Virus record (IMG/VR): IMGVR_UViG_3300029355_000102 | Direction: 5' to 3' (one strand) | Length of the DNA stretch: 64,000 bases | Source: a virus | Shown here: positions 1-64,000 of the stretch, piece after piece | How positions within the stretch are numbered: position 1 is the stretch's first letter | How the letters are laid out: each line of letters begins with the position of its first letter | Notes under the pieces: model-generated | What the model saw: only the letters and a program-made list of their open reading frames with translations | Told to the model about the DNA's origin: nothing | Databases searched by the model: none | Program-made: the position numbers and the translations under genes

Positions 1-511
1 GATCAGGATGGAGCTGGCGCAGGACTTATGGGATGATTTAATGACTCATACCGCGGTTCTTAAACGTATCGGCCATTCCCTCTATCCGACTGTGACGGAT
101 GATAGTACGGTTATTGCCAATGCACAGAATGAAGATGAAGACCGCCTGAAAGCCATTTTCAAGAAACTGGTTAAGGTGGATGAAATCGTGCCACGTGACA
201 GCTATGCTTTTGTTGACAAGCCCGGTAAGGATGCGGACGGACAACCTGATCTTATCACTGAACAAGTGGAGAACTTCAAGGCCACCAATATTGCCTTTAT
301 ACCAGTAGGTCAGATCGGTACTATTCAAGGTGTGGAGCCTTTGACTTTGGGATATGAGGCAAACAAGGTTGCTTCTTATGACGGTGGACGCTTGAAACTG
401 ACACAGAGAGCCAATCCTGAAACACATTCAATCTATATTGAAAGTGAAGCCGCCCAAATGTGTGTGCCGAGAATGCCACAGTATATGTTCATCTCTACTG
501 TAACTGTGTAA
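1..511 (+). CDS. phage structural protein, 5'-truncated at window edge (frame open upstream of nt 8)
   Basis: ORF 8..511 has no stop upstream to window start; first gene of a co-oriented virion operon. Confidence 0.4.
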   Translation, partial: IRMELAQDLWDDLMTHTAVLKRIGHSLYPTVTDDSTVIANAQNEDEDRLKAIFKKLVKVDEIVPRDSYAFVDKPGKDADGQPDLITEQVENFKATNIAFIPVGQIGTIQGVEPLTLGYEANKVASYDGGRLKLTQRANPETHSIYIESEAAQMCVPRMPQYMFISTVTV

Positions 512-530
512 TTCTTAAACTCATGCAAGA

Positions 531-905
531 ATGAATGAGGAACTTTCTCATACGGAAGATATGACCATTGAGGACTTTTTGAGTGGCGCAACTGCTTATG
601 AAATAGCGGACAACGCCCTCAAAAGGGTTCTTGTCAAGCGGAAAATCGCTTTTGGAACAATGGTAAGTGAACTGACCGAAAGGCAGCTTGATCTTGCCAC
701 TGCCGATATTTACATGTGGTGTGCAAGCACTCCAAGCAGTAAGAATGATACCGAAGACAGTGACGGGGGATGGAAGCATAAGGAAGGGGGTTGGCAGACC
801 AGTGCATACGACAAGCGGCAACTCCGTGAAATGGCGAAAGAACTGTATGAGAAATGGGATGAAGAAGTTGTAAAGGGCACTAAAATCAGAATAGTCAATT
901 TTTGA
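531..905 (+). CDS. hypothetical virion protein (head-tail joining region)
   Basis: 124-aa ORF tightly packed in structural operon. Confidence 0.4.
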   Translation: MNEELSHTEDMTIEDFLSGATAYEIADNALKRVLVKRKIAFGTMVSELTERQLDLATADIYMWCASTPSSKNDTEDSDGGWKHKEGGWQTSAYDKRQLREMAKELYEKWDEEVVKGTKIRIVNF

Positions 906-1231
906 GTATGAAAGTAAATAATCCACGGCATCCGCACAAATGTACTGTTTACCGAATTATAGGTGAGGATTCTTTCAGTGATGGTGAGAAGGTGATCTTG
1001 TATGAAGGTATATGCCGAAAGGAAGGTAGTACAAATTTGCGGACATTCAAAACCGATAATGTGATAAAGAGCGATTATCTGTTGAGCCTTCCCGGAATTG
1101 TTGAAGGAATATTGGCCGGTGATCTGATAGATGTCACGGACAGACAAGGCACTTTCACTCAATGTATGGTTACTGATAGCTATGCCGGAAATTTGGGAAC
1201 AACTGTGTATTTCAATCTTGCAAAAAATTAA
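902..1231 (+). CDS. hypothetical head-tail adaptor-like protein
   Basis: 109-aa ORF, ATGA overlap with upstream gene. Confidence 0.35.
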   Translation: MSMKVNNPRHPHKCTVYRIIGEDSFSDGEKVILYEGICRKEGSTNLRTFKTDNVIKSDYLLSLPGIVEGILAGDLIDVTDRQGTFTQCMVTDSYAGNLGTTVYFNLAKN

Positions 1232-1234
1232 CGC

Positions 1235-1765
1235 ATGGATAACCGGAGCAATGAAGTATTGTTTGATGAAGGAATGAGGAAGGCAAAGGAGCTTGTTTCA
1301 GGATATATCTTTGATGTCTTGACTAAATGCTGTGAAGAACTTATCCAAGATGCACTTGATAACAAGTCAGGCTTTCGGAATCTTACGGGTAATACAATAA
1401 CCAGTTATGCGTGCGGATTATTCATGGACGGTAGATTTTCCTATTTCGTTTGTAGTGGAGATTCAATGAAACAACCGGTGAGAGTAAAACTGACTAAAGG
1501 TGAAACATTTGTAGGTGTCAGTTATGATAATCAGAACAGACGTTTTACTGGAACGGTGGAAACTGATAAGGGGTATGGTGAAGCATTCTCCTTTGATTTC
1601 TTGAAAAGATATAAGTCGGAATCACGTAAAGGATTTGAGATAGTAATGTGCACGGGTACTGAATATTCAACCTATTTGGAGAATGTGTTAAATGCAGATG
1701 TTCTGACCGGAACATTTCAAAGGGCACAAAATACATTATTCAAGAACTTTAAACCAATGAAATGA
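1235..1765 (+). CDS. hypothetical virion protein
   Basis: 176-aa ORF in operon. Confidence 0.4.
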   Translation: MDNRSNEVLFDEGMRKAKELVSGYIFDVLTKCCEELIQDALDNKSGFRNLTGNTITSYACGLFMDGRFSYFVCSGDSMKQPVRVKLTKGETFVGVSYDNQNRRFTGTVETDKGYGEAFSFDFLKRYKSESRKGFEIVMCTGTEYSTYLENVLNADVLTGTFQRAQNTLFKNFKPMK

Positions 1766-2157
1766 TGGGACGGACAGTTTATAGACGTATGGATATATTA
1801 AAACAAATCGCTGATGCAGTAACCGGCATTGGTGAAAAGGTTTTCATAACAGATCGTCCGGCTGCTGAACAAAAGGCGATGAAGGACTTTGTTGTTATTC
1901 GGTTGCCACAAACTATCCAAGATAAAGGAAGTACCTACCAAGACACTTACTGTCAGATAAACGTTTTTGCGCATGATCGCTCAAACGGTATTGAGAATAC
2001 AGTCCGTTTGGATGAAATGCAAATGGAAGTGGTTTCAAAATTTCCAATAGTGACGGAATTGTTTTCAGCTGTAAGTCCACGATTGCTTCCCGGAGGAAAT
2101 GACGGACTCGGTTTTCATTCCTTAATAATACAAGCGAAGCTAATAATAAACAAATGA
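1762..2157 (+). CDS. hypothetical tail completion-like protein
   Basis: 131-aa ORF, start overlaps upstream stop. Confidence 0.35.
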   Translation: MMGRTVYRRMDILKQIADAVTGIGEKVFITDRPAAEQKAMKDFVVIRLPQTIQDKGSTYQDTYCQINVFAHDRSNGIENTVRLDEMQMEVVSKFPIVTELFSAVSPRLLPGGNDGLGFHSLIIQAKLIINK

Positions 2158-2180
2158 CACAAACTTAAAAAGATACGATT

Positions 2181-2744
2181 ATGGCAGAGATTTCTATTAC
2201 TACCAAACTGGAAGAGTTAAAGGTGCTCTTTAATCAGATGAAGGAGGTTTATTATGTGTCCAAAGTCAATAGTGACCTCGCAACTTTAGCGGCTTTTGAT
2301 ATGGAGCTGCCGGTACTCTCTGACGGAGTTACATTTGATACCGGAGCTGCCGATGTTTCCAAGATCAAGTTGACAACCGGAGCAACTTGGACTTCTATTG
2401 CTAATGCTGGAGATTCCGATATTCAGTTTCAAGTACCTTCCGTGGCAGGAAAGATCAATGACTTGTTACTGAACAAGAAAGCGGAAACGGTGACTATGAC
2501 TGCTACCATTGATGGTGAGACTTATGAAGGTGAAGGTTACAATATCGAACCGAAGAAAGTAATCGGAGGACTCTTCATGCGTAGTGAAGACCGTCAAACA
2601 GCCTTGTTCTTACCGAATGTTGAGGGGTATAGCAACTTCGTCAGCGAGCAGGACAAGCCGGGGTACTTTAATGTATCTGTTTCTCCGTTGAATGATGCTA
2701 AGGGGGCCTCTATTTACATTTTACGTAAAAAAGCATCCGACTAA
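2181..2744 (+). CDS. putative major tail protein
   Basis: 187-aa ORF directly before G/GT chaperones and tape measure; followed by strong terminator implying high expression. Confidence 0.45.
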   Translation: MAEISITTKLEELKVLFNQMKEVYYVSKVNSDLATLAAFDMELPVLSDGVTFDTGAADVSKIKLTTGATWTSIANAGDSDIQFQVPSVAGKINDLLLNKKAETVTMTATIDGETYEGEGYNIEPKKVIGGLFMRSEDRQTALFLPNVEGYSNFVSEQDKPGYFNVSVSPLNDAKGASIYILRKKASD

Positions 2745-2784
2745 AAAGTTTAGGATATAACACTTTGCAAAATTCATATCAGCG

Positions 2785-2828
2785 AAAAGGTGGTGAGCTA
2801 CTTGATACCGGCCACCACCTTTTTTTTC
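2785..2828 (+). terminator. rho-independent terminator
   Basis: ggtggtgagc...gccaccacc hairpin followed by T9. Confidence 0.6.
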
Positions 2829-2847
2829 GTATAAAACACAATAAAGT

Positions 2848-3306
2848 ATGACAAAAGAAAACAATATAACACTTCCTAAATCGGAGGATGAAAAATTATT
2901 GAATGATGTGATGGAAGACAGTGTGGATTATGTGGAAGTCCGAGGAAAGAAATATGGCATTTCGTGGCTGAAAAGAGGGACTATACGCAAATTCACCAGT
3001 ACGATGCAGAAATCAGGGAATGATGATAAGATCAGCTGCCAATGTGCAGCCGCTATCATTTTGAATGGATATTGGAAAATCAAGTTCCTCTATCCCTTTT
3101 TGTGGCGTTGGTTCTTTTATATCAAACAATATGGAGATCATGAGCTGATGAAGGTTATAGCTGTCGGCAAAAAAAAAATTCCAGTGGAAGACTACTTGAC
3201 AGCTACCATATATCTGACCGCGATGAAGGACACGATGATGACAATGACAAAAGAGGAAGCAGAGCATATCCTTCACGAACCAGCTACGGACAAACGTGGG
3301 AAATAG
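2848..3306 (+). CDS. tail assembly chaperone (G-like)
   Basis: 152-aa ORF immediately upstream of tape measure. Confidence 0.45.
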   Translation: MTKENNITLPKSEDEKLLNDVMEDSVDYVEVRGKKYGISWLKRGTIRKFTSTMQKSGNDDKISCQCAAAIILNGYWKIKFLYPFLWRWFFYIKQYGDHELMKVIAVGKKKIPVEDYLTATIYLTAMKDTMMTMTKEEAEHILHEPATDKRGK

Positions 3307-3323
3307 GCAAGTCCTATCCGTGG

Positions 3324-3590
3324 TTGACAGAGCCTTTGAGACTATTTGGGATTCCAATAAGTAAACCTTTGTTTGGTATTTATTGGGTACTTACAAATGC
3401 ACAAATTGAATTGTTGGCAATGGATGTGTCTATTGTGGTTACAGATTGTGACAAAGACAGCAAGGGAAAGAAACACGATACAAAAAACTTCAAATCCCCT
3501 TCCGTAAGTGATATAGAGGATGCTGCCAAACGCTGGAAAGACAAGTATGGCAATGGAGAAACAGCAATTAATATCAATGATTATAAGTAA
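3324..3590 (+). CDS. tail assembly chaperone extension (T-like), probably expressed as GT fusion by -1 frameshift near 3296-3306
   Basis: 88-aa ORF in -1 frame relative to upstream gene, frame open upstream to the G stop; GGGAAAT at the junction. Confidence 0.35.
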   Translation: MTEPLRLFGIPISKPLFGIYWVLTNAQIELLAMDVSIVVTDCDKDSKGKKHDTKNFKSPSVSDIEDAAKRWKDKYGNGETAININDYK

Positions 3591-3607
3591 TACAAACACA
3601 ATAATAT

Positions 3608-6600
3608 ATGGCTGATCTTGGAAACCTTTACTTCGATATTTTATTCCGTGATAAGACAGCGGAACAACGTAAAAAATTGAAAGCGGAAATCACCAAAGAC
3701 TTGCAGGCAAAACTTGATGTGGGTTTTGACAAGAAGAAGTTGGTTGGTGATATGAAGACTTTGCTTCAAAGTGAGAAGTTTAAGATCAATGTGGTAGTGG
3801 ATAAGGCCAGTACCACACAAGCTGTTCGTGCCGCCTTGCAAGCCGCCGGGTTGAATACAAACTTTACAGCAAGTGATTTACGCGCCGCCAAAGCCGCAGC
3901 CATTCAAACCAAAGCGGAAGCTTCTGCCGCAGCCGCACGTGAGCTTGCGCGACAAAGAGCCGCCCGTGCCGCCAAAGCGGAACTGGATTTGGCTAATGCC
4001 CGTGAGAGATCAGCCAATGCAGCAAGACGGCACATGACAGCCACTCTCAATATGAATGGAGCAATGAACAGTCAATTGAGTATTGTCGGACAATTAAGAA
4101 ATGAATTTTTGGGGCTATACTCCATTTATGCAGCACAGAACTTTTTGCGTGCAATGGTTGATATTGGTGGTGAGTTGGAAAATCAGAAAATTGCAATGGC
4201 CTCTATTCTGCAAGATGAAGGCAAAGCTACAACCATATTCAATCAAATTAAGAAACTGGCTGTTGCTTCTCCATTCGGGATTATGGATTTGAATCAGTAT
4301 GCCAAGCAACTTTCCGCATATTCTATACCATACAATGAATTGTATGATACCATGAAAAGGCTGGCTGATATATCAGCCGGTGTAGGTGTTGATATGGGGC
4401 GTATCATATTGGCCTACGGTCAGATAAAGGCTGCTAAATTCTTGAAAGGAACGGAATTACGACAATTGACGGAAGCGAACATTCCTATGGTGGATAAACT
4501 GGCCGAGCGATTCAGCAAGTTGGAAGGCCGCATTGTCAGTGCCGGTGAAGTGCTTGATATGATCTCGAAAAAGAAGGTTACGTTTGAGGATGTAAAAGAT
4601 GTTCTTTGGGAACTTACGGATGATGGTGGCATGTTTAATAACATGCAGGAAGTTCTTTCAGAATCAGTTAAGTCCAAATGGAAGAACTTGGCTGATGCGA
4701 TTGACATTATGCTTGGTGATATTGCGGAGTCAATGGGTAGTACATTGAAATGGACTGCCGAAAGCCTTACCACCCTTGCACAAAATTGGAAAGAAGTTGT
4801 ACCGGCTATCGAAGCTGCCGTTGGAGCCTTTGGAGTATATAAGGTAGCTACATTTGGCGCAAACCGCTTGATTGGGAATGAAAGTGCGGCTCTTATAAAA
4901 AGTACGCTTGCTGCCAAGCAAAAGGCAGCAGCCAATCTTGTTGTCGCATCCAGTTATCGTACACTTACTAATGCGGAAAAAGGACTTATAGCTTCAAGTA
5001 ATACTATGACAACCGCAGATTGGAAAGCGTTGGCAAGTAGTGGAGCTTTAACTAAGGAGTATGCCTTGCGGTTAATGGCACTTGGAAAATTGAAATCAGG
5101 ACAAGCCGGTCATATTGTGCAGGTACTTGGTATATCTCGTGCTGAAATGTCGGCTGCACTTTCAACAAGTAAATGGCGTGTAGCCATGATCTCATTGGGT
5201 TATGGTATAAAACAAGTAGGAGTTGCATTAAAAGGTTTGCTTTTTAATCCATACATGCTTTTGTTTACTGGGCTTACTGCCATTGCTGAATTATGGTATA
5301 AGTCCGGGCAAAAGGCTGACGAAATGAACGAGCGTATTTCCGAGTTGACAACAAGAGCACAAGACGGTTTCAAGAACCTAACGAAAGAAGCTCAAAAATT
5401 TGCTGATGTTGATCCTTTTAAGGCGAATGATGCCTCACTGATTGCTTCCATTGAAGAAATGAAAACAGCATTAAAGGATTATTCCCCGGTTTGGGCAGAT
5501 ACTTTTAATGAAACGTTTAAGACTGATGATGAAGGAAATACAGTTAAAAGCCTTGCGGAACAATATATATTGCTTCGGAATGCTTTGGATGATACAAAAG
5601 AGGCTTATAGATTGTTGAATGCCATAAGAGGTACATCTGAATATGCGAATGATGCTACTGATGGTTATTTTGACGAAAGCTTTAGTGAAAATATTGAAGA
5701 CTACATCAAGACAGAGAAGCAGATAGACAAGATTATAGACCGTATGGCTGGTAGCTATATAGAGTATTATACTGCCATGCAGAAAGTTATAGCCAAGTAT
5801 GATGATTTTGCTAAAGTCGCTTCGGGCAAATCATTGAAAGAGCAGTTGGATATAATCAAAGAATATCCCAAGGCATTAGCCAGTTTGAATAATGAGTTAC
5901 CTTTCACGGGAGGATATAGGGATGATATTTTTCAGCTGCGGAAGGCATGGAAAAACTCTAAACGTGTTTTTGAGGAAGAAGTATCACCGGATATGCAGAG
6001 TTTCATATCTGAATATAAGTCACGATTACAAGCTGCCGGATGGAATTTAGACAATTTGAGTGACGCTCAAAAAATAGCTATCGGTTTGGATATAAGTTCT
6101 TTCTTGGATCAATTTGAAGAGATGCCGGTAGATATACGGAATTTTCTTAATGGTGAGATTCTTGAAAAACAATTCAATATTAAGATTAATGCTGAATATA
6201 CGGAAACTATTCAGAGCTTGTCAGATTTGCAGAAAAAGTTCAATGAAGCCACAGATGGGCAATTTGAAGCTCAAATAAAGGTTTCTACGGATTCAGAGAA
6301 AATTATTGAAGGAATACAAAAAGCGTATAAGGAAGCTAAAGAGATAACAAATCAATTGAAGCCGGTATTGATTAAAGCCGGAATAGATTTGTCAGGTATT
6401 GGAGCTATTGACTTGTCAAAACTTCCCGACTGGCAGAAGCAAATTGTATCAGATTATAAAAAGGCTTTCGACACAATGCAAGCCGGTGAGAAAGGAGCCA
6501 AAGAAATCGGTTTTTCTCTCACTGATCCAAGTAAGGATAAGAGCAAAAAGGATGCCTTCGCCGAAAGATTGAAAGAACGGGTAAACTTACTAAAGGAGGC

Positions 6601-9088
6601 ATATTCTGAATATAAGAAGTGGATTGACATTGTTGGAAAGAGAGAAGCTGCCAATAAGGTTAAAGGATCGGGTGCTTTTGACTCCTTATTCAAAGGTAAA
6701 GAACCTGTGGATATTGAAAATTATCGGGATGAATTGAATAAGATTCTTAACCAGCTTGACGATAAGACCAAAGAGCGTATAGAATTGAAAGTCTCTATAT
6801 GGAAAGTGCTTCTGGATATTGATGCCAACGCTATGAAAGAAGCTTCGGATAAGGCCGCAAAGGAACTTGAAAGGTACGTGTCTGATGTTTCAAAGAAATG
6901 GGATATATACAAGCAGCTTGTCAATGCCGGTGCAAGTAAGAAGGATGCTTCTTTATACGCTTTCGGAGCATTGTCTGAATATGAGAAGAAATCCGAGGAA
7001 TTAGCTGAAAAGGTAACTAAGAAAATGAAGGATAAAGGGGTATATATACCTTTGACTTTCACCGAACAAGAGGCCACAGAATCACTTGGAGGTAAAGACA
7101 GTGTTTTGTATAAACAGTTTTTCAGTGCATGGAAGGAAGCTAAAGAAGCTATTGAAAAAGATAGTTTGGAAGTAAAGCTGAAAGAAGTTACTGCCCTCAA
7201 CAAATACAAATCTATCGCTGAAAAAATACGGGACTTAAGCGAGAAATATGCTCCCTTAACCGGCACCTTCATTGGTGAAAATAATGAACTTGTTGGGAAT
7301 GTTGAAGGCATGACTCCCGGACAGAAAGCTCTTTTTACCGAATATAAGGAGGAACTGGCAAAACTAAGGGGACAACTGCTTGAACTTCTTCCGGTATGGG
7401 AACAGATATTTGGAGATCAGACCTATAAATCATACGGACAGATACAGCAAGCATCCGATTATGCGCAACAGATTATTGATAATGCTTCTGTAACTAAAAA
7501 CAAGAATGGAAAGCCAACAGCTTTTACTTCTTGGTATTTGGATGAGAATGGTAAACGGATTGATGTTTCAGGAGAATATTCTCAAATTGAGAAGTTAAAG
7601 AAAGCCATACAAGACTTATATAAGGCCGGATTACAGAAGAATCCGTTTGCCACTCTCATAAAAAATATTCGTTCTTTATTCTCCAGTGGAGATAAAGATG
7701 AAAAGGGTACCATAGAAAAGATTGCAGCCATAGGAGAAAGTGCCGCTGAAAGTGCTGATCTTGTCGGCAATTTTGCAGGGCAGATGTCTTCCATGTTCGA
7801 TGCTTTGGGCAATGAGGGTATGGCCGACACGATGGGTAATGTGCAGGATGCCATGTCTTCTATAAGCAATATCGGGCAGGGATTCGCCAAAGGTGGAATA
7901 GTTGGTGGTATTGCTGCCGCTGCCGGTGAAGCTGTAAACTGGATTGGGAAGATAGCACAAGCACATGACAAAAAGCTTGATAAGGCTATTGAAAAAAGTA
8001 AACTTCGTGCTCAACAGTTGCAGTATATATACGAACAGATTGACGGTATTCTTGAACGTTTCTTGGGCAGTGGCACGGAACTAAAACTTGTAGATGCAGA
8101 AAATGACCGTACCCGGTTGAATCAATTAAATAATCAGATTGAGGCAATACGCAATAAGGGGAAGATCAACATCTTCGATTTGATGTCTTTGCAGAAACAT
8201 AAGCAGGAAGCGGAAAAACTTCAAAAACGTGTTTCGGCATACGATGAAGGCGGTGCATACGGGTATCAACGTGCCTTGATGCAAGAACAACTTTCAGAAT
8301 TGGAGAAACAGCGGCAAGCCGAAATTGACAAGAAGAAGACGGATGATAGCAAAGTGGCTGATTATGAGAATCAGATTGCGGAGATGAAACAGCAAATAAA
8401 GGATTTTGCCGAAGAAACGGCTGAATCTCTTTATGGCATTAATTTGAAAGACTGGGCTTCGCAGTTGGGAGATGCCTTGTATGAGGCATGGCAGAAAGGC
8501 GAGGATGGTGCCGAAGCTTTCAAAAATAAGGTTGCCGACATTATGGGTGATGTTATGAACTCCATTCTCAAAATAAGTATTTTGGAACCGGCCATGCAAC
8601 AGCTTCAAAAGATGCTTTTTGGTGAGGATGGAATGAGTGGTTATTTCGGCAAGGATTTCTCTCTTGACGAAAAGGAGTTGGAAAGTATTGCGGACTATCT
8701 AATGGGGGTAAGTGAGAAAACCGATGATTACTATTCCATGCTTGACAAACTGAATAACTATATGGAAAAGAAATATGGTATCAGTATGAAGGAAGAGGAA
8801 GAAGACAGTGGAAGTGGTTTATCTAAAGGCATACAGAATGTTACTGAAAATACCGCTAACCTTTTGGCTTCTTATATAAATGCAATCCGGGCTGACGTGA
8901 GTGTTAAACGGGAGTATGTGCGCAGATTGGTTGAAGAATTGTTCCCGGCCTATAATGTAATAGCACAAGCACAATTACAACAACTGACAATGATACAGAT
9001 AAATACAGCAAAGAATGTGGAATTTGTGGAAGAAATCAGGGATATACTACATAGGAATATAAACGGTGTAAACAAGTTTAATATATGA
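3608..9088 (+). CDS. tail tape measure protein
   Basis: 1826-aa largely alpha-helical/coiled-coil ORF following chaperone pair; TMP-like core motif LAYGQIKAAKFLKG... Confidence 0.85.
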   Translation: MADLGNLYFDILFRDKTAEQRKKLKAEITKDLQAKLDVGFDKKKLVGDMKTLLQSEKFKINVVVDKASTTQAVRAALQAAGLNTNFTASDLRAAKAAAIQTKAEASAAAARELARQRAARAAKAELDLANARERSANAARRHMTATLNMNGAMNSQLSIVGQLRNEFLGLYSIYAAQNFLRAMVDIGGELENQKIAMASILQDEGKATTIFNQIKKLAVASPFGIMDLNQYAKQLSAYSIPYNELYDTMKRLADISAGVGVDMGRIILAYGQIKAAKFLKGTELRQLTEANIPMVDKLAERFSKLEGRIVSAGEVLDMISKKKVTFEDVKDVLWELTDDGGMFNNMQEVLSESVKSKWKNLADAIDIMLGDIAESMGSTLKWTAESLTTLAQNWKEVVPAIEAAVGAFGVYKVATFGANRLIGNESAALIKSTLAAKQKAAANLVVASSYRTLTNAEKGLIASSNTMTTADWKALASSGALTKEYALRLMALGKLKSGQAGHIVQVLGISRAEMSAALSTSKWRVAMISLGYGIKQVGVALKGLLFNPYMLLFTGLTAIAELWYKSGQKADEMNERISELTTRAQDGFKNLTKEAQKFADVDPFKANDASLIASIEEMKTALKDYSPVWADTFNETFKTDDEGNTVKSLAEQYILLRNALDDTKEAYRLLNAIRGTSEYANDATDGYFDESFSENIEDYIKTEKQIDKIIDRMAGSYIEYYTAMQKVIAKYDDFAKVASGKSLKEQLDIIKEYPKALASLNNELPFTGGYRDDIFQLRKAWKNSKRVFEEEVSPDMQSFISEYKSRLQAAGWNLDNLSDAQKIAIGLDISSFLDQFEEMPVDIRNFLNGEILEKQFNIKINAEYTETIQSLSDLQKKFNEATDGQFEAQIKVSTDSEKIIEGIQKAYKEAKEITNQLKPVLIKAGIDLSGIGAIDLSKLPDWQKQIVSDYKKAFDTMQAGEKGAKEIGFSLTDPSKDKSKKDAFAERLKERVNLLKEAYSEYKKWIDIVGKREAANKVKGSGAFDSLFKGKEPVDIENYRDELNKILNQLDDKTKERIELKVSIWKVLLDIDANAMKEASDKAAKELERYVSDVSKKWDIYKQLVNAGASKKDASLYAFGALSEYEKKSEELAEKVTKKMKDKGVYIPLTFTEQEATESLGGKDSVLYKQFFSAWKEAKEAIEKDSLEVKLKEVTALNKYKSIAEKIRDLSEKYAPLTGTFIGENNELVGNVEGMTPGQKALFTEYKEELAKLRGQLLELLPVWEQIFGDQTYKSYGQIQQASDYAQQIIDNASVTKNKNGKPTAFTSWYLDENGKRIDVSGEYSQIEKLKKAIQDLYKAGLQKNPFATLIKNIRSLFSSGDKDEKGTIEKIAAIGESAAESADLVGNFAGQMSSMFDALGNEGMADTMGNVQDAMSSISNIGQGFAKGGIVGGIAAAAGEAVNWIGKIAQAHDKKLDKAIEKSKLRAQQLQYIYEQIDGILERFLGSGTELKLVDAENDRTRLNQLNNQIEAIRNKGKINIFDLMSLQKHKQEAEKLQKRVSAYDEGGAYGYQRALMQEQLSELEKQRQAEIDKKKTDDSKVADYENQIAEMKQQIKDFAEETAESLYGINLKDWASQLGDALYEAWQKGEDGAEAFKNKVADIMGDVMNSILKISILEPAMQQLQKMLFGEDGMSGYFGKDFSLDEKELESIADYLMGVSEKTDDYYSMLDKLNNYMEKKYGISMKEEEEDSGSGLSKGIQNVTENTANLLASYINAIRADVSVKREYVRRLVEELFPAYNVIAQAQLQQLTMIQINTAKNVEFVEEIRDILHRNINGVNKFNI

Positions 9089-9591
9089 TTATGAACAGAT
9101 TGAATAGTGAATTGAGAGGCCATGCCGTATCGTATGGCCTCTGCACACAATGGCAAGGTGACTGGCAAAATAATAAAAGTCAGCAGGAACTAATTGAAAT
9201 GTATATACGAGGCATTGATTTTTGTATTGAGCACGATTATCCGACAGTGGAATATATAAAAGGTAATTTTGACCGGAGTCTGCTTCATCAAAACCATATT
9301 TTTGTTGATGAACCAGTGACCGGAGGCAACAATGGTGTATATGTACTGAACGGTAAATGTTCAGGTAAACTTTCTTTCGGTAAATTTACAGCTGCTACTC
9401 TCCATTTGCGCCATGATAGTGAATTGACTCTTGAAGTGGAAGATTGCGCCAAAGTTTTTGTGAGTGTATATGATCGGGCTAAACTACATGTAAGGCAAAG
9501 CGATGTGGCTAAAGTTTATGTATATGTTCATGGTAAAGATTGCCAAGTGCAATATGAAGGTTACGTGTTGATAAGAGAAAGCCGAGAATAA
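9085..9591 (+). CDS. hypothetical tail protein
   Basis: 168-aa ORF overlapping tape-measure stop (ATGA). Confidence 0.4.
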   Translation: MIMNRLNSELRGHAVSYGLCTQWQGDWQNNKSQQELIEMYIRGIDFCIEHDYPTVEYIKGNFDRSLLHQNHIFVDEPVTGGNNGVYVLNGKCSGKLSFGKFTAATLHLRHDSELTLEVEDCAKVFVSVYDRAKLHVRQSDVAKVYVYVHGKDCQVQYEGYVLIRESRE

Positions 9592-9600
9592 CCCCCGACT

Positions 9601-10047
9601 TTATTTTCCAGTCACACGTTTTGTCAAATAGAACTTGTGAGTTTTGTCTAAGAATACAACGTAAAATGTATCGCCAACCACATGACCGATAATTACTGCC
9701 GATCCATTGATATGTATTCTTGCCCAATTTGCATCTTCCGGTACATTTTTGGGAAATTCAAAAAGGGTCTTTTCTTTTGGTGGAAATGAACCATATATTG
9801 TGAATTTATCTCCATCTATCTGTTGACGCAACGGAGAACAGCAATAACCATGTAGCGTTTCCAATGCGAAACTTAACAACCCTGCGTTTTGCCAGTCCTT
9901 AAAAGCCGAGCCATATTTTTGTGTAGTGTCAAGATATTGGAATGAAATTTTAAAGTTTGAAGTCCGGGCTTCATCATTCACACTTGGCTTCTTCTTGTAT
10001 GGTTCGGCTAATTTGGATTTCTTTTTATACCCCTGCATTTTGTTCAC
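9601..10047 (-). CDS. hypothetical protein; candidate toxin partner of the Panacea-domain protein
   Basis: 148-aa ORF overlapping the upstream DUF4065 gene by 23 nt (translational coupling); no recognisable domain. Confidence 0.35.
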   Translation of the reverse strand: MNKMQGYKKKSKLAEPYKKKPSVNDEARTSNFKISFQYLDTTQKYGSAFKDWQNAGLLSFALETLHGYCCSPLRQQIDGDKFTIYGSFPPKEKTLFEFPKNVPEDANWARIHINGSAVIIGHVVGDTFYVVFLDKTHKFYLTKRVTGK

Positions 10048-10531
10048 TCTTATAGAATGCTTGTACCGTTTTCTTTGAAATTATTTCATGACATTTATCT
10101 GCCTCTGCATAGCCAATACGTGCTTCAAGCCACGGACGTTCATTGTGCGTAGCTCTTTCCAGTTCCAATCCCGTCCAAGTAGATAGGTCTGTCAAAATAG
10201 AAACAATTAAAGTTTGTTGGTCTTGTGTTAGCTTTCCAAATTCCTTATCTACATCTTTTCCGGTAGAATTTGAATAGCTCAATTCCGCATACAGCATAGA
10301 TTTGTCTTTAAGACTATCGTAAACTTTACGACTAACGGGGCCATGCACCCATGCTTCAAAAGAATCTTCGACTAACTCTTGATCGAAATATGCAAGATGA
10401 TATGCATCACAATAAAAAAGTAGCTTTTGCAATTTTAGATGTGACATCGGTCCATAGTGCTTTAGAATATAGTCAGAAAGCACCACAGAATCTATTTTTT
10501 GAAGTTCTTTTGTCTTTTCCATTATAATCAT
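10025..10531 (-). CDS. Panacea-domain (DUF4065, SocA-like) antitoxin-type protein
   Basis: motifs LSHLKLQKLLFYCDAYHLAYF ... FEAWVHGPV typical of DUF4065/Panacea. Confidence 0.6.
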   Translation of the reverse strand: MIIMEKTKELQKIDSVVLSDYILKHYGPMSHLKLQKLLFYCDAYHLAYFDQELVEDSFEAWVHGPVSRKVYDSLKDKSMLYAELSYSNSTGKDVDKEFGKLTQDQQTLIVSILTDLSTWTGLELERATHNERPWLEARIGYAEADKCHEIISKKTVQAFYKSEQNAGV

Positions 10532-10821
10532 CCTTTGAATAATACAAAGGTAGCGCTTTTTTATATAAAATCAAAGAAATCATGTCTATTTAACTTGCTT
10601 TCTTACTTTTAAAGTCAAAAATAGAAGTTGTTGACTGATGTAGTATTATGTGCAATGAAATTGGTTACTTGATTACTTTTAATCATTTTAGAGATTGTCT
10701 ATGTTTAAAATATTCCGTATATTTGTGGCAAAGACAGAGGTCTTGTTTTTATTGCGTCAAAGATTGCATTAAGTATTTTTAATATGCGTACTACTTAAAA
10801 TATGAAGTGTTTTATAAAATA

Positions 10822-10829
10822 AGTAGTAT
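10822..10829 (+). promoter_or_regulatory. Bacteroides-type -7 promoter element TAtaTTTG
   Basis: exact match to TAnnTTTG consensus about 7 nt upstream of the putative sRNA 5' end; a second copy at 10716-10723. Confidence 0.35.
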
Positions 10830-10835
10830 ATTTGT

Positions 10836-10960
10836 GCCCGTAACAAGAAGGGAAGGCTTGGTGCAATCGACATACTACGAAGTTTGAGCCAGTCGTGGCT
10901 ATTCTTAATATATCGCCTGCAACGTCCTTCCCCTTTGGTTGCAGGCTTTATTTTTTTTCT
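10836..10960 (+). ncRNA. candidate small RNA (about 125 nt) bounded by promoter and terminator
   Basis: no ORF; -7 box upstream; 3' end is a 9-bp GC stem (gcctgcaac/gttgcaggc) followed by tttatttttttt. Confidence 0.35.
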
Positions 10961-11337
10961 AAAGCCTTACTTATTAGCGGTTCTATCAGTGCCCACCGCG
11001 CGGACTTGTCACCCGTGAGATAAAAAGGCTCTTTGTCACATAGGATATATCAAAGTAAGATTAAAACCTCAAAGCTGATCCGCTTACCATCAGGAGGTCA
11101 ACCCAAACAACATACATTCTTGCTTTGAAGAATGGCACCGGAGAAAGTGTTGCTTATAGTGGCTGGTTTATTTCTCTGAAAATTCAGAAAAATCGAGTTT
11201 TTGACAATATACACATAGTATAAAGAGAAATAAATAAAAATCTCCTGAACTTGCTTATATGTATGTTTGGGAGAAAAGGGTAAGAAATAGTATGCAAGTA
11301 AAATATAAAAAACATTGTATGAAGACAAATCAAGAAA

Positions 11338-12044
11338 TGGTGCGATACATTGATAGTTTTTCTGTGGTTCAGCGCACGAGTGATGGTTATTTTGACGGAA
11401 CTGAATTGCTTCGGCAGTGGAATAATGTAGAAGGGAATCCGAGAAGGCAAATGAGTAAATTCTTAGAATCTGATAATACATCAGAGTTTTTGAAAGCTCT
11501 TGCAGAGGATGAAAGCCATAGAGCAAAAATGCTCATTGGTGAAAATCAACTACTTATAAAAGTTAAGGGTAGAAATACGAAAGAAGGCAAAACACCCGAT
11601 AAAGTTTGGATGAATCCGCTTCTGTTTATCAAATTTGCTATGTGGATAAATCCGTCTTTTGAAGTCAAAGTATTACGGTTTGTGTACGATGAAATGATTC
11701 GCTATCGAAACGATGCCGGGGATGCTTACAAAGAACTTGGCTCTGCCGTTCAGAAGATAGTTCCTAAAGAGTTTATGCCGAAAGCAATGCAAAAGGTTGG
11801 GGAAGCATTGAATTGGGTTGTGTTTAACTCACATGAGAAAATGCTTCGCAACAAGCAGGGTGATGAAAGCAAACAACGCGAACTGTGGCAGCTTGAAAAG
11901 AAGGTGGCTGATTTAATCAACGAGGGATTCATTACCAACTTCGATAATTTAATATCATACCTTAGAAAACAATATTCAAAAAGGAACTATCCTGCCGTGT
12001 TCCAATTACAGCAAGAAAATACAAATTTTATCCACTATAAATAA
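11338..12044 (+). CDS. KilA-N domain protein (antirepressor-like)
   Basis: DGYFDGTELLRQW ... WMNPLLFIKFAMWINPSFEVKVLRFV matches KilA-N; ORF track start 11259 probably too early. Confidence 0.55.
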
Positions 12045-12053
12045 TAAATCAAT

Positions 12054-12485
12054 ATGGAATTAGTAGAATTTATGAGCAACAAAGAATGCGTTGTAGAAAC
12101 ATTCAAAGTAAATGGTCTTATTGCAAAAGACAATACGGTAACAGAGAAAGGTTTAATGGCTATACAGTTCTATTTAGATATGATAGAGCAAAAGAAGCCA
12201 GAATTAGAAAATTGTCAAACGGCTTATATGTCATGTAGTGAGGTGGAGGAATGGGAAAAGAAAAACGCTGCGGCTTCGGTAAGTTTTGACAGCGGAGGGG
12301 TAGTCGAGTTTCTCCCGATAGAAATGTTCTCAAAAGATGCTAAAATAGAAAAGGGAGGTGGCATAAAAGGTATGCTTATTTCAATGTGCGATTGCGCATG
12401 TGAAGATGAAATATCCGAAATAGTATCTTCAAATGATGAAATTCGTAAATTGAGAGATGCGCTTAACAAATATCTCGAAAGCTGA
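12054..12485 (+). CDS. hypothetical protein
   Basis: 143-aa ORF co-directional with KilA-N gene. Confidence 0.35.
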   Translation: MELVEFMSNKECVVETFKVNGLIAKDNTVTEKGLMAIQFYLDMIEQKKPELENCQTAYMSCSEVEEWEKKNAAASVSFDSGGVVEFLPIEMFSKDAKIEKGGGIKGMLISMCDCACEDEISEIVSSNDEIRKLRDALNKYLES

Positions 12486-12588
12486 ATACTTTTGGCTAAG
12501 AGTGGCAAAATGCACAAATAAATTGGGCTGACTTCGGAGCCAGCCCTAATCTTGTCAAAATAGAATAAAACATTCCATGCGTCTATTA

Positions 12589-12987
12589 CTATTTCTTTTT
12601 CAATTTAGCATAGTTATATAATGTAAGTGTTTTATCATTCATATTTAAACTAAAAACCATTCTTTTTACATCATTTATTACAATAAAAGTGGTGTAATCT
12701 TCTGATGCAATATTATAGTTCCAAGTCCCATTATCAATGTCAAAGTTTTCTATTTTGACAGTTTTATCGGGATTGAATGTAAATTTAGCATCAGAATATC
12801 CCCAATTTGCATCTACCCATATACCACTTATACTATTCCACAAATGCGTAACTTTCCATACTCCAATAATATTTTCATCAAGCCACTCTTTATTTTTATC
12901 AATATAGATATTTTCTTTCTCATTATCAGATGAACACGATGTAAAAAGCATAGATAATATGCTAAAAATAAGTATTATATTTTTCAT
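12589..12987 (-). CDS. lipoprotein (lipobox FTSC)
   Basis: signal peptide MKNIILIFSILSMLFTSC then hydrophilic beta-rich domain. Confidence 0.55.
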   Translation of the reverse strand: MKNIILIFSILSMLFTSCSSDNEKENIYIDKNKEWLDENIIGVWKVTHLWNSISGIWVDANWGYSDAKFTFNPDKTVKIENFDIDNGTWNYNIASEDYTTFIVINDVKRMVFSLNMNDKTLTLYNYAKLKKK

Positions 12988-12988
12988 T

Positions 12989-13375
12989 TTAATTCTGTTT
13001 ATGTTTTGATTTGTAAATAAATGCAGCTTCTGTGATTGTTGCTAATGCTTTCAGTATTGGCATCGCTATTATGTTGGATATTATTCCAGCCAGTCCTATT
13101 ATGAACCACCCCAAATGACGTTCTATTTTATAGGCTTCAAATTCACATGCAAATAGCGTAACAACAAAGATTAAAGCTGATATGATAAGCATTATCACTG
13201 ATAAGTCATATAATCTCCTTAATCCTATGACACCACTTCCTGAAAATTCAAGTTGGTTTTCATTATTAGATTCAACTATTGAACTATCTTTTTTCTTTAT
13301 TGGGTTATACCCACAATACTTGCAAATGGTAAAACTGTCATCATTTGCACATCCACATGATTCACATTTCCACAT
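12989..13375 (-). CDS. zinc-ribbon membrane protein
   Basis: N-terminal CxxC...CxxC then two predicted TM helices. Confidence 0.5.
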   Translation of the reverse strand: MWKCESCGCANDDSFTICKYCGYNPIKKKDSSIVESNNENQLEFSGSGVIGLRRLYDLSVIMLIISALIFVVTLFACEFEAYKIERHLGWFIIGLAGIISNIIAMPILKALATITEAAFIYKSKHKQN

Positions 13376-13378
13376 AAC

Positions 13379-13600
13379 CTATATATCTAAATATTTAATG
13401 CCAAAGTAAAAACCTAACACCACTACAAAAAGTACGTATAGTGGCAATAGCCATGACCCTCCGAAAACACTAAAGCAAATCAGTAGAATCACTACTATCC
13501 AAACTAAAACTCCTAACATATAATAACCTCTTTTATAATTAAATACAAAAGTATTAATAAATAAAATTATGGCAAATGATATTTTTATGTTTTTCAACAT
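13379..13600 (-). CDS. small membrane protein
   Basis: 73 aa, highly hydrophobic, 2-3 TM segments. Confidence 0.45.
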   Translation of the reverse strand: MLKNIKISFAIILFINTFVFNYKRGYYMLGVLVWIVVILLICFSVFGGSWLLPLYVLFVVVLGFYFGIKYLDI

Positions 13601-13728
13601 ACATGTGGAACTAAAGTGAAGTTTGAGTATAATAATCTACTAAAAAATATTTTTATGGTATTATTTTCTATGATAATATAGAAAATACAACTATATTTGC
13701 GTTGAAATAAGATTAAAGTATAAGGCCA

Positions 13729-13778
13729 TAGAGCTTGTTGTGGAGACTAAATATCTCTGCGGCAAGCTCTTTTTTTAT
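13729..13778 (+). terminator. hairpin + T7 terminator/insulator at right edge of moron
   Basis: agagcttg...caagctct stem followed by ttttttt. Confidence 0.4.
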
Positions 13779-13780
13779 AT

Positions 13781-14299
13781 GTGTATATGAACGAACCGTA
13801 TTCTATTTTGATGCAGAAAACTACCGAGAATGCTCCGGTCAAAGACAGCTTGGCGCATTTTGGAATTGTGTGCACTGAATTTCCGTTCAAGCCGGGTGGG
13901 GAAACGAAAGATTTACCCAAACGGGATTGGTCGGATGAAGACGGTGAAGATACTTACATACCCGACAAGCTACCATTAAAAGCATACGACTTGGAGGCCG
14001 AGATGTGCTATAAGGGGGATTTGGGTACTGCATACGATAAAATTATGGCCTTTCAAAACTATCTTACGGGAGAGAATGGTGACGGTGCCACTTTGAAAAT
14101 ATATAACTCGCACACGGGTATCGGGCGACAAGGACTTTACTTGCTGGAGGTTGGAGATTTTGAATTTAACAAGTCCAATATGGATGAAGTCTTGACCTTC
14201 CCGGTAAAATTTAGAGTAACTGATCCTCGAACTCAAATAATCCCCTCGTATAGTGTTGCGGAACCGACAAAGATAGTTGCATTGGTTGAAAAAGTATAG
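13781..14299 (+). CDS. hypothetical distal tail protein
   Basis: 172-aa ORF resuming + strand tail operon. Confidence 0.4.
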   Translation: MYMNEPYSILMQKTTENAPVKDSLAHFGIVCTEFPFKPGGETKDLPKRDWSDEDGEDTYIPDKLPLKAYDLEAEMCYKGDLGTAYDKIMAFQNYLTGENGDGATLKIYNSHTGIGRQGLYLLEVGDFEFNKSNMDEVLTFPVKFRVTDPRTQIIPSYSVAEPTKIVALVEKV

Positions 14300-17174
14300 C
14301 TGTATGGCATGGAAGGTTTATGATAAAACTGGCAATACGGTACGTTGTACGCTGAAAAGTTTGGAGTATAATGGTACATGGATGGGTGCATGTTTTGTGA
14401 CAAGCACTCTGAAAAGTGCCGTGCCCATTCTTTTTGAGATAGGTGACTATGTTATGTACCGTGGCGAGAAGTTTGAGATAAACTATGATCCTACGGCATT
14501 AAAAAAGGCGGCAAGAAAAACTTCGGGAGAAGCGTTTGTTTATGATAACATAAAGTTTAACTGGCCGGGAGATGAATTGACGCGATGTGATTTTCTTGAT
14601 TATGTGAAAAGTGATAATCAGATACACTTCACTTCTTTGCCAAAGTTCAGTTTCTTCGCTTCGTCTATACAAGATTTGGCAGACCGTGTTCAAGTAAATC
14701 TTGACCGTATATATACCGGAGCACAAAAATGGACGGTTGTCGTACACCCTGAATATGTGAGCACTACCAATGTAAACATTGATGTGAACAATATAAAGGT
14801 ATGGGGCGCATTGGAGTTGCTCAATTCAAAATTTGGTGCGAACTTTGTTATTCGTGGCCGAACAATAACAATCGGTACTGCCGGTATTGCTGTGGGCAAT
14901 ATTTTCAAGTATGGACGTGGAAACGGTTTGTACGAAATTCAACGTACAGCCGATGCGGATCAACAGATTATTACGCGATTGCGTGCATACGGTAGTACAA
15001 GAAATATGCCTAACCGGTATTATAATAAGCTCTCAAACAGTTCTCTTACCAATTATTTGCCGAATAACATGGCCGTGGAAAATCTGATGTTACCTGATTT
15101 TCCTAAGACAACGCTTGATCCATATATTGACAGCAAGAATATTGCTGTGCTTGGCATTCGGGAAGGGAGTGTTTATTTTGACGGTACCGGTGATTTGGAA
15201 GAAATATGTCCTTCAATGGAAGGTATGACCGCCGAACAGTTGAAAGATGCAGGTATTTATGTATCGTTGGATGCCGGGGATAATGGCAATCTTGACGAAG
15301 TGGCTGATGCCGAACAACTGACAGATGATGGTACAATGGATAGCCTGAAAGAAGGTGAAGATGTCCCACCTTTTACAATAACGCTAAAAGATGTTGGTTT
15401 CAATATAAACGATTACCTAACTTCTGAAACAGCCACCATTAGCATGAAAAACGGCATGTGTGGTGGCCGGGATTTTGAAATAACCAAATGTGAGAAGAAG
15501 GGCAATAAATATGTGCTGACTTGTAACCGTGTATATGATGAAAGTCTGAAATTATATTTCCCATACAAGGATTACAATATAAAGTCCGGTGACAAGTTTG
15601 TCCTGCTTTATATTGATATGCCGGACGTTTATATTCAGGCCGCTTCACAACGGTTGCTTGCTACCGCGAAAAAATATCTTGCAAAGAATGACTATGTGCG
15701 CTATTCGTATGAACCGAAGGTGGATGATATTTTCATGGCACGCCAACATGATGAGGCTGTTGCAAGGGGGGAAGCAAGCATACATGATACTTTGAAAGAA
15801 GGGGACTTGATGCTATTCACTGATAGCGATCTTGGTATTGAAGGCAGCATCATTATTGATACCCTTATTATCAAAGAGGGAGAAAATATGATACCGAAGT
15901 ACACTATGACACTTCGGGAGGAAAAGGCTGTTGGATCGCTTGAAAAAATCCAAAATCAGATAGACTCTATTGCAGGTGGTGGGCAGGGAACCGGTGGCTT
16001 GAATACCCAACAGATACAGTCTATCATCCGTTCACTGGGCAATCAGCTTTTTCTTTCGCGCACCCACAATGATACGGCAGCTGGGCTTATCGGCTTCTTA
16101 GCCGGTGCTATCTTTGGTGCAAGCGGTTTTGCAGAGGGTTTGACCGGCTTTGGGGCGAAAATAGACAGCATGGGACGTGGGTATATGGAAAGCCTCACGT
16201 TACGCAGGTTTTTAGAGGTGCCGGAATTGCGTTTTAACCGTGCTGAAATTGTGCTTGGTGACAAATGGCGTTCTCCCGGTGCTGGAATTATAGAGAGTGT
16301 TGAGCCTGATTATGATGCTGATGGTAACTTGCTACGTTCCGGGACAATAAGTTTGAAATTACAAGACGGTGAAATAGGTGCTGTGGCTGTGGATGATATT
16401 TGCATGGGGTATTTCCATGACTATGAAACGCCGGGGAATAATGCGGTATCTGATATAGATGATAGCCGTGGCAACCGTATGTTTGCCGGTTTCTGTACAA
16501 TCTATTTTCGTATTACAGAAATATTGGATGCCGGAACAAACAAAAGGTTTCGCTATGTGCTTCGTGGTGTTTCTGATCGTTGGCAATATTCTTTCCATCC
16601 GTGTGAGGCTTTGCATTTTGTCGCTTATGGCAACTTTACAAACAAGGAACGCCAGACTTCCGCTTATGAGACGAGGACATACCGCCGTTTCTTGGTAGGG
16701 GTAAATGACTGGGAGTTTACAAAGAGTATGGTTGCAATGCAGGATGGGGATTTGAGCAATCTCAACATCTTCGGGTTGGATATGACCGGTTATTCCGCTT
16801 ATCTGAATAACATTTATATGACCGGCACAATCGAACAGTTACAGATAGATGCACCAGTACGCATTGAGATTGATACGCAAGGTGACAATTTTCTTGCTTA
16901 TGGTGAATCAATGGAAATTACTTGCAAGGTCTTTAAAGGTTGGGAGGATATTACAGACACAGTTAGACAATGGGCTATCCGAAGGGATAGTGGAGATACC
17001 GCCGATGATGAAGCTTGGAATATCAAGCATAAAGATTTCAACGGTTCAATAACGATACATAACACAAAGGAAATTAGTGATTTAGGAAATAATTCAGTAA
17101 CAGTGGTAAGTACCTTGTTTACCATAACGGCAACAAATGATACTGCATCAGTAGAAGCAATTGTGACGATATGA
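14277..17174 (+). CDS. large tail/baseplate protein (965 aa)
   Basis: long ORF after distal tail protein, typical position of tail tip/hub protein. Confidence 0.5.
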   Translation: MHWLKKYSCMAWKVYDKTGNTVRCTLKSLEYNGTWMGACFVTSTLKSAVPILFEIGDYVMYRGEKFEINYDPTALKKAARKTSGEAFVYDNIKFNWPGDELTRCDFLDYVKSDNQIHFTSLPKFSFFASSIQDLADRVQVNLDRIYTGAQKWTVVVHPEYVSTTNVNIDVNNIKVWGALELLNSKFGANFVIRGRTITIGTAGIAVGNIFKYGRGNGLYEIQRTADADQQIITRLRAYGSTRNMPNRYYNKLSNSSLTNYLPNNMAVENLMLPDFPKTTLDPYIDSKNIAVLGIREGSVYFDGTGDLEEICPSMEGMTAEQLKDAGIYVSLDAGDNGNLDEVADAEQLTDDGTMDSLKEGEDVPPFTITLKDVGFNINDYLTSETATISMKNGMCGGRDFEITKCEKKGNKYVLTCNRVYDESLKLYFPYKDYNIKSGDKFVLLYIDMPDVYIQAASQRLLATAKKYLAKNDYVRYSYEPKVDDIFMARQHDEAVARGEASIHDTLKEGDLMLFTDSDLGIEGSIIIDTLIIKEGENMIPKYTMTLREEKAVGSLEKIQNQIDSIAGGGQGTGGLNTQQIQSIIRSLGNQLFLSRTHNDTAAGLIGFLAGAIFGASGFAEGLTGFGAKIDSMGRGYMESLTLRRFLEVPELRFNRAEIVLGDKWRSPGAGIIESVEPDYDADGNLLRSGTISLKLQDGEIGAVAVDDICMGYFHDYETPGNNAVSDIDDSRGNRMFAGFCTIYFRITEILDAGTNKRFRYVLRGVSDRWQYSFHPCEALHFVAYGNFTNKERQTSAYETRTYRRFLVGVNDWEFTKSMVAMQDGDLSNLNIFGLDMTGYSAYLNNIYMTGTIEQLQIDAPVRIEIDTQGDNFLAYGESMEITCKVFKGWEDITDTVRQWAIRRDSGDTADDEAWNIKHKDFNGSITIHNTKEISDLGNNSVTVVSTLFTITATNDTASVEAIVTI

Positions 17175-18376
17175 TAGAGAGTGAAAAGAAAAGAATCAGA
17201 AAAGAGTTTCAACCGCTTACGATTGCAGTAAGCTTGAAGATAATGACACCGAACAGTCCGGCCAATCAGGTCTATAATCCGGTGGCAAATGAATATGATC
17301 CTGACCGTGGGGGTACTCCGCTGGTGATTTTACCGGAAGTCATAGCGAATGCCGCTGACGGTAGCTGGGATATGCCTTATGTTAATTCTTTGTTGGCAGA
17401 AATGAACTGGTTTGCTAATGGAGAGAATATTTCTGCAATCAGTTCATGGAATGGGAAGTACAGTATAGATACGGTTGGAGATACACGCGGTGCCATTACC
17501 ATAAGCAGAAATGTGGCTCCGGGTGAAAGTTTTGAGTTGTATTTTGAAGGTCTGATAGCTGATACCCGGCTTGGGGTGAATATTCCCGTTAAGACTGACT
17601 CTATCATGTTGACAACGGTAGATAAGAGTGAAGATACCTACGGTTTGTCTATTGGGGATAGTCAGATAATCCAGTACAATCCATTTCTTGACAAGCTTTT
17701 GTTGTATGATTACAAGGTAGCCAACAATTTGATTTCCGCATCTACGGCCAATAGGAATGCAGCTTTGGATGAAAATTCATACGAGCGCACCATTCCACTT
17801 ATGGTAACAAAGGGAGTGAATAAAATAACTACCGGATATACAATTGAACTTTATCAGGTGAACAGCATATCAAGTCAAACAATGCTGACTACCGCAAACC
17901 ATGAAATAGTGGCTTTGTCCTTAACCAGCCTGACAATGGACTTGCGTTTGGTCGAGAAGGGGGATTACTTGCTGTTGGTGAAGGTTGGTGGAAAGGAGGT
18001 TGCAAGACAGCAATTCTCCGTCAATCGTGTTTATCCAAAATTTACGTGCATACCGGCAAGTCAGGCTTCCATCAATCCTGATGAAATCCTGCATAGGAAT
18101 ATAGCTATGGTACAGTGGAATGGCGAAATTGTGCCGATACCGGCACCGATTATCCGCATGGTATGGTTTACGGACAGTGCAAATAAGACCGGGGTACAAT
18201 GGCAGGAAGGGGAAAAAACTGTGATAATGTTGGATGGAACCGGTATTGGTGAAACTTATCTTGACGATTGGTTGGACGTGTACATTAAGGCCGAGCAAAA
18301 AAAGGCTTTCTCTGTATTGACTGATGGGACAAATGAATATACGGACAGTAACGGGAACATATATATAAATAATTGA
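17171..18376 (+). CDS. hypothetical baseplate/tail protein
   Basis: 401-aa ORF, overlapping starts. Confidence 0.45.
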   Translation: MIESEKKRIRKEFQPLTIAVSLKIMTPNSPANQVYNPVANEYDPDRGGTPLVILPEVIANAADGSWDMPYVNSLLAEMNWFANGENISAISSWNGKYSIDTVGDTRGAITISRNVAPGESFELYFEGLIADTRLGVNIPVKTDSIMLTTVDKSEDTYGLSIGDSQIIQYNPFLDKLLLYDYKVANNLISASTANRNAALDENSYERTIPLMVTKGVNKITTGYTIELYQVNSISSQTMLTTANHEIVALSLTSLTMDLRLVEKGDYLLLVKVGGKEVARQQFSVNRVYPKFTCIPASQASINPDEILHRNIAMVQWNGEIVPIPAPIIRMVWFTDSANKTGVQWQEGEKTVIMLDGTGIGETYLDDWLDVYIKAEQKKAFSVLTDGTNEYTDSNGNIYINN

Positions 18377-18377
18377 T

Positions 18378-18611
18378 ATGAGGTATGTTGTAGCAAATAA
18401 GGAAAAGGCTTTGGATGCCGGGGTTCTGTTGTTGGGGCACTTGGTAAAGGGAGAATCCATCATCTTGAATGAAAAGGAGGTAATGTGCCTGCCTTCTCTT
18501 GATGGAGAACTGGAAGATAGAATACTGTTGTTGGACGGTATTGTTTATACTAATACAAGCATGAATCAAATTATATCAGAAGGAGGTTGGGAATATGGCA
18601 GAAAATTATAG
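18378..18611 (+). CDS. hypothetical small protein
   Basis: 77-aa ORF in operon. Confidence 0.3.
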   Translation: MRYVVANKEKALDAGVLLLGHLVKGESIILNEKEVMCLPSLDGELEDRILLLDGIVYTNTSMNQIISEGGWEYGRKL

Positions 18612-19617
18612 TGCCCAAAATAGCATCACGATTAAACGTCTTCGTTCCAATGACAGCCTGATGCTGACTTTTGAAAATAATGGCATTCCATTGTTTCAGG
18701 CCGTAGATGAAGAAAGTGGGGCTGTCTCTCCTGATTGGAGTATAGCTGCGAATCAGCCGGTACGGACACCCAAAGTAACTTCGGCACGTGGGTTGGCGGT
18801 CAGTTTGTCAGGCCATAGTTGGGCTTATAATGGAGTGGCTTTAAATTTTAACGGTGCGGAAAGTGGAGGTTGGAAAAAAGACAGTACGGGCAAATTCTCT
18901 TTGAATGCCAGTACCGGTGCCATTAAAATTGTCGGAAACTTGGCAAGCAAAACGAATATTGCAGGAGATACATTGACTTATTCATGTGTCGCTTCTACGG
19001 CAGGTGTTGAGTATAATTTGACTGGGGAACTGCCTATTGCCATTCAGAACATGGGAGCCAGTTCTTATTATCTTGCTATTCTTGCAAGTACCGAGCAGCT
19101 AACAAGTAAAGTAACAAGTTGTACTCTGACTACAAAACTGTATGCCGGTGCTAATGCTATTACCGATTACTATATAAAATGGTATAAGGACACGGCGGTT
19201 TGGACTGATAAGAACGGACAAAAGAGCATAACTGTTACCCGTGGTGATGTGGATGGTACTCAATTGTTCATAGCGGAAGTTTATCAGTCTTCAAGTGCTT
19301 CACAGCCGATAGCACGTGCTGGGGTACGCATTGTTGACACAGCAGATGAATTTCAGATTGTGTGTTATATAACTTCTTCTAACAAAGAGGTTGATACCGG
19401 ACAGCCCGTTACTGTAAGTGCCAAGATTGTAAATATGACTACTGGATCAACTTATACTCCTACTTCCGCATCGTGGACTATGGATGTGATGGATAAGGAA
19501 AACTGGAAGAGTTTGAAACATTCTACAACAAATTCTATATCTGTAACAACAACGGAAACTGACAGAAACGGGACTCAATATGATGTTGATGTTTTGGCAG
19601 AATGTCATTTTAATTAA
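18595..19617 (+). CDS. hypothetical tail fibre-associated protein
   Basis: 340-aa ORF, Ser/Thr-rich. Confidence 0.4.
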   Translation: MAENYSAQNSITIKRLRSNDSLMLTFENNGIPLFQAVDEESGAVSPDWSIAANQPVRTPKVTSARGLAVSLSGHSWAYNGVALNFNGAESGGWKKDSTGKFSLNASTGAIKIVGNLASKTNIAGDTLTYSCVASTAGVEYNLTGELPIAIQNMGASSYYLAILASTEQLTSKVTSCTLTTKLYAGANAITDYYIKWYKDTAVWTDKNGQKSITVTRGDVDGTQLFIAEVYQSSSASQPIARAGVRIVDTADEFQIVCYITSSNKEVDTGQPVTVSAKIVNMTTGSTYTPTSASWTMDVMDKENWKSLKHSTTNSISVTTTETDRNGTQYDVDVLAECHFN

Positions 19618-19637
19618 CATAAAAACAAAATAATATT

Positions 19638-20957
19638 ATGGCAACTAAAGGATTAGGAAATGAAACATTGGTGACCTCCATTCTGCGTTCCAATACAGTA
19701 TTGGTGGAAGTTGGTGGTAGTGTCAGACGCATTACCGTGGAAAACTTCATGAATGCTATTAATAATGGTGACGAACAAATGTTGAGGCAGGTGGCTTGGG
19801 GGATTCCAATCAAACAATCAACCCAAAGTAGCACGAACTATGGTGTGATAGGTAATACAGCCGCATGGACAGAATACAAGTTGTATTGTGGCCGTTATCT
19901 CGTAACGAATGATGGAAGGGCTGCTAAAATGTCCCCTACCAATAGTGCGGTGTTTGCTGATGGTACTGCGGTGGATGAAACCAAAGGGCATGTGATGTGG
20001 ATAGGGCCACGTTTGTATTATCGTGTACAGACTGACAGTGTAAGTGGTGTACCAGTCTTATGGCTCTCGATGCTACCTATTGGCGGTGAGTTTATTGGTG
20101 GGGCAAATGGTGGAATGTATAACTGTATCGGTGCATACAAAGGCTCCATGTCAGGTAGCGCACTTGTTTCACGTTCAGGAGTTGCACCGGCAGGCAGCAA
20201 GACAATCAACGCATTTTGGAATGCTGCACAAGTGAACGGTAAGGAATGGGGACTGACCGATTACGATCAGAGAAAGCTTATTATGATGTTGGGGCTGTCC
20301 CAGTACGGAGATACCAATATTCAAGCCAAACTTGGTTATGGTGTGGGTGGTAGCTCCAGTAAAGACTTGTGGGCTGCTGCGGCAGCATTGCAAACTGGCG
20401 CAACAAAGAGTCTCGGTGACAATTGGGGCAAAATAGCTATTTCTGTGGTGAATGGAAGTAATACTGGAGTGGATTGTTCACGGGTGAACATGATGGGTAT
20501 AGAAGATCCTTATGGGTGGCAGTGGGAATTTCTGCAAGGAGTATTTTGCGGTAGTTCCAACAATAGTGCTCAAAGTGGAACGGAAATTTTCATTTACAAA
20601 GGAAACCGTTTACCGACTACTGCTGAATTAGCTGCGCATCCAAATGGTGAATACAGACAAGCTACCCGTCAGACAGCTTCCGGTCAAGTGCAGGAAATAA
20701 TTCTTGGGGAGCATTTTGATATTTTCCCGAAAAAGATTGGTGGAAACAGCACTTCTTATTGGGCTGATTATTCATGGGCAAACACTACTGGGCAGCTGGT
20801 TCTTTGGGGCGGTAATGCGAATGACGGTGCGAGTTGCGGCCTCGCTTATGCGAACTCGAATGCCGATTGGTCGCGCTCGCTTGCGTCTTTCGGCTCTCGC
20901 CTTGCGTATTTTGGGAATTTAACATTTGTTAGCGGTGCATCTTTGATGGCTGCATAA
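19638..20957 (+). CDS. DGR target protein 1: tail fibre/receptor-binding protein with C-terminal variable region
   Basis: 439-aa ORF; its last 108 nt of coding sequence (VR1) are a near copy of the downstream template repeat, differing only at TR adenines. Confidence 0.8.
   Translation: MATKGLGNETLVTSILRSNTVLVEVGGSVRRITVENFMNAINNGDEQMLRQVAWGIPIKQSTQSSTNYGVIGNTAAWTEYKLYCGRYLVTNDGRAAKMSPTNSAVFADGTAVDETKGHVMWIGPRLYYRVQTDSVSGVPVLWLSMLPIGGEFIGGANGGMYNCIGAYKGSMSGSALVSRSGVAPAGSKTINAFWNAAQVNGKEWGLTDYDQRKLIMMLGLSQYGDTNIQAKLGYGVGGSSSKDLWAAAAALQTGATKSLGDNWGKIAISVVNGSNTGVDCSRVNMMGIEDPYGWQWEFLQGVFCGSSNNSAQSGTEIFIYKGNRLPTTAELAAHPNGEYRQATRQTASGQVQEIILGEHFDIFPKKIGGNSTSYWADYSWANTTGQLVLWGGNANDGASCGLAYANSNADWSRSLASFGSRLAYFGNLTFVSGASLMAA
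20794..20901 (+). repeat. DGR variable repeat 1 (VR1)
   Basis: 108/108 nt alignable to TR 21081-21188; 11 mismatches, all at TR A positions; shared GC-rich 3' end ggctctcgcc. Confidence 0.85.
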
Positions 20958-21080
20958 TAGATTTTGAAATATTAGTTCTTTGAATTTCAATTAATTAAAA
21001 CCCGTCCACCTTCTCGTTTTACGGCAACGGATAACGGGACGAAAGCCGAAAGGCGTGGACGGTTGGCAGAGGGGAACAAG

Positions 21081-21188
21081 AGCTGGTTCTTTGGGGCGGT
21101 AATGCGAATAACGGTGCGAATTGCGGCCTCGCTTATGCGAACTCGAATAACGATTGGTCGAACTCGAATGCGAATATCGGCTCTCGCC
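21081..21188 (+). repeat. DGR template repeat (TR)
   Basis: non-coding copy rich in AAT/AAC; every VR1/VR2 difference maps to an adenine here. Confidence 0.85.
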
Positions 21189-31525: not shown

Positions 31526-31778
31526 TATTTATTTCTTTAGAGTAGCAATTTCTATCAAGTATCTTAATGCACTGTTTAATTCCAGTATCAAATCCTTCTT
31601 TATAGCCTTTGGTATGCTCACCTAAAACATATATAGTCATTGACAGCCAAAATAGAAGTATGCCAACGGATTTATACCAGCATGGTAAAGATACAGAAAA
31701 GGGTTTTAAGGTGATAGAGAAATCACCGATCCACAGAAGACCGGCAATGAGCATGAGTAAATATAAGACTTTCATCAT
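31500..31778 (-). CDS. small membrane protein
   Basis: 92 aa, two TM helices. Confidence 0.35.
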   Translation of the reverse strand: MMKVLYLLMLIAGLLWIGDFSITLKPFSVSLPCWYKSVGILLFWLSMTIYVLGEHTKGYKEGFDTGIKQCIKILDRNCYSKEINNDETVQNQ

Positions 31779-32267
31779 TTATCATTGTTAAGTTCAACAT
31801 ATTTGCCTTGTAAAGAGCAGTTCCTTAAAATTTCGGCATTTTCCCGGCCAAATGCAATAAGAACACTACCGCAACCGGGGCTGTCCCCACGTGTTCCATC
31901 GGGACGGAAGAATTTTATTCGATTCCTCAAAAACATCATACCGGTTGCTTTCGTGAAGATGATGTCTTGAAACTTATTGCTGTCACACCGGTTAAAAAGT
32001 AGTGCTATACCGTTGCCGTGTTCTGCCAATTTCTCTACAAACTGCCATATAAGCGGTTTGGAGTACGGAGGGTTAAGCCAAATTCGCCCCCCCCCAATTT
32101 TGTATAAGACCATTGTCCTGCTTGTTGTACATGATTTTTGCGGTAGGCCAAAGAGGGTGCATGGGAGCACATGGATCAAGGTCAAATTCACCTAATGCTT
32201 CAATGATTTCTCGTGGTGTGTACCATTCATCGGAAGCGTTTGCAGATCGTTCAAAAGATGTATTCAT
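31775..32267 (-). CDS. phage Dam-type N6-adenine DNA methyltransferase, frameshifted at a G9 tract (32087-32095)
   Basis: N-terminal piece DEWYTPREIIEAL...FDLDPCA (32073-32267) and downstream piece with NPPY motif (31775-32191) join only if the tract is G8 or G11. Confidence 0.7.
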
Positions 32268-32500
32268 GTATTACTTACATTTAGGATTTTACGAATTTCT
32301 ATATGATCGCAATTTTCATCAGCCTTTTTCAGAATATAAGCAATTTCTTCTTCCTTACTCATGTTCTGTGGACGTTTCGTTGCTTCTGCTCTCAATTCAG
32401 AAATAATTTTATCTACTTCGGGATTAGGAGTTTCATATAATTTTTTAAATTCAGCGGCTCTACGTTTAATAAGTCGCTCTGTCTTTTTGTTTAATTTCAT
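32264..32500 (-). CDS. hypothetical protein
   Basis: 78 aa. Confidence 0.3.
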   Translation of the reverse strand: MKLNKKTERLIKRRAAEFKKLYETPNPEVDKIISELRAEATKRPQNMSKEEEIAYILKKADENCDHIEIRKILNVSNT

Positions 32501-32501
32501 C

Positions 32502-33419
32502 TCACAATATTTTAAAGTATTCCTTACATAAAAAACCTTTTCTTGGTGAAAAGTCTTTGAAGTCGCAACTCATGTATATTTCCTTCCTATCAGCCCAATG
32601 TGCCATGTCTTTCTGCCACTGTGGAATAATTTGGTGTGGATTGTTCAGATCACGAAAGGGTTGACAATGTGGAAGAAAACGGCGGCTTTTAGATTTCCAG
32701 TAGTTGACGCGCGCAAACGATTCTTCAAAGTCCATAAGGATGCAATACAAGAAATATTCCCCTTTATATCCATACTTGTCTATTAAAGCGGAAGCACGTT
32801 CAACTTCTGCAATCTGTCCCGGTGTATCGCATCCAAAGCGAATACGTTTAATCCATTTTACTTTTGCAAGTAGCCGAGCGATTTCATCCGTGATTAAACG
32901 AGCATCCAGTCCTTGATTAAAATCCACTTTGATACCCAGTTTGATGATTTTCTCTATTTGCTGCAAGCCATAGTTTGAGGCCAGTATATTATTATCCATA
33001 AGGATAGCTTTCTTCCGTCCGGCTGTTATTTCCTCAATATCCATATAAGGTGAGATTTTTCCTTCTTTTTTAGGAACAACCCACCATTTACACCGATTGG
33101 GACACCCACGTGTCAGAAACCCATAGGACAAATTGGAGTCAATATTGTAGATCGAGTAATCAGGTTGAAGACGATCAACCTCAATTGGAAGAACTTTTTC
33201 AATATCATATCCAGTACCACCTTTTTCTATTTGGTTAGCATTGATATAATAGTTATAGTCGGGTGTGAAAGTGAAAACTTTAGCTGCATATACTTTATCA
33301 TATTTACATAGTGGATTATACCATTCCACTTGATCGCCTCTTGCTTTGTGGTAAGCACTGATCTTCATAAGTGCTAAATTGGGGAAATTGCTATCAACGG
33401 CTAAAATTCCAATATTCAT
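32502..33419 (-). CDS. hypothetical protein (Cys-motif, DUF5131/Gp37-Gp68-like?)
   Basis: 305 aa; TRGCPNRC motif. Confidence 0.3.
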   Translation of the reverse strand: MNIGILAVDSNFPNLALMKISAYHKARGDQVEWYNPLCKYDKVYAAKVFTFTPDYNYYINANQIEKGGTGYDIEKVLPIEVDRLQPDYSIYNIDSNLSYGFLTRGCPNRCKWWVVPKKEGKISPYMDIEEITAGRKKAILMDNNILASNYGLQQIEKIIKLGIKVDFNQGLDARLITDEIARLLAKVKWIKRIRFGCDTPGQIAEVERASALIDKYGYKGEYFLYCILMDFEESFARVNYWKSKSRRFLPHCQPFRDLNNPHQIIPQWQKDMAHWADRKEIYMSCDFKDFSPRKGFLCKEYFKIL

Positions 33420-33814
33420 TATTCTTCAAATTTAGGTTTTGGCATCCATGCTATCGGTTCCCATGACGGAGGTATGCTGCTCATTGAAGAGTAAATTGGG
33501 TTACCTTTGTACGTGTCATAGATATAACCATCCATGCAGAACCATACATTGTTGCTATATGTGCCGTTAAAAATCGCACCATGTTTACATAGAATGATGA
33601 TGTCTTCATTTTCATCCGGCAACTGTCCCTTCACGCTTATCCAAGGTGATTGCTTTGACTGCCAGTCAGCACCTTTTATAAATGCAGATTCTGCAATTTC
33701 ATCATGAGATAAATATGTAAAATCATCAAGTGACGTGTGTGTGCCATAAGTAGTTAATGTTTCGGCACTTGTCATCCTTGCTTCCTTTGCCGCTTCTTCT
33801 ACTGTCTGTTTCAT
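33419..33814 (-). CDS. hypothetical protein
   Basis: 131 aa. Confidence 0.3.
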   Translation of the reverse strand: MKQTVEEAAKEARMTSAETLTTYGTHTSLDDFTYLSHDEIAESAFIKGADWQSKQSPWISVKGQLPDENEDIIILCKHGAIFNGTYSNNVWFCMDGYIYDTYKGNPIYSSMSSIPPSWEPIAWMPKPKFEE

Positions 33815-33816
33815 AT

Positions 33817-34503
33817 CTATTTATCAAATAAATTAGTTTGAACCAACGTTCCTCTCTCTGTTTTTATCTCCCCAAAACATTCCCGGTGAAAACGTTCTTC
33901 TTGTGCTTCAAAGTATTCTTCATCTATTTCAGTTGCATAGAAATCGAATCCAAGTCCATAAGCAGCTATTCTGCTACTTCCTGAACCTAAATGACTATCA
34001 AAAATTTTGTCTCCCTCTTTGGCGTTTTTTCTTAATATTTCAGCATATAATTTCACTGGCTTCTGACAACGATGGATATTTCCACCTCGTTCTCCAATTG
34101 TACACCGGTTTAGAGTTATGATCCGAAGAGCTTTGTCAAAACTACTCCATGCCAATTCTCCGTCAGACATTGTTAGTCCATGTTGCCCCTTATCCCAGAC
34201 GATCCAACCCATTTTAGGAGGCAGATGTTGAGTAAAATAGTTGCCACCGAAAATTATTTGATTCTTACTCACTCTAAATAACTCCTGAAAATATCTTTTG
34301 CCAGGTGGTTTCTTGTCCCAATCCTTGCGTTTATACTGCTTAAAGCCTAAATGCTTCGGCATCCCACCCTTGTGCATTATGTCTATGCCATACTGGGGAT
34401 CGACTATCGCTGAGTCCTTACTTTCATTTTTTTTTGATACATTTTCCCAGTTTAAGTATAAATACACATTCGTTATCCGGTGCTCCCCAATTGGTGTTAC
34501 CAA
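33817..34503 (-). CDS. beta-class N6A/N4C DNA methyltransferase
   Basis: DPQY (motif IV) upstream of FDSHLGSGSS (motif I), order typical of beta-class amino-MTases. Confidence 0.6.
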   Translation of the reverse strand: MVTPIGEHRITNVYLYLNWENVSKKNESKDSAIVDPQYGIDIMHKGGMPKHLGFKQYKRKDWDKKPPGKRYFQELFRVSKNQIIFGGNYFTQHLPPKMGWIVWDKGQHGLTMSDGELAWSSFDKALRIITLNRCTIGERGGNIHRCQKPVKLYAEILRKNAKEGDKIFDSHLGSGSSRIAAYGLGFDFYATEIDEEYFEAQEERFHRECFGEIKTERGTLVQTNLFDK

Positions 34504-34801
34504 CTCCGATGGTTATAGATTCAAGTTCAAAAAGCATTGTCCGTTTGGTGTAGCCAAAACGGAAGCAAACATGAGTGTATTCTTTGGGGTGAAAGCCGTT
34601 TCCACGTGTAATACAAGAAAAACAAATAGCTTTCTTACAATAGAAACCAGTCTTTTCATAGGAATTGCGACCTCCACATTTTGCTAATCTTCCGATCCAG
34701 TATTTCTTGATCTCTCTGTATTCTTCTTTCTTATTTCCGGATTCGATCATTTCATACCATTTTGCTTTTAATGGCAGGTCAAGGATTTTCATATTAACCA
34801 T
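34424..34801 (-). CDS. ASCH-domain protein
   Basis: MKILDLPLKAKWYEMIESGNKKEEYR N-terminus typical of ASCH. Confidence 0.4.
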   Translation of the reverse strand: MVNMKILDLPLKAKWYEMIESGNKKEEYREIKKYWIGRLAKCGGRNSYEKTGFYCKKAICFSCITRGNGFHPKEYTHVCFRFGYTKRTMLFELESITIGVGNTNWGAPDNECVFILKLGKCIKKK

Positions 34802-35035
34802 AGTCTAAAAGAGTTGCGGATTCTGTTTGTCGTGAAGGATTTTTTGAACACGTTCAATTTCTTCATCTACTTCACGCTCAATTTGTTTACTTATTCGTAA
34901 ATCTATCTGTCTCTTATTTTTGAAATATTCTTTTTGGCAACGGCGCATTTCCACCACTTTGTCGAAAAATTCTTTTGGAGTCATAGATTTAAAAGGTATG
35001 GAAAAGGCCGCTTTGATGCGGCCTCCCCAGTGTGA

Positions 35036-35620
35036 TTACTTTTTTCCAATCAGAAAGTCTTTCCACAATTCTTTGAATTGTTCTCCAAAGTAAATTGCGA
35101 TTTCACTTGATTTTACAGCAAGGCGAGAGCCGATACCCGCATACGAGTACGACCAATCGTTATTCGAGTACGCACAAGCGAGGCCGCAATACGCACCGTG
35201 ATACGCATTACCGCCCCAAAGAACCAGCCGATTACGATCCTCTTCGTCCATTTCATCAATTTCTTTTTGATTATAAAGATAAAACCACGGCGTATAACGG
35301 TATTCATCTTTAGTAAATCGTGGAAAATCAGGATCGTTGTTTAACGCACGGGCAATAGTGCATAGTTTGATGTAGGCGAGGTGTGCAATATCAGCCACTT
35401 CTTCTTTGTGTCCGTCTTCATCTTCAACAAGTAGGCGAACAATGGGTTTTACACCTATTGCTTCACAAGCATCTTCGTAGGTTTTAATATTGTGATAATC
35501 TGTATAATCCGGCTTTTGCTTTCCGAATAGGGCTGTTAGAATACTAATTGCTTTAGGACAGTCGTTTGCTTCACTAAAAGCGGCTGTTACCTTTTCTTGT
35601 GTGATTTTAAGTTCTGACAT
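35036..35620 (-). CDS. DGR target protein 2 (194 aa) with C-terminal variable region
   Basis: C-terminus LWGGNAYHGAYCGLACAYSNNDWSYSYAGIGSRLA encoded by a TR copy differing only at TR adenines. Confidence 0.75.
   Translation of the reverse strand: MSELKITQEKVTAAFSEANDCPKAISILTALFGKQKPDYTDYHNIKTYEDACEAIGVKPIVRLLVEDEDGHKEEVADIAHLAYIKLCTIARALNNDPDFPRFTKDEYRYTPWFYLYNQKEIDEMDEEDRNRLVLWGGNAYHGAYCGLACAYSNNDWSYSYAGIGSRLAVKSSEIAIYFGEQFKELWKDFLIGKK
35121..35228 (-). repeat. DGR variable repeat 2 (VR2), opposite strand to TR
   Basis: reverse complement aligns over 108 nt with TR; 11 mismatches, all at TR A positions; identical ggctctcgcc 3' end. Confidence 0.85.
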
Positions 35621-35628
35621 AATGTAAA

Positions 35629-36381
35629 TTATTTATTGTTAATACTATATCCGAATAATGCAAAATCTCCCCGGCACGGATCATCCGGGAAAATTGTTTT
35701 CATGTAATTGGTTACTTGTTGAACCATTTTCCAGTCCTCTGTTTTGCGTGTTGTTATCCCAAGCTGATGTGCCATTTTTGCAACATGCGCATCCAATGGT
35801 ATGTATAATTCTGTTGGATGAATAATAGTCCAAATACCTAAATCCACCGGCGATTTTCGTACTACCCACCGTAGAAACAGACAAATACGCTTGCATGGAG
35901 AATCACGCTCCAATTTTGGAATACCTTTTACGCCACCAAAATCTGTTTGTATTTCACGGATAACATTGTTGTAACCCTCATAAAATACTTCCAAATCATC
36001 CCATTCCTGATATATGTTGTACAACCGCTGGCAAATGCAGAAGAAGTCATGGTAGGTGAACATACGGTAGAAGGTATTTGTATTTTCTTTGTATTGTTCC
36101 CATACTTTGTTCATAATGAAGTCATAAGGAGAATTACCCATTAGATTATCCAAAATTTCTGCTTGCTGCATTATCAGTTTGCGATTCCCGAAAGCTATCC
36201 ATGAAGTAAGAAAGGCACTGATTTCTATGTCCTTTTTATCACTGTACTTATGTGGGAAGAATATAGGATCATCTTTTATAAAATCAGGTGTTTCAAATTG
36301 TTTTGCCCAGTCAAGTAGTTTGTTTCTTAGTTCTTCCATAATATTCTTCTTTCCATTTTTTGAAAGCGGCTTCTTTATCAT
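35629..36381 (-). CDS. DUF2400/TIGR02757-family protein
   Basis: 250 aa; FIKDDPIFFPHKY...EISAFLTSWIAFGNR signature. Confidence 0.4.
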   Translation of the reverse strand: MIKKPLSKNGKKNIMEELRNKLLDWAKQFETPDFIKDDPIFFPHKYSDKKDIEISAFLTSWIAFGNRKLIMQQAEILDNLMGNSPYDFIMNKVWEQYKENTNTFYRMFTYHDFFCICQRLYNIYQEWDDLEVFYEGYNNVIREIQTDFGGVKGIPKLERDSPCKRICLFLRWVVRKSPVDLGIWTIIHPTELYIPLDAHVAKMAHQLGITTRKTEDWKMVQQVTNYMKTIFPDDPCRGDFALFGYSINNK

Positions 36382-36994
36382 TTGATTTCATCCTTTGTAT
36401 GAATGATTGATGGGATTCCAATAATTCTTTGGCCTCTTCATCTCCATTTTCCGATCTTTCAGTTAGATGTTTGATATATTCTCCGTAGAACATTCCAGTG
36501 CTGTTATTATTTTGTTCATGGGCTTCATTAATTGAAAGAGAAGAAACAATTTCATCACGCTGTACATCGTATTCATTTAACCAGCCGAGAATGATATTAC
36601 CGTCCAGTCTATCGTAAATCTTACCGGAAGCCATAGCATTACGGAAACACAATTTGATTTCCTCCAATTTGAGATAATAGAATCTGTCTATTATTAGATC
36701 AGCGGTAAGTGCCACTTGAACATCATTCATCGTTTTTCCGACATTGAAAAAAGACACAAGCTCGTTAATCGCAATTACCAGTATGGCTCTTGCGCCAGCC
36801 AATGTGATTTCTTTTCTTATAACGGAGAGTGGTAGGTTAGGAGTGTTGAGAACAGCTTCTTTAATCGAACTTACGTGCAATCCCTTGTAATACTCCGCTT
36901 GCAAGGTCAGCAAGTCTTTCAACGCTTTCTTTTCGGTTGCCGGGAGATTGCTGTTGACTTGAATTAAGTTGTTTCCCATACTTGTTAAAATCAT
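36311..36994 (-). CDS. hypothetical protein
   Basis: 227 aa. Confidence 0.3.
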   Translation of the reverse strand: MILTSMGNNLIQVNSNLPATEKKALKDLLTLQAEYYKGLHVSSIKEAVLNTPNLPLSVIRKEITLAGARAILVIAINELVSFFNVGKTMNDVQVALTADLIIDRFYYLKLEEIKLCFRNAMASGKIYDRLDGNIILGWLNEYDVQRDEIVSSLSINEAHEQNNNSTGMFYGEYIKHLTERSENGDEEAKELLESHQSFIQRMKSNDKEAAFKKWKEEYYGRTKKQTT

Positions 36995-37280
36995 TATTAG
37001 ACCATCTGACTAAACGTTTGGAAACTTCAAATGTACGTTCCTTCTCAAAGCGCATTTTCCGTCCTCCGCATTCAGTCCAATACTCGAAAAAGTCCTTCAA
37101 CATATCATCAGGATATTTCCCTCTGTACATGAGGACTTCACTTCTGAATTTGTCTTTCCTTGCAGAAAGAGAATCTTTATTCATATTCATCTTATGGCCT
37201 AATCCGGCCATGAATGCTTGTTCCAATGTTGCATCAGGATGATCCCGACACCACTGGGTTGCTAATTCTTCTGATTTCAT
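36861..37280 (-). CDS. hypothetical protein
   Basis: 139 aa. Confidence 0.3.
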   Translation of the reverse strand: MKSEELATQWCRDHPDATLEQAFMAGLGHKMNMNKDSLSARKDKFRSEVLMYRGKYPDDMLKDFFEYWTECGGRKMRFEKERTFEVSKRLVRWSNNDFNKYGKQLNSSQQQSPGNRKESVERLADLASGVLQGIARKFD

Positions 37281-37285
37281 TTGAT

Positions 37286-38390
37286 TTATAATTTAGATAA
37301 CCAATATTTCCATACTCGTGAGGCTACATGCGCCATCATAACGGGTGGTACACTCATTCCACAGATATAATGTGGGGATTGGTTGCAAAAGTTATAGTCG
37401 ATGGGGAAAGTAGAGACTTTACAGATTTCAGATGTACTTAGATATAAAGGCTGTGTAAAGTGTATCAAATCATCATGCTTGGAAGTTATCGTATTGCAGA
37501 TGCGATCTTCAAGTGTATATTTCTTTGAGAAGAATAACTCTTTACCGTATAGCCGCATACATGTATCAGACATGTCTTTATCAGTAATTTCTCTATGTTC
37601 CCAAACATATCGAATTTTTGTACCATTTTTAATTTCTTTCCCCTTAAAGTCTGTTATTTCTTTCATCAAAATGGGTATTTCATTGAACTTCATACAAATA
37701 TGTGGCTCAACATTGAAGAGGTCTGAAACTTTTAGAAAATGAACTCCCAAATCATGCCTGATACATATAAAGAATACACGTTCTCTTTTTTGAGGTACTC
37801 CCATTTTAGAAGCATCAAGAAGAAAATGCTGACAATAATAACCAGCTTCCTCAAAGTCTTTGTATATACGTCTGACATAATCAATCGCATTCCCTAAAAG
37901 AAGTCCTTTCACATTTTCAGCAATAACGACTTTAGGTTTTAAGCGTTTGGCAAGTGCAATAAAATCAAAAAAGAGCGTGTCTAAAACTTGTGTCTTTTGA
38001 CCTTCCTTGAATTTCTTTTCTTTACCCCACGCATCTTCACGTAATCCCGACATGCTAAATGTACTGCAAGGTGGTGATCCGTCCAATATATCTAAATTGT
38101 ACAATTCTTCGGGAAGATAATTCCTTTTCACTAAATCACGAATATCTTCCAAATAACTATACTGGGGATGATGGTTTGTTTCATAGCATTTCATCATTCG
38201 TGGATCAATCTCATTACAGCCAATAACATCGTAACCGGCTATTTTGTAACCCATAGTAGAGCCACCGCCACATGCAAAACAAGAAAATACCTTTCCTTTA
38301 TCTTTAGTAAAAACAGCATCTTCTAAAGACCAGCGATAAGGATAGAGATGTTGGGGGGGGGGGTAATTACATCTTTCATCATTCCACCTC
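37286..38390 (-). CDS. C5-cytosine DNA methyltransferase (Dcm-like), frameshifted at a G11 tract (38353-38363)
   Basis: PPCSTFS (motif IV), ENV (motif VI); motif I FACGGGS lies upstream of the annotated Met and is in frame; natural ATGATG start is reached only if the tract is G12 or G9. Confidence 0.7.
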
Positions 38391-38421
38391 CCATAATTCA
38401 GCTACTCTTTTGAATTCTTCA

Positions 38422-38838
38422 TCAGCTGGAACCGGGCAATCTTTGATCCATTTCATATCTTTTACTTTCCATAAGTTCATCTTTGTAGTCCAACAAAAAA
38501 TTATTGGCCTCCAATAAACTATGAACATCATTAACAGAATGTGGAGTGTAAACAACTCCATCGAAGTATCTGATATAATTGGGGAGCATATCAGCCAGTG
38601 CCGTATATAGAAATAATTTTCCTTTATTGCCATAGGCCAATTTTTGAACGGTTTTGATACTTTCAGCCAAATTTGCCAGTTTTTCAGGAAACAAAAGTGG
38701 TTCTCCACCAGTTATCATGATCTCTTTGTAATTAAAGTGCTCAACAACTGGTAATTTTGAAAAATCCCATGAGTTGTTGCAACACATAGGACATTTGTTC
38801 GGACATTTGGTTGTAACCAATAGACGTAACTTTTCCAT
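38422..38838 (-). CDS. small radical-SAM protein (NrdG/QueE-like)
   Basis: CPNKCPMC (CxxxCxxC) and GGEPLL SAM-binding motif in 138 aa. Confidence 0.5.
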   Translation of the reverse strand: MEKLRLLVTTKCPNKCPMCCNNSWDFSKLPVVEHFNYKEIMITGGEPLLFPEKLANLAESIKTVQKLAYGNKGKLFLYTALADMLPNYIRYFDGVVYTPHSVNDVHSLLEANNFLLDYKDELMESKRYEMDQRLPGSS

Positions 38839-38842
38839 TTAT

Positions 38843-39118
38843 AATGATATTGTTTGGGTGTATTTCAATTCTCCGGTATATCCACGTGCTTTCAATTCTG
38901 CGATAAGTTCCCGTGGAGAAAATTTTGCCAATTCAGGATTGGAATATATTTTCTTCAAATTCCCCCCCCCGGAGTTTTCTTACGGTTTCTGGCATAAACA
39001 TTACCGCACTCTTTACAATATGTCTGCAATCCATCTTCGGTTGAAGCATTTTTCCAAAACTCACTGACCGGAAGTTCCCGGCTACATTTGCTACATTTTT
39101 TTAATTTTTCCATTATTC
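38843..39118 (-). CDS. zinc-ribbon protein, frame broken at a G9 tract (38962-38970)
   Basis: MEKLKKCSKCSRELPVSEFW...YCKECGNVY; continuous 92-aa ORF only if tract is G10; with G9 stops after 52 aa. Confidence 0.4.
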
Positions 39119-39568
39119 CTTTTCTTTAATTCTACCATATTCACATATTAGTAAGGCATCCGAAGTTGCCAATGTAACTTTTGCATACGGGAACAGCTGT
39201 TGGGCTTTCTTCTTTAAGATGTTTTTCCATTCTGTCTTACCCAATTTGTCTGTATTTCGTAATCCTATAGTTTTTTGCCAAGTTTGTGGAGATACTGTTA
39301 CTGTCGGAATCCCACAAGCTATCAATCCCATAGTCAGCTGTCCGTAACCTTCTCCAAAAACAAAAGAGGCAGAAGCACTTTGTCCGGTCATGCCATTCAC
39401 TCGTTCCAAATAACAAACGCTATTTTCTTTGTATATGGAGAGAAAATCTAATAAGTCTTTGGGAGTTGGTGGCATTTTGATACACTCCAATAATTTGTTA
39501 TTCTCGGTGTCGTACACTACAATTCCACCGTTTTTGCCAACATCTATACCTATGATCCTTCGTTTCAT
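39113..39568 (-). CDS. RuvC-like Holliday junction resolvase
   Basis: IIGIDVGKNGGIVVYD N-terminus and TLATSDALLIC acidic motif. Confidence 0.65.
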   Translation of the reverse strand: MKRRIIGIDVGKNGGIVVYDTENNKLLECIKMPPTPKDLLDFLSIYKENSVCYLERVNGMTGQSASASFVFGEGYGQLTMGLIACGIPTVTVSPQTWQKTIGLRNTDKLGKTEWKNILKKKAQQLFPYAKVTLATSDALLICEYGRIKEKE

Positions 39569-39571
39569 AAA

Positions 39572-39740
39572 TTATACTTTTTTGTTTATAAATCTTTTGA
39601 GCTTAATTACATCTTTCTTTCCAAGCCTTAGTGCTTCACTGGTCTTGATGTCAGAAGGTGAAGCTTTACAATTCTCGGTTATCCTTTCAAAATGTCGGAT
39701 AAAGGATTTTAGGAAATAGTCGGGGATTTCAACTTTCATA
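39572..39740 (-). CDS. hypothetical small protein
   Basis: 55 aa from Met at 39740; longer ORF-track start would overlap the tRNA-like RNA. Confidence 0.3.
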
Positions 39741-39754
39741 ATGATTGATTTATG

Positions 39755-39917
39755 TGGATAAGCCCGGACTCGAACCGGGAACTGTTGCAATCAGGATTTT
39801 CGTTTCTGCTTCCGTTTGTACGTATGTCAAGTGTTAATAGCATATTACCTGACTCGTGATGCTATTCGTGCATTTTTACCACAGAAACTAAGCGTCTTCC
39901 GATTTCGCCACTTATCC
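39755..39917 (-). ncRNA. tRNA-like structured RNA (about 163 nt) with canonical acceptor, D and T arms but a roughly 90-nt insertion in the anticodon region
   Basis: 5' GGATAAG pairs perfectly with 3' CTTATCC; U8; D arm with A14,G18G19,A21; T arm CCCGG-TTCGAGT-CCGGG; discriminator A; internal 7-8 bp hairpins. Confidence 0.4.
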
Positions 39918-40104
39918 GTTTGCCTCTACAATAGAGGCATTTTACATGAACAAAAAGACTCTTTGTAGTATCTACCGCCGTGGAGCGTATGCAGCGTACT
40001 CGACTCGACTTGCAAAGAGAAGAAAAAAGGTGAGGCATGATAGTTCCCGGATAGGCGGTCAAGCCACACCGGGAGAAGCTGATTATTAATCGGGTTGATA
40101 ATTA

Positions 40105-40314
40105 TTATTTTAGGAATTTAGCAAAAGTCTTGATTGAGCCTTCATTATTACTTTTTAAAGAGGCCAATTCTGTATTTTTAGAAGTTAGTGTAGAAATAAC
40201 AGATTTATTCTTTTCGATTTCTGCATCAATATCACTATTAAGTGTTTCCAAATCGGCTTTTGCTTGTGCAAATTGAGACAATATCGTATCTCTTCTTTGT
40301 TGAAATGTCAGCAT
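40105..40314 (-). CDS. hypothetical coiled-coil protein
   Basis: 69 aa. Confidence 0.3.
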   Translation of the reverse strand: MLTFQQRRDTILSQFAQAKADLETLNSDIDAEIEKNKSVISTLTSKNTELASLKSNNEGSIKTFAKFLK

Positions 40315-40315
40315 A

Positions 40316-41125
40316 TTATTTTGTCATTTTTAAAAATTCAGGAGCAATGCCATATAGAGGTGTCTTCCCGTCCCACTTGTCTATAAATTGTTTATATAAA
40401 ATCTCACGGGTGAGTCCACGGGACGCAATTAAAGCTTGTTCTGTTTTTAGTTGCTCCAGTTCGTTTTGCTTCTTTTGTTCTTCAATCTTCTGATCAAGTA
40501 CCGAAATATTAGTGTTTACCTCGTTACGGCTATCTATTTTATCGCGGACAGCTCTTGAAAATTCCAATTGTGCGGAGAAGGTCAACAACTGCAATCCCCG
40601 TTTCTCAAATTCTTTATCAACGATCTGTTCCAGTCTCTTTTCAAATACCAATGAACCACCGTCAGCCATCAGACTGTCTGTTTTATGTTTGCGACTTTCT
40701 TCTTTGATAAGATCATATATACGTGGCTCCAAAATATTATCTTCTAATGATTGCATAAAGCCATCTTTTCCCGATGGGGTGTCAGCCTTATCAATATGCT
40801 TGTTATCAAATACAATATCAATAGCCCTGTTTTTCATTACTTTATAAGAGTAAGTTGGCCGGGCTGTAAACTCTGTATTGTCGGCTGCTTTTAGTGTGAC
40901 TGGATCAGAAAATTCTCCACGCTGATCGAATAGCGGAACTTGAAAAAGCTCTGTGCCTAATTCCCATGTAGATACCTTACCGGCAACGATTTTAAAATCT
41001 TCTTTCCCTTGTTTGCCGTAGTTCTCCATAAGGACACCGGCATAATTGGGAGCAACTCTTTCGCATGAAGCAAACAAAACAACGGCAAATAGTGCCACAA
41101 TCAAAAAATCAATCTTTCTTTTCAT
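40316..41125 (-). CDS. SPFH/band-7 (prohibitin-like) lipoprotein
   Basis: lipobox LFASC, then SPFH-like core and C-terminal coiled coil. Confidence 0.55.
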   Translation of the reverse strand: MKRKIDFLIVALFAVVLFASCERVAPNYAGVLMENYGKQGKEDFKIVAGKVSTWELGTELFQVPLFDQRGEFSDPVTLKAADNTEFTARPTYSYKVMKNRAIDIVFDNKHIDKADTPSGKDGFMQSLEDNILEPRIYDLIKEESRKHKTDSLMADGGSLVFEKRLEQIVDKEFEKRGLQLLTFSAQLEFSRAVRDKIDSRNEVNTNISVLDQKIEEQKKQNELEQLKTEQALIASRGLTREILYKQFIDKWDGKTPLYGIAPEFLKMTK

Positions 41126-41285
41126 TTTCTACTTTTTTTAATGATATTATAAACTATAAATGCTACTGTCAGCATAATTATTGAAATTCCCAACCACGCA
41201 TTTATGTGATTGAATACGCGGTTGCCAATGAAGAAAGCCGATACGACAAGTACCGGCTTCCAGTATTTCTTTACAGTCTTCATTG

Positions 41286-42029
41286 TTATTGTTCGATAAT
41301 GGCAATATCCGGTGCCAATTTACGGATCAACAATAATTGCTCGTCAATGGCCTTGTTGCGTTCTTCTTCCACTATCACTTCTGCACCAGGGGAGCAAAGG
41401 GATAATCGAATGTTACGCCCATCCACATCTGCAATGATTTCCACTTCAATTTCTTCTGCCGGGCGACCTTTGAAAATCGGAACAATAAGATTGAATGAGG
41501 CCGGAAGATTGGAGTTGACAACTTGGCTGTAATTGTCAGTGCGACTACCGTTGTCTTGTCGGGAGTTTTCCACTTTTGAGTCAATGCTGGCTTTGAAGTT
41601 CTTCAAGACTGTTACCAGTTCCATGTTGTATTGTGCATCCTTGAAGAAGGCACGATTCATTTTGAAGAACTTTGAAAGCTGCACCGGTTCCCATGTCTTG
41701 CTTGTGTTAATACCAAATTCAAGAAACTTGGGATAGTATTTCAACTCACCTCTTACAGTAGCTTTATTCCTACTGTCAGTTTCATTGGTGACAAGTTTAA
41801 GTGTCATTTTCTCCCGATCAACAAGAATATAGCAACGTTTCTGATTGATCTGCTCTTTTTCAGAGATTCTTTTCAAGAGAAATTCATGAACACTTCCAAT
41901 TGTTCCGGCTAATTCTACCTTATCAGGCTCCAGTACCGGTAACTCATTTTCTTCGTGAAGTTCAATAACTCTAAGGGTTGCTTCGGTCATACCCGGAGCA
42001 AAGTTCACTTGCATCTTTTCGTTTCCCAT
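41286..42029 (-). CDS. hypothetical protein (DUF2303/YfdQ-like?)
   Basis: 247 aa. Confidence 0.3.
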   Translation of the reverse strand: MGNEKMQVNFAPGMTEATLRVIELHEENELPVLEPDKVELAGTIGSVHEFLLKRISEKEQINQKRCYILVDREKMTLKLVTNETDSRNKATVRGELKYYPKFLEFGINTSKTWEPVQLSKFFKMNRAFFKDAQYNMELVTVLKNFKASIDSKVENSRQDNGSRTDNYSQVVNSNLPASFNLIVPIFKGRPAEEIEVEIIADVDGRNIRLSLCSPGAEVIVEEERNKAIDEQLLLIRKLAPDIAIIEQ

Positions 42030-42035
42030 GCTGTT

Positions 42036-42314
42036 CTACAAATTTTTAGTTCTGTTTTTAAATGATTTGGCTGGTTTGAAGTGTGGAGTATAATGCTCCG
42101 CTATGACAATAGTCTCGTTTTTGTGTATGTTACGAGCAACTTTTCGTTTATAGTGTTTGGGTGACAGTGTACCAAAACCTCTGATATAAAGAGTTCTTCC
42201 ATTAGCTACTGCATCCACGGTTTCCTTCAATGCTGCTTCTATAACTGTTCGGACTTCGCAAATAGCAATACCGGTTGATTCGGCTACTTGCTTGATAAGT
42301 TCTTCTTTTCTCAT
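42036..42314 (-). CDS. HU/IHF-family DNA-binding protein
   Basis: ELIKQVAESTGI...GFGTL...KNETIVIAEHYTPHFKPAKSFK matches HU fold signature. Confidence 0.7.
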   Translation of the reverse strand: MRKEELIKQVAESTGIAICEVRTVIEAALKETVDAVANGRTLYIRGFGTLSPKHYKRKVARNIHKNETIVIAEHYTPHFKPAKSFKNRTKNL

Positions 42315-42317
42315 GGC

Positions 42318-42746
42318 TTATCCCTCCGTACCAGTAGATTCAATGTCCTCGAAGACCGTTTTTTGCATCTCTTGTGCCTCCATCGGACGTTCTTTAACCA
42401 AATCGCCATTACCATTGTAATATCCGGTGGTACGGGTGCTACGATCCATAAACTTAAAGCATTCATCCGTAATTTCCTCATAACCACGTTTTATATCGGT
42501 AAGCAACGTTTTTTTACGTTCCTTTTTAGGTTTCAGTTTGTCCTTGTATGCTTGCATGAAAGCTTTCTTTTCTTCTTCCAGTGCGGCCATGTCAAGGTCA
42601 ATATTTGCCAACTCCGTTTTCCGTTCACCCATTTCTTCCTCGCTGAAAGGAGAAGTATAGGTAATTCTTTCAACTGCTGCGCAATTGTCTTCCAACATTT
42701 GTCTGCGAAGCAATGGATTCTTATCTTTAAATAGTTCTTTATCCAT
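42318..42746 (-). CDS. hypothetical protein
   Basis: 142 aa. Confidence 0.3.
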   Translation of the reverse strand: MDKELFKDKNPLLRRQMLEDNCAAVERITYTSPFSEEEMGERKTELANIDLDMAALEEEKKAFMQAYKDKLKPKKERKKTLLTDIKRGYEEITDECFKFMDRSTRTTGYYNGNGDLVKERPMEAQEMQKTVFEDIESTGTEG

Positions 42747-42747
42747 A

Positions 42748-43050
42748 TCATAAAGGTTTTAAGCCATATCGGGCAGAACCGACAAATGGCTGTGGGTTAG
42801 TCCTTATGTTTGCTTTGTGTATATCATCTGTACGATGATTGAATAATCGGGGTAATCCCGTTATTTTGTCATATACAACCAGTTCAGACGATACATAACA
42901 AATAAAGCCTTTCAGTCGCTCTTTCAACCATGCGTTCTGATAGGCTCTGCGTTCACGATATTCTTGGTAGCTCATTCCCTTTGGGCGAGCTGTGAGAAGG
43001 GGAGTGTAATTTCTCGCCCCCCCCGATTTAGATTTACTCTTTCCCATCAA
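42748..43050 (-). CDS. hypothetical protein containing in-frame G8 tract (43017-43024)
   Basis: 100 aa, tract encodes SGGA. Confidence 0.35.
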   Translation of the reverse strand: MMGKSKSKSGGARNYTPLLTARPKGMSYQEYRERRAYQNAWLKERLKGFICYVSSELVVYDKITGLPRLFNHRTDDIHKANIRTNPQPFVGSARYGLKPL

Positions 43051-43648
43051 TCAAATTTTTATATTGTTCTTCTGAAACGAACTTGTCGCAGTTCCCATAC
43101 CAAGTACCATCATTTATCTTGTATGGCCTGACTGTTTTATCCATTTCATTCATAACACCGACTACCGCATTTTCTTTGCTATTATCATCCCATACAATAA
43201 CAACATCGCCGACAGTCGGGATATATTCAGGCTGTAACTTCTCAAAATTGAAGGAGTAATGTTTTTCTTCCTTCATGGCGGCAAGCATCTTTGCCTTTTC
43301 CTCTTCCGTAGCTTTACGGAATCCCTTCATGCCTCCGATACCAGCTTCGGGTGTGAGTCTTACAAAAACTCTGTCACCTTCATCATTGGAAGGAACATAG
43401 GCGACAAGGCCGAAAGGTACTTTAATTGCCGGTAAAAAAGAGAGTGGCCTTTCTTCTCTAATTTCAGAGAGAATCATCATGCTGCCCCCTCCGCGATTCG
43501 GATTGATAATTACGTCACCGGGGATGAATGTCTCACCCTCAAATTCAAATTTACCCCCCCCCGTAACTTTTTGAGTAGGTTGCATACTTTCTTCTTTCAC
43601 GATTTTTACCATGTGTCCTTCGGGCACTTCAACTGTTACTGTTCTCAT
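43034..43648 (-). CDS. hypothetical protein containing in-frame G10 tract (43553-43562)
   Basis: 204 aa, tract encodes TGGGK. Confidence 0.4.
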   Translation of the reverse strand: MRTVTVEVPEGHMVKIVKEESMQPTQKVTGGGKFEFEGETFIPGDVIINPNRGGGSMMILSEIREERPLSFLPAIKVPFGLVAYVPSNDEGDRVFVRLTPEAGIGGMKGFRKATEEEKAKMLAAMKEEKHYSFNFEKLQPEYIPTVGDVVIVWDDNSKENAVVGVMNEMDKTVRPYKINDGTWYGNCDKFVSEEQYKNLIDGKE

Positions 43649-43869
43649 TTTAATTTGATTTTAAACTGGTTATTGTATTCTATGTATTTTTCCGGGCAGG
43701 TTGTTTCTATAATTCCGTTCATTGTAGGAATACGAAACAACTTGCCGGATTTATGAAGCTCTTTTTCAAGCTGTTTTGCTTTATGTAAAGCAGCCAAAGA
43801 ACGTGTTTCATTTTCGATCAGTTCTTTAGCCGCTGTGATACTGTTACTAATTTTTTCACATGAATCCAT
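43645..43869 (-). CDS. hypothetical protein
   Basis: 74 aa. Confidence 0.3.
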   Translation of the reverse strand: MDSCEKISNSITAAKELIENETRSLAALHKAKQLEKELHKSGKLFRIPTMNGIIETTCPEKYIEYNNQFKIKLK

Positions 43870-44777
43870 TACTTGACTTCTTCTGCGTATGGAGTATCGT
43901 CTTCCTCAAAATCGTCCGGTTTCTGACCTTGTGCCTTTTTCCAGTCTTCAAACATTTCATCATCCAACTGGCTCTCTGTTTCAAGAACTTTAATCATGGA
44001 ATCTGAAATGCCGGTTTTGGGCAGGAATTTGAAAGCCCAGTTCACGATTGTTTTTCGAGCCATTTCTTCAAAGTCTGTGTCCCACGGGGATTGCTTGCCT
44101 TTCTTGACAGCCTCACTACGACTTTTTATTTCTTCAATACGTGCTTTGGGCATTGCATCGAATTTTACAACACCGGAAGTCAAGACTGCAAAATAGTAGC
44201 CTCCAAGAAGATCACCACGTTCTCCGAATACATTGGGTTTGTGGATGATAGTGCCACCGGTACCTTTTGTCATGCTGAACTCGTCATTAGCATAAACCAA
44301 ATCAGAATAAATATCTTTTACAACACCGGTGCGGATCAAAATATCAACTTTACCCATGTATGAAGCTTGGAACTTCACTTTGCCTTTGTACGGTACAAGA
44401 TACCCCAACCTTAGTTCAGGATTGAGCGTCAGACCGGTAAGAGAAACGTTTTTGATTGCTTCGACAAGATGATCGGGATATTGCCGGGCACAGTCAATCA
44501 AATAAGGATTATTCAACATTGCCTGCATAGCGAAATTGACTTCACGGGCAAATTGCTGTTCTGTGCCACCAGCTGCTATAAATGCCTTTTTAGGGGAGAT
44601 AAAACAGCTTTCCAATCCTTTCAGTTGTACTGGAAAGGCTGGTGGGGCAGAAGGAACGGGCGGTTGTGGTGTGGAAGGTGTTGGGGAGACCGGTTCTGTT
44701 TTTGTTGGTGAAGGAGCATTGTGTTGTTCCATTCCCAAGTTCCCTTGTTGGGGGGATTGATTCTCTGTTTTACTCAT
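43869..44777 (-). CDS. RecT-family single-strand annealing recombinase
   Basis: 302 aa; conserved RecT core (LNPELRLGYLVPYKGK...YMGKVDIL). Confidence 0.65.
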   Translation of the reverse strand: MSKTENQSPQQGNLGMEQHNAPSPTKTEPVSPTPSTPQPPVPSAPPAFPVQLKGLESCFISPKKAFIAAGGTEQQFAREVNFAMQAMLNNPYLIDCARQYPDHLVEAIKNVSLTGLTLNPELRLGYLVPYKGKVKFQASYMGKVDILIRTGVVKDIYSDLVYANDEFSMTKGTGGTIIHKPNVFGERGDLLGGYYFAVLTSGVVKFDAMPKARIEEIKSRSEAVKKGKQSPWDTDFEEMARKTIVNWAFKFLPKTGISDSMIKVLETESQLDDEMFEDWKKAQGQKPDDFEEDDTPYAEEVK

Positions 44778-45742
44778 TGTTCTTGATTATTATAAAAGTT
44801 AAACATCTTGTTCTTTTCAAATGCAGGTGTGTCCGGCACCATTATTCTTCGTCCTTTGAATCCCGGCTGAATAAATATCTGTGCACCGTCAAAATCATTG
44901 TTTTGTGTACAGTAAACATGCTGGTCTAACAATTTCTTGAATGCCAATGCGCTTGCCCCCATTTTCACAATTCCGTCTTCCAAATGGAAAGCCCAGTTAG
45001 CTGCACTGACAAATACTGCGTCATAGGGAGCTGTCTTTTGTTGCATAACCCAGTAGAACTCCTTCCATACTCCAGTACGTTCATGTTCAAAAAACTGGTA
45101 GAAGGCTGCCGAAATACCGTAATGAAATTTGGCGATAGTCCGGTTAACTGTTTCTTCATGAAGATCATCAACCGCCAATGTTTTCCAGTCAACAATTTTT
45201 TTGGCCGTTTCCACATCAGGGCGATATTTGAACTTGCATCCTTCGTATTCAACGAAATGGCTAACTTCGGCTTTTCCCCATTTTAATATCTGCCTAATCT
45301 GTTTGGAGGTGTCCCGGCAATTATTAAGAAGCTCATAAACCATTGTTTCAACCAATTGTATATCGGTTGTGCTTGTCAATGTTTTACCGGGATTTGATTC
45401 TTTGGCCTCTATTAGTGCAATCTGATATTTTTGGGTGTCTCGTCCATACGGACAGCCGGTTTTAGGATTTATAGGTGGCTCAAATACAAGAAGATTGTTT
45501 CTCCATTTGTCAAGTGTTCCAGTATTAACAAGACTTTCCATTGCATCATGGTACAGCGAGCCTTTTTCAGAAGCTTCAATACTGATCTCGAACATTTCAG
45601 GGTGCAATGCCTTGTATCGGGCAAACTTTGGGGACACCATATAATCTTTAATCTGCGTACTACTTAGGAAATCTTTGAATCTTTCTCCACGGTGGTATTC
45701 TTCATTTGGCAGATTGTAAATTGTATCTTCTATATTACTCAT
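44774..45742 (-). CDS. YqaJ/lambda-Exo-like PD-(D/E)xK exonuclease
   Basis: 322 aa upstream partner of RecT. Confidence 0.55.
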   Translation of the reverse strand: MSNIEDTIYNLPNEEYHRGERFKDFLSSTQIKDYMVSPKFARYKALHPEMFEISIEASEKGSLYHDAMESLVNTGTLDKWRNNLLVFEPPINPKTGCPYGRDTQKYQIALIEAKESNPGKTLTSTTDIQLVETMVYELLNNCRDTSKQIRQILKWGKAEVSHFVEYEGCKFKYRPDVETAKKIVDWKTLAVDDLHEETVNRTIAKFHYGISAAFYQFFEHERTGVWKEFYWVMQQKTAPYDAVFVSAANWAFHLEDGIVKMGASALAFKKLLDQHVYCTQNNDFDGAQIFIQPGFKGRRIMVPDTPAFEKNKMFNFYNNQEQ

Positions 45743-45813
45743 ATAATGAATTTGGAGTTTTACAAAAAACTCCCTACTTTCGCAAGCAAGGAGCCAATAA
45801 CTAACTAAAAAAC

Positions 45814-46515
45814 TTATTCATCACTTGTGGATAGTAATTCTTTGTAATTCTGTAATATGTATTCTTTTTCTTTATCTGTAAAAGAATAGGCTTTAGCCAT
45901 AAACTTCATTGCCATATCCTCATTGTGATCGGAAAGGGGATAATAGTCAGTAGCGAATTTGTAAGTAAGCCTATTCAATCGCTCATACTTAACTTTGACC
46001 TCTTTAACCCGTCCGCTTATTTCCGAGATAATACCGGACGCTTCTTGCATCTTTTCGTCATATTCTTTTTGGTCTTTCGCTGCTTGTTCTTTCATAACCT
46101 TGTTCTGTGCGGCAAAGTTTGAAATCTTTTCGTATAGTTCACTTGAATACACAAAGCCACAGTTAACCTCAAAGTCTGGCTTGATAGAGTAATTGTATTT
46201 ATCTTTCTTGACGAGATATTTGTAGTCGCTTCCGAGTTTGTTCCAATCGTATTCAACTTTGCGAAGGGTTTTCGCATTACGTAATGCTTCTGCTACCGCA
46301 TTCGCTTCTTCCATGTCTGTAAAAGCGTAACCTTCAAAGAATGGGATCGTGAACACTTTCAAATCAGCAGGTTCAATCTCAAACAATTCGGGAACCTCCG
46401 GCTTATCCATAATTTTGATACCTTCCTCCATCATGCGGAGTTTAATCAATTTCTGTACATCTTCCTCCGTTAACGCAAGAATCTCTTGCTCGGTCATTTC
46501 TGTAATTCCTTTCAT
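45814..46515 (-). CDS. hypothetical protein
   Basis: 233 aa. Confidence 0.35.
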   Translation of the reverse strand: MKGITEMTEQEILALTEEDVQKLIKLRMMEEGIKIMDKPEVPELFEIEPADLKVFTIPFFEGYAFTDMEEANAVAEALRNAKTLRKVEYDWNKLGSDYKYLVKKDKYNYSIKPDFEVNCGFVYSSELYEKISNFAAQNKVMKEQAAKDQKEYDEKMQEASGIISEISGRVKEVKVKYERLNRLTYKFATDYYPLSDHNEDMAMKFMAKAYSFTDKEKEYILQNYKELLSTSDE

Positions 46516-46899
46516 ACTTTTAGCATTTAAAATGTGTTCCCGTCCGCGTTCCGATGGATTGTTGGCCGTAGCTTTTTAGCGGTGACCGCTTCTTGCGAAG
46601 CACGGGTATATATATCATTTAAAGTATCTATTCAGTTAAGAATGTATTTATAAACGCCCTACGTTTACTTTGTCATAATATAAGTTGTTTTTGATAACTT
46701 AGTGATTCGTGTGCTGCATCTTCTTATTGGCAGTCTGTATTCACACTCTTTTCACTAATCCGCTTTGGCTACTTTGTCGGTCTATTTCGCCCTTTAGATA
46801 AGCAGTAAACCTTGTTTTAAGTCTTTATTTGTTCAGACTATACAATATGTCAAAGAACGTTTTGTTAGTTCCCGGAAAGACGGCCAAATCCGTCCGGGA

Positions 46900-47151
46900 T
46901 TATTTTCTTTCCATGAATTTTCTCAAAGCTGATTTGGTAAAAATGAGACTCTTGCCATTTTTGGTGTGAGGAATATCATGTATTCGATTGTATAAGGTTT
47001 GCAACTTCCATCCGAGAAATACAGCAGCTTGTTTGGCATTCAAATACTCTTCGGTTTCAGCAGTCGCCATTTCTGTTACAGCCTTTCTCACATCATTGCG
47101 AATAAACTTGTGCAGTTCTTCTGCAATCATTCTGGCATCTGAACGGTTCAT
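46900..47151 (-). CDS. HTH DNA-binding protein (excisionase/regulator-like)
   Basis: 83 aa with LNAKQAAVFLGWKLQTLYNRI helix-turn-helix. Confidence 0.45.
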   Translation of the reverse strand: MNRSDARMIAEELHKFIRNDVRKAVTEMATAETEEYLNAKQAAVFLGWKLQTLYNRIHDIPHTKNGKSLIFTKSALRKFMERK

Positions 47152-47396
47152 TTCTTTATCGCTTCGATGGTTATCTGATTTTTATCTTTGTCGATGGATA
47201 TTGAATATCTTTCAACGTCTTCACGGGGATCAGTAAAAGCTAATTGATAGGCGTAGCTTCTTGCATTGACGCAATCCTTGTAAGAATCCAGCTGCATCAC
47301 TTTGGAAGAACCAGCTTTAATGCTTAGAATATCTTTCTTTGTTACTTTCATATTATTTTCTATTTTATACTTAAATTTTCCACAAAAAATTTGCAT
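47148..47396 (-). CDS. hypothetical first gene of early operon
   Basis: 82 aa. Confidence 0.3.
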   Translation of the reverse strand: MQIFCGKFKYKIENNMKVTKKDILSIKAGSSKVMQLDSYKDCVNARSYAYQLAFTDPREDVERYSISIDKDKNQITIEAIKK

Positions 47397-47699
47397 AAAA
47401 GAAAGCTAACAACTACATTTGCCAATGAGATATGTAGTAAGTGGCTTTTGAAGTCGCCAGCTTTCTTGTTGTTCAAACTTACACTCTTTGTTTGTTTGAC
47501 GTTGCAAATATACTTCATATTTTCAGAAGTACAATAAAATACTTCATAAAATTTGTAGTATTTCGTATGTTATAAAACATATTTTAATGTAAGTTGCTGG
47601 TTTATAAAATGTTATACAAGTGAGGCTTGCGTAAAAAGAAAGCTTTCTGAAAAAAAAGTAATGTCGTTCTATTAGTATTGTAATAATTGAAGAAGTAAA

Positions 47700-48010
47700 A
47701 GACGATCTCATTCGGTAAGGTGCTGGATTGCTGCATAGTTAGCCCTTAGACGGTTTCCCGTTTTTGCTATATGCAGCATAAGAAATGTCTCGTTCGTATA
47801 AGTACGCCGTTCTTAGCTGGCCGGGCATTAACAAGTTACCCGACTTCCCGGATTTTTCGCTTACTTGTAGCTGTGCAGGCATCCCGGTTTCGTTTGCCTC
47901 TCAATATCGCACGCCCTTCGCAGTATTGAGTTGTAAGAGTGTAACCCTCTGTCTCTCCGCTATGCGGCCTACCGCCGATTACACAATGTGGAGAAAAAGA
48001 AAATCCGCAA
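47700..48010. other. GC-elevated, hairpin-dense non-coding segment in the immunity switch region; possible structured RNA or operator/att region
   Basis: 8-bp stem gctgcata/tatgcagc (47731-47775), 7-bp stem ctcaata/tattgag (47918-47948), gcgg/ccgc stems; no credible ORF. Confidence 0.25.
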
Positions 48011-48127
48011 ATAGGTAGCAGCTATTTACGGATTTCTATATATAAACTCCAAATAGGATGTTTAATCAATTTATGTGGTAATACTGCTACTATTACGGAT
48101 GCAAATATACTACTTAATTTACGAAGT

Positions 48128-48898
48128 ATGCAAGAAGTTGACGATAAAAAATTGAGTGATCTCTCAAAAAGGTTTTTGCAAGCAATTTCATATTGTGGTT
48201 TGAGTGGGTATAAATTGAAGAAAGACAATATTATATCCAGTGAATCAACTCTTACCAGTATAAAAAAAGGGATTCAGTTACCAAGTAAAAAAACAATTGA
48301 TGCTTTTTGTGAGAAGTATGATGTGAGCAGGGCATGGCTATATACTGGAGAAGGTTTGTTTGCAAAGACTCCATCAGGACAGATAGAACCTTCGGAGAAG
48401 GATATTAGGGATGCTCTGAAAAATGCGAGAATGCAATCAGACTCTACGATTAGTAAAGTAGCTCCTTATCTTCAAGATATTCTTGTAAAAGTAAAATATG
48501 TTCCGATAGATGCTGCGGCTTCATTTGTCGAAAGCTTATATAACACAGCTTATGAAATTGATTCTTATGGTGTCATGCCGGAAGAAGGTGAAGTGCTTGA
48601 TGATTCTTATATGGTCTTTCAGGTACGTGGTGACAGCATGGAGCCAACTATACCGGACGGAGCTAAAATTCTTGCTCGCAAAATAGAAGAAGGTTTGTGG
48701 GAAAGCGCGTCAGGAGTTGTGAGTATTGTGTATGGGAAAACACTTTCAGTCAAGCGGATATTGAAAAACAGTCTTTTCTTGGATAATGTGCTGACTTTAA
48801 AGGCTGATAACCCCAAGCATGGCCAGTTAGATGTCGAGAGAAGAGAAATAAGGGGGATGTGGCAAGCATTACGCATAATAAGTCAAAAGATTATTTGA
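48128..48898 (+). CDS. CI/LexA-like repressor (N-terminal phage CI HTH + C-terminal S24 peptidase)
   Basis: WLYTGEG HTH-domain signature; VRGDSMEPTIPDGAKIL and VKRIL (Ser/Lys dyad). Confidence 0.75.
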   Translation: MQEVDDKKLSDLSKRFLQAISYCGLSGYKLKKDNIISSESTLTSIKKGIQLPSKKTIDAFCEKYDVSRAWLYTGEGLFAKTPSGQIEPSEKDIRDALKNARMQSDSTISKVAPYLQDILVKVKYVPIDAAASFVESLYNTAYEIDSYGVMPEEGEVLDDSYMVFQVRGDSMEPTIPDGAKILARKIEEGLWESASGVVSIVYGKTLSVKRILKNSLFLDNVLTLKADNPKHGQLDVERREIRGMWQALRIISQKII

Positions 48899-48899
48899 T

Positions 48900-49238
48900 A
48901 TGGAAGAAAGGGCTATTGACAGATTACGAAAATTTGCAAGGTATGCACGTGATAAGGGAGTTGTCAAAGGTGAGAACTCGTTTGAGGCTTATTGTGAATT
49001 ATCAAATAGATACATTTATAATTCCATAAGGAACGGGAAGGGGGCTATTGGAACTGATATAATAGCTCGTATTGTGGATAAGTTCCCGGAATTGAATGTG
49101 AAGTGGCTTTGTACTGGCAAAGGGAATATGATTGAGACGGATATTGATGCGAATGTCAATTATAAAGCGGCTTATGAGGGTGCAATGATGCAAATAGAAG
49201 CTTTGCATAAAATTATAGAAGAAAATAAGCGGAGATGA
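48900..49238 (+). CDS. phage CI-type HTH regulator
   Basis: FPELNVKWLCTGKGNM matches Phage_CI_repr HTH domain. Confidence 0.5.
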   Translation: MEERAIDRLRKFARYARDKGVVKGENSFEAYCELSNRYIYNSIRNGKGAIGTDIIARIVDKFPELNVKWLCTGKGNMIETDIDANVNYKAAYEGAMMQIEALHKIIEENKRR

Positions 49239-49277
49239 TATAAATATGATACCATTAATATATTTTTAACAAGTATT

Positions 49278-50015
49278 TTGCTGATTATCAGTATAATAGT
49301 AAAATGTGTTAGTTCCGTACGAACTCTAACAGCCAAATTCACAACAACATCCCCACTCTTCTATGTGAAATTTACCGATGAACAGTTTGATGAACGAGGT
49401 GGAGTAGATGCCGGTACGTTACAGATTATGGGTGAAGGGGAAGCAGAAAGACATACAAGCACCTCCAACACTCTTATTTATGCCCTATATGACGATGGAG
49501 GGCACTATCCCAATCTCTATATAGAGAAAAATTCAAACTATGAATTTGTAGGATGGTATTATGATGGCTCACTGTTGTCTTCATCTTTGGAGTTGTCGGA
49601 TATGGACCTCTATGTAGCCAATATTACGAAAGGCGCCACGATTTTGGCCGCTTTTAAGAAAGTGAGTGGAGGAGGGAAATATACAATTACACTTCATGCA
49701 GATCATTATGATAATGGAAGTTGGGTAGGAACTGTTGGCAATTATGTGGGATTTAGTTCTGATGACATAAATCATAAAACGATCAGCAAGGAATTTGAGT
49801 ATGGTACACGAGTCACCGTATATGGATTAGGAAGAAGCGGAAATGATGACAGTGATTGGCAAAACGCACCTTGGTGGTATTATGTGAATGGATTCTACAC
49901 GGCAGGAGGTACTAAACTAATAGGTTTTGATTTCAATCATGTATCTGCATCGTATACATTCACTGTAACTAAGAATATGGACATATATGCAGACTTTGTT
50001 TATTACAAAAGGTAA
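49278..50015 (+). CDS. secreted beta-rich protein
   Basis: hydrophobic N-terminus, Gly/Tyr/Asp-rich repeats. Confidence 0.35.
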   Translation: MLIISIIVKCVSSVRTLTAKFTTTSPLFYVKFTDEQFDERGGVDAGTLQIMGEGEAERHTSTSNTLIYALYDDGGHYPNLYIEKNSNYEFVGWYYDGSLLSSSLELSDMDLYVANITKGATILAAFKKVSGGGKYTITLHADHYDNGSWVGTVGNYVGFSSDDINHKTISKEFEYGTRVTVYGLGRSGNDDSDWQNAPWWYYVNGFYTAGGTKLIGFDFNHVSASYTFTVTKNMDIYADFVYYKR

Positions 50016-50027
50016 AAAATGAAAAGA

Positions 50028-50062
50028 CAAAGAGAGGGATAGAGGCCCCCCCTATCCCCTAC
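50028..50062. terminator. hairpin between convergent genes
   Basis: gggatag...ctatccc stem with C7-containing loop. Confidence 0.4.
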
Positions 50063-50071
50063 TCTATTAAG

Positions 50072-51178
50072 TCATTGTTTTCGTCTCCTAATCTTCTCTC
50101 CCCTACCCTTTTTGGCACTTCCTTTCTTTAGATCTCGTTCCAAGGTCATATCTGTTACGGCACTGTATATCTGCGTGGTTTTTACACTTTGATGGCCGAG
50201 TATGGTCTGAACTGTAGTTATACTGACACCTCTATACAAGAGCAGTGTTGCGCAAGTATGTCGGGCAGTGTGAAAGGTCATTTTTTTTATCCCTACTTGT
50301 TTTGCAATTTTTTTCAGGTCCCTATTGGCTTGCTGGTTGCTTCCGATGCGAAATATTACTCCCCTATTCCTCGAAATGGATCTTGTAAGCTCTAGCGCCT
50401 TTCCTTCGAAGATTGTGCTTAACGGTATGCGTATTTCCTTGTTTGTCTTATACATTTTGAGGACAATCCATTTTTTACGGTTGATTGTGTATATATTCTG
50501 TTTGGTAAACATGCGCACATCCGAGTATCTTAAACCAGTATAACAACTGAAGAGAAAAGCGTTTAACGCCTCATTGGGTTCTGCAAGATTTTCTCTATAT
50601 TTCTCCAATATTTCAAGTTCCTTTTCAGTAAGTGCATCTCTATGTACTTGTTCTGTTCTGATTGTATAATTCAAGAACGGGTATTCTGTGATTATTCTTT
50701 TTTTTCGTGCAATATTGATATATCTCTTGAGTGATTTCATGTGACGAGCTATCGTGTTCGTTGATAGATTACATACCTCACGCATGTGAATCTCAAATTC
50801 AAGAAGAAAATCACTGGATACCTCTTGAAGGCTAATGTTCGGTGAAAAGCTCCTAATTTGGTTCAGTGTGTCCAAATGGATTTTTTTGGTACTCTCTCTG
50901 ATGGAAGCAATTGGGATTTCCCTCTCCATAAACTTGATTAAGCTATCCCCTTTTTTCTCCATCATCTTCGCACCTGCTGCAAAATTATTCAAATTTCCAT
51001 AGCTCATTATATGGTTTACGCCATCTATTTGTACCTGGATTAACAGTGCACCGTTATTATCCAAACCAATCTGTCGTAGCTCACTCAGAAAATTGCTTGT
51101 TGCAGTTTCGATATCCATTGCTTTGTCCGCAGTTTTTTCATAATGCAAAAATAATACAAAGTTATTCTGGACAAGCAT
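50072..51178 (-). CDS. tyrosine site-specific integrase
   Basis: TGLRYSD, HTARHTCAT, LGHQSVKTTQIY catalytic motifs. Confidence 0.8.
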   Translation of the reverse strand: MLVQNNFVLFLHYEKTADKAMDIETATSNFLSELRQIGLDNNGALLIQVQIDGVNHIMSYGNLNNFAAGAKMMEKKGDSLIKFMEREIPIASIRESTKKIHLDTLNQIRSFSPNISLQEVSSDFLLEFEIHMREVCNLSTNTIARHMKSLKRYINIARKKRIITEYPFLNYTIRTEQVHRDALTEKELEILEKYRENLAEPNEALNAFLFSCYTGLRYSDVRMFTKQNIYTINRKKWIVLKMYKTNKEIRIPLSTIFEGKALELTRSISRNRGVIFRIGSNQQANRDLKKIAKQVGIKKMTFHTARHTCATLLLYRGVSITTVQTILGHQSVKTTQIYSAVTDMTLERDLKKGSAKKGRGEKIRRRKQ

Positions 51179-51240
51179 GGAAAGATAATATTTGTACTAC
51201 CACCCTAGTATTGGTAGCTTGTACTACAATTTGATTGCGT

Positions 51241-51780
51241 AGTTCACTTGCTGTGCGCCAAAACATTCAAATGTCCACGCATTTGAATATTTGCATATTT
51301 AAGAGTTTGAGAATTTAAGTGCTTAAATATTTAAATGTCCATATTTTACATGTTGGGTATCTGTGTATTCAAACGCACGAATACTAAAGTATTCACATAT
51401 TTCAATGTCAGCACAGTTAAGTATTTATATATTTATATATCTGAGTATTTGAACGTATAAACATGTAAACGTTTATATGTTTGAGAGTCTGAACATTTAA
51501 ACTTTCGGATGCCTGAATATTTATATTCTATGCGTTGGGTATCTATGCATTTGAATACACAGATGCATAAATACTAAAGCATTCACATATCTCAATGTCT
51601 GCATATGCGAATATTTAAATATACAAGCATTCTAATATGTGAACATGCAGAAATCTAAACGTTTGCATATTTGAATATCCAAACATTAAAACTCTTAAAC
51701 GCTCAGATGTTCAAGTATAAAAAATGCTTAAACACTCAAATATTTAAATATTTAAAATTGCTTATTAAAAGGCAATAGCG
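51241..51780. repeat. AT-rich iteron-like repeat field (candidate att/partition/replication site)
   Basis: multiple AAATATTT-type palindromes (ttaaatatttaa at 51315; aaatatttaaatattt at 51737) and about 70-bp imperfect direct repeat 51351-51415 vs 51534-51606. Confidence 0.55.
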
Positions 51781-51814
51781 TATTTTTGTTACACGAAATT
51801 ACACATCTGAATAT

Positions 51815-52693
51815 ATGGCAACGATATTAAGTGTTTTAAATTACAAGGGTGGGGTCGCAAAGACCACCACAACGGCCAGTCTGGGCACAGCACTTTGGAT
51901 TCTAGGAAAGAGAGTACTTCTGATAGACACAGATCCACAGTGCGACCTTACTTTTTTGCTGGGTTTTGACGGTGCTGCGGGAGATGAGACTTTTAATGAG
52001 TGGTTTATGCGGCAAAGCGACGAAGGCTCCGTACCTGTATATGTGAGATATGACGCTATAGACAACCGATATAGTGGAAAGGAACGTCTGTATTACATTC
52101 CTTCTTCAAGAGAGCTCCGCGATGCCGATATGATACTGGCTGCGCGAAAGGCCAGGGAGCGTATTTTAAAACGTAAATTAAAACCGCTTCAAGATGCGTT
52201 TGATTATATATTAATCGACTGTTCTCCTAAAGAAAGTATCGTAAACTTCAATGCGATGGTAGTTAGTGACCGGGTGTTGGTCCCTATAGATTGCAGCGGT
52301 TTTTCCTTGAAAGGGATGCAGACATTGATGGATTCCATAAACGAGGTCAAGGATGATGAATTTAATGAGGAATTGGACATTCTAGGCTTTTTACCTATAC
52401 GGTATGACCGGAATACCCGTATCAGTAGAAGCGTAATAGAGTATTTTGAAAGTCAATTCCCTGGAAAGGTATTCAAAACAAAAATACGTAAAAGCGTCCG
52501 TTTCGACGAAAGCCCCCTAAGGCATAGGACTATATTTGAACATGATCCGGAAGGCAATGGCGCCGAAGACTACATGAGTCTTGCAGAGGAGATTACCGGC
52601 GAGAGAAGGCCTGAGGATTGGCAGCGTCGCGCTTTGGAAGCATGGTATATGAAAAATCCGGATGAACGCCCGGTAGATGATAATGAAAACTAA
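51815..52693 (+). CDS. parA: ParA-family partition ATPase
   Basis: N-terminal deviant Walker A NYKGGVAKTTTTASLG. Confidence 0.8.
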   Translation: MATILSVLNYKGGVAKTTTTASLGTALWILGKRVLLIDTDPQCDLTFLLGFDGAAGDETFNEWFMRQSDEGSVPVYVRYDAIDNRYSGKERLYYIPSSRELRDADMILAARKARERILKRKLKPLQDAFDYILIDCSPKESIVNFNAMVVSDRVLVPIDCSGFSLKGMQTLMDSINEVKDDEFNEELDILGFLPIRYDRNTRISRSVIEYFESQFPGKVFKTKIRKSVRFDESPLRHRTIFEHDPEGNGAEDYMSLAEEITGERRPEDWQRRALEAWYMKNPDERPVDDNEN

Positions 52694-53132
52694 TACATTT
52701 GACAGTATGGCAGGAAAAAACGAAAAAGTCGATTTTTTAAGCGAAATAGGCTCAATGGTAAAGAGCCAGAAAGAAGAGAATCAAATTCTGCGCCGCAAGA
52801 AAGCGGAAAACAGGATTGATGAACCGGAATTGAGCGTAGAGGTTGAAAAGGAAGACCAACAACCTATGGCTGCACCGAAAGAGGACAGAGAGGTAAAAGA
52901 CCGTTCAAAGGCTGCTCAAAAGGTAGAGCGAAAAAAGGCTATGAATGTATGGTTCGATGTAGATACGCATAAGGATCTAGGACGTATCAAACTAGAACAT
53001 GACATTGATATGAGAGAAATTGCATACATAGCTATCCGCAAATTCCTGGATGAGTACATGAAGGATGGCAAGCTGAATGAGAAAGGGATTAACTATCTGG
53101 AAAAGAAACTGAAAGAATTGAATGGATTTTGA
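52677..53132 (+). CDS. ParB/ParG-like RHH partner protein (putative)
   Basis: 151 aa, overlapping parA stop; C-terminal KKAMNVWFDVDTHKDLGRIKLE ribbon-helix-helix-like. Confidence 0.35.
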   Translation: MIMKTNTFDSMAGKNEKVDFLSEIGSMVKSQKEENQILRRKKAENRIDEPELSVEVEKEDQQPMAAPKEDREVKDRSKAAQKVERKKAMNVWFDVDTHKDLGRIKLEHDIDMREIAYIAIRKFLDEYMKDGKLNEKGINYLEKKLKELNGF

Positions 53133-53202
53133 TTATCCGCGATCGTACCACCACTCATAGTACGCGGATAATCATATAAGTAGATAACATAAAAATAAAA
53201 AT

Positions 53203-53646
53203 ATGCTTCAGAACGATCAAAATCAATTGGATTATGCCATGCTTCCATTCGTGATGCGTGATTTGGTCAATATGGTTATGAAGAAAAAGATGTTGCCTTT
53301 AAGAGATGCGTTATATTATATCTATTCTTCCAAACTGTATAAGTCTTTATTGGATTTGAATACTAAACTGTGGTATTCAAGCACATTATCACTTTATGAA
53401 GCATTAGAGAAAGAGAAAACGGAGCAAAGGAAAATACAAGGTGACGAGTCCAAAGTCCTACTTTTTAAAATGTTCTGTATAGAAAGTTATAGGGAAGCAA
53501 AAAAGAAAAGTGCCGAAGAGATCCTTCTGTTGTTTTCCAATCATGGGGTTCTTGAATTTCTAAATGACAATTTTGAAATGCTGCACACCCAAGATACAGA
53601 ATATATACTAGATACTATAACAACTTATATCAATAAAAAGAAATGA
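53203..53646 (+). CDS. DUF3791-family protein
   Basis: 147 aa all-alpha; paired with DUF3990 gene. Confidence 0.45.
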   Translation: MLQNDQNQLDYAMLPFVMRDLVNMVMKKKMLPLRDALYYIYSSKLYKSLLDLNTKLWYSSTLSLYEALEKEKTEQRKIQGDESKVLLFKMFCIESYREAKKKSAEEILLLFSNHGVLEFLNDNFEMLHTQDTEYILDTITTYINKKK

Positions 53647-54125
53647 GACTATATCACGGTTCAACAGTTGTCGTAAAACGTCCTAATATACAGAAAGGCC
53701 GTAAAGCTACGGATTTCGGAAGAGGATTCTATACGACAACTAACTTTGAGCAGGCAAAAAAATGGGCTTTGCTCAAAAAGAACAGGGAACAAAGCGATAG
53801 GGCAATTGTCTCGGTCTATGAAGTGCCTGATAATATCCTTGAAGGAGAATTTGTTGTTCGCCATTTCGCAGGCGCAACAAAAGAATGGTTGGAGTTTGTT
53901 GTCAACAACCGTAAAGGAAAAAGTACAGAAGAATATGAGTTGGTAATGGGACCTGTCGCAAATGATCAGTTATATGCTACTATCAGGCTCTATGAGCAGG
54001 GGGTTATTACAGCTGATGCGGCCATTGAGATGCTTAAGACACACAAATTATTCAATCAGCTTTCATTCCATGCGGAAAGAGTCGCTGTGTTATTAAAGTT
54101 TGTAGAAGCTGTCAAGATAGAATGA
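53643..54125 (+). CDS. DUF3990-family protein
   Basis: MRLYHGSTVVV... N-terminus typical of DUF3990. Confidence 0.5.
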   Translation: MRLYHGSTVVVKRPNIQKGRKATDFGRGFYTTTNFEQAKKWALLKKNREQSDRAIVSVYEVPDNILEGEFVVRHFAGATKEWLEFVVNNRKGKSTEEYELVMGPVANDQLYATIRLYEQGVITADAAIEMLKTHKLFNQLSFHAERVAVLLKFVEAVKIE

Positions 54126-54138
54126 GGTATAAGAGTCT

Positions 54139-54729
54139 TTGAGGTGCAAAAAATCAATTATGGACGAGCTGCAATTAATCCAAAGCAGGATCTATGAGAT
54201 CCGGGGCCAGAAGGTAATGCTGGACTTTGACCTGGCAGAAATGTACGAGGTGGAAACACGAGCTCTCAATCAGGCGGTGAAGCGTAATATCGAGCGTTTC
54301 CCGGAGGACTTCATGTTTCAACTGACAAAAGAAGAAACATTGAATTGGAAATCACAAATTGTGATGTCCAATTCTATAAAGATGGGTATGAGACGTTCTC
54401 CTTATGCTTTTACAGAATTAGGAGTTGCTATGCTTAGCAGTGTTTTAAATTCAAAGGCAGCCATACAAATCAATATGAGTATCATGCGTGCCTTCGTCGC
54501 CATCCGCCAGCTGATAGCCAATCCACCGGTAGACAGAGTGGGAGAACTGGAAAAGCAAATGCAGGAACTTCGGGCCTACATGGAAGAAGTTTTTACCGAT
54601 TATAACGACATCAACGAGGATACCCGGATGCAACTGGAGATGATCAACCAGACGTTGGCCGAGCTTCAGGTCAGGAAGAAGGTTGAAGAGAAACCACGTA
54701 ATCCGATTGGATTCCGGGCCTATGAATAG
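54139..54729 (+). CDS. ORF6N (KilA-N-related) domain protein
   Basis: [46 protein letters not shown]. Confidence 0.6.
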
Positions 54730-54769
54730 TCGTTTTTCCCTATTTGTCAATACGTAAATATTATAAATT

Positions 54770-55549
54770 ATGATTCCTATCTTCAATGATATACAAAAGA
54801 AAAAGGCTGACTTCATCATTACGAACAAGCACGCTAAACTTTCTTCATTGACATCTTCCGAGATAAAGGACCTGGCAGTAGTGTGGTGTTATTACTCTGG
54901 AAAGATAGAGGGAAACACCTACACATATGTGGAGACAGAAGCTTTACTGAAAGATAATATCACATCGGAAAAGAGATATGAGGACGCCAAGATGCTGAAA
55001 AACCTCTATAATACTTTTGTTTCCGAAATGGAATATATCAATAAGGAGCATAATCAGGAGCAAATAGGTGAACGTACCTTGTTTCGGTTACATCGTACCA
55101 TCTCCAGTGAGTTGGTATCCAGTGAAGAGTCCGGCATGCTGCGCTCCCGTGCTGTACGGATTACCGGTACGGAATATATCCCGCCAAAAGAAATCCGGGA
55201 GATACGGATGGCCTTAAACGAAATATTTTTTAACCAGGAATTATATAGCAATCCACTGGAGAGAGCTATTTATCTACATTGTAATATAGCCAAGCTCCAG
55301 CCCTTCATTGACGGGAACAAACGTACCTCACGTATGATGGAAAGCATCGTTATGATGAATGCTGATTTGATTCCGGTATATTCCGCAAAGGATGCGGATA
55401 TCCTTCACTATAGGAAAGGACTGATTTTTTTCTATGAAACAGGGAATTATTCCGGATATACGGATTATTTCCTTAACCGGCAGATAGAGCGAATTAATGA
55501 ATTATCGTTGTCTGGAGAACCTACTTTTGACCTGAACAAGAATAGGTAG
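54770..55549 (+). CDS. Fic/DOC-family protein
   Basis: HCNIAKLQPFIDGNKRTSR core motif. Confidence 0.65.
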   Translation: MIPIFNDIQKKKADFIITNKHAKLSSLTSSEIKDLAVVWCYYSGKIEGNTYTYVETEALLKDNITSEKRYEDAKMLKNLYNTFVSEMEYINKEHNQEQIGERTLFRLHRTISSELVSSEESGMLRSRAVRITGTEYIPPKEIREIRMALNEIFFNQELYSNPLERAIYLHCNIAKLQPFIDGNKRTSRMMESIVMMNADLIPVYSAKDADILHYRKGLIFFYETGNYSGYTDYFLNRQIERINELSLSGEPTFDLNKNR

Positions 55550-55597
55550 GAGGGGTGGACTATGGTATGGAACTTTAATAACTAATAAAAAAATACT

Positions 55598-55786
55598 ATG
55601 GCATGGAAAGTTACTGAGAAGAACATCAAGATCCATACAATCATTAACGGCGTGGATTCCGTAGAAGACACGAAAGCTATGATTTCTTATCGAAAGCTAA
55701 AAGTTCTCGGTGCAAAACGTAGAGTTTATAAAAATACAAAGGAAGTATTCTTTCTTATTGAGGCAGACTATAATTTAACTTTGTAA
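55598..55786 (+). CDS. hypothetical small protein
   Basis: 62 aa. Confidence 0.3.
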   Translation: MAWKVTEKNIKIHTIINGVDSVEDTKAMISYRKLKVLGAKRRVYKNTKEVFFLIEADYNLTL

Positions 55787-55817
55787 TTCCCTATTAGTCA
55801 ACTTAAATATTAAAAAT

Positions 55818-56333
55818 ATGAATACACAGAAAGCAATACTGGCTATTGACGCTGTTACGGCAGCAATCGTCAATGGGGTAATCAATACCGCCTTCATAGA
55901 TAAATTAATTTATGGAAAACTTGACAATGAATTATACAAGCACGTCCTGAATAAGTGGGCGAGCAAGAAAGGTGATGTATTTGATTTCTACCTGAACAGT
56001 AACGATGATATAAAAAGATGGCTGCTTGAGGCTCTGGACGTGGAAGTAGAGCCGGATAAATACCCGGACTATGACAGCCGGATTACGGCGCAGCTTAGGG
56101 ATGGGAAGATCCGTTCAGAAATATATCCTTTTGAGACGGAAACCGTGGATTCCTTCTTCCTTTTCGGATATAACCATAGTCTTGATACATTGAAGAAAGT
56201 CAGTTCTTCAGCATGGCAAACTGTAAGCGACAATAATATAGACCGATATGGCAATTATAAGAACTGGTCACAGTTTTGGGAAAGAGCGAGTAGGGAAGAT
56301 AAGGAATTACTTTTGAATTATATGAACCAATAA
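55818..56333 (+). CDS. hypothetical protein
   Basis: 171 aa. Confidence 0.35.
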   Translation: MNTQKAILAIDAVTAAIVNGVINTAFIDKLIYGKLDNELYKHVLNKWASKKGDVFDFYLNSNDDIKRWLLEALDVEVEPDKYPDYDSRITAQLRDGKIRSEIYPFETETVDSFFLFGYNHSLDTLKKVSSSAWQTVSDNNIDRYGNYKNWSQFWERASREDKELLLNYMNQ

Positions 56334-56349
56334 CAGGAAAGATATAATA

Positions 56350-57243
56350 ATGGGGAATCAAGGAGAAATCATATTATACCAGCCAGACGAAGAAATAAAG
56401 CTGGATGTTCGTTTGGAAAATGAAACGGTATGGCTTTCTATTGATGAAATGTCTCATTTGTTTGGCCGAGATATTAGTGTCATTGGAAAACATATCCGGA
56501 ATATCTTCAAAGAGGGAGAATTGATAAAGGATTCAGTTTGGGCAAAATTTGCCTATACTGCTTCTGATGGTAAGACTTATCAAGTGGATTATTATAATCT
56601 TGATGTAATTATATCTGTCGGATATCGGGTAAAGAGTCAACGGGGTACTCAATTTAGACAGTGGGCAAACAAGGTGTTGAAAGAATACCTTTTGAAAGGC
56701 TATTCCATCAATCAACGTATTAACCAACTGGAGAATAAAACGGATTCAAGGCTGACTGCCCATGACCGGCAACTGGAAGAGCTAACAAATAAAGTCGATT
56801 TCTTTGTCCGCACATCCCTTCCCCCGGTAGAGGGCATCTTCTTCGACGGCCAGATCTTCGATGCCTATAAATTCGCTTCGGATCTTATCAAGTCTGCCAG
56901 ACAGTCGCTTGTACTCATTGACAACTATGTTGATGAGAGCGTGCTGCTCATGCTGAGCAAACGGCAGCCGGGAGTAACGGCCACCATCTACACGCAGCGT
57001 ATAACTTCGCAGCTCCGGCTCGACCTTGACAGACATAACGGCCAGTACCCGCCCGTCGATGTCCGGACATGCAAGTTCTCCCATGACCGGTTCCTTATCG
57101 TTGATGAAACGGACGTGTACCATATCGGAGCATCCCTGAAAGACTTGGGGAAAAAGATGTTCGCTTTCTCAAAGCTGGATATTCCGGCGACTGTGATTAC
57201 CGACTTATTTTTCACTACCTTTGCACAAAGTAAGGTGGAATAA
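56350..57243 (+). CDS. RhuM-family protein
   Basis: GEIILYQPDEEIKLDVRLENETVWLSIDEMSHLFGRD N-terminus typical of RhuM. Confidence 0.65.
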   Translation: MGNQGEIILYQPDEEIKLDVRLENETVWLSIDEMSHLFGRDISVIGKHIRNIFKEGELIKDSVWAKFAYTASDGKTYQVDYYNLDVIISVGYRVKSQRGTQFRQWANKVLKEYLLKGYSINQRINQLENKTDSRLTAHDRQLEELTNKVDFFVRTSLPPVEGIFFDGQIFDAYKFASDLIKSARQSLVLIDNYVDESVLLMLSKRQPGVTATIYTQRITSQLRLDLDRHNGQYPPVDVRTCKFSHDRFLIVDETDVYHIGASLKDLGKKMFAFSKLDIPATVITDLFFTTFAQSKVE

Positions 57244-57363
57244 AAAGAAAAACCCGTTCTTGATGAACGGGTATATCTTTAACTTGGTTACGTGTTTTGA
57301 TAACAGAGGCTTTACCAAGCATTACAACGCAAAGATAGTAATCTTATTCCAAATACCAAAAAA

Positions 57364-58080
57364 ATGAAATATAAAAAAATAGTTAGGTTATACTCAAATT
57401 CACGTGTGGCAAAGTACTATCGGGCTACGAATGGAGATAAAAACAAGGCGGTAATACTTTATTTTGCCAATATGAAAATAGCACAGGCTTTTCATCCGCT
57501 GCTTTCTTCCTTTGAAGTTATCTTGCGAAATCAATTGCATTATGCCCTGGCGCATCATTTCTCGGATGGAAGTTGGATCATAAATCAGAAAAACGGATTT
57601 ATGGTAGCTTCTTCCTTGACGCACATAAATAAGCGTACAAAGAAACAAGTCACTAATAAATATTTGTTGACGGAAGTACAAAAAGCTGAAAAGAACATCT
57701 CCGATCGTGGAGTGAAGGTTACGGCAGGCAGGGTTATAGCAGAACAGACCTTAGGCTTTTGGAATAGCTTTTATGAGGTTCATCATTATATGCTATTATC
57801 CGGGGTCCCTTGTACTATATTTAAGAAGCTGCCTTCTGGATATGGACGTAAACAAGTCAATGATGTGATAACACAAGTTCGTGAATTGAGGAATCGTATC
57901 AACCATAACGAACCTATTTGCTTTGTAAATAAGAAATGTGATTTTTCTTATGCAAGAAAAATGTATAGGTTAATTAGCGAATTTCTCTCTTGGATTGATC
58001 CGGAAATCATGCCGTCTTTGAAAGAGGTGGATAAGGTACTTAAAACAATAGATAAGGAAGAACAAAAACAAAAGATATGA
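57364..58080 (+). CDS. Abi-family (Abi_2/AbiD-F-like) abortive infection protein
   Basis: 238 aa helical; FEVILRNQLHYAL-type motif. Confidence 0.5.
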   Translation: MKYKKIVRLYSNSRVAKYYRATNGDKNKAVILYFANMKIAQAFHPLLSSFEVILRNQLHYALAHHFSDGSWIINQKNGFMVASSLTHINKRTKKQVTNKYLLTEVQKAEKNISDRGVKVTAGRVIAEQTLGFWNSFYEVHHYMLLSGVPCTIFKKLPSGYGRKQVNDVITQVRELRNRINHNEPICFVNKKCDFSYARKMYRLISEFLSWIDPEIMPSLKEVDKVLKTIDKEEQKQKI

Positions 58081-58736
58081 ATGTAGTTATCTATTCACGT
58101 GTAAGCTCGCAATCTACCAGACAATCAACTGAACGACAGGTTGTTGATTTGGAAAGGTTTGCGACCGGACGAGGGGACAAGGTGGTTGCTGTTTTTGAAG
58201 AAAAGGTAAGTGGACGAAAGGCCAATGTAGACCGCCCGGTATTAAGCCGTTGTTTGGAATACTGCATAGATTCGCAGAACCAGGTGGATATGTTACTTCT
58301 GGCCGAGATTTCACGCTTGGGACGTTCCACCTTGGAAATTTTAAAGGCACTTGATATACTGCATACACATAAGGTATGCGTGTACATCCAAAATTTGAAT
58401 TTGGAAACATTACGGCCTGACAAGACAGTAAATCCTTTGTCTTCGCTGGTAACTACTTTGTTAGGGGAACTGGCAGCTATGGAACGCCAGGGAATCATCG
58501 ATCGCCTCAATAGCGGACGGGAGTTGTATATTGAGAAAGGGGGGAGGTTGGGACGGAGACCGGGAAGCAAAAAAAACTTGGAACAGAAAAGAGAAGAATA
58601 CAAAGAGGCTATTTCTCTATTGAGGAAAGGATATTCTATCCGGAATGTTGCTAAGCTGACAAATAAATCTGTTTCAACCATTCTAAGTGTAAAGAAAGAT
58701 TTCAATATCGACAATAAAAAAACACATTCTGAATGA
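58077..58736 (+). CDS. serine recombinase (resolvase/invertase)
   Basis: VIYSRVSS catalytic Ser motif, C-terminal HTH; ATGA-coupled to Abi gene. Confidence 0.75.
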   Translation: MNVVIYSRVSSQSTRQSTERQVVDLERFATGRGDKVVAVFEEKVSGRKANVDRPVLSRCLEYCIDSQNQVDMLLLAEISRLGRSTLEILKALDILHTHKVCVYIQNLNLETLRPDKTVNPLSSLVTTLLGELAAMERQGIIDRLNSGRELYIEKGGRLGRRPGSKKNLEQKREEYKEAISLLRKGYSIRNVAKLTNKSVSTILSVKKDFNIDNKKTHSE

Positions 58737-58764
58737 ATATGCTGAGATTAACTGCTATTAGGAA

Positions 58765-59300
58765 ATGCCTTTATTGGGAATAGTCATCAGTATTAGGACG
58801 CTCTTTTTGCTGTATCATGAGGTTCTCAATGTACCAAAACTTGCCCAAAAGCCAAATTTGTCAGTAAGAGAGGTTACAAACAAGTATCGCAAAGATAATC
58901 TCTTTGCAGTACCTTTTATAGATAAAAAGGGTGAAACGAAGTACAGAGTATTTTACAACGAAAGTTTTGCTCACAAAACGGACTATGAGCCTGCAAGGTA
59001 CGAAACCTTCCATACTTGTTTAAAACTCCATTGCTTAGCCTAACAGAGAGACGCACTGCTAAAACATGTAAGCTGTGTGGAAAACATGGAGAAGTTGTAA
59101 TGTATCATGTACGTACTCTCAAAGGGTTAAAAGGTAAATATGAATAGGAGGATAAGATGTTCCGAATGTACAGAAAGACCTTAGTTATATGCATGGAGTA
59201 CAATGCCAACATTCAACACTGTGAAAAAAAATGATGTTATAGATGGAGAGCCTATACATGGAGACGTGTAAGTACGCTTCGGGGGTAGGCTGATAAAAAC
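58765..59300 (+). mobile_element. decayed group II intron remnant: frameshifted C-terminal fragment of intron-encoded RT/maturase plus domain V-like hairpin
   Basis: 59043-59150 encodes TCKLCGKHGEVVMYHVRTLKGLKGKYE; next frame YRKTLVICMEYNANIQHC (group II IEP C-terminal zinc-finger region); 59243-59276 gagcctatacatggagacgtgtaagtacgcttc resembles domain V. Confidence 0.5.
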
Positions 59301-59555
59301 TTACCGTCACAAGACGGCAAGGCATTATCTGCCGAGCTTACACATAACTCGCAAAATTAATGAGGATATGACAAACCTTGCTAAATGGATTGAGGGTAAA
59401 TATGAGTTGGCAAAGTAAGTACATCACAACCAACATATTTTTTACTCTGATAAGCATTAATCATATGGAGAGAAAAAATAATTGTCACAAAATGAGGTCA
59501 TAAACATAATATTTATTTGTATTTTTGTGTTAACTGTTAGACAATTAAACTGTAT

Positions 59556-60572
59556 ATGAATAAAGGAGAAAAAATAAAGGTTTATTTTAAAATGAATGGT
59601 CGCTATTATGGACTATTTAATGTTATTCAGATGGGTAAAGATGGGATAGTTGATTTGAAAATAACAGACTACTATAACGGTATGGTTATCGTGTCTAAAA
59701 ATTCCAATGATGAAAAAGGGTATTTAACAGAAGAAGAGATAGATAGATCAAGATTTATCTATCGGGCGGAAATGTCATATCATTATGATGGGAGTTTGCT
59801 ACATAAAATAAAAGATGGTATTAAACCGGAGTATTCAAACCCGTATGGGCAAGGGGAACGATGGACTCCTACTAATTCCATAGAAGATTTTCAACCAATT
59901 TTGAATATTGCGATTCGAAGGATGGACATTTATAACAAATCAAGTGTCCACCCTATATTGAAGAACAAAGAAATAGCTTACGTATGCGAAAACGATGATT
60001 TGTTTGAAAAAGATGGTACATATTTTGTCATTCTTTACATTCGAAATAAAAAAATACCTCTAAACCGTTATACAAGAAAAGAACTTTACTCAGACATAAT
60101 AACTGAACTTAACAAAGAGCTTGATCTTTGTATTTTCATACAGAGGTATCAATACCCAAAGCCAAAACCATATTATTCAAAGGGGTGGAAGAGAATGGTA
60201 ACTCCATATCTAAATAACTCTATTAACTTCTGTAATAGAGAATCATCCAAAGATGAGCTGAAGGAAAAGTTTGGTGATGCTATATTTGGATTAATTACTA
60301 ATCGTTTTCTTATGGCTATGACTGATGGGGAATTTATAAATCTATCAGAAGACAAGCTACAACTCATTGATGAGGTTGATATTCTGTATAAAGGGCATGA
60401 AGGTAAAATGCCTGTTAGTAAGCCTATATTTATAAAACTTGCTTTAAATTTTTTAGGTAACAAATTGGTTGAGTTTAATACACTCTCCTCTACAATCAAG
60501 CAGGTTTTATTGAAACAATGGAATAAAGAGGTAGAAGTAAGGTTGCAGAATGAACAAAACAGTAAAGTTTAG
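59556..60572 (+). CDS. hypothetical protein (338 aa), very AT-rich
   Basis: long ORF with no recognisable domain. Confidence 0.4.
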   Translation: MNKGEKIKVYFKMNGRYYGLFNVIQMGKDGIVDLKITDYYNGMVIVSKNSNDEKGYLTEEEIDRSRFIYRAEMSYHYDGSLLHKIKDGIKPEYSNPYGQGERWTPTNSIEDFQPILNIAIRRMDIYNKSSVHPILKNKEIAYVCENDDLFEKDGTYFVILYIRNKKIPLNRYTRKELYSDIITELNKELDLCIFIQRYQYPKPKPYYSKGWKRMVTPYLNNSINFCNRESSKDELKEKFGDAIFGLITNRFLMAMTDGEFINLSEDKLQLIDEVDILYKGHEGKMPVSKPIFIKLALNFLGNKLVEFNTLSSTIKQVLLKQWNKEVEVRLQNEQNSKV

Positions 60573-60599
60573 AGATAGGTTTAATTTGTTGTAACTTTA

Positions 60600-60720
60600 C
60601 GAGCGTTGGGAGTGCTGGTGCACCCCCTTGGCGCTGGGCGATCCCCGACCGATGAGCTTGGAGGTAAACGCCGCATGACACAGTTTACTTTACGCGCCCA
60701 TGTTTAGAGGGTAGACGCGT
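60600..60720. other. unexplained GC-rich segment between convergent genes
   Basis: about 65% GC versus about 35% flanks; no ORF. Confidence 0.2.
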
Positions 60721-60729
60721 TTCGTGATT

Positions 60730-62346
60730 TTATATACCATGTTCTAAATCAAGACTCTTTTTTTTTGAAGTTGAAGGTTTGATATTCCATCCGGAAGTCA
60801 ATGTCACTTTCTCAAAATTCTTTTCTACAGTACCCTTTGTATAAGTTAGGATGTTTTTTTCCAGAAAATTTTTGAAATCGGATGATCTCATGTCTCTGAA
60901 AATGTTTATATATTCATTTTTAAGAAATTCATTTATGGCATGTGCTGATATCTTTTTTTGCGTACACTTTTCTATAACATATAAGTTGCTTGGTACCGGT
61001 ACCATCGTGTCCAGCCCCATGAAGATATTACAGTCTACCATGAGAGTGTAAGCGCTGCTTTCGGCAAGAGGTGCGGAAATGCAGTAATTGGCTTGCTCAA
61101 GCAGGGAATCCACCAGCTCTTTTGTGGAAGAACTGATACTATTGGCCAATTGTTCATATCCTCTTAGATTCAGTTGGGATATGGTCTTTTCGATAGCCGG
61201 GATGAATTTCATTCCTGGACCCAGGTTCAAATCAAATCTTTTGTAATAGACAAGAAGCTCATTCCAATCTTTGTACCGTGAAGGTTTGATGATATTTACA
61301 TTGTCTATACCATGTTGTTTAAGATACTCGCCGGAGGAAAATGCATCTTCTTTGAAGGTCTGTGTGTTTCCATCCGGGAAACTTAAATAGATGGTCTTAT
61401 ATGTGTCTCCAGTGTTGGTCCTTGCAAAAGCTTTACATTCCTCGCCTTTGAGATAATATGCTGTGGTGATGTCAAAACCATTACCGCTGGCATCATTGTC
61501 ATAGCAACAATTCCACTTTACCTTATCAGATGGGAATATACGGCTTATATTCTCTATTTGGGATTTGGTGACATATCCCCCCGTGCTTATGAATGCGCAT
61601 GTGGTTTCTTTAGTATAATGGTTTATTTCGTAGAAACTCATTGCGTCAATGGCGGATTCAAAGAGATATATGTCCGTAACCTTGTCAAAAGGAACAAAAT
61701 TGGCCATCCAACAGCTTTGGGCCTTGTCACCACCCGTGGCAAAGGCTTTATAATTGGTATTGGTTTCTTCGAAATAGTTTCTCATTTCGAAGTTAAGTAT
61801 TTCCATCTGGGAGGGCTTACGGAATGGAAATCCGATATGATTGTTTTTCCCTACCTGGTAGATAAACAGTCTATTGGCGAAATCCTCCACAGTCTGTGGT
61901 GAGAGCCTCCTTTGGACGGTCAGATATGGATTGTCCTTTTTGATAGGACGGGGGTTCCAATAATTCAAATTGAATTCCTTAATGTAGTTCTGGGTGTGGT
62001 CTTTTGTACGGCTTTGTACGTTTCCGGTGACAATTCTTTCGCCAGTCATATATCTTGAAAGAACTTCATTGACTCCCCTATATCCCTGCTGAGTGCAATA
62101 AGAGAACATATGCAATCTTTTAAGGACGAACTTGGTCAGCTCTCCCTTATCGTCAAAGCTGCCTTTCCTTGAGAAATAGGTGTTCTTTTTAGGAAAGATG
62201 ACTATTTCGTCTTCTGGATTTTTGGGGGTGCCAAGAACATAGGTCAAGTTCGTTGCTTGTCTGCCCGATATGCGTGTATATCCGAGATCCTCTGCTATGT
62301 CTATGATTGATATTTTGGCCCTGCATTCATCGTAATCCATTTTCAT
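60730..62346 (-). CDS. Toprim-domain protein (primase/mobilisation-like)
   Basis: DIYLFESAIDAMSF Toprim acidic motif. Confidence 0.45.
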   Translation of the reverse strand: MKMDYDECRAKISIIDIAEDLGYTRISGRQATNLTYVLGTPKNPEDEIVIFPKKNTYFSRKGSFDDKGELTKFVLKRLHMFSYCTQQGYRGVNEVLSRYMTGERIVTGNVQSRTKDHTQNYIKEFNLNYWNPRPIKKDNPYLTVQRRLSPQTVEDFANRLFIYQVGKNNHIGFPFRKPSQMEILNFEMRNYFEETNTNYKAFATGGDKAQSCWMANFVPFDKVTDIYLFESAIDAMSFYEINHYTKETTCAFISTGGYVTKSQIENISRIFPSDKVKWNCCYDNDASGNGFDITTAYYLKGEECKAFARTNTGDTYKTIYLSFPDGNTQTFKEDAFSSGEYLKQHGIDNVNIIKPSRYKDWNELLVYYKRFDLNLGPGMKFIPAIEKTISQLNLRGYEQLANSISSSTKELVDSLLEQANYCISAPLAESSAYTLMVDCNIFMGLDTMVPVPSNLYVIEKCTQKKISAHAINEFLKNEYINIFRDMRSSDFKNFLEKNILTYTKGTVEKNFEKVTLTSGWNIKPSTSKKKSLDLEHGI

Positions 62347-62689
62347 ATCTTTTAAAATTTAAAATTACACATTTTTTTGAACTGATAGGGAAAAAAGGGA
62401 GAAAAACTTTTTTTATTCTCACGGCTCTTTCATTTAAGATCGGCCTAAGATATCCAAAAGATGTGTATTTTTAGCGAAAATGCCTAACTTTGCGCACAGC
62501 GATGCCGAAGCACCGCCTTCGGTGTTTCTTTATCATATAAATAAAAATTTTTAAGAGGCGGAGTGGCCGTGAAGGCTCTTCCGCCTCGATTTTCGCTATG
62601 CGAAAATATGCGTTAATTTGCTGATTTACAACTTTTTCGATTTAATATACCTTAAAAAGAAACACCGTTTTTGCCCGTCGGGCAGCATC

Positions 62690-63826
62690 ATGGAGAGACT
62701 GCAGGATTTTGCCTCGTCAGTCCCAGATTTCCGTAGATCAGACAAAGGGAACATACGCCACCGGCTCGAAGACATCATCATGCTGATGGTGCTTGCCCGT
62801 GCCTCAGGATGCGTAGGCCGAGCCGATATAATAGAATTCGGCAGGCACAATATCAATAAATTCCGCAAGATGGGGATGTTGAAGAAAGGTGTTCCCTCGG
62901 AAGCGACCCTATGCCGAGTGGATAATGGCATCAACGATACGGTCATGGCAGACAGAATGCAGGAGTTTGTCGAAGTGTTCCATGCTCGATTGCTCAGAAC
63001 TGTCCCTTGTAAAGAGATAATCTGCATCGACGGCAAAGCCGAGCGTGGTACGGTTCAGGAAAACGGGCGCAATCCTGATATAGTGTCGGCATATTCTTTC
63101 AATACCGGCATCACACTGACAACAGTGGCCTGTCAGGAAAAAAGCAACGAGATAAAGGCCGTCCCGCAGCTTATTGACAAGCTCAATATCACAGGAAAGG
63201 TCGTCACAGCCGACGCCATGTCCATGCAGAAGTGCATCATTGACAAAATCAGGAAGAAAGGAGGTGATTTCCTGATAGAACTCAAGGCCAATCAGCCTTC
63301 CCTGCGCTACGGCGTGGAAGACCGACTCGGTGGACTGTCACCGGTTTATACATATGTCGAAGGACCGGAACTCGGGCATGGCAGAATCGAGACCCGTACT
63401 TATCGTGTCTACGACGGGCTTGAAGTCATAGCAGACAAGGAGAAATGGGGCGGAAACATGACGATAATAGAATATGAAGCCGAAACGGTGAGGAAGTCAA
63501 CGGGAGCGCGTACCTCCGAAAAGAGGTTGTATGTGAGCAGTCTGCCTACCTGCACACCGGCTCTTGGGGCATATGTGCGAAAACATTGGTCTATAGAAAG
63601 CATGCACTGGAGTCTGGATGTCAATCTGCTGCAGGACAGCATTAAGCGCAAATCCTTCAAGGCGGCGCGGAATCTTGATACCATCCAGAGAATTGTCTAC
63701 TCAGTATTTTCAATATGGAAAGGCCTTCGTAAAAAGTGCTCCGACAAAAAGAAGGGGCTGGCAGAACTGATGAGACATGTCTCAATGAGCTTTACCCGAC
63801 TCCTTCGGTTTCTAAAGCAAAAATGA
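62690..63826 (+). mobile_element. ISAs1-family (IS4-related) transposase
   Basis: MERLQDF...HRLEDIIMLMVLARASGCVG N-terminal DDE_Tnp_1_assoc signature; DGKAERGT, DAMS, HWSIESMHWSLD. Confidence 0.75.
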
Positions 63827-63906
63827 AAAAAATAAAATTTTGACAGAAAGATAAATTACTGACATACAACATCAAAAAATTACCCGATTCACAAGAGGAT
63901 GTAAAT

Positions 63907-63960
63907 TAAACTGTGTCAGCAAGGAATAAAGTATTAACTTTGCTAACACAGTTTTTTTTA
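63907..63960 (+). terminator. rho-independent terminator
   Basis: aaactgtgtcagcaa...ttgctaacacagttt long hairpin followed by T8. Confidence 0.5.
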
Positions 63961-64000
63961 TGAAAGAAGAATTTGATTTCGAGAGTATCAAGAACAAGGC

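Follow-up and report, generated by a model that had tools for sequence, protein, structure and literature searches.

A Panacea antitoxin gene and its overlapping PanT cluster T1 partner, with a predicted RelE-like fold, in a LoVEphage-like Bacteroides prophage and an IS1595-family transposon

A two-gene module, panAT, made up of a stand-alone Panacea (DUF4065) antitoxin gene and an overlapping partner gene, lies among the tail genes of IMG/VR record IMGVR_UViG_3300029355_000102, a 64,000-nucleotide stretch of viral DNA that was analysed at its full length and is referred to here as the window. The host element is a temperate, LoVEphage-like Bacteroides/Phocaeicola phage (prophage) of the gut, and the module is no new kind of system; it is an already catalogued, still unvalidated PanT toxin cluster, found here in a new host phage and a new transposon. 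It is reasonably probable that panAT forms a type II toxin-antitoxin pair in which PanA would bind and inhibit an mRNA interferase of RelE fold, the two genes being expressed from their own promoter in the lysogen and serving prophage retention and/or abortive defence. Greater confidence attaches to the toxin-antitoxin pairing and to the fold than to this statement as a whole, and less to the RNase chemistry and the biological role.

The first-pass annotation had described two overlapping ORFs running against the surrounding structural operon. Both are present on the minus strand, at 10025..10531 (168 aa) and 9601..10047 (148 aa when read from a GTG), with a mutual overlap of 23 nt, and they are flanked by plus-strand structural genes, namely a tape-measure gene at 3608..9088 (1,826 aa), a 168-aa gene at 9085..9591, and tail genes from 13781 onward. 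Start codons were corrected for both ORFs because the N-termini of homologues align at internal positions. The antitoxin gene panA (10025..10531, minus strand; 168 aa from its first ATG) probably begins at the ATG at 10522 (MEKTKEL, 165 aa), and the partner gene panT (9601..10038, minus strand; 145 aa) probably begins at the ATG at 10038 (MQGYKKK), the 148-aa form being that read from the GTG at 10047. With the latter correction, the panA stop and the panT start would overlap by 14 nt (10025..10038, minus strand), an arrangement suited to translational coupling. PanA matches the Pfam SocA_Panacea domain (PF13274) over residues 34-134 at E=3.5e-20 (73.4 bits against a cut-off of 25.7), in agreement with the earlier assignment of the upstream ORF as a DUF4065 protein, and it also matches phrog_1281 of PHROGs at E=1.5e-32. 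In the Pfam search, PanA showed no additional N-terminal or other domain.

The partner protein, PanT, has no match in Pfam, NCBIfam or PADLOC; its only family match is phrog_8366, a PHROGs family of unknown function, and a profile search against PDB sequences yielded only chance matches to uridine phosphorylase at E>1. A database search recovered 275 close relatives with 63-99% identity, every one of them annotated as "hypothetical", in Phocaeicola, Bacteroides, Prevotella, Muribaculaceae, Flavobacterium and phage contigs, and an exhaustive profile search enlarged the family to 330 representatives at the 50% identity level. The C-terminal block WARIHINGSAVIIGHVVGDTFYVVFLDKTHKF (residues 105-136; 9631..9726, minus strand), which had been singled out as conserved-looking, proved to be the most conserved part of the family among the 275 close homologues. 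In 124 diverse members, the residues Y82, P86, P96, W105, G118, F125, V128, F129, D131, H134 and F136 are conserved at 90% or more, with D131, H134 and F136 reaching at least 95% in this Bacteroidota-centred family, and a basic N-terminal tail is found throughout. None of the same 124 relatives matches a toxin family of Pfam or NCBIfam. A 163-aa protein in the representative library (P0236) joins the N-terminal two-thirds of a PanA in frame with the C-terminal third of a partner (from ...YFPPKSNF onward), and this chimera looks like the product of a deletion across the panA/panT junction.

Conservation of the pair was assessed with the partner alone as bait, in one genome per species, which returned 53 loci spanning Bacteroidota as well as Brevibacillus and Ureibacillus. 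In each of the 52 species-representative genomes that include sequence upstream of the partner, a panA gene directly precedes it on the same strand, so that loci fetched through the partner invariably return the antitoxin where it can be assessed; likewise, at all 13 metagenomic or genomic places examined, which represent three different homologues, a Panacea gene immediately precedes and overlaps the partner. Loss of this association in other genomes had been put forward as grounds for rejecting the pairing, and the opposite was found. The two genes overlap by 1-47 nt in 50 of the 53 pairs, with gaps of -8 (17 pairs) and -14 (13 pairs) being the commonest, and the gap falls between -47 and +6 nt in 52 of 53. 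When all flanking ORFs were clustered across loci, no third conserved gene appeared: only panA and its partner recur, the other neighbours being unrelated between loci, although a transposase family adjoins the pair in six of them. In one Saprospiraceae metagenome-assembled genome (L054, 2217-3440), panA contains an in-frame TGA (HGPVS*KVF) upstream of an intact partner with all conserved residues, which reflects either an assembly error or a natural partner that lacks a functional antitoxin.

A candidate promoter of Bacteroidetes type, TTTG-N19-TAccTTTG, is found on the minus strand at 10545..10575, its end lying 22 nt before the probable start codon of panA. It matches exactly the pattern TTTGN{17,21}TANNTTTG, which follows the Bacteroides promoter consensus. 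This pattern occurs six times in the window against 2.7 expected matches, so the single site is weak evidence; comparison across loci is more informative. Of 44 distinct loci, 31 have the -7 element TAnnTTTG in the 120 nt preceding panA, versus 62 of 880 control windows (7%), and the full motif is present upstream of panA in 12 of the 44, versus 5 of the 880 controls. These frequencies suggest that a Bacteroidetes-type promoter usually precedes panA. A scan for sigma-70 promoters and terminators found nothing above chance. The candidate promoter sits in the 727 nt (10532-11258) that separate panA from a divergent KilA-N gene, a stretch in which no ORF has a family match. Strict pairing, overlapping genes, the recurrence of only these two genes and the upstream promoter motif argue that panA and panT constitute an autonomous, translationally coupled two-gene module.

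The partner family can be placed among known systems. Kurata et al. 2022 (PNAS; PMC8832971) predicted 1,268 PanAT loci, with toxins in 88 clusters and the antitoxin gene first in 943 of the loci; the largest predicted toxin cluster, T1, is labelled as an mRNase. T1 pairs share the architecture found here, with a stand-alone Panacea antitoxin first, followed by an overlapping "hypothetical" partner of ~140-160 aa. Among the T1 pairs of Dataset S1 with the antitoxin first are those of Chryseobacterium oleae DSM 25575 (gap -8), Flaviramulus basaltis DSM 18180 (-8), Brevibacillus gelatini DSM 100115 (-8) and Pedobacter metabolipauper DSM 19035 (-13), and these are the same pairs as four of our loci (L025, L038, L050 and L043, respectively), in identical genomes and with identical overlaps. 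Moreover, orf161 of Salmonella phage Emek (YP_006560566.1), a T1 member used in the published tests, aligns with the partner family profile (hhalign 95.9%, E=6e-9), as does a homologue from Escherichia phage E212 (hhalign 96.9%), and the Emek PanA is 31% identical to that of the window. The comparison indicates that the partner family belongs to cluster T1. The earlier suggestion of a new PanT-type toxin has consequently been set aside, since four loci are listed as T1, with coinciding genomes, gene order and overlaps, and the tested Emek protein is homologous.

The Bacteroidota branch described here is nevertheless far from the T1 members that were tested, which came from C. cadaveris, an E. 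coli MOD1 prophage and phage Emek, and it keeps W105 and H134, whereas the enterobacterial-phage branch lacks both. The motif is therefore not universal in T1, as neither Emek nor E212 has equivalents of these two residues. The remote Emek (L071, 14764-15637) and E212 (L070, 1261-2138) pairs are found among the late genes of P22-like phages, with the injection genes on one side and the immI/tailspike region on the other, and their partner reads ...WLDREFxLYK. In Table S1 of Kurata et al. (PMC8832971), the C. cadaveris member, labelled "mRNase", is toxic in E. coli, an effect that its PanA does not neutralise, while the MOD1 and Emek members are not toxic; no T1 pair has so far been validated in full as toxin and antitoxin. 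The missing W105 and H134 equivalents could explain the lack of toxicity of Emek, and possibly of proteins of the E212 type.

These published assays also bear on a different interpretation, in which panAT is a genuine PanA-partner module but the partner does not arrest growth under ordinary conditions, either as a conditionally activated effector needing a phage-derived trigger sensed by Panacea, or as a protein of RelE fold that has taken on a non-toxic role in binding RNA or the ribosome. The absence of toxicity in two of the three T1 members tested in E. coli (PMC8832971) would fit such a partner, as would the loss of the candidate catalytic His in the enterobacterial-phage homologues and the single genome (L054) with a disrupted panA beside an intact partner. 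Against this, one T1 member is toxic, D131, H134 and F136 are conserved at 95% or more in the Bacteroidota-centred family, strict co-occurrence with overlapping genes is a classic toxin-antitoxin signature, and the absence of toxicity in a heterologous host counts for little. On balance, a partner that does not arrest growth appears unlikely, though it retains some appreciable weight beside the preferred reading of PanT as a toxin.

Further evidence for a toxin came from structure prediction. An AlphaFold2 model of PanT, built from 57 homologues, has a mean pLDDT of 82 and a pTM of 0.71, with pLDDT values of 84-93 over residues 31-130 and of 52-71 over the first 30 residues. Residues 1-28 (9955..10038, minus strand) form a low-confidence, Lys-rich tail with eight K/R residues that is predicted to be disordered. 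The model runs through a strand, helices, a short strand, a three-stranded sheet (residues 104-131, with strands at 104-111, 114-121 and 124-131) and a short C-terminal helix, and thereby contains the N-terminal strand, two helices and three-stranded antiparallel sheet that define the RelE/ParE fold. It matches RelE, HigB, YoeB and YafQ structures with moderate scores and very consistently, while a Foldseek search of the model against viral structures (BFVD) gave no informative match. At the level of sequence, hhalign comparison of the partner family profile with E. coli YoeB and YafQ (the YoeB query is 99% identical to the database YoeB) gave probabilities below 1%, which is not significant. 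Comparison with a YoeB alignment was likewise not significant, the YoeB profile being shallow (Neff 1.4, near-identical sequences only). Because sequence comparison gave no confirmation, the RelE-like assignment rests on the predicted structure and its moderate match scores, and the core of PanT is accordingly described here as having a predicted RelE/ParE fold. The first-pass statement that the partner has no recognisable toxin fold holds for sequence profiles, all of which were negative, but not for the predicted structure, which is RelE-like.

In the model, D131, H134 and F136 follow the last strand of the conserved block, and H134 is absent from the Emek and E212 homologues. The position of this D131-x-x-H134-x-F136 motif is presumably that at which YoeB, YafQ and HigB carry their catalytic His and aromatic residues. 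The motif and the basic tail favour a ribosome- or RNA-directed nuclease over a gyrase poison of the ParE kind. A PanT with the RelE/ParE fold that acts as ParE does, by gyrase poisoning, or on another non-mRNA target, is improbable: RelE, HigB, YoeB and YafQ consistently score higher than ParE against the model, a conserved His and aromatic residue after the last strand fits the RNase branch, a basic N-terminal tail is suited to binding RNA or the ribosome, and T1 carries the mRNase label of Kurata et al. (PMC8832971). In the parts of that study's published tables covered here, no fold is stated for T1.

The nuclease reading of PanT must accommodate several differences from the classical toxins. 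RelE, YoeB, YafQ and HigB are 85-95 aa long, whereas PanT has ~145 aa, including the 28-residue basic tail and a 20-residue Pro-rich insert (residues 82-103); they are partnered by RelB, YefM, DinJ or HigA, whereas PanT is paired with Panacea and has no detectable sequence similarity to them. Other RelE/ParE-fold toxins paired with Panacea are nonetheless known from clusters T14, T28, T58, T59 and T76 of Kurata et al. (PMC8832971), for which HHpred matches (HigB-2 at 99.7% for T14, YoeB/ParE at 89% for T28, RelE at 94% for T58) and a CDD match (ParE_toxin for T59) were reported. Together with PanA-MqsR, these clusters indicate that Panacea already neutralises toxins of this fold; unlike the present family in the tests run here, they are recognisable by sequence profiles. 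Panacea is not mentioned in a 2025 survey of RelE/ParE proteins, and a literature search found no Bacteroides-specific study of DUF4065.

The type VI SocAB system of Caulobacter, whose antitoxin has the same Pfam domain (SocA_Panacea), offers another model for the pair. SocA is a proteolytic adaptor and not a binding inhibitor. By extension, it could be PanA that does harm or serves as an adaptor, with the 145-aa protein as its antidote or protease substrate, and it is in keeping with such an arrangement that some PanAs are themselves toxic in E. coli. However, PanA scores 57.8 bits against the NCBIfam SocA equivalog NF047745, far below the cut-off of 190, and its partner is unrelated to SocB and has a RelE-like predicted fold. 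No evidence supporting a ClpXP-adaptor mechanism was found for the window pair. Moreover, every validated PanA is an antitoxin, and the antitoxin comes first in 943 of 1,268 PanAT loci (PMC8832971). An inverted or SocAB-like pair is thus highly improbable. The earlier proposal that the arrangement may be inverted accordingly loses its footing, given that the partner, and not PanA, has the toxin-like predicted fold, and that antitoxin-first is the commoner order of PanAT loci.

The phage that carries panAT has close relatives with and without the pair. Bacteroides phage BI-TP1 and genomes of the LoVEphage type match the window at 98-99% identity, and BI-TP1 shares positions 7000-12550, panAT included; its annotation labels the pair "hypothetical" plus a DUF4065 structural match. 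Among 50,697 phage records searched at the protein level, BI-TP1 alone contained a close homologue. LoVEphage OY725593.1 and Phocaeicola phage PV4-TP1 lack panAT, with similarity to the window ending at 9548 and 9534, respectively, and restarting at 13381. These breakpoints delimit a variable accessory ("moron") island of ~3.8 kb (9549..13380), located between the gene that follows the tape-measure gene and the distal tail genes, which relatives lacking the pair fill with Ant, KilA-N and an IS256-type transposase. The first-pass annotation had described a 4-kb insertion; the segment is better seen as a variable island in which relatives carry different genes. As sister phages without the pair carry other genes here and a close homologue was found only in BI-TP1, panAT is rare accessory cargo in a mosaic island and not a simple insertion.

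Besides panAT, the island holds a KilA-N gene with a 143-aa ORF and three small minus-strand genes. The KilA-N protein (Pfam E=4.8e-16) and the 143-aa ORF, which has no family match, are encoded on the plus strand at 11259-12485. The products of the three small genes (12589-13600, minus strand) are a protein of 132 aa whose signal sequence (…LFTSCSS) resembles that of a lipoprotein, a zinc-ribbon protein of 128 aa that contains hydrophobic segments, and a hydrophobic protein of 73 aa; BI-TP1 has other genes in their place. Two short stretches of 46 and 38 nt (11167-11212 and 12514-12551) that flank the KilA-N and 143-aa module are 95-98% identical in LoVEphage relatives without panAT, where ~200 nt separate them and both follow the KilA-N gene of the relative itself. 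It is possible that they are junction sequences for the exchange of modules in the island. Elsewhere in the window, a 163-nt segment (39755-39917, minus strand) gave a weak Rfam tRNA match, its 29.5 bits just exceeding the gathering score of 29; ARAGORN detected no tRNA anywhere in the window. The LoVEphage paper mentions neither toxins nor DUF4065.

A second vehicle for panAT is a 3.76-kb IS1595-family transposon (L001, 951-4706), of which the same element occurs in five further loci (L002-L006). Between terminal inverted repeats of 23 bp, GGCATTAAGGAACAAATGGACAC and GTGTCAATTTGTTCCTTAATACC, it encodes a DDE transposase, an ORF of 51 aa, two minus-strand ORFs (172 aa; 119/150 aa) and panAT, and it has inserted at several different chromosomal sites in Phocaeicola. 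The index of the collection lists the transposon-encoded protein P0004 in 3,668 blocks. The transposon and phage copies of panAT share 86.5% DNA identity, which is confined to the two genes. Arrival of the phage copy as this transposon was considered and rejected, since its terminal repeat is absent from the window and the similarity extends over the two genes only. In Kurata et al. (PMC8832971), neither LoVEphage nor IS1595 elements are described as carriers of panAT.

The proposed mode of action brings these observations together. With its own promoter and transcription opposite to the late tail operon, panAT would be expressible from the prophage. PanA would then bind and neutralise the product of the overlapping, translationally coupled panT, by analogy with the validated stand-alone PanAs; direct neutralisation of toxins by stand-alone Panacea domains has been demonstrated (PMC10440598). 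PanT freed from PanA would most likely cleave mRNA on the ribosome and so cause translation arrest, and such arrest may help to retain the prophage or abort the infections of rival phages. It is also conceivable, as a bolder proposal that we hold only tentatively, that the Bacteroidota T1 branch is a distinct RelE-fold sub-class, marked by the basic tail, the Pro-rich insert and the D-x-x-H-x-F motif and invisible to current sequence models, and that it constitutes a phage-triggered abortive-infection or superinfection-exclusion module with Panacea as the sensor, carried by a highly prevalent human-gut LoVEphage lineage and by a Phocaeicola IS1595 transposon. If true, this would provide a tractable system for the first validated T1 PanAT and the first example of prophage-encoded toxin-antitoxin defence in Bacteroides.

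Viewed more soberly, panAT is a genuine mobile addiction/defence module, though a fairly ordinary one. For cluster T1, the present work adds a predicted RelE-like fold and a candidate active-site motif. It also adds two natural vehicles in the abundant Bacteroidales of the human gut, a prevalent temperate phage and an IS1595-family transposon, and the sister phages with and without panAT offer a ready comparison in which a role for the pair in prophage stabilisation or defence may be sought.

Follow-up and report, generated by a model that had tools for sequence, protein, structure and literature searches.

The stretch analysed here, 64,000 nt of viral DNA (the window), belongs to a temperate Bacteroidaceae phage of the LoVEphage type and shares 97-99% identity with six GenBank phages (LoVEphage, BI-TP1 and PV4-TP1 records, compared over positions 31000-44000). 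LoVEphage is temperate and was induced from B. thetaiotaomicron, P. dorei and P. vulgatus (PMC12629997), and the source of BI-TP1 is B. intestinalis. Phages of this type are very common in the human gut.

A run scan of the window found five G/C homopolymers of at least 8 bases, all within one leftward early operon (Table 1). Elsewhere in the 64 kb, just one G/C run reaches 7 bases, a C7 at 50046, and the late genes contain no tract. The initial annotation had described five long G runs on the coding strand. The runs and their sites were recovered, with two corrections: T2 is a C tract on the coding strand, its G11 lying on the plus strand, and the G10 placed at 43553-43562 is a G9, base 43553 being an A. 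The five tracts exceed chance expectation. The pattern GGGGGGGG gave 11 matches on both strands versus 0.59 expected, none of 100 dinucleotide-preserving shuffles reached 11 or more, and runs of G8 or longer are enriched ∼19-fold over the shuffles. In this phage genome, GGG accounts for 17% of the Gly codons and CCC for 14% of the Pro codons.

Table 1. Positions of the tracts, the internal control run and the tract-bearing genes in the window, with their state in this sequence.
Feature	Position	Strand	Run on + strand	Description
T1	32087-32095	-	C9	G9 on coding strand; encodes W-G-G directly 5′ of NPPY; G8 = ON
T2	38353-38363	-	G11	C11 on coding strand; Dcm codons 11-13; C9, C12 = ON
T3	38962-38970	-	C9	G9 on coding strand; linker T-P-G-G-G between zinc ribbon and C-terminal domain; G10 = full length
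T4	43017-43024	-	C8	G8 on coding strand; codons 8-10 of 99-aa ORF; G8, G11 = ON
T5	43554-43562	-	C9	G9 on coding strand; codons 29-32 (T-G-G-G) of 204-aa ORF; G9, G6 = ON
G6 run	44750-44755	-	G6	Internal control; RecT-like gene
Dam-like N6-adenine DNA methyltransferase gene	31775-32267	-		OFF; split into a 64-aa N-terminal ORF (32073-32267) and a remainder with NPPY
Dcm-like C5-cytosine DNA methyltransferase gene	37286-38394	-		OFF; 322-aa ORF (37286-38254) without motif I
Zinc-ribbon gene	38841-39113	-		Truncated to 52 aa (38955-39113); full length 91 aa
99-aa ORF	42748-43047	-		ON; hypothetical protein in GenBank relatives
204-aa ORF	43034-43648	-		ON; homologues found in LoVE-type phages only

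Tract length and the reading frame of the early genes

Translation confirmed the frameshifts that the initial annotation had ascribed to three of the tracts. At T1, the G9 splits the Dam gene and G8 restores its frame; the resulting 163-aa protein matches Pfam PF05869 (Dam, E = 3.4e-15) and PHROG 111 (E = 4e-41). In the GenBank relatives, Dam is annotated either as a single intact CDS or as two pieces. T2 falls between the ATGATG start of the Dcm gene and motif I (FACGGGS); its 11 bases put the gene out of frame, and either C9 or C12 restores the frame. With C9 the gene encodes 368 aa that match PF00145 (E = 5.4e-46, profile positions 2-322 of 324) and in which motifs I, IV (PPC) and ENV are readable; direct reading revealed no in-frame start codon between T2 and motif I. 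The zinc-ribbon ORF is truncated by its G9, and translations with G8, G9, G10 and G11 yield 59, 52, 91 and 60 aa respectively. The CxxC...CxxC region at its N terminus matches zinc-ribbon segments of the PHROG endonuclease VII, HNH and Lar-like families (E = 1e-8 to 1e-11), and homologues that share 71% and 48% identity with it have the full length.

The two tracts near 43 kb are in frame, as had been stated, the G8 of T4 encoding GG and the G9 of T5 GGG. The 99-aa ORF gave zero matches in Pfam, PHROG and NCBIfam, and for the 204-aa ORF neither a family nor a PDB sequence match was found. All 87 homologues of the latter are at least 70% identical, and many of their clusters are 5′-shortened gene calls that match OFF alleles. 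Homologues with ∼78% identity are devoid of the entire QPTQKVTGGG segment, which places T5 in a dispensable linker.

Conservation and length variation of the tracts

A comparison of tract lengths among relatives, as proposed in the initial annotation, found the tracts to be present rather than absent. All five are conserved in position in the six GenBank phages and in about 100 metagenome, virome and MAG contigs, with lengths of 6-12. The six GenBank relatives carry 6/9/7/9/8/8 bases at T1, 8/8/8/10/9/9 at T2, 10/10/10/9/11/11 at T3, 8/9/8/11/8/8 at T4 and 10/10/9/8/9/9 at T5, and another 140 loci (IMG/VR, GTDB genomes and metagenomes) likewise combine a conserved site with a variable length. 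Among relatives, T1 ranges from 6 to 10 (Dam ON in 11/27 genomes), T2 from 6 to 12 across 91 non-redundant loci (Dcm ON in 35), T3 from 7 to 11, with four flank variants (zinc-ribbon protein full length in 18/74 genomes), T4 from 7 to 12 (99-aa ORF ON in 30/48) and T5 from 6 to 11 (204-aa ORF ON in 28/46), the last two being ON in about 62%.

This variation far exceeds that of control runs in the same DNA. In assembly pairs whose 300-nt flanks match exactly on either side of the run (600 nt in all), tract length was discordant in 278 of 514 cases (54%), as opposed to 0/1968 for A/T6 runs (0%), 3/100 for the G6 run (3%) and 38/271 for A/T7-9 runs (14%). Likewise, 35-57% of genomes deviate from the modal length at the five tracts, versus 0-3% at most A/T6 runs and 2% at the G6 run, which has length 6 in 42 of 43 relatives. 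Thus, otherwise identical genomes show extreme length polymorphism at conserved sites that control the reading frame of ORFs intact outside the tracts.

Two extra tracts in relatives, one in a third methyltransferase (T7) and one at the start of a PAPS-reductase gene, bring the total for this phage family to seven. The PAPS-reductase tract is preceded by an upstream start codon in all three frames and is therefore no simple ON/OFF switch. To judge from the homologues, the runs are a derived feature: those that are more distant specify these residues with no run, with TGG TTT GGA in place of T1 in Dam homologues of 65-79% identity, and zinc-ribbon homologues of 71% identity have a run-free P-S-T-N linker.

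Alternative explanations for the length variation

Were the variation an artefact of sequencing or assembly, the true lengths would always be in frame, and the deviations would stem from Illumina errors at G runs, from PCR slippage in amplified viromes or from indel miscalls in long reads. The modal length is indeed in frame at T1, T2, T4 and T5, four contigs terminate in or beside a tract, and the LoVEphage reference derives from WTA2-amplified viromes (PMC8525569). OFF states are also commoner in contigs below 5x coverage (22/33) than at ≥ 20x (10/23), so some length calls are probably errors or unresolved heterogeneity. However, those 10 OFF states (43%) come from SPAdes contigs with 22-484x coverage; C8 of Dcm (28 loci) is almost as frequent as C9 (37 loci), and the modal length of T7 is an OFF length (C9 in 12 loci; C8, which is ON, in 3). 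The deviations go in both directions and by up to 3 nt, cultured induced phages differ from each other, and in the same assemblies A/T7-9 runs are about fourfold less variable and A/T6 runs invariant. The exact products predicted for Dam with G6, G7, G8, G9 and G10, for Dcm (368 and 322 aa) and for the zinc-ribbon gene (52, 60 and 91 aa) are each present on between 903 and at least 1000 public contigs, among them Mb-size chromosomes of up to 7.6 Mb and named isolates. Those of 5-7 Mb may be long-read assemblies, a type in which homopolymers are miscalled. Conserved runs of 8-11 nt would be real even if some calls are wrong, and we consider it very improbable that artefact accounts for the variation.

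The tracts could also be truly hypermutable yet non-adaptive, that is, hot spots tolerated in dispensable accessory genes, with OFF alleles reflecting stages of gene decay while the prophage stays in its host for long periods. The methyltransferases are OFF in most genomes, about 12% of the OFF alleles carry a second lesion, the early module is strongly mosaic between the GenBank relatives, and in the window the third methyltransferase is 5′-truncated and 77 nt are deleted from a radical-SAM-like gene; decay alone may explain some copies. In contrast, seven G/C runs of ≥ 8 bases in a single operon of a genome with 39% GC run contrary to its codon preference. The runs have stayed uninterrupted across sub-lineages (T2 is kept where Dcm is only ∼80% identical), although interrupting mutations do occur, as in a locked Dam allele, TGG GGA GGG, which is ON in 8 IMG/VR loci, and in a run-free KKPPGK allele. 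The tracts lie in linkers or at 5′ ends, sites that tolerate the gain or loss of 3 nt, and 144 of 163 OFF alleles (88%) regain ≥ 90% of full length by a 1-2 nt change of the tract alone; that these ORFs are otherwise intact indicates that their coding sequence is under purifying selection and that the alleles often return to ON. Non-adaptive drift is an unlikely account; codon bias, enrichment, persistence, run-free outgroup homologues and the locked-ON Dam allele are evidence that the runs themselves are selected. Correction at the RNA level, whereby polymerase slippage or ribosomal frameshifting would restore the frame in some transcripts and DNA length would set the expression level, seems most improbable to us, although transcriptional slippage may act as a further layer on top of switching in the DNA. 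Long homopolymers are slippage sites for RNA polymerases, and the PAPS-reductase tract, with its usable start in every frame, suggests modulation over a switch. Yet such slippage sites are mostly A/T runs; the RNA:DNA hybrids of G/C runs are stable, and slippage on them is classically less ready. A programmed recoding site is normally fixed in a single out-of-frame state, whereas here many alleles are in frame and lengths vary freely in the DNA.

A proposed slipped-strand contingency mechanism

We propose, with a probability of roughly 75%, that the five G/C homopolymers are slipped-strand simple-sequence contingency loci of LoVEphage-type phage. The idea of phase-variable methyltransferases, put forward in the initial annotation, is supported by variation far above that of control runs, by ON and OFF states both being common, by repair through the tract alone and by OFF states in Illumina assemblies of high coverage. 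Slipped-strand mispairing at DNA replication would add or remove one base per 8-11-nt run. Since no DNA polymerase catalytic subunit is annotated in the phage, replication is probably performed by the host replisome, both as prophage and in lytic growth. Because each run lies within an early-operon ORF or at its 5′ end, length modulo 3 would decide whether the full protein is made; predicted to be switched are the Dam-like m6A and Dcm-like m5C methyltransferases, the C-terminal domain of the zinc-ribbon protein and two small proteins, while in relatives the third methyltransferase and the PAPS-reductase-like gene would be affected too.

The tracts would switch independently, all eight ON/OFF combinations of Dcm, T4 and T5 being present among 37 genomes, and a phage population would thus be a mixture of such combinations. 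We infer that switching is reversible and occurs at high rate inside one population. Its putative benefit is epigenetic bet-hedging against restriction: methylated progeny would evade classical restriction-modification, and unmethylated progeny would evade methylation-dependent restriction. If true, bet-hedging would suit a phage whose lysogenic hosts span several species of Bacteroides and Phocaeicola. Lysogens presumably keep the early operon repressed; tract drift could then be neutral in them, and high OFF fractions need not reflect selection.

Comparison with known systems

Some pathogens and a small number of other phages are already known to use this mechanism. Hypervariable tract switching in LoVE-type phage was not reported in the literature searched, which fits the view of the initial annotation that it is unexpected in Bacteroides phages. 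A bacterial parallel is provided by phasevarions, the phase-variable Mod and Hsd methyltransferases of Haemophilus, Neisseria, Helicobacter and Moraxella. Here too, a methyltransferase ORF contains a simple-sequence repeat whose length sets ON or OFF, giving alternative methylomes. However, phasevarion enzymes are components of type III or type I restriction-modification systems on the chromosome, usually carry tetra- or pentanucleotide repeats and act via host gene regulation, whereas the LoVE-type enzymes are orphan Dam-like and Dcm-like phage methyltransferases with mononucleotide runs; no endonuclease is annotated beside them in the GenBank relatives. In gut Bacteroidales, restriction, modification and phage interaction are likewise subject to reversible stochastic variation, which proceeds there by site-specific inversion, as in invertible promoters and the type I hsdS shufflon of B. 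fragilis (PMC7641763). Those switches are recombinase-mediated; the LoVE-type loci, which have no inverted-repeat switch, would rely on replication slippage.

Among phages, Fletchervirus phages of Campylobacter have hypermutable polyG tracts (Sorensen et al. 2021 Cell Rep 35:109214, as cited in PMC12823448). As that citing account has it, G runs in phage ORFs change length, shift the frame and make subpopulations that hedge against host resistance, much as suggested here. The Fletchervirus phages it describes are lytic, carry their tracts in genes for receptor binding and structure, and infect a host that itself relies on polyG phase variation; the LoVE-type phage of Bacteroidaceae is temperate and has its tracts in early genes, DNA methyltransferases among them, while its receptor diversification is apparently left to a separate diversity-generating retroelement. 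Another phage example, alongside other T-even homopolymers, is the polyA tract in agt (alpha-glucosyltransferase) of T2, a contingency locus in which homopolymer slippage switches a phage DNA-modification gene OFF and then ON (Gomez, Barrick and Waters 2025 preprint, PMC12633550). There, the trade-off lies between restriction of modified and of unmodified DNA (PMC12633550), and a similar one would apply to LoVE-type phage. T2 is lytic and AT-rich and has its own polymerase; its runs are A6-A9, with mutant frequencies of about 1e-4 to 1e-3 (PMC12633550). In contrast, LoVE-type phage has G/C8-11 runs against codon bias in several modification genes at once, and its assemblies are OFF as often as ON.

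Long G/C tracts in early genes of the window

At a G+C content of 39.3%, the window contains five G/C homopolymers of at least 8 bases, all within 32.0-43.6 kb, and a single C7 is the only further G/C run of at least 7 bases in the 64 kb. Matches to the pattern GGGGGGGG numbered 11 on both strands against 0.59 expected, a count reached in 0/100 dinucleotide-preserving shuffles. A contingency locus requires a repeat long enough to slip, from about 7-8 units upwards, inside an ORF or promoter; all five of these runs, 8-11 bases long, lie within ORFs. tRNA and Rfam scans of the window returned nothing relevant to the tracts.

Positions of the tracts and neighbouring features in the window, with tract state (ON, full-length ORF; OFF, frame broken by tract length; coding-strand run in brackets) and full-length alleles among non-redundant loci
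Feature	Position	Strand	State in window	Full-length (ON) loci
Tract in Dam-like methyltransferase gene	32087-32095	C9 on +; gene on -	OFF (G9)	11/27
Tract in Dcm-like methyltransferase gene	38353-38363	G11 on +; gene on -	OFF (C11)	35/91
Tract in zinc-ribbon gene (91 aa)	38962-38970	C9 on +; gene on -	truncated (G9)	18/74
Tract in 99-aa ORF	43017-43024	C8 on +; gene on -	ON (G8)	30/48
Tract in 204-aa ORF	43554-43562	C9 on +; gene on -	ON (G9)	28/46
C7 run	50046
Diversity-generating retroelement	~18.6-22.3 kb
RtcB-type RNA ligase gene	30048-31313	-
Third methyltransferase gene	33817-34503	-
ASCH-like ORF	34424-34801	-
A9 run	34427-34435
Radical-SAM/HxsC-like gene	38379-38838	-
Marginal tRNA match	39755-39917	-
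Seven-T run	41133-41139	+

The initial annotation had held that three of the tracts break their genes, and translation bore this out. In the Dam-like gene, G9 separates the WYTPREII/DLDPCA portion from NPPY, and G8 gives an intact 163-aa protein. With C11, the Dcm-like gene has its ATGATG start and motif I (FACGGGS) in different frames; either C9 or C12 gives a 364/368-aa protein, and an alternative start between tract and motif I is absent. The zinc-ribbon ORF is cut to 52 aa by G9 and would reach 91 aa with G10 or 60 aa with G11. The two tracts near 43 kb are in frame, also as proposed. Two details required correction: the run in the Dcm-like gene, described as poly-G on the coding strand, is poly-C on that (minus) strand, and the last run has 9 bases rather than 10.

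Both corrected methyltransferases belong to established families. The G8-corrected Dam product matched Pfam PF05869 (Dam) with an E-value of 3.4e-15 (56.6 bits, cut-off 28.1) and carries the NPPY catalytic motif as WLNPPYS. Likewise, the C9-corrected Dcm product matched PF00145 (C-5 cytosine DNA methylase) with an E-value of 5.4e-46 (157.9 bits, cut-off 22) and contains motifs I (FxGxG; FACGGGS), IV (PC; SPPCSTFS) and VI (ENV; AENVKG). For the 204-aa protein, Pfam gave sub-threshold matches only, and no usable hint of a function came from PHROGs, NCBIfam or a PDB sequence search; its homologue search returned LoVE-type relatives only, and AlphaFold2 on a 14-sequence alignment reached a mean pLDDT of 38.6.

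The early operon of a LoVEphage-type genome

Positions 31000-44000 share 97-99% identity over 88-95% of their length with six GenBank phage records, namely four of Bacteroides phage LoVEphage (MW660583, OY731433, OY731444 and OY725593), Bacteroides phage BI-TP1, whose source host is B. intestinalis according to its record, and Phocaeicola phage PV4-TP1. A temperate gut phage of high prevalence, LoVEphage has been obtained by induction from B. thetaiotaomicron, P. dorei and P. vulgatus (PMC8525569; PMC12629997); among the induced gut phages of one survey it was the most often detected, in ∼8% of 1,241 viromes (PMC12629997). All genes with a tract share one strand and belong to an early operon that begins after the repressor/integrase region and also encodes exonuclease VIII, RecT, HU, a Holliday-junction resolvase, radical-SAM proteins, a PAPS-reductase-like protein and RtcB. 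Annotations of this genome type include a primase, an SSB and a clamp-like protein, but no DNA polymerase catalytic subunit.

A diversity-generating retroelement is also part of this genome type; it consists of a reverse transcriptase adjoining an Mtd-like tail protein, and we placed it in the window by homology to BI-TP1 gp11-gp12. With a retroelement beside a tail gene and tracts in early genes, the phage would possess two separate diversity mechanisms. Two RNA features of the operon were also noted. A lone, marginal Rfam tRNA match (163 nt, 29.5 bits against a gathering score of 29) was not called by ARAGORN, and MW660583 is annotated with a two-piece tRNA at the equivalent place; together with the RtcB-type ligase gene of the same operon, this hints at an intron-containing or split tRNA. 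In OY731433 (locus L002, 4140-4245), barrnap annotated a 5S rRNA within the early operon, on a segment absent from the window; Rfam found no 5S rRNA in the window, and the annotation is probably spurious.

Hypervariable tract lengths at conserved positions

We collected the region from the six GenBank relatives and, with the Dcm protein as bait, from 140 further loci (IMG/VR, GTDB genomes, ENA/JGI metagenomes), and gathered additional loci with the Dam, 204-aa and zinc-ribbon proteins. Tract lengths were read from consensus assemblies. Counts rest on exact-containment de-duplication, by which some IMG/VR and ENA contigs may still represent one assembly; we kept it because stricter collapsing by identical 500-nt context discards independent samples of shared haplotype and makes the distributions flatter. 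The comparison of relatives that the initial annotation had proposed as a check showed the tracts retained at the same positions in every LoVE-type locus, including a sub-lineage with a Dcm only ∼80% identical, and lengths ranging from 6 to 12.

Non-modal lengths were found in 35-57% of genomes for the five G/C tracts, compared with 0-3% for most A/T6 runs, 2% for G6 and 8-32% for A/T7-9. Among pairs with identical 300-nt flanks on both sides, the G/C tracts were discordant in 278/514 (54%), as against 0/1968 for A/T6, 3/100 for G6 and 38/271 (14%) for A/T7-9. Polymorphism between identical flanks is therefore far above the A/T6 and G6 background, as expected of contingency loci, and the runs are far more mutable than their surroundings, dependent on run length and base. 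Phage contingency loci of the Campylobacter phage (polyG) and T-even (polyA) kind combine a hypermutable homopolymer inside a gene with progeny of mixed genotype; the polymorphism recorded here is between genomes.

The seven-T run showed unusual variability for a run so short: 6, 7, 8 or 9 bases occur in relatives, most often 6 or 8, and of pairs with identical flanks 54% were discordant at a flank length of 60 nt and 19% at 300 nt. Four metagenome or virome contigs end in a G/C tract or ≤ 10 nt away (loci L024 and L111 at their ends, L078 and L095 at their starts). Such ends could stem from tract heterogeneity or from loss of read quality at the run; being few and ambiguous, they were set aside as evidence of within-sample heterogeneity.

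Tract length determines the reading frame

Translation of each gene from its start codon, across all non-redundant loci, gave full-length and broken alleles for all five genes (Table). A tract change of 1-2 nt alone restores 144/163 OFF alleles (88%), so that length toggles the frame while the rest of the ORF is intact; the remaining OFF alleles carry additional lesions, mostly in low-coverage or divergent contigs. For the Dcm-like gene and the 99-aa and 204-aa ORFs, all eight ON/OFF combinations were present among 37 genomes, consistent with independent switching. Programmed recoding, by transcriptional slippage or ribosomal frameshifting, would predict an out-of-frame arrangement fixed and conserved among relatives; instead, in-frame and both out-of-frame lengths occur at every tract.

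All predicted products of the window haplotype were matched exactly in a 15-billion-protein collection. The exact products found comprised the Dam G6, G7, G8, G9 and G10 forms, Dcm of 368 and 322 aa and zinc-ribbon proteins of 52, 60 and 91 aa, each on between 903 and at least 1000 contigs, among them chromosomes of Mb size (the largest 7.6 Mb) and named isolates of Bacteroides and Phocaeicola.

Further tracts and rejected candidates

Relatives possess two extra hypervariable tracts in modules absent from the window (e.g. loci L001, 5438-5447, and L005, 4873-4881). A third methyltransferase of N6/N4 type, complete in relatives at 222 aa, contains a C7-10 run; alleles with C8 (3 loci) are ON, and those with C9, the most frequent length (12 loci), are OFF. 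Its window copy retains the IVDPQYG and FDSHLGSGSS motifs but has lost its 5′ end. Since the Dam- and Dcm-like genes are both OFF and the third gene is 5′-truncated, this copy of the phage appears to be without any intact DNA methyltransferase.

The third methyltransferase abuts the ASCH-like ORF at the A9 run, which we considered as a sixth switch fusing the two; this was rejected because the relatives' downstream DNA differs and the window methyltransferase is merely 5′-truncated. In relatives, a G7-12 run also lies immediately 3′ of the ATG of the PAPS-reductase-like gene, with lengths 8 and 10 commoner than 9. We dropped the idea that this bimodality proves selection for two ON frames, because a usable upstream start codon exists in all three frames.

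Directly upstream of the Dcm-like gene, the radical-SAM/HxsC-like gene lacks 77 nt relative to BI-TP1, the sole comparison. The deletion lies between two direct-repeat copies of TTATGGAAAGTAAA and shifts the frame, leaving a 138-aa ORF versus 178 aa.

The runs are derived and kept uninterrupted

GGG accounts for 17% of Gly codons and CCC for 14% of Pro codons in this genome; against this preference, the runs are uninterrupted in nearly all relatives, so that the repeats are kept despite composition and codon bias. Interrupted alleles do occur and persist as minorities. Specifically, a locked-ON Dam allele reading TGG GGA GGG was found in 8 IMG/VR loci, and the window itself carries a third-methyltransferase allele with no run (KKPPGK).

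Homologues outside the LoVE clade are without the runs, which marks the tracts as derived features: Dam homologues at 65-79% identity have TGG TTT GGA at the same place, zinc-ribbon homologues at 71% have a PSTN linker, and 204-aa-protein homologues at ∼78% lack the whole QPTQKVTGGG segment. The tracts sit at 5′ ends or in linkers, where 3-nt changes are harmless.

Dcm homologues of 52-59% identity on other phage contigs carry a G8/G9 run within motif I itself (TGT GGG GGG GGC, encoding CGGG; loci L027, 7486-7493, L028, 48-55, and L042, 7486-7494), where LoVEphage uses GGC GGT GGC. Only in-frame copies were seen; a tract may thus have arisen independently within this gene family.

Interpretation

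The tracts are conserved in position, hypervariable in length and control the frame of otherwise intact ORFs. These observations are best read as slipped-strand contingency loci by which a temperate gut phage with several hosts switches its DNA-modification genes and other early genes. We infer that switching takes place within populations and is adaptive; the benefit would most likely be epigenetic bet-hedging, with restriction-modification systems on one side and methylation-dependent restriction on the other.

An explanation by sequencing or assembly error alone would reduce the length differences to artefact, and some of the calls probably are artefacts: OFF states made up 22/33 in contigs below 5× coverage and 10/23 at ≥ 20×. 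However, 43% of gene states were still OFF at 22-484× coverage, the C8 length of Dcm is almost as frequent as C9, the mode of the third methyltransferase is an OFF length, and A/T runs of similar length are far more stable in the same assemblies. The conserved runs themselves are independent of any length call. Some support exists for neutral hot spots in decaying accessory genes, as 19/163 OFF alleles have lesions beyond the tract and are not restored by tract length alone. Slippage at the RNA level could act as an additional layer on these runs.

If slippage switching holds, it offers a concrete explanation of how a temperate gut phage, which lysogenises several major Bacteroidaceae species (PMC12629997), copes with its hosts' diverse restriction-modification repertoires. 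Split or truncated methyltransferase calls in public records should then not be taken for errors or pseudogenes, and prophage methyltransferase content in Bacteroides epigenome surveys would not equal activity unless tract length is checked.

A bolder proposal, which we hold tentatively and with the odds somewhat against it, is a combinatorial epigenetic switchboard in which 5-7 independently slipping G/C tracts toggle three DNA methyltransferases and other early genes. The virions released whenever a lysogen population is induced would then bear many different methylation patterns; together with the tail-fibre retroelement, this could let one phage species persist across several Bacteroides/Phocaeicola hosts of differing restriction systems. 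Were any tract gene expressed from the prophage, phase-variable methylation would be imposed on the host chromosome, amounting to a phage-delivered phasevarion in a gut commensal.

Relation to known systems

Invertases are regarded as the main source of phase variation in Bacteroidales, and slippage switching, if true, would add simple-sequence contingency loci to that ecosystem. We found no report of the tracts in LoVEphage or any Bacteroides phage in the LoVEphage description, the 2025 isolation paper or full-text searches of Bacteroides methyltransferase and phase-variation surveys. Slippage as a mechanism is known already, as is the concept of contingency loci in phages. Functionally, the nearest precedent is the agt contingency locus of phage T2 (PMC12633550); structurally, it is the set of polyG tracts in Campylobacter phages (Sorensen 2021, cited in PMC12823448).

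As in bacterial phasevarions, DNA methyltransferase ORFs are here under simple-sequence-repeat control, namely Dam (PF05869), Dcm (PF00145) and, in relatives, the third enzyme of N6/N4 type. No Res or HsdR is annotated beside the methyltransferases in the six GenBank records, where the neighbours are radical-SAM, RtcB, resolvase and hypothetical genes. The system therefore departs from one defining feature of phasevarions: theirs are chromosomal methyltransferases of type I/III restriction-modification systems, whereas those of LoVEphage are orphan phage enzymes encoded in an early operon.

Follow-up and report, generated by a model that had tools for sequence, protein, structure and literature searches.

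The question raised by this locus is whether the DGR of a gut phage rewrites, from a single template repeat (TR), both a variable repeat (VR) in a tail protein and a second, remote VR that lies on the opposite strand inside a small early gene, and, if it does, what the product of that gene might be. The locus was examined in a 64,000 nt stretch of viral DNA (IMG/VR record IMGVR_UViG_3300029355_000102), which is referred to here, at its full length, as the window. A second target had been proposed in an initial annotation made from the sequence alone, and the features concerned are as follows.

19638–20957, plus strand: ORF of the VR1 host gene, encoding a 439-aa tail protein (phrog_5302 match)
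20794–20906, plus strand: VR1, at the C-terminus of the 439-aa tail protein, with 13 differences from the TR, at adenines
21081–21193, plus strand: TR, the template repeat, with 26 adenines in 113 nt and ten AAY codons plus TAT, GAT and ATC in the VR frame
21194–21473, plus strand: spacer between the TR and the reverse transcriptase (RT) gene, assigned by position only and presumed to be part of the TR-containing RNA
35117–35229, minus strand: VR2, the remote variable repeat, a 113-nt match to the TR with mismatches at adenines only, encoding residues 131–168 of the 194-aa protein
35036–35620, minus strand: VR2 target gene, encoding the 194-aa protein (from the ORF list; phrog_11581 match)

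A repeat search recovered direct copies at 20794–20911 and 21081–21198 and an inverted copy at 35117–35228. The inverted arms (21082–21193 and 35117–35228, 112 nt) are 90 % complementary, and 35117–35228 is 86 % complementary to the direct copy at 20794–20911. When the TR (21081–21193) was compared base by base with the reverse complement of 35117–35229, 12 differences were found in 113 nt, at TR positions 21081, 21107, 21110, 21119, 21135, 21140, 21161, 21167, 21173, 21174, 21189 and 21191. All 12 are adenines in the TR, a placement with a hypergeometric P of ~2e-9 given 26 A among 113 bases, and the window therefore contains none of the non-adenine mismatches that, according to the initial annotation, would speak against a second target. 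The match first reported, between the TR and the reverse complement of 35121–35228 over 108 nt, is real but falls short of the full extent of 113 nt (35117–35229), and the 11 differences then counted are indeed confined to adenines but number 10 over the 108 nt, 11 when 35229 is included and 12 over the 113 nt. It had also been stated that VR2 differs from the TR at other positions than VR1 does, which is incorrect, as VR1, too, departs from the TR at seven of the 12 positions, with a different base from that in VR2 at five of these and the same base at two (A21189T and A21191G). The TR and VR2 are 13.9 kb apart (previously rounded to 14 kb). The minus-strand ORF of 194 aa at 35036–35620 exists and the peptide quoted from it was correct, but GIGSRLA is not the C-terminus of the protein, as 26 more residues (VKSSEIAIYFGEQFKELWKDFLIGKK) lie downstream of the variable segment.

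Both VRs read the AAY codons of the TR in the same frame, and the ten AAY codons together with the three codons containing a single A could yield ~3.7e13 protein variants without stop codons. The possibility that VR1 and VR2 resemble each other through gene conversion was weighed and rejected, because each VR departs from the TR at adenines only and the two VRs differ from one another at most such sites. A 60-aa ORF in the spacer (21194–21473) has no protein family match.

The phage from which the window derives is Bacteroides phage LoVEphage, also named "Quimbyvirus", to which it is 97–99 % identical. Two 3.5-kb probes, one covering the VR2 region and the other the TR/RT cassette, match six GenBank phage genomes at 96.8–99.1 % identity, namely four LoVEphage records, Bacteroides phage BI-TP1 and Phocaeicola phage PV4-TP1, and the window and PV4-TP1 share 96–98.8 % identity across ~42 kb. 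With at least 95 % nucleotide identity to the reference genomes over most of the genome taken as the criterion, all belong to one species. The two published names also converge, as passages in Van Espen et al. 2021 (PMC8525569) and Benler et al. 2021 (Microbiome 9:78, PMC8008677) report alignment at ~95 % identity of LoVEphage and of Quimbyvirus, respectively, to the same Bacteroides dorei prophage (CP011531.1). LoVEphage is described as temperate (PMC8525569; PMC12629997). Passages in PMC8008677 further describe a Quimbyvirus RT encoded in three overlapping frames and two VRs, one in a gene of the tail module, behind the tail fibre genes, and the other distal, on the opposite strand, amid defence and counter-defence genes (methyltransferases, a MutY-like nuclease and a tRNA ligase); for genomes of >95 % ANI, 22 adenine sites are given as variable. 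The two-VR architecture is restated in a passage of Dahlman et al. 2025 (PMC12629997), which cites both earlier papers for LoVEphage and places a second, distal VR near counter-defence genes in four gut prophage species.

VR2 was therefore published for this same phage in 2021 and its detection here is a rediscovery. The architecture of the window is the published one, in the same phage species, and the two-target DGR of LoVEphage/Quimbyvirus, being already known, adds no new kind of system. Two differences from the published accounts were found. The genome in the window has an additional, private frameshift in the RT, and the label of C-type lectin domain protein, which the LoVEphage/Quimbyvirus papers, as far as their relevant passages go, attach to the second target, was not reproduced by structure and profile searches with the window protein. 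A family-wide DGR codon signature, described below, was not found in the passages of those accounts covered by a literature survey that was not exhaustive.

The RT is encoded immediately downstream of the spacer.

21474–23016, plus strand: DGR RT, as ORFs 21474–21788, 21788–22288, 22149–22484 and 22432–23016 in successive frames

Conceptual joining of these ORFs gives a protein of 514 aa that matches the RVT_1 profile over positions 16–203 of 205 with 47 bits, the 166-aa ORF alone scoring 23 bits, which is below the cut-off, and the IGxxxSQ motif is visible in the translation (as VPIGAFTSQ). In relatives, the RT occupies frames 0, +1 and +1, with ORFs at -327..498, 361..694 and 629..1226 relative to window position 21788, and two frame changes (at 22149–22288 and 22417–22484 in the window, from the comparison with loci L057–L073) are kept at the same places in phages whose RTs are only 56–60 % identical; the more distant loci L072 and L073 have only the second. 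At the first junction there is always a purine-rich stretch resembling AAGAGG(T/G)G just before KRGVPIG, where the window has no homopolymer run, and at the second a Lys/Arg-rich linker precedes I(N/D)FLGY. One distant phage bearing a member of the 194-aa protein family (locus L176) has a single-frame RT of 453 aa. The third-frame RT ORF (22432–23016), which also happens to be 194 aa long, includes a C-terminal extension of ~110 residues that has no Pfam match and is conserved in relatives (ending LGDGKSAYYFEE); it could be an accessory domain replacing the missing Avd. No Avd/HRDC accessory gene was recognised by Pfam match among the ORFs flanking the TR and RT, and a divergent accessory protein is possible.

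Whether the A-derived sites of VR2 vary independently, and whether homologous phages keep VR2 at all, were put forward as checks in the initial annotation. VR2 is present in 27 LoVEphage-like genomes that share >93 % protein identity (the window, BI-TP1 and 25 IMG/VR contigs) and in a diverged relative with 83 % protein identity. Among the 27 genomes, 24 of the 26 TR-adenine positions in VR2 are variable, with a mean entropy of 1.48 bits, while the means are 0.019 bits for the other 87 VR2 positions and 0.037 bits for the remaining 472 positions of the gene, and there are 24 distinct VR2 alleles. VR1, compared at 37 loci, has 1.49 bits at TR-adenine positions and 33 alleles; hence the situation that was to count against VR2, invariance while VR1 varies, does not obtain. 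The TR itself shows no differences among 26 of the 40 related loci compared. The diverged relative (contig IMGVR_UViG_3300045988_122938) is particularly informative, as its TR carries four non-adenine substitutions, all four of which are also found in its own VR1 and VR2 (comparison of the L057 TR with the L026 VR2 and the L057 VR1), and this recurrence is direct evidence that VR2 has been overwritten from the TR. In public clusters built at 90 % identity, the VR2 protein is represented by 14,127 and 37,449 distinct sequences in two clusters and the VR1 protein by 42,382, and the flanking genes by 429 to 1,876. The initial conclusion that one TR serves both the tail protein and the remote 194-aa protein is thus upheld by the adenine-only mismatches, the adenine-specific hypervariability beside a conserved TR, the concerted evolution of TR, VR1 and VR2 in the diverged relative, and the common AAY frame.

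Five non-adenine VR2 positions also vary among the loci compared (L001–L028), corresponding to TR positions 21087, 21109, 21127, 21134 and 21175. The T at 21175 is altered in four of the 27 genomes and the other four positions in one genome each. Positions 21109 and 21175 each lie between adenines and 21134 is followed by one, a pattern that may stem from occasional misincorporation beside adenines.

The 3' end of the variable tract and its surroundings include two further features.

35117–35133, minus strand: VR2 3' boundary, IMH type (TCGGCTCTCGCCTTGCT, compared with TCGGCTCTCGCCATACT in the TR)
35001–35028, minus strand: terminator-like hairpin, 8 nt past the stop codon of the VR2 gene, with 11 pairs, seven of them G-C, followed by a T-rich tail

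The changes at the two 3'-most TR adenines, A21189 to T and A21191 to G, are fixed in all 27 VR2 and all 37 VR1 copies (64 in total), unlike the TR adenine at 21176, which varies among the VR copies. The GC-rich TCGGCTCTCGCC is followed by TTGC in 64/64 VR copies and by ATAC in the TRs instead, and this fixed boundary inside TCGGCTCTCGCC-TTGC/-ATAC appears, by analogy, to be of the IMH/IMH* type, with the role that this would imply. Directly after VR1 or VR2 there is no GC-rich hairpin of the BPP-1 type (folding z-scores of -1.8 and -0.2), and the only hairpin near VR2 is the terminator-like one ~90 nt downstream. A downstream hairpin or cruciform is not universal among DGRs. At the other end of the tract, position 21081 is G in 23 VR2 copies and A in four, as though the replaced tract had no constant 5' limit.

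Two readings in which VR2 is no longer rewritten were weighed against these data. VR2 could be a fossil copy of a VR/TR segment that is no longer rewritten anywhere in the phage species, a reading in line with its remote position on the opposite strand, the lack of a cruciform-type hairpin after it and the additionally broken RT of the window. However, VR2 is as variable as VR1 at TR adenines (1.48 versus 1.49 bits) and nowhere else, near-identical genomes carry almost as many alleles as there are genomes (24 in 27), the non-adenine positions of VR2 follow the TR in the diverged relative, and the VR2-protein clusters hold tens of thousands of distinct sequences. At the level of the phage species the fossil reading is therefore rejected, and we consider the chance that it is correct to be very slight. 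It is a separate matter whether the DGR is dead in the genome represented by the window, with VR1 and VR2 as snapshots of past diversification. A G after 21783 that is present in every relative examined is missing here (ATAGCG to ATACG), splitting the first RT ORF, which is intact at 816 nt in GenBank LoVEphage, PV4-TP1 and BI-TP1, into pieces of 104 aa and 166 aa. This private 1-nt deletion is the only frame-disrupting coding indel in the 20 kb aligned to PV4-TP1, and it recurs in four separate assemblies, each matching the window at 100 % identity over 6–7 kb; samples ERZ28637050, ERZ28637206, SRR5056901 and JGI 3300029332 carry it. Hence, it is a real mutation and not an assembly error, and, as it splits the RT, the current VR1 and VR2 alleles may be frozen; the exact VR1 and VR2 alleles of the window were found on 15 and 11 contigs, respectively, which would fit an inactive element. 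Against a loss of activity, the pieces overlap at a stop/start TAATG, so that no more than some two residues are lost; coupled translation could supply both pieces, which might then reassemble, and the RT is in any case made from several frames. Moreover, the recurring alleles may represent one strain sampled repeatedly, given that several of the samples share the prefix VCHO16-1, and the deletion motif had no match in the genome, viral and metagenome contig collections. We judge the case for a dead DGR in this genome to be evenly balanced.

The 194-aa protein is acidic (pI 5.0), has no signal peptide and no transmembrane segment (maximum 19-residue Kyte-Doolittle hydropathy 1.24), and is small and probably cytoplasmic. 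It belongs to no Pfam family and its sole PHROG match, phrog_11581, has no assigned function. The variable segment comprises residues 131–168. An AlphaFold model built on a 60-sequence alignment is mostly helical, with a pLDDT of 83, and leaves residues 142–163 of the variable segment unmodelled, and a single-sequence AF2 model (pLDDT 38) was unusable. Neither a C-type lectin nor any other known fold was recovered by Foldseek against the PDB, by hmmsearch against PDB sequences, or by Pfam scans of 60 family members at E <= 1, and the matches in BFVD are to uncharacterised phage proteins only, some of them from crAss-like viruses. When profiles of the protein and of the C-terminal domain of the tail target were compared, the alignment was confined to the 42 VR columns (97 % probability); the targets have the variable module in common but differ in scaffold. 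The published C-type lectin label is neither borne out nor contradicted by these results.

The gene for this protein is the last of a minus-strand unit and is followed by the terminator-like hairpin. Its upstream neighbour is the following.

35629–36381, minus strand: DUF2400/TIGR02757 gene (Pfam E = 5.8e-68)

The stop codon of the DUF2400/TIGR02757 gene lies 8 nt before the ATG of the VR2 gene, in the same orientation, and the two are therefore probably co-transcribed. Other genes on the same strand encode C5 and N6/N4 DNA methylases, RtcB, RecT, an exonuclease and SSB, and genes for a DUF551 protein, a radical SAM protein and a Holliday-junction resolvase are also nearby.

Some differences in gene content around this region were noted. 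A 26-kb contig (ERZ940270; locus L170) encodes exactly the VR2 protein allele of the window and has different genes downstream (window 34400–35036), including a PAPS-reductase cassette that is also found in BI-TP1 and PV4-TP1 and is absent from the window, which suggests persistence of the allele across recombinant backgrounds or recombination nearby. The aligned part of PV4-TP1 lacks window positions 9535–13380 and 33513–34410. At the end of the window (region 62618–64000, with an ORF at 62618–63826), the terminal 107 nt are 100 % identical, in inverted orientation, to PV4-TP1 sequence just past the annotated CDS of an IS256-family transposase (12946–14160), which is at a different genomic position, and the window probably has the same mobile element at another site.

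A profile search of 1.84 billion cluster representatives (clusters formed at 50 % identity) returned 1,396 relatives of the 194-aa protein at E <= 1e-3. Most are stand-alone proteins of ~190–200 aa, and in a few the family domain forms the C-terminus of a protein of 290–360 aa, the N-terminal part of which belongs to no Pfam family; a Pfam scan of ten longer proteins with the family domain gave nothing usable. A match to Tad2-like (Thoeris anti-defence 2) in the N-terminal extension of P0143 (244 aa) was rejected, as E = 0.0011 and 19.9 bits against a cut-off of 25 are too weak to use, though the match would be in line with the idea of counter-defence. The distant member P0142 was found on 1-kb contigs only. 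A search with a sub-alignment of distant members showed that at least 583 IMG/VR loci encode relatives. The neighbourhoods of 80 retrieved distant loci were counted, in which the family gene shares its strand with genes for replication and recombination, with the following neighbours.

278-aa protein without a Pfam match: 60 of 80 loci
SF2 helicase: 31 of 80 loci
YqaJ exonuclease: 28 of 80 loci
Metallo-beta-lactamase-fold protein: 24 of 80 loci
RecT: 20 of 80 loci
Toprim-DnaB primase-helicase: 19 of 80 loci
SMC-like ATPase: 18 of 80 loci

A TR was found within 10 kb in only five or six of the 80 distant loci; at three (L138, L144 and L152) another VR accompanies the TR, which is ~9 kb distant and on the other strand. 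Codons of 76 different distant members were compared at the columns that correspond to the AAY codons of the window. Most of these columns (140, 149, 151, 153, 154, 158, 160, 162 and 163) are 99–100 % NNY, against a background of 50–58 % pyrimidine at third positions, have an amino acid entropy of 3.0–3.4 bits, and alternate with invariant GCG/TCG codons. As read from the codons, this alternation is the design signature of a DGR target. A pattern search in one genome (IMGVR_UViG_3300031992_000093) located a TR and a VR1 ~12 kb from the VR2 in the family gene and adjoining a single-frame RT of 453 aa; all VR2-TR differences there are at adenines, and the three repeats are on the same strand. 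The same search with a second distant member (the L131 contig) recovered only the VR itself. Remote TRs from which the VR differs at adenines alone were thus verified in lineages other than that of the window. The family as a whole thus appears to be a DGR target that is usually remote. Locus L137 has three family genes within 20 kb and locus L141 two copies with a common 290-nt repeat.

Like the DGR of Bordetella phage BPP-1, which diversifies the Mtd tail fibre, the system in the window combines TR to VR transfer and adenine mutagenesis with an AAY codon design, a GC-rich 3' element that takes different forms in VR and TR (IMH versus IMH*) and a tail-fibre target adjoining the TR and RT. The BPP-1 DGR has a single target, the Avd accessory protein, an RT in a single ORF and a GC hairpin past the VR, whereas the window has two targets, one of them remote and non-structural, a frame-shifted RT and no detected Avd or hairpin. 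Bacterial multi-target DGRs with remote VRs were reportedly described by Wu and colleagues in 2018. In such systems, both bacterial ones and those of the four gut prophage species described in a passage of PMC12629997, one TR and RT serve several VRs, some of them far away, and the window does not differ from these in principle but is one such case. Also comparable are the tentaclin DGRs (Baykov et al. 2023, PMC10743442), which are found in gut phages and have two functionally different targets with a common hypermutated module. However, the tentaclins have an N-terminal C-type lectin domain and, after it, immunoglobulin domains, and are proposed to be receptor-binding proteins (PMC10743442), and the 194-aa protein is small, mostly helical in its model, lacks Ig domains and is encoded in the replication module.

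The best explanation of these findings, in which we have high though not complete confidence, is that VR2 is a genuine second target of the LoVEphage/Quimbyvirus DGR, with the mechanism and role that follow. The phage RT would reverse-transcribe the TR-containing RNA, misincorporating at random opposite adenines, and the cDNA would then replace a homologous 113-nt tract, either VR1 next door or VR2 13.9 kb away on the other strand, with the replaced tract ending inside the GC-rich element TCGGCTCTCGCC. The difference between TTGC in the VRs and ATAC in the TR would keep the flow of information one-way. This mechanism of diversification is well supported at the level of sequence, the individual retrohoming steps being drawn from the BPP-1 paradigm. 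For the protein, we infer a cytoplasmic localisation, early expression and a role in binding or counter-defence. It would be a product of the early replication/recombination and DNA-modification module, and its variable patch would most likely bind a polymorphic factor of the host or of a competitor, in counter-defence or host take-over, a role suggested by the gene neighbourhood. As a variant of a cytoplasmic early protein would be expressed in the infected cell itself, the linkage between genotype and phenotype would be kept, which fits selection for binding a polymorphic intracellular partner.

Two other roles for the 194-aa protein can be considered. It might be an accessory of the virion or of receptor binding whose gene lies apart from the structural module, with VR2 serving host recognition as VR1 does, as the two proteins have the 42-aa variable module in common and, according to passages in PMC10743442 and PMC8008677, known phage DGR targets are overwhelmingly structural. 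Yet both in the window and at the 80 distant loci the gene lies amid replication and recombination genes on the same strand, and the protein has no homology to the tail protein outside the VR and no anchoring domain, making such a role decidedly unlikely. Alternatively, the protein might be expressed from the prophage as a hypervariable sensor of competing phages, acting in superinfection exclusion or defence and not in counter-defence. The phage is temperate, and roles for DGRs in prokaryotic immunity have reportedly been proposed in one study, but neither the 194-aa protein nor its fusions include an effector domain, the gene is within an apparent lytic early operon that ends in a terminator, and no partner gene is conserved across the family. 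We think a sensor improbable and favour a binder of intracellular factors produced early in infection.

LoVEphage is among the most prevalent gut phages and inducible isolates are available (BI-TP1, PV4-TP1 and the Dahlman collection). What remains of interest beyond the published architecture is a scaffold that is possibly not a lectin, the breadth of the family, and a natural lineage with a frameshifted RT that is usable as a control. The phage DGR targets characterised so far are nearly always receptor-binding proteins of the virion, and diversification of a non-structural early protein by a DGR would mean accelerated evolution of an intracellular binding protein, plausibly against variable host defences. 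We tentatively suggest, while rating the odds as somewhat against it, that the 194-aa protein is one of a large and unnamed family of dedicated DGR targets, usually remote, whose members are small and probably cytoplasmic and have a scaffold not recognisable as a C-type lectin. If this were true, the family would constitute a new kind of DGR variable protein with its site of action within the infected cell, where it might, for instance, bind factors of host defence or replication in a programmable manner.

Follow-up and report, generated by a model that had tools for sequence, protein, structure and literature searches.

A 163-nt element on the minus strand of a 64,000-nt viral DNA (IMG/VR record IMGVR_UViG_3300029355_000102, here called the window) is, as judged from its conservation and covariation, a conserved, structured phage RNA gene under selection at the RNA level. 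Its frame is derived from tRNA-Leu, as seen from a D arm of the type GGCGNAANNGGNAGACGC and an invariant A15-U48 pair. In our structural model the anticodon loop is replaced by a 73-nt domain, probably pseudoknotted, which sits on a helix of 7-8 bp (P1) and which we call the cargo. Codon decoding by this RNA is very unlikely from the comparison of its homologues. We think it rather likely that the locus specifies a non-decoding small RNA on a tRNA-Leu-derived frame, a processed and stable RNA with the cargo as its working part.

The 2 kb around the element are 99.8% identical to MW660583.1, which identifies the window as Bacteroides phage LoVEphage; five records of related phages span the same region. 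LoVEphage is a 71-kb temperate phage. In the human gut few temperate phages are as prevalent: it was detected in about 8% of viromes, and cultured strains of B. thetaiotaomicron and Phocaeicola yield it on induction (PMC12629997), so that the RNA is directly testable in a genetic system. At 29237-29439 of MW660583.1 GenBank has a "tRNA-His" in two pieces, noted as "tRNA-Undet", whose 5' end is that of the 163-nt element; the existing label is thus an intron-containing tRNA-His/Undet. The LoVEphage paper just gives a count of nine tRNAs (PMC8525569). The remaining eight, all of them ordinary, form a cluster some 29 kb from the element, outside the window; His and Leu are both absent among them, and like the element they have no encoded CCA. 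The label as tRNA-His with intron inflates tRNA counts and masks a conserved non-coding RNA. An open reading frame that crosses the element, 39862-40062 (minus strand), had been doubted as a CDS from the sequence alone. This doubt is reasonable, since the frame starts with TTG and ends within the 5' portion of the tRNA-like element, and since the GenBank CDS near the element uses a different frame (39926-40069).

The Rfam tRNA model (RF00005) matches the minus strand exactly at 39755-39917, with 29.5 bits against a gathering score of 29 and E=0.043 for the window. In the cmscan alignment model positions 1-26 and 44-71 are covered. The posterior probability is high for the acceptor, D and T parts, and the slot where the model expects a 17-nt anticodon arm holds 106 nt. 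ARAGORN with default settings calls neither a tRNA nor a tmRNA on the element and the minimum free energy of the single-sequence fold is unremarkable (z-score -1.48), so that with this z-score and the Rfam E-value the evidence from the single sequence is borderline. A family model (R1) built for the element scores 201.6 bits and finds one copy only in the window. The features of the RNA are collected in Table 1.

Table 1. Parts of the tRNA-framed RNA and its upstream hairpin (positions of the window).
Feature	Position	Strand	Remarks
Whole tRNA-framed RNA, 163 nt	39755..39917	-	G1 (39917) to discriminator A (39755); RF00005 29.5 bits; family model R1 201.6 bits; covariation
Acceptor stem, 5' strand GGAUAAG	39911..39917	-	7/7 pairs with 39756-39762; 4/7 pairs changed on both sides across lineages
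Acceptor stem, 3' strand CUUAUCC	39756..39762	-	Discriminator at 39755; next bases CAU, so no encoded CCA
D arm, tRNA-Leu type, GCG-AAAUCGGAAGA-CGC, with A14, A15, G18G19	39892..39908	-	Aligned to RF00005 D arm; stem invariant in 9 sequences
Long-range helix P1, GUUUCUG (39888-39882) / CAGAAAC (39808-39802)	39802..39888	-	At anticodon-stem position, encloses cargo; 100% paired in 9 sequences
Cargo domain, 73 nt: J1 UGGUAAAAAUGCACG, stems S1 and S2 with loops, J2 AUACGUACAAACGGAAG	39809..39881	-	23-nt core AATGCACGAATAGCATCACGAGT invariant in all four lineages
Stem S1, AAUAGCAU (39866-39859) / AUGCUAUU (39843-39836)	39836..39866	-	Would make a pseudoknot with S2 if formed
Stem S2, GUCAGGU (39853-39847) / ACUUGAC (39832-39826)	39826..39853	-	3 pairs changed on both sides; 96.8% of cells paired
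Hairpin at variable-arm position, CUG-AUUGCAA-CAG, loop UUGCAA	39782..39794	-	2/3 pairs changed on both sides
T arm CCCGG-UUCGAGU-CCGGG	39763..39779	-	Aligned to RF00005 T arm; 3/5 pairs changed on both sides (AGAGG/CCUUU in L205)
GC-rich hairpin UGCCUCUA-UUG-UAGAGGCA	39921..39939	-	Ends 3 nt upstream of RNA 5' end; same presence/absence cassette

The element agrees in every feature with what the sequence-only reading had described. The seven acceptor pairs between GGATAAG (39917-39911) and CTTATCC (39762-39756) lie where it placed them on the minus strand, and U8 after the acceptor 5' strand, the D arm with A14 and G18G19, the T arm CCCGG-TTCGAGT-CCGGG and the discriminator A are all found. 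The D stem consists of 3 bp (GCG/CGC). Its estimate of about 112 nt between the D and T arms is exact, as 112 nt separate the two stems. Because the acceptor, D and T arms, U8-A14, A15-U48 and the contact of G18G19 with the T loop are kept, the RNA should fold into a tRNA elbow with an acceptor-T minihelix.

Homologues were found in four lineages of Bacteroides/Phocaeicola phages, two of them without flanking DNA in common with LoVEphage; the three lineages beyond LoVEphage itself were found by pattern scans. Close relatives of LoVEphage differ from the window at few positions: a compensatory change of G2-C71 to A-U, the D loop, the T loop, one loop indel and the discriminator. The lineage L116/L216/L222 is a divergent LoVEphage, in which the flanks are 79-83% identical to those of the window and the element 89.6%. 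Lineage L192/L224/L230/L232 is an unrelated phage in which the element alone matches the window, again at 89.6%. In the most distant lineage (L205/L196/L225-L233) the element is about 71-72% identical and lies among clustered tRNA genes, with contigs that reach 1 Mb in length; the flanks of L205 have no DNA similarity to LoVEphage. By comparison with the L116 flanks the element is better conserved than its surroundings (89.6% versus 79-83%). One further locus, L191, has a truncated copy without T arm. By its genome records the family belongs to Bacteroides and Phocaeicola, where a scan for the core pattern with one genome per species gave five such records. The same scan of metagenomes returned only the same four lineages and two chance matches, and a covariance-model search of 0.9 Mb found no further homologues of the cargo. 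When the open reading frames of the window were compared with the loci of the other lineages by tblastn, no conserved protein partner was found: L191/L192 have three weak shared genes, L154 and L204 (with a frame of the L165 type, see below) a single weak match each, and the L205/L196 lineage has none.

The nine distinct sequences of the four lineages were aligned (alignment A3). In these, 98.1% of the cells of proposed pairs form standard pairs, whereas sliding the 3' partners by 1-3 columns lowers the share to 32-43%. Both sides have changed in 13 pairs, of which the acceptor stem contributes four, P1 one, S2 three, the variable hairpin two and the T stem three, and the slid controls give 0-4 such pairs. 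The acceptor stem, for instance, occurs as GGAUAAG/CUUAUCC, GAAUAAG/CUUAUUC, GAAGGAA/UUCCUUC and GAAGUAG/CUACUUC. RNAalifold independently finds the same helices, and the G-U pairs together with the T loop fix the strand as minus. None of 500 shuffles reaches the observed covariation score, but this statistic overstates the significance because there are only four lineages and the effective number of sequences is about 1; the slide control and the count of distinct pair types are the safer evidence. The search of related phages for covarying homologues, which had been named among the checks on the original observation, was thus successful in related as well as in unrelated phages.

Within the cargo the junctions and loops are nearly invariant, including the 23-nt core, while the stems covary, and this combination is a typical signature of a functional fold. 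Stem S2 is present in four versions (GUCAGGU/ACUUGAC, GUUGGGU/GCCCGAC, GUAAGGU/ACCUUAC and GUGGG(AA)/(U)CCCCAC). The 7-bp long-range stem GTTTCTG/CAGAAAC noticed in the sequence is P1, and it is paired in every sequence of the alignment. In three sequences its pair U35-A111 is reversed to A-U. An eighth pair, U37-G109, is proposed by RNAalifold and takes the form U-A in L205/L196. The proposed 8-bp hairpin fared less well: the 8-nt complement AATAGCAT/ATGCTATT is there and equals S1, but its pairing has no covariation, since S1 is invariant in sequence in three lineages and two inner pairs are broken in the L205/L196 lineage. As an alternative to S1, RNAalifold gives AUGC(45-48)/GCAU(56-59). 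A possible tertiary pairing of UGCA in the variable loop with UGCA in J1 shows no informative variation, and a possible small hairpin at 96-105 has one change of C-G to U-A. A search of 39400-40300 against Rfam at E<=10 gave no family but tRNA (no group I intron, ribozyme, riboswitch, tmRNA or Y RNA), and a scan of the whole window at gathering scores likewise returned only tRNA for the element. Two candidate functions of the insert were rejected. As a tmRNA-like tag the frames are not conserved; L205 lacks the AUG of a 35-aa ORF, whose frame is also shifted by a 1-nt indel. An antisense target within the phage was represented by one 13-nt match only, for which about 0.3 are expected by chance, and this match is a same-sense identity with the mRNA of the ORF at 18595-19617 and not a complement.

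The descent of the frame from tRNA-Leu is seen in several positions. The element has the 3-bp D stem, the D loop GGCGNAANNGGNAGACGC and the A15-U48 pair of a bacterial type II tRNA-Leu, and A15 and U48 are invariant in the nine aligned sequences. Five tandem arrangements were false positives of the D-arm pattern, and here ARAGORN called the standard-length tRNA bearing that D arm tRNA-Leu in 5/5. Other traits of tRNA-Leu are missing: no Leu anticodon (NAG or YAA) can be recovered, A73 is present in 3/9 sequences and the variable hairpin has just 3 bp instead of a stable long arm. As discriminator the window, L116 and L192 have A, other LoVEphage genomes have U or C, and the L205 lineage has G. 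Measured against the canonical tRNA of RF00005 the element has the 7-bp acceptor, the D arm with G18G19 and a T loop of the TPsiC type, with covarying stems, and lacks a 5-bp anticodon stem with a 7-nt loop that contains U33, an anticodon and purine 37.

This lack bears directly on the annotated alternative, a genuine intron-containing tRNA (His as annotated, Leu by descent) from which the insert of 72-89 nt is spliced, possibly with RtcB as the sealing enzyme, to give a product that decodes. Both GenBank and the LoVEphage paper treat the element as the ninth tRNA, the eight ordinary tRNAs leave His and Leu uncovered, RtcB is encoded in the same genome, and oversized tRNA genes with "enigmatic introns" exist in Lak phages (bioRxiv 10.1101/356790). 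Some phage tRNAs also keep a good anticodon arm despite short inserts at 34/35 or 37/38, for example L143 (39-53 bits). The relaxed ARAGORN check that had been proposed does yield a tRNA when introns are allowed, namely a forced tRNA-His(GTG) with a 72-nt intron, and its product would have a 2-nt linker between D and anticodon arms, an A-G mismatch and an unstructured variable region of 21 nt. The U33 of this intron model is the U of the P1 pair U35-A111; as it is paired U-A in six sequences and A-U in three, with the partner changed in compensation, it behaves as a helix pair. An exhaustive excision search for a 5-bp stem (>=4 pairs) with a 7-nt loop, U33 and R37 found no solution common to the lineages and none at all in L205/L196. 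The anticodons forced by ARAGORN differ between close homologues, with His in the window and Phe in L116, and with Val, Ile and Phe in the L165-type sister frame family. Identity elements of tRNA-His are missing, because position -1 holds C instead of a G-1 that would pair with C73, and because all four bases occur as discriminator; the short variable loop of tRNA-His is not present either. A search of IMG/VR for an intron-less parent gene with the pattern GGAAGACGCTTAGTTT-N(3-30)-AAACGAAAATCCTGATTGC matched nothing.

Two known splicing routes do not fit the insert. The hallmarks of a group I intron are a length of at least about 200 nt, a catalytic core (P3-P9) and U-G pairing at the 5' splice site; the insert is far too short for this and gave no Intron_gpI match at E<=10 in 39400-40300. 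The bulge-helix-bulge at 37/38 of archaeal and eukaryal protein-spliced introns is excluded by P1, which is a continuous helix of 7-8 bp without 3-nt bulges. For tmRNA, ARAGORN and Rfam gave no match, a relaxed threshold produced just a meaningless permuted call, and there is no conserved frame; for YrlA and Y RNAs there is no Rfam match, and the RNA ends lie in the acceptor stem. The view that the element is neither a standard tRNA, nor a tRNA with a group I intron, nor a tmRNA, which had been taken from its size, is therefore borne out by the default ARAGORN result, the insert in the RF00005 alignment and the Rfam search. The proposed Infernal check agreed with it, in that the tRNA model alone matches, just over its gathering score. 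A link with the RtcB ligase, which the sequence-only reading had suggested in the form of a decoy substrate, is not supported: the gene (Pfam RtcB, 30048-31319, about 8.6 kb from the element) is retained at 94% identity in two LoVEphage-like contigs without the element, IMGVR_UViG_3300029073_000002 and IMGVR_UViG_3300029580_000263, and no RtcB was seen in the partial loci of the other element-bearing lineages. Taken with the loss of any recoverable anticodon arm, this makes a spliced, decoding tRNA improbable in our view, and at least one oversized phage tRNA gene is thus very unlikely to decode.

The element is accompanied by a GC-rich hairpin directly upstream. Both are cleanly absent from six contigs (L033-L038) whose resolvase gene is 93-94% identical, and in L018 a gene for an HNH_3 endonuclease fills the slot. 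Each of the four lineages has such a hairpin, of unrelated sequence, 3-5 nt before the 5' end of the RNA. Among other long tRNA-framed units, many have a hairpin 2-6 nt upstream as well; in the L165 type it is about 10 nt upstream, past a U-tract. From these comparisons hairpin and RNA together are an accessory cassette, common to otherwise unrelated Bacteroides/Phocaeicola phages. Downstream LoVEphage has a small ORF and the resolvase gene, L192 an unannotated 299-aa ORF followed by a gene for a YqaJ-type recombinase, and L205 tRNA genes. Because these neighbours differ between the lineages, the element is probably not a cis-regulator of one particular gene.

The favoured reading, which was already among the suggestions of the sequence-only reading, is that of a tRNA-like RNA processed by RNase P and RNase Z. 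The element would be co-transcribed with the flanking early/recombination genes. Host RNase P would cut at G1, and the upstream transcript would then end in the conserved hairpin plus 3-5 nt. RNase Z would cut past the discriminator, after which CCA would be added; the addition is proposed because no CCA is encoded. The product would be a stable RNA of about 166 nt. We infer processing, CCA addition and stability from the tRNA shape, that is from the intact acceptor-T minihelix and the elbow. By analogy with the engineered tRNA scaffold, the frame may serve as a handle for processing and stability, and the cargo may be the effector that binds some host or phage factor. The cassette would be gained, lost and exchanged among otherwise unrelated Bacteroides/Phocaeicola phages. 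In three lineages the upstream hairpin reads as a terminator of the opposite strand, and the LoVEphage hairpin scores as a terminator-like site on the plus strand, which the proposed model explains incompletely.

The spliced tRNA and the three other rivals considered here, a pure processing signal, a chargeable Leu mimic and a pseudogene, all rank below this explanation. In one of these the tRNA shape would serve only as punctuation or insulator and would recruit RNase P and RNase Z to cleave the polycistronic early transcript. The hairpin would shield the 3' end newly formed on the upstream mRNA, and for the excised piece no function in trans would be left. Such a role would agree with the short spacing between hairpin and 5' end, which is fixed in four lineages and in many other units, and with the dispensability of the cassette. 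An acceptor-T minihelix with elbow would however suffice for it, and the 73-nt cargo with its 23-nt invariant core and covarying stems in unrelated phages would be left unexplained; moreover, the unit of the L205 lineage sits among tRNA genes and not between mRNAs. We hold this to be rather unlikely. The RNA might instead be an aminoacylatable mimic of tRNA-Leu, tmRNA-like or engaging LeuRS and EF-Tu, that acts on translation or amino-acid sensing or as an aminoacyl donor. E. coli LeuRS does not use the anticodon and has A73 as main determinant, so that charging without reading an anticodon is conceivable for the Leu-type frame with A15-U48, and A73 is present in the window, L116 and L192. The discriminators U, C and G of the other sequences speak against charging, the cargo has no conserved reading frame, and neither ARAGORN nor Rfam finds a tmRNA. 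Moreover, the apparent preference for Leu frames is biased by the scan described below, and oversized frames of Gln, Glu, Asn and Thr type occur too. The Leu mimic is an improbable reading. Still less probable, and in our opinion hardly credible, is a decaying tRNA-Leu gene disrupted by an insertion that hitch-hikes as a pseudogene. Dispensability in close relatives, the truncated L191 copy without T arm and the drifting discriminator would be expected of such a gene, but compensatory changes preserve the helices across four lineages, inside the insert too, and the element outconserves its flanks and is common to phages without other DNA similarity.

Several known systems resemble parts of this RNA. 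tmRNA (SsrA) lacks a D stem, has G3-U70 as its Ala identity element, measures about 260-400 nt with several pseudoknots and a conserved tag frame, and depends on SmpB. It shares with the LoVEphage element a tRNA-like acceptor/T domain, a long helix leading to a body that in the element is probably pseudoknotted, and the absence of anticodon decoding, whereas its loss of the D stem, its Ala identity, size, tag frame and need for SmpB have no counterpart in the element. YrlA, reportedly described by Chen et al. in 2014, is said to be a Y RNA of bacteria and phages with a tRNA-like module (acceptor, D, T) and a non-tRNA module, which in Salmonella is in an operon with rtcB. Both are non-coding RNAs that join a tRNA-like to a non-tRNA module. 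In YrlA, however, it is the Ro60-binding stem, at the anticodon position, that contains the RNA ends, and a loop caps the acceptor; this is a circular permutation of the LoVEphage topology, and the LoVEphage element has neither a Y RNA match in Rfam nor a link to RtcB. No rsr, Ro60 or TROVE gene is named in the GenBank annotation (record positions 1-50000). The group I intron-containing tRNA-Leu(UAA) of cyanobacteria and plastids is likewise a tRNA-Leu frame interrupted in the anticodon region, but there splicing restores UAA, while the LoVEphage insert of 72-89 nt gives no Intron_gpI match and leaves no recoverable anticodon. The closest analogy of design is the "tRNA scaffold" that Ponchon and Dardel reportedly engineered for recombinant RNA expression, which is said to be processed by RNase P/Z and to resist nucleases in bacteria. 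In both cases an intact frame of acceptor, D and T arms bears a foreign structured RNA on an extended anticodon stem. The scaffold is man-made and uses tRNA-Lys or tRNA-Met, whereas the LoVEphage RNA is natural, selected and based on tRNA-Leu, and its processing and stability are those that we infer above.

The nearest natural parallel is found in the Lak megaphages of Prevotella, in which Devoto et al. described "enigmatic", highly conserved introns in tRNA genes (bioRxiv 10.1101/356790). By comparison with this published description, the Lak and LoVEphage genes are both oversized tRNA genes of gut Bacteroidales phages. In both, the inserts lie in the anticodon region, are near-identical between distant samples, fit no Rfam class, have no splicing route that is known, and come and go between related genomes. 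On description the element thus belongs with the "enigmatic introns", being oversized, with a conserved insert that is not group I and with presence/absence. The Lak introns sit in assignable tRNAs (Phe, Gly, Thr, Tyr) of genomes of about 540 kb (bioRxiv 10.1101/356790); in the 71-kb LoVEphage, unlike Lak, no anticodon arm can be restored and a helix covaries through the supposed loop. A full-text search of the literature found no paper that explains such units mechanistically, and the Lak description alone was relevant.

To see the element in a wider context, IMG/VR was scanned in relaxed form for a D arm of the Leu type followed after 95-125 nt by a T loop, which gave at least 120 matches. 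Among the matches listed there are at least about 39 distinct units of 143-172 nt with a perfect or nearly perfect 7-bp acceptor spanning the interval, for which about 0.1 are expected by chance; among these same listed matches the units carry at least eight unrelated inserts. Their apparent preference for Leu frames is biased because the scan used a Leu-type D arm. A tentative extension, which we put clearly short of an even chance, is that phages use tRNA frames as a natural, modular tRNA scaffold for many unrelated RNAs. The LoVEphage cargo would then be one family among dozens and a trans-acting effector, which might for example bind or decoy a host defence or RNA-metabolism factor in Bacteroides, and the Lak "enigmatic introns" would be cargos as well. 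If the plan of frame plus cargo is general, the "tRNA introns" of gut phages would have to be reread as a family of tRNA-scaffolded RNAs, and if this is true they would be natural counterparts of a design that biotechnologists invented independently. The L165-type sister family has the same frame as LoVEphage, down to the base of P1 and the variable hairpin with UUGCA, but its cargo is a different one, which itself covaries. The family model also matches further units of 92-147 nt in the same loci, and the Rfam tRNA model flags oversized units on frames of the Gln, Glu, Asn and Thr type.

The tRNA-Leu frame is not limited to the 163-nt element, in which a folded cargo takes the place of the anticodon loop. 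Many more units with such a frame, of 92-172 nt, were found at IMG/VR loci L075-L189 (e.g., L170, L084, L088, L114, and L141), and some contigs carry several of them, with four in L170. Their inserts fall into at least eight unrelated families. A GC-rich hairpin often precedes these units, and a GUCUGUGAAGAUAG-like apex is common to several of these hairpins. In the fourth lineage of the element (L205/L196) a 132-nt tRNA-framed unit lies directly upstream of the LoVEphage-type element. A 12-bp helix stands at its anticodon position, together with a cargo that looks like a second T arm and a D-arm-like hairpin, i.e., a second tRNA elbow.

An apparently nested tRNA-like architecture was encountered in the L143 phage, which encodes a GOLLD RNA, a 13-tRNA array and three oversized tRNA genes. 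In the inserts of the latter, the terminal part consists of a T-arm-like hairpin, followed by 7 nt that are complementary to the insert start and then by N-CCA. Each insert therefore resembles a mini-tRNA with encoded CCA, nested inside the anticodon loop, as judged from pairings that were checked by hand only.

Coordinates of the features
Feature	Sequence	Position	Strand	Remarks
132-nt tRNA-framed unit	L205; L196	4538-4669; 1346-1477		39-42 bits
Oversized tRNA-Leu(UAA) gene	L143 (IMGVR_UViG_3300031555_003626)	3273-3424		
Oversized tRNA-Glu gene	L143	4498-4631		
Oversized tRNA-Gln gene	L143	5134-5329		
GOLLD RNA	L143	9181-9694		156 bits
HNH_3 endonuclease ORF	L018 (IMGVR_UViG_3300045988_150576)	1761-2312		166-183 aa
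Truncated element copy	L191 (IMGVR_UViG_2565956596_000017)	around 9469-9597		
GC-rich hairpin	Window	39921-39939		
Second AAUAGCAUCACGA occurrence	Window	18619-18631		Same-sense 13-mer
ORF with second AAUAGCAUCACGA occurrence	Window	18595-19617	+	

In L018, a contig otherwise near-identical to LoVEphage, an HNH_3 endonuclease ORF fills the site where the cassette of hairpin and tRNA-like RNA would lie, and the 3' end of the small ORF upstream is replaced by it as well. This suggests that mobile cassettes have an intergenic hot spot here. The copy in L191 follows the L192-type sequence as far as the variable hairpin and then continues into unrelated DNA, lacking both the T arm and the 3' acceptor strand. 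This shows that a copy of the element can be lost to decay or disrupted by recombination. The fourth lineage is also carried by two very large contigs, L226 (331,943 nt) and L229 (1,082,750 nt), which could represent either prophages integrated into bacterial chromosomes or Bacteroides/Phocaeicola jumbo phages.

When read on the plus strand, the hairpin upstream of the element in the window resembles an intrinsic terminator, with TGCCTCTACAATAGAGGCA followed by TTTTACATGA; the surrounding genes are all on the minus strand, opposite to this reading. T-rich tracts also follow the equivalent hairpins of L116, L192, and L205 on the opposite strand, whereas in the L165-type family, a sister family with a different cargo, the T-tract is found on the sense strand instead.

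The most conserved cargo segment, AAUAGCAUCACGA, occurs a second time in the window, close to the 5' end of a coding sequence. As about 0.3 such 13-mer matches are expected by chance, this second occurrence is probably a coincidence.
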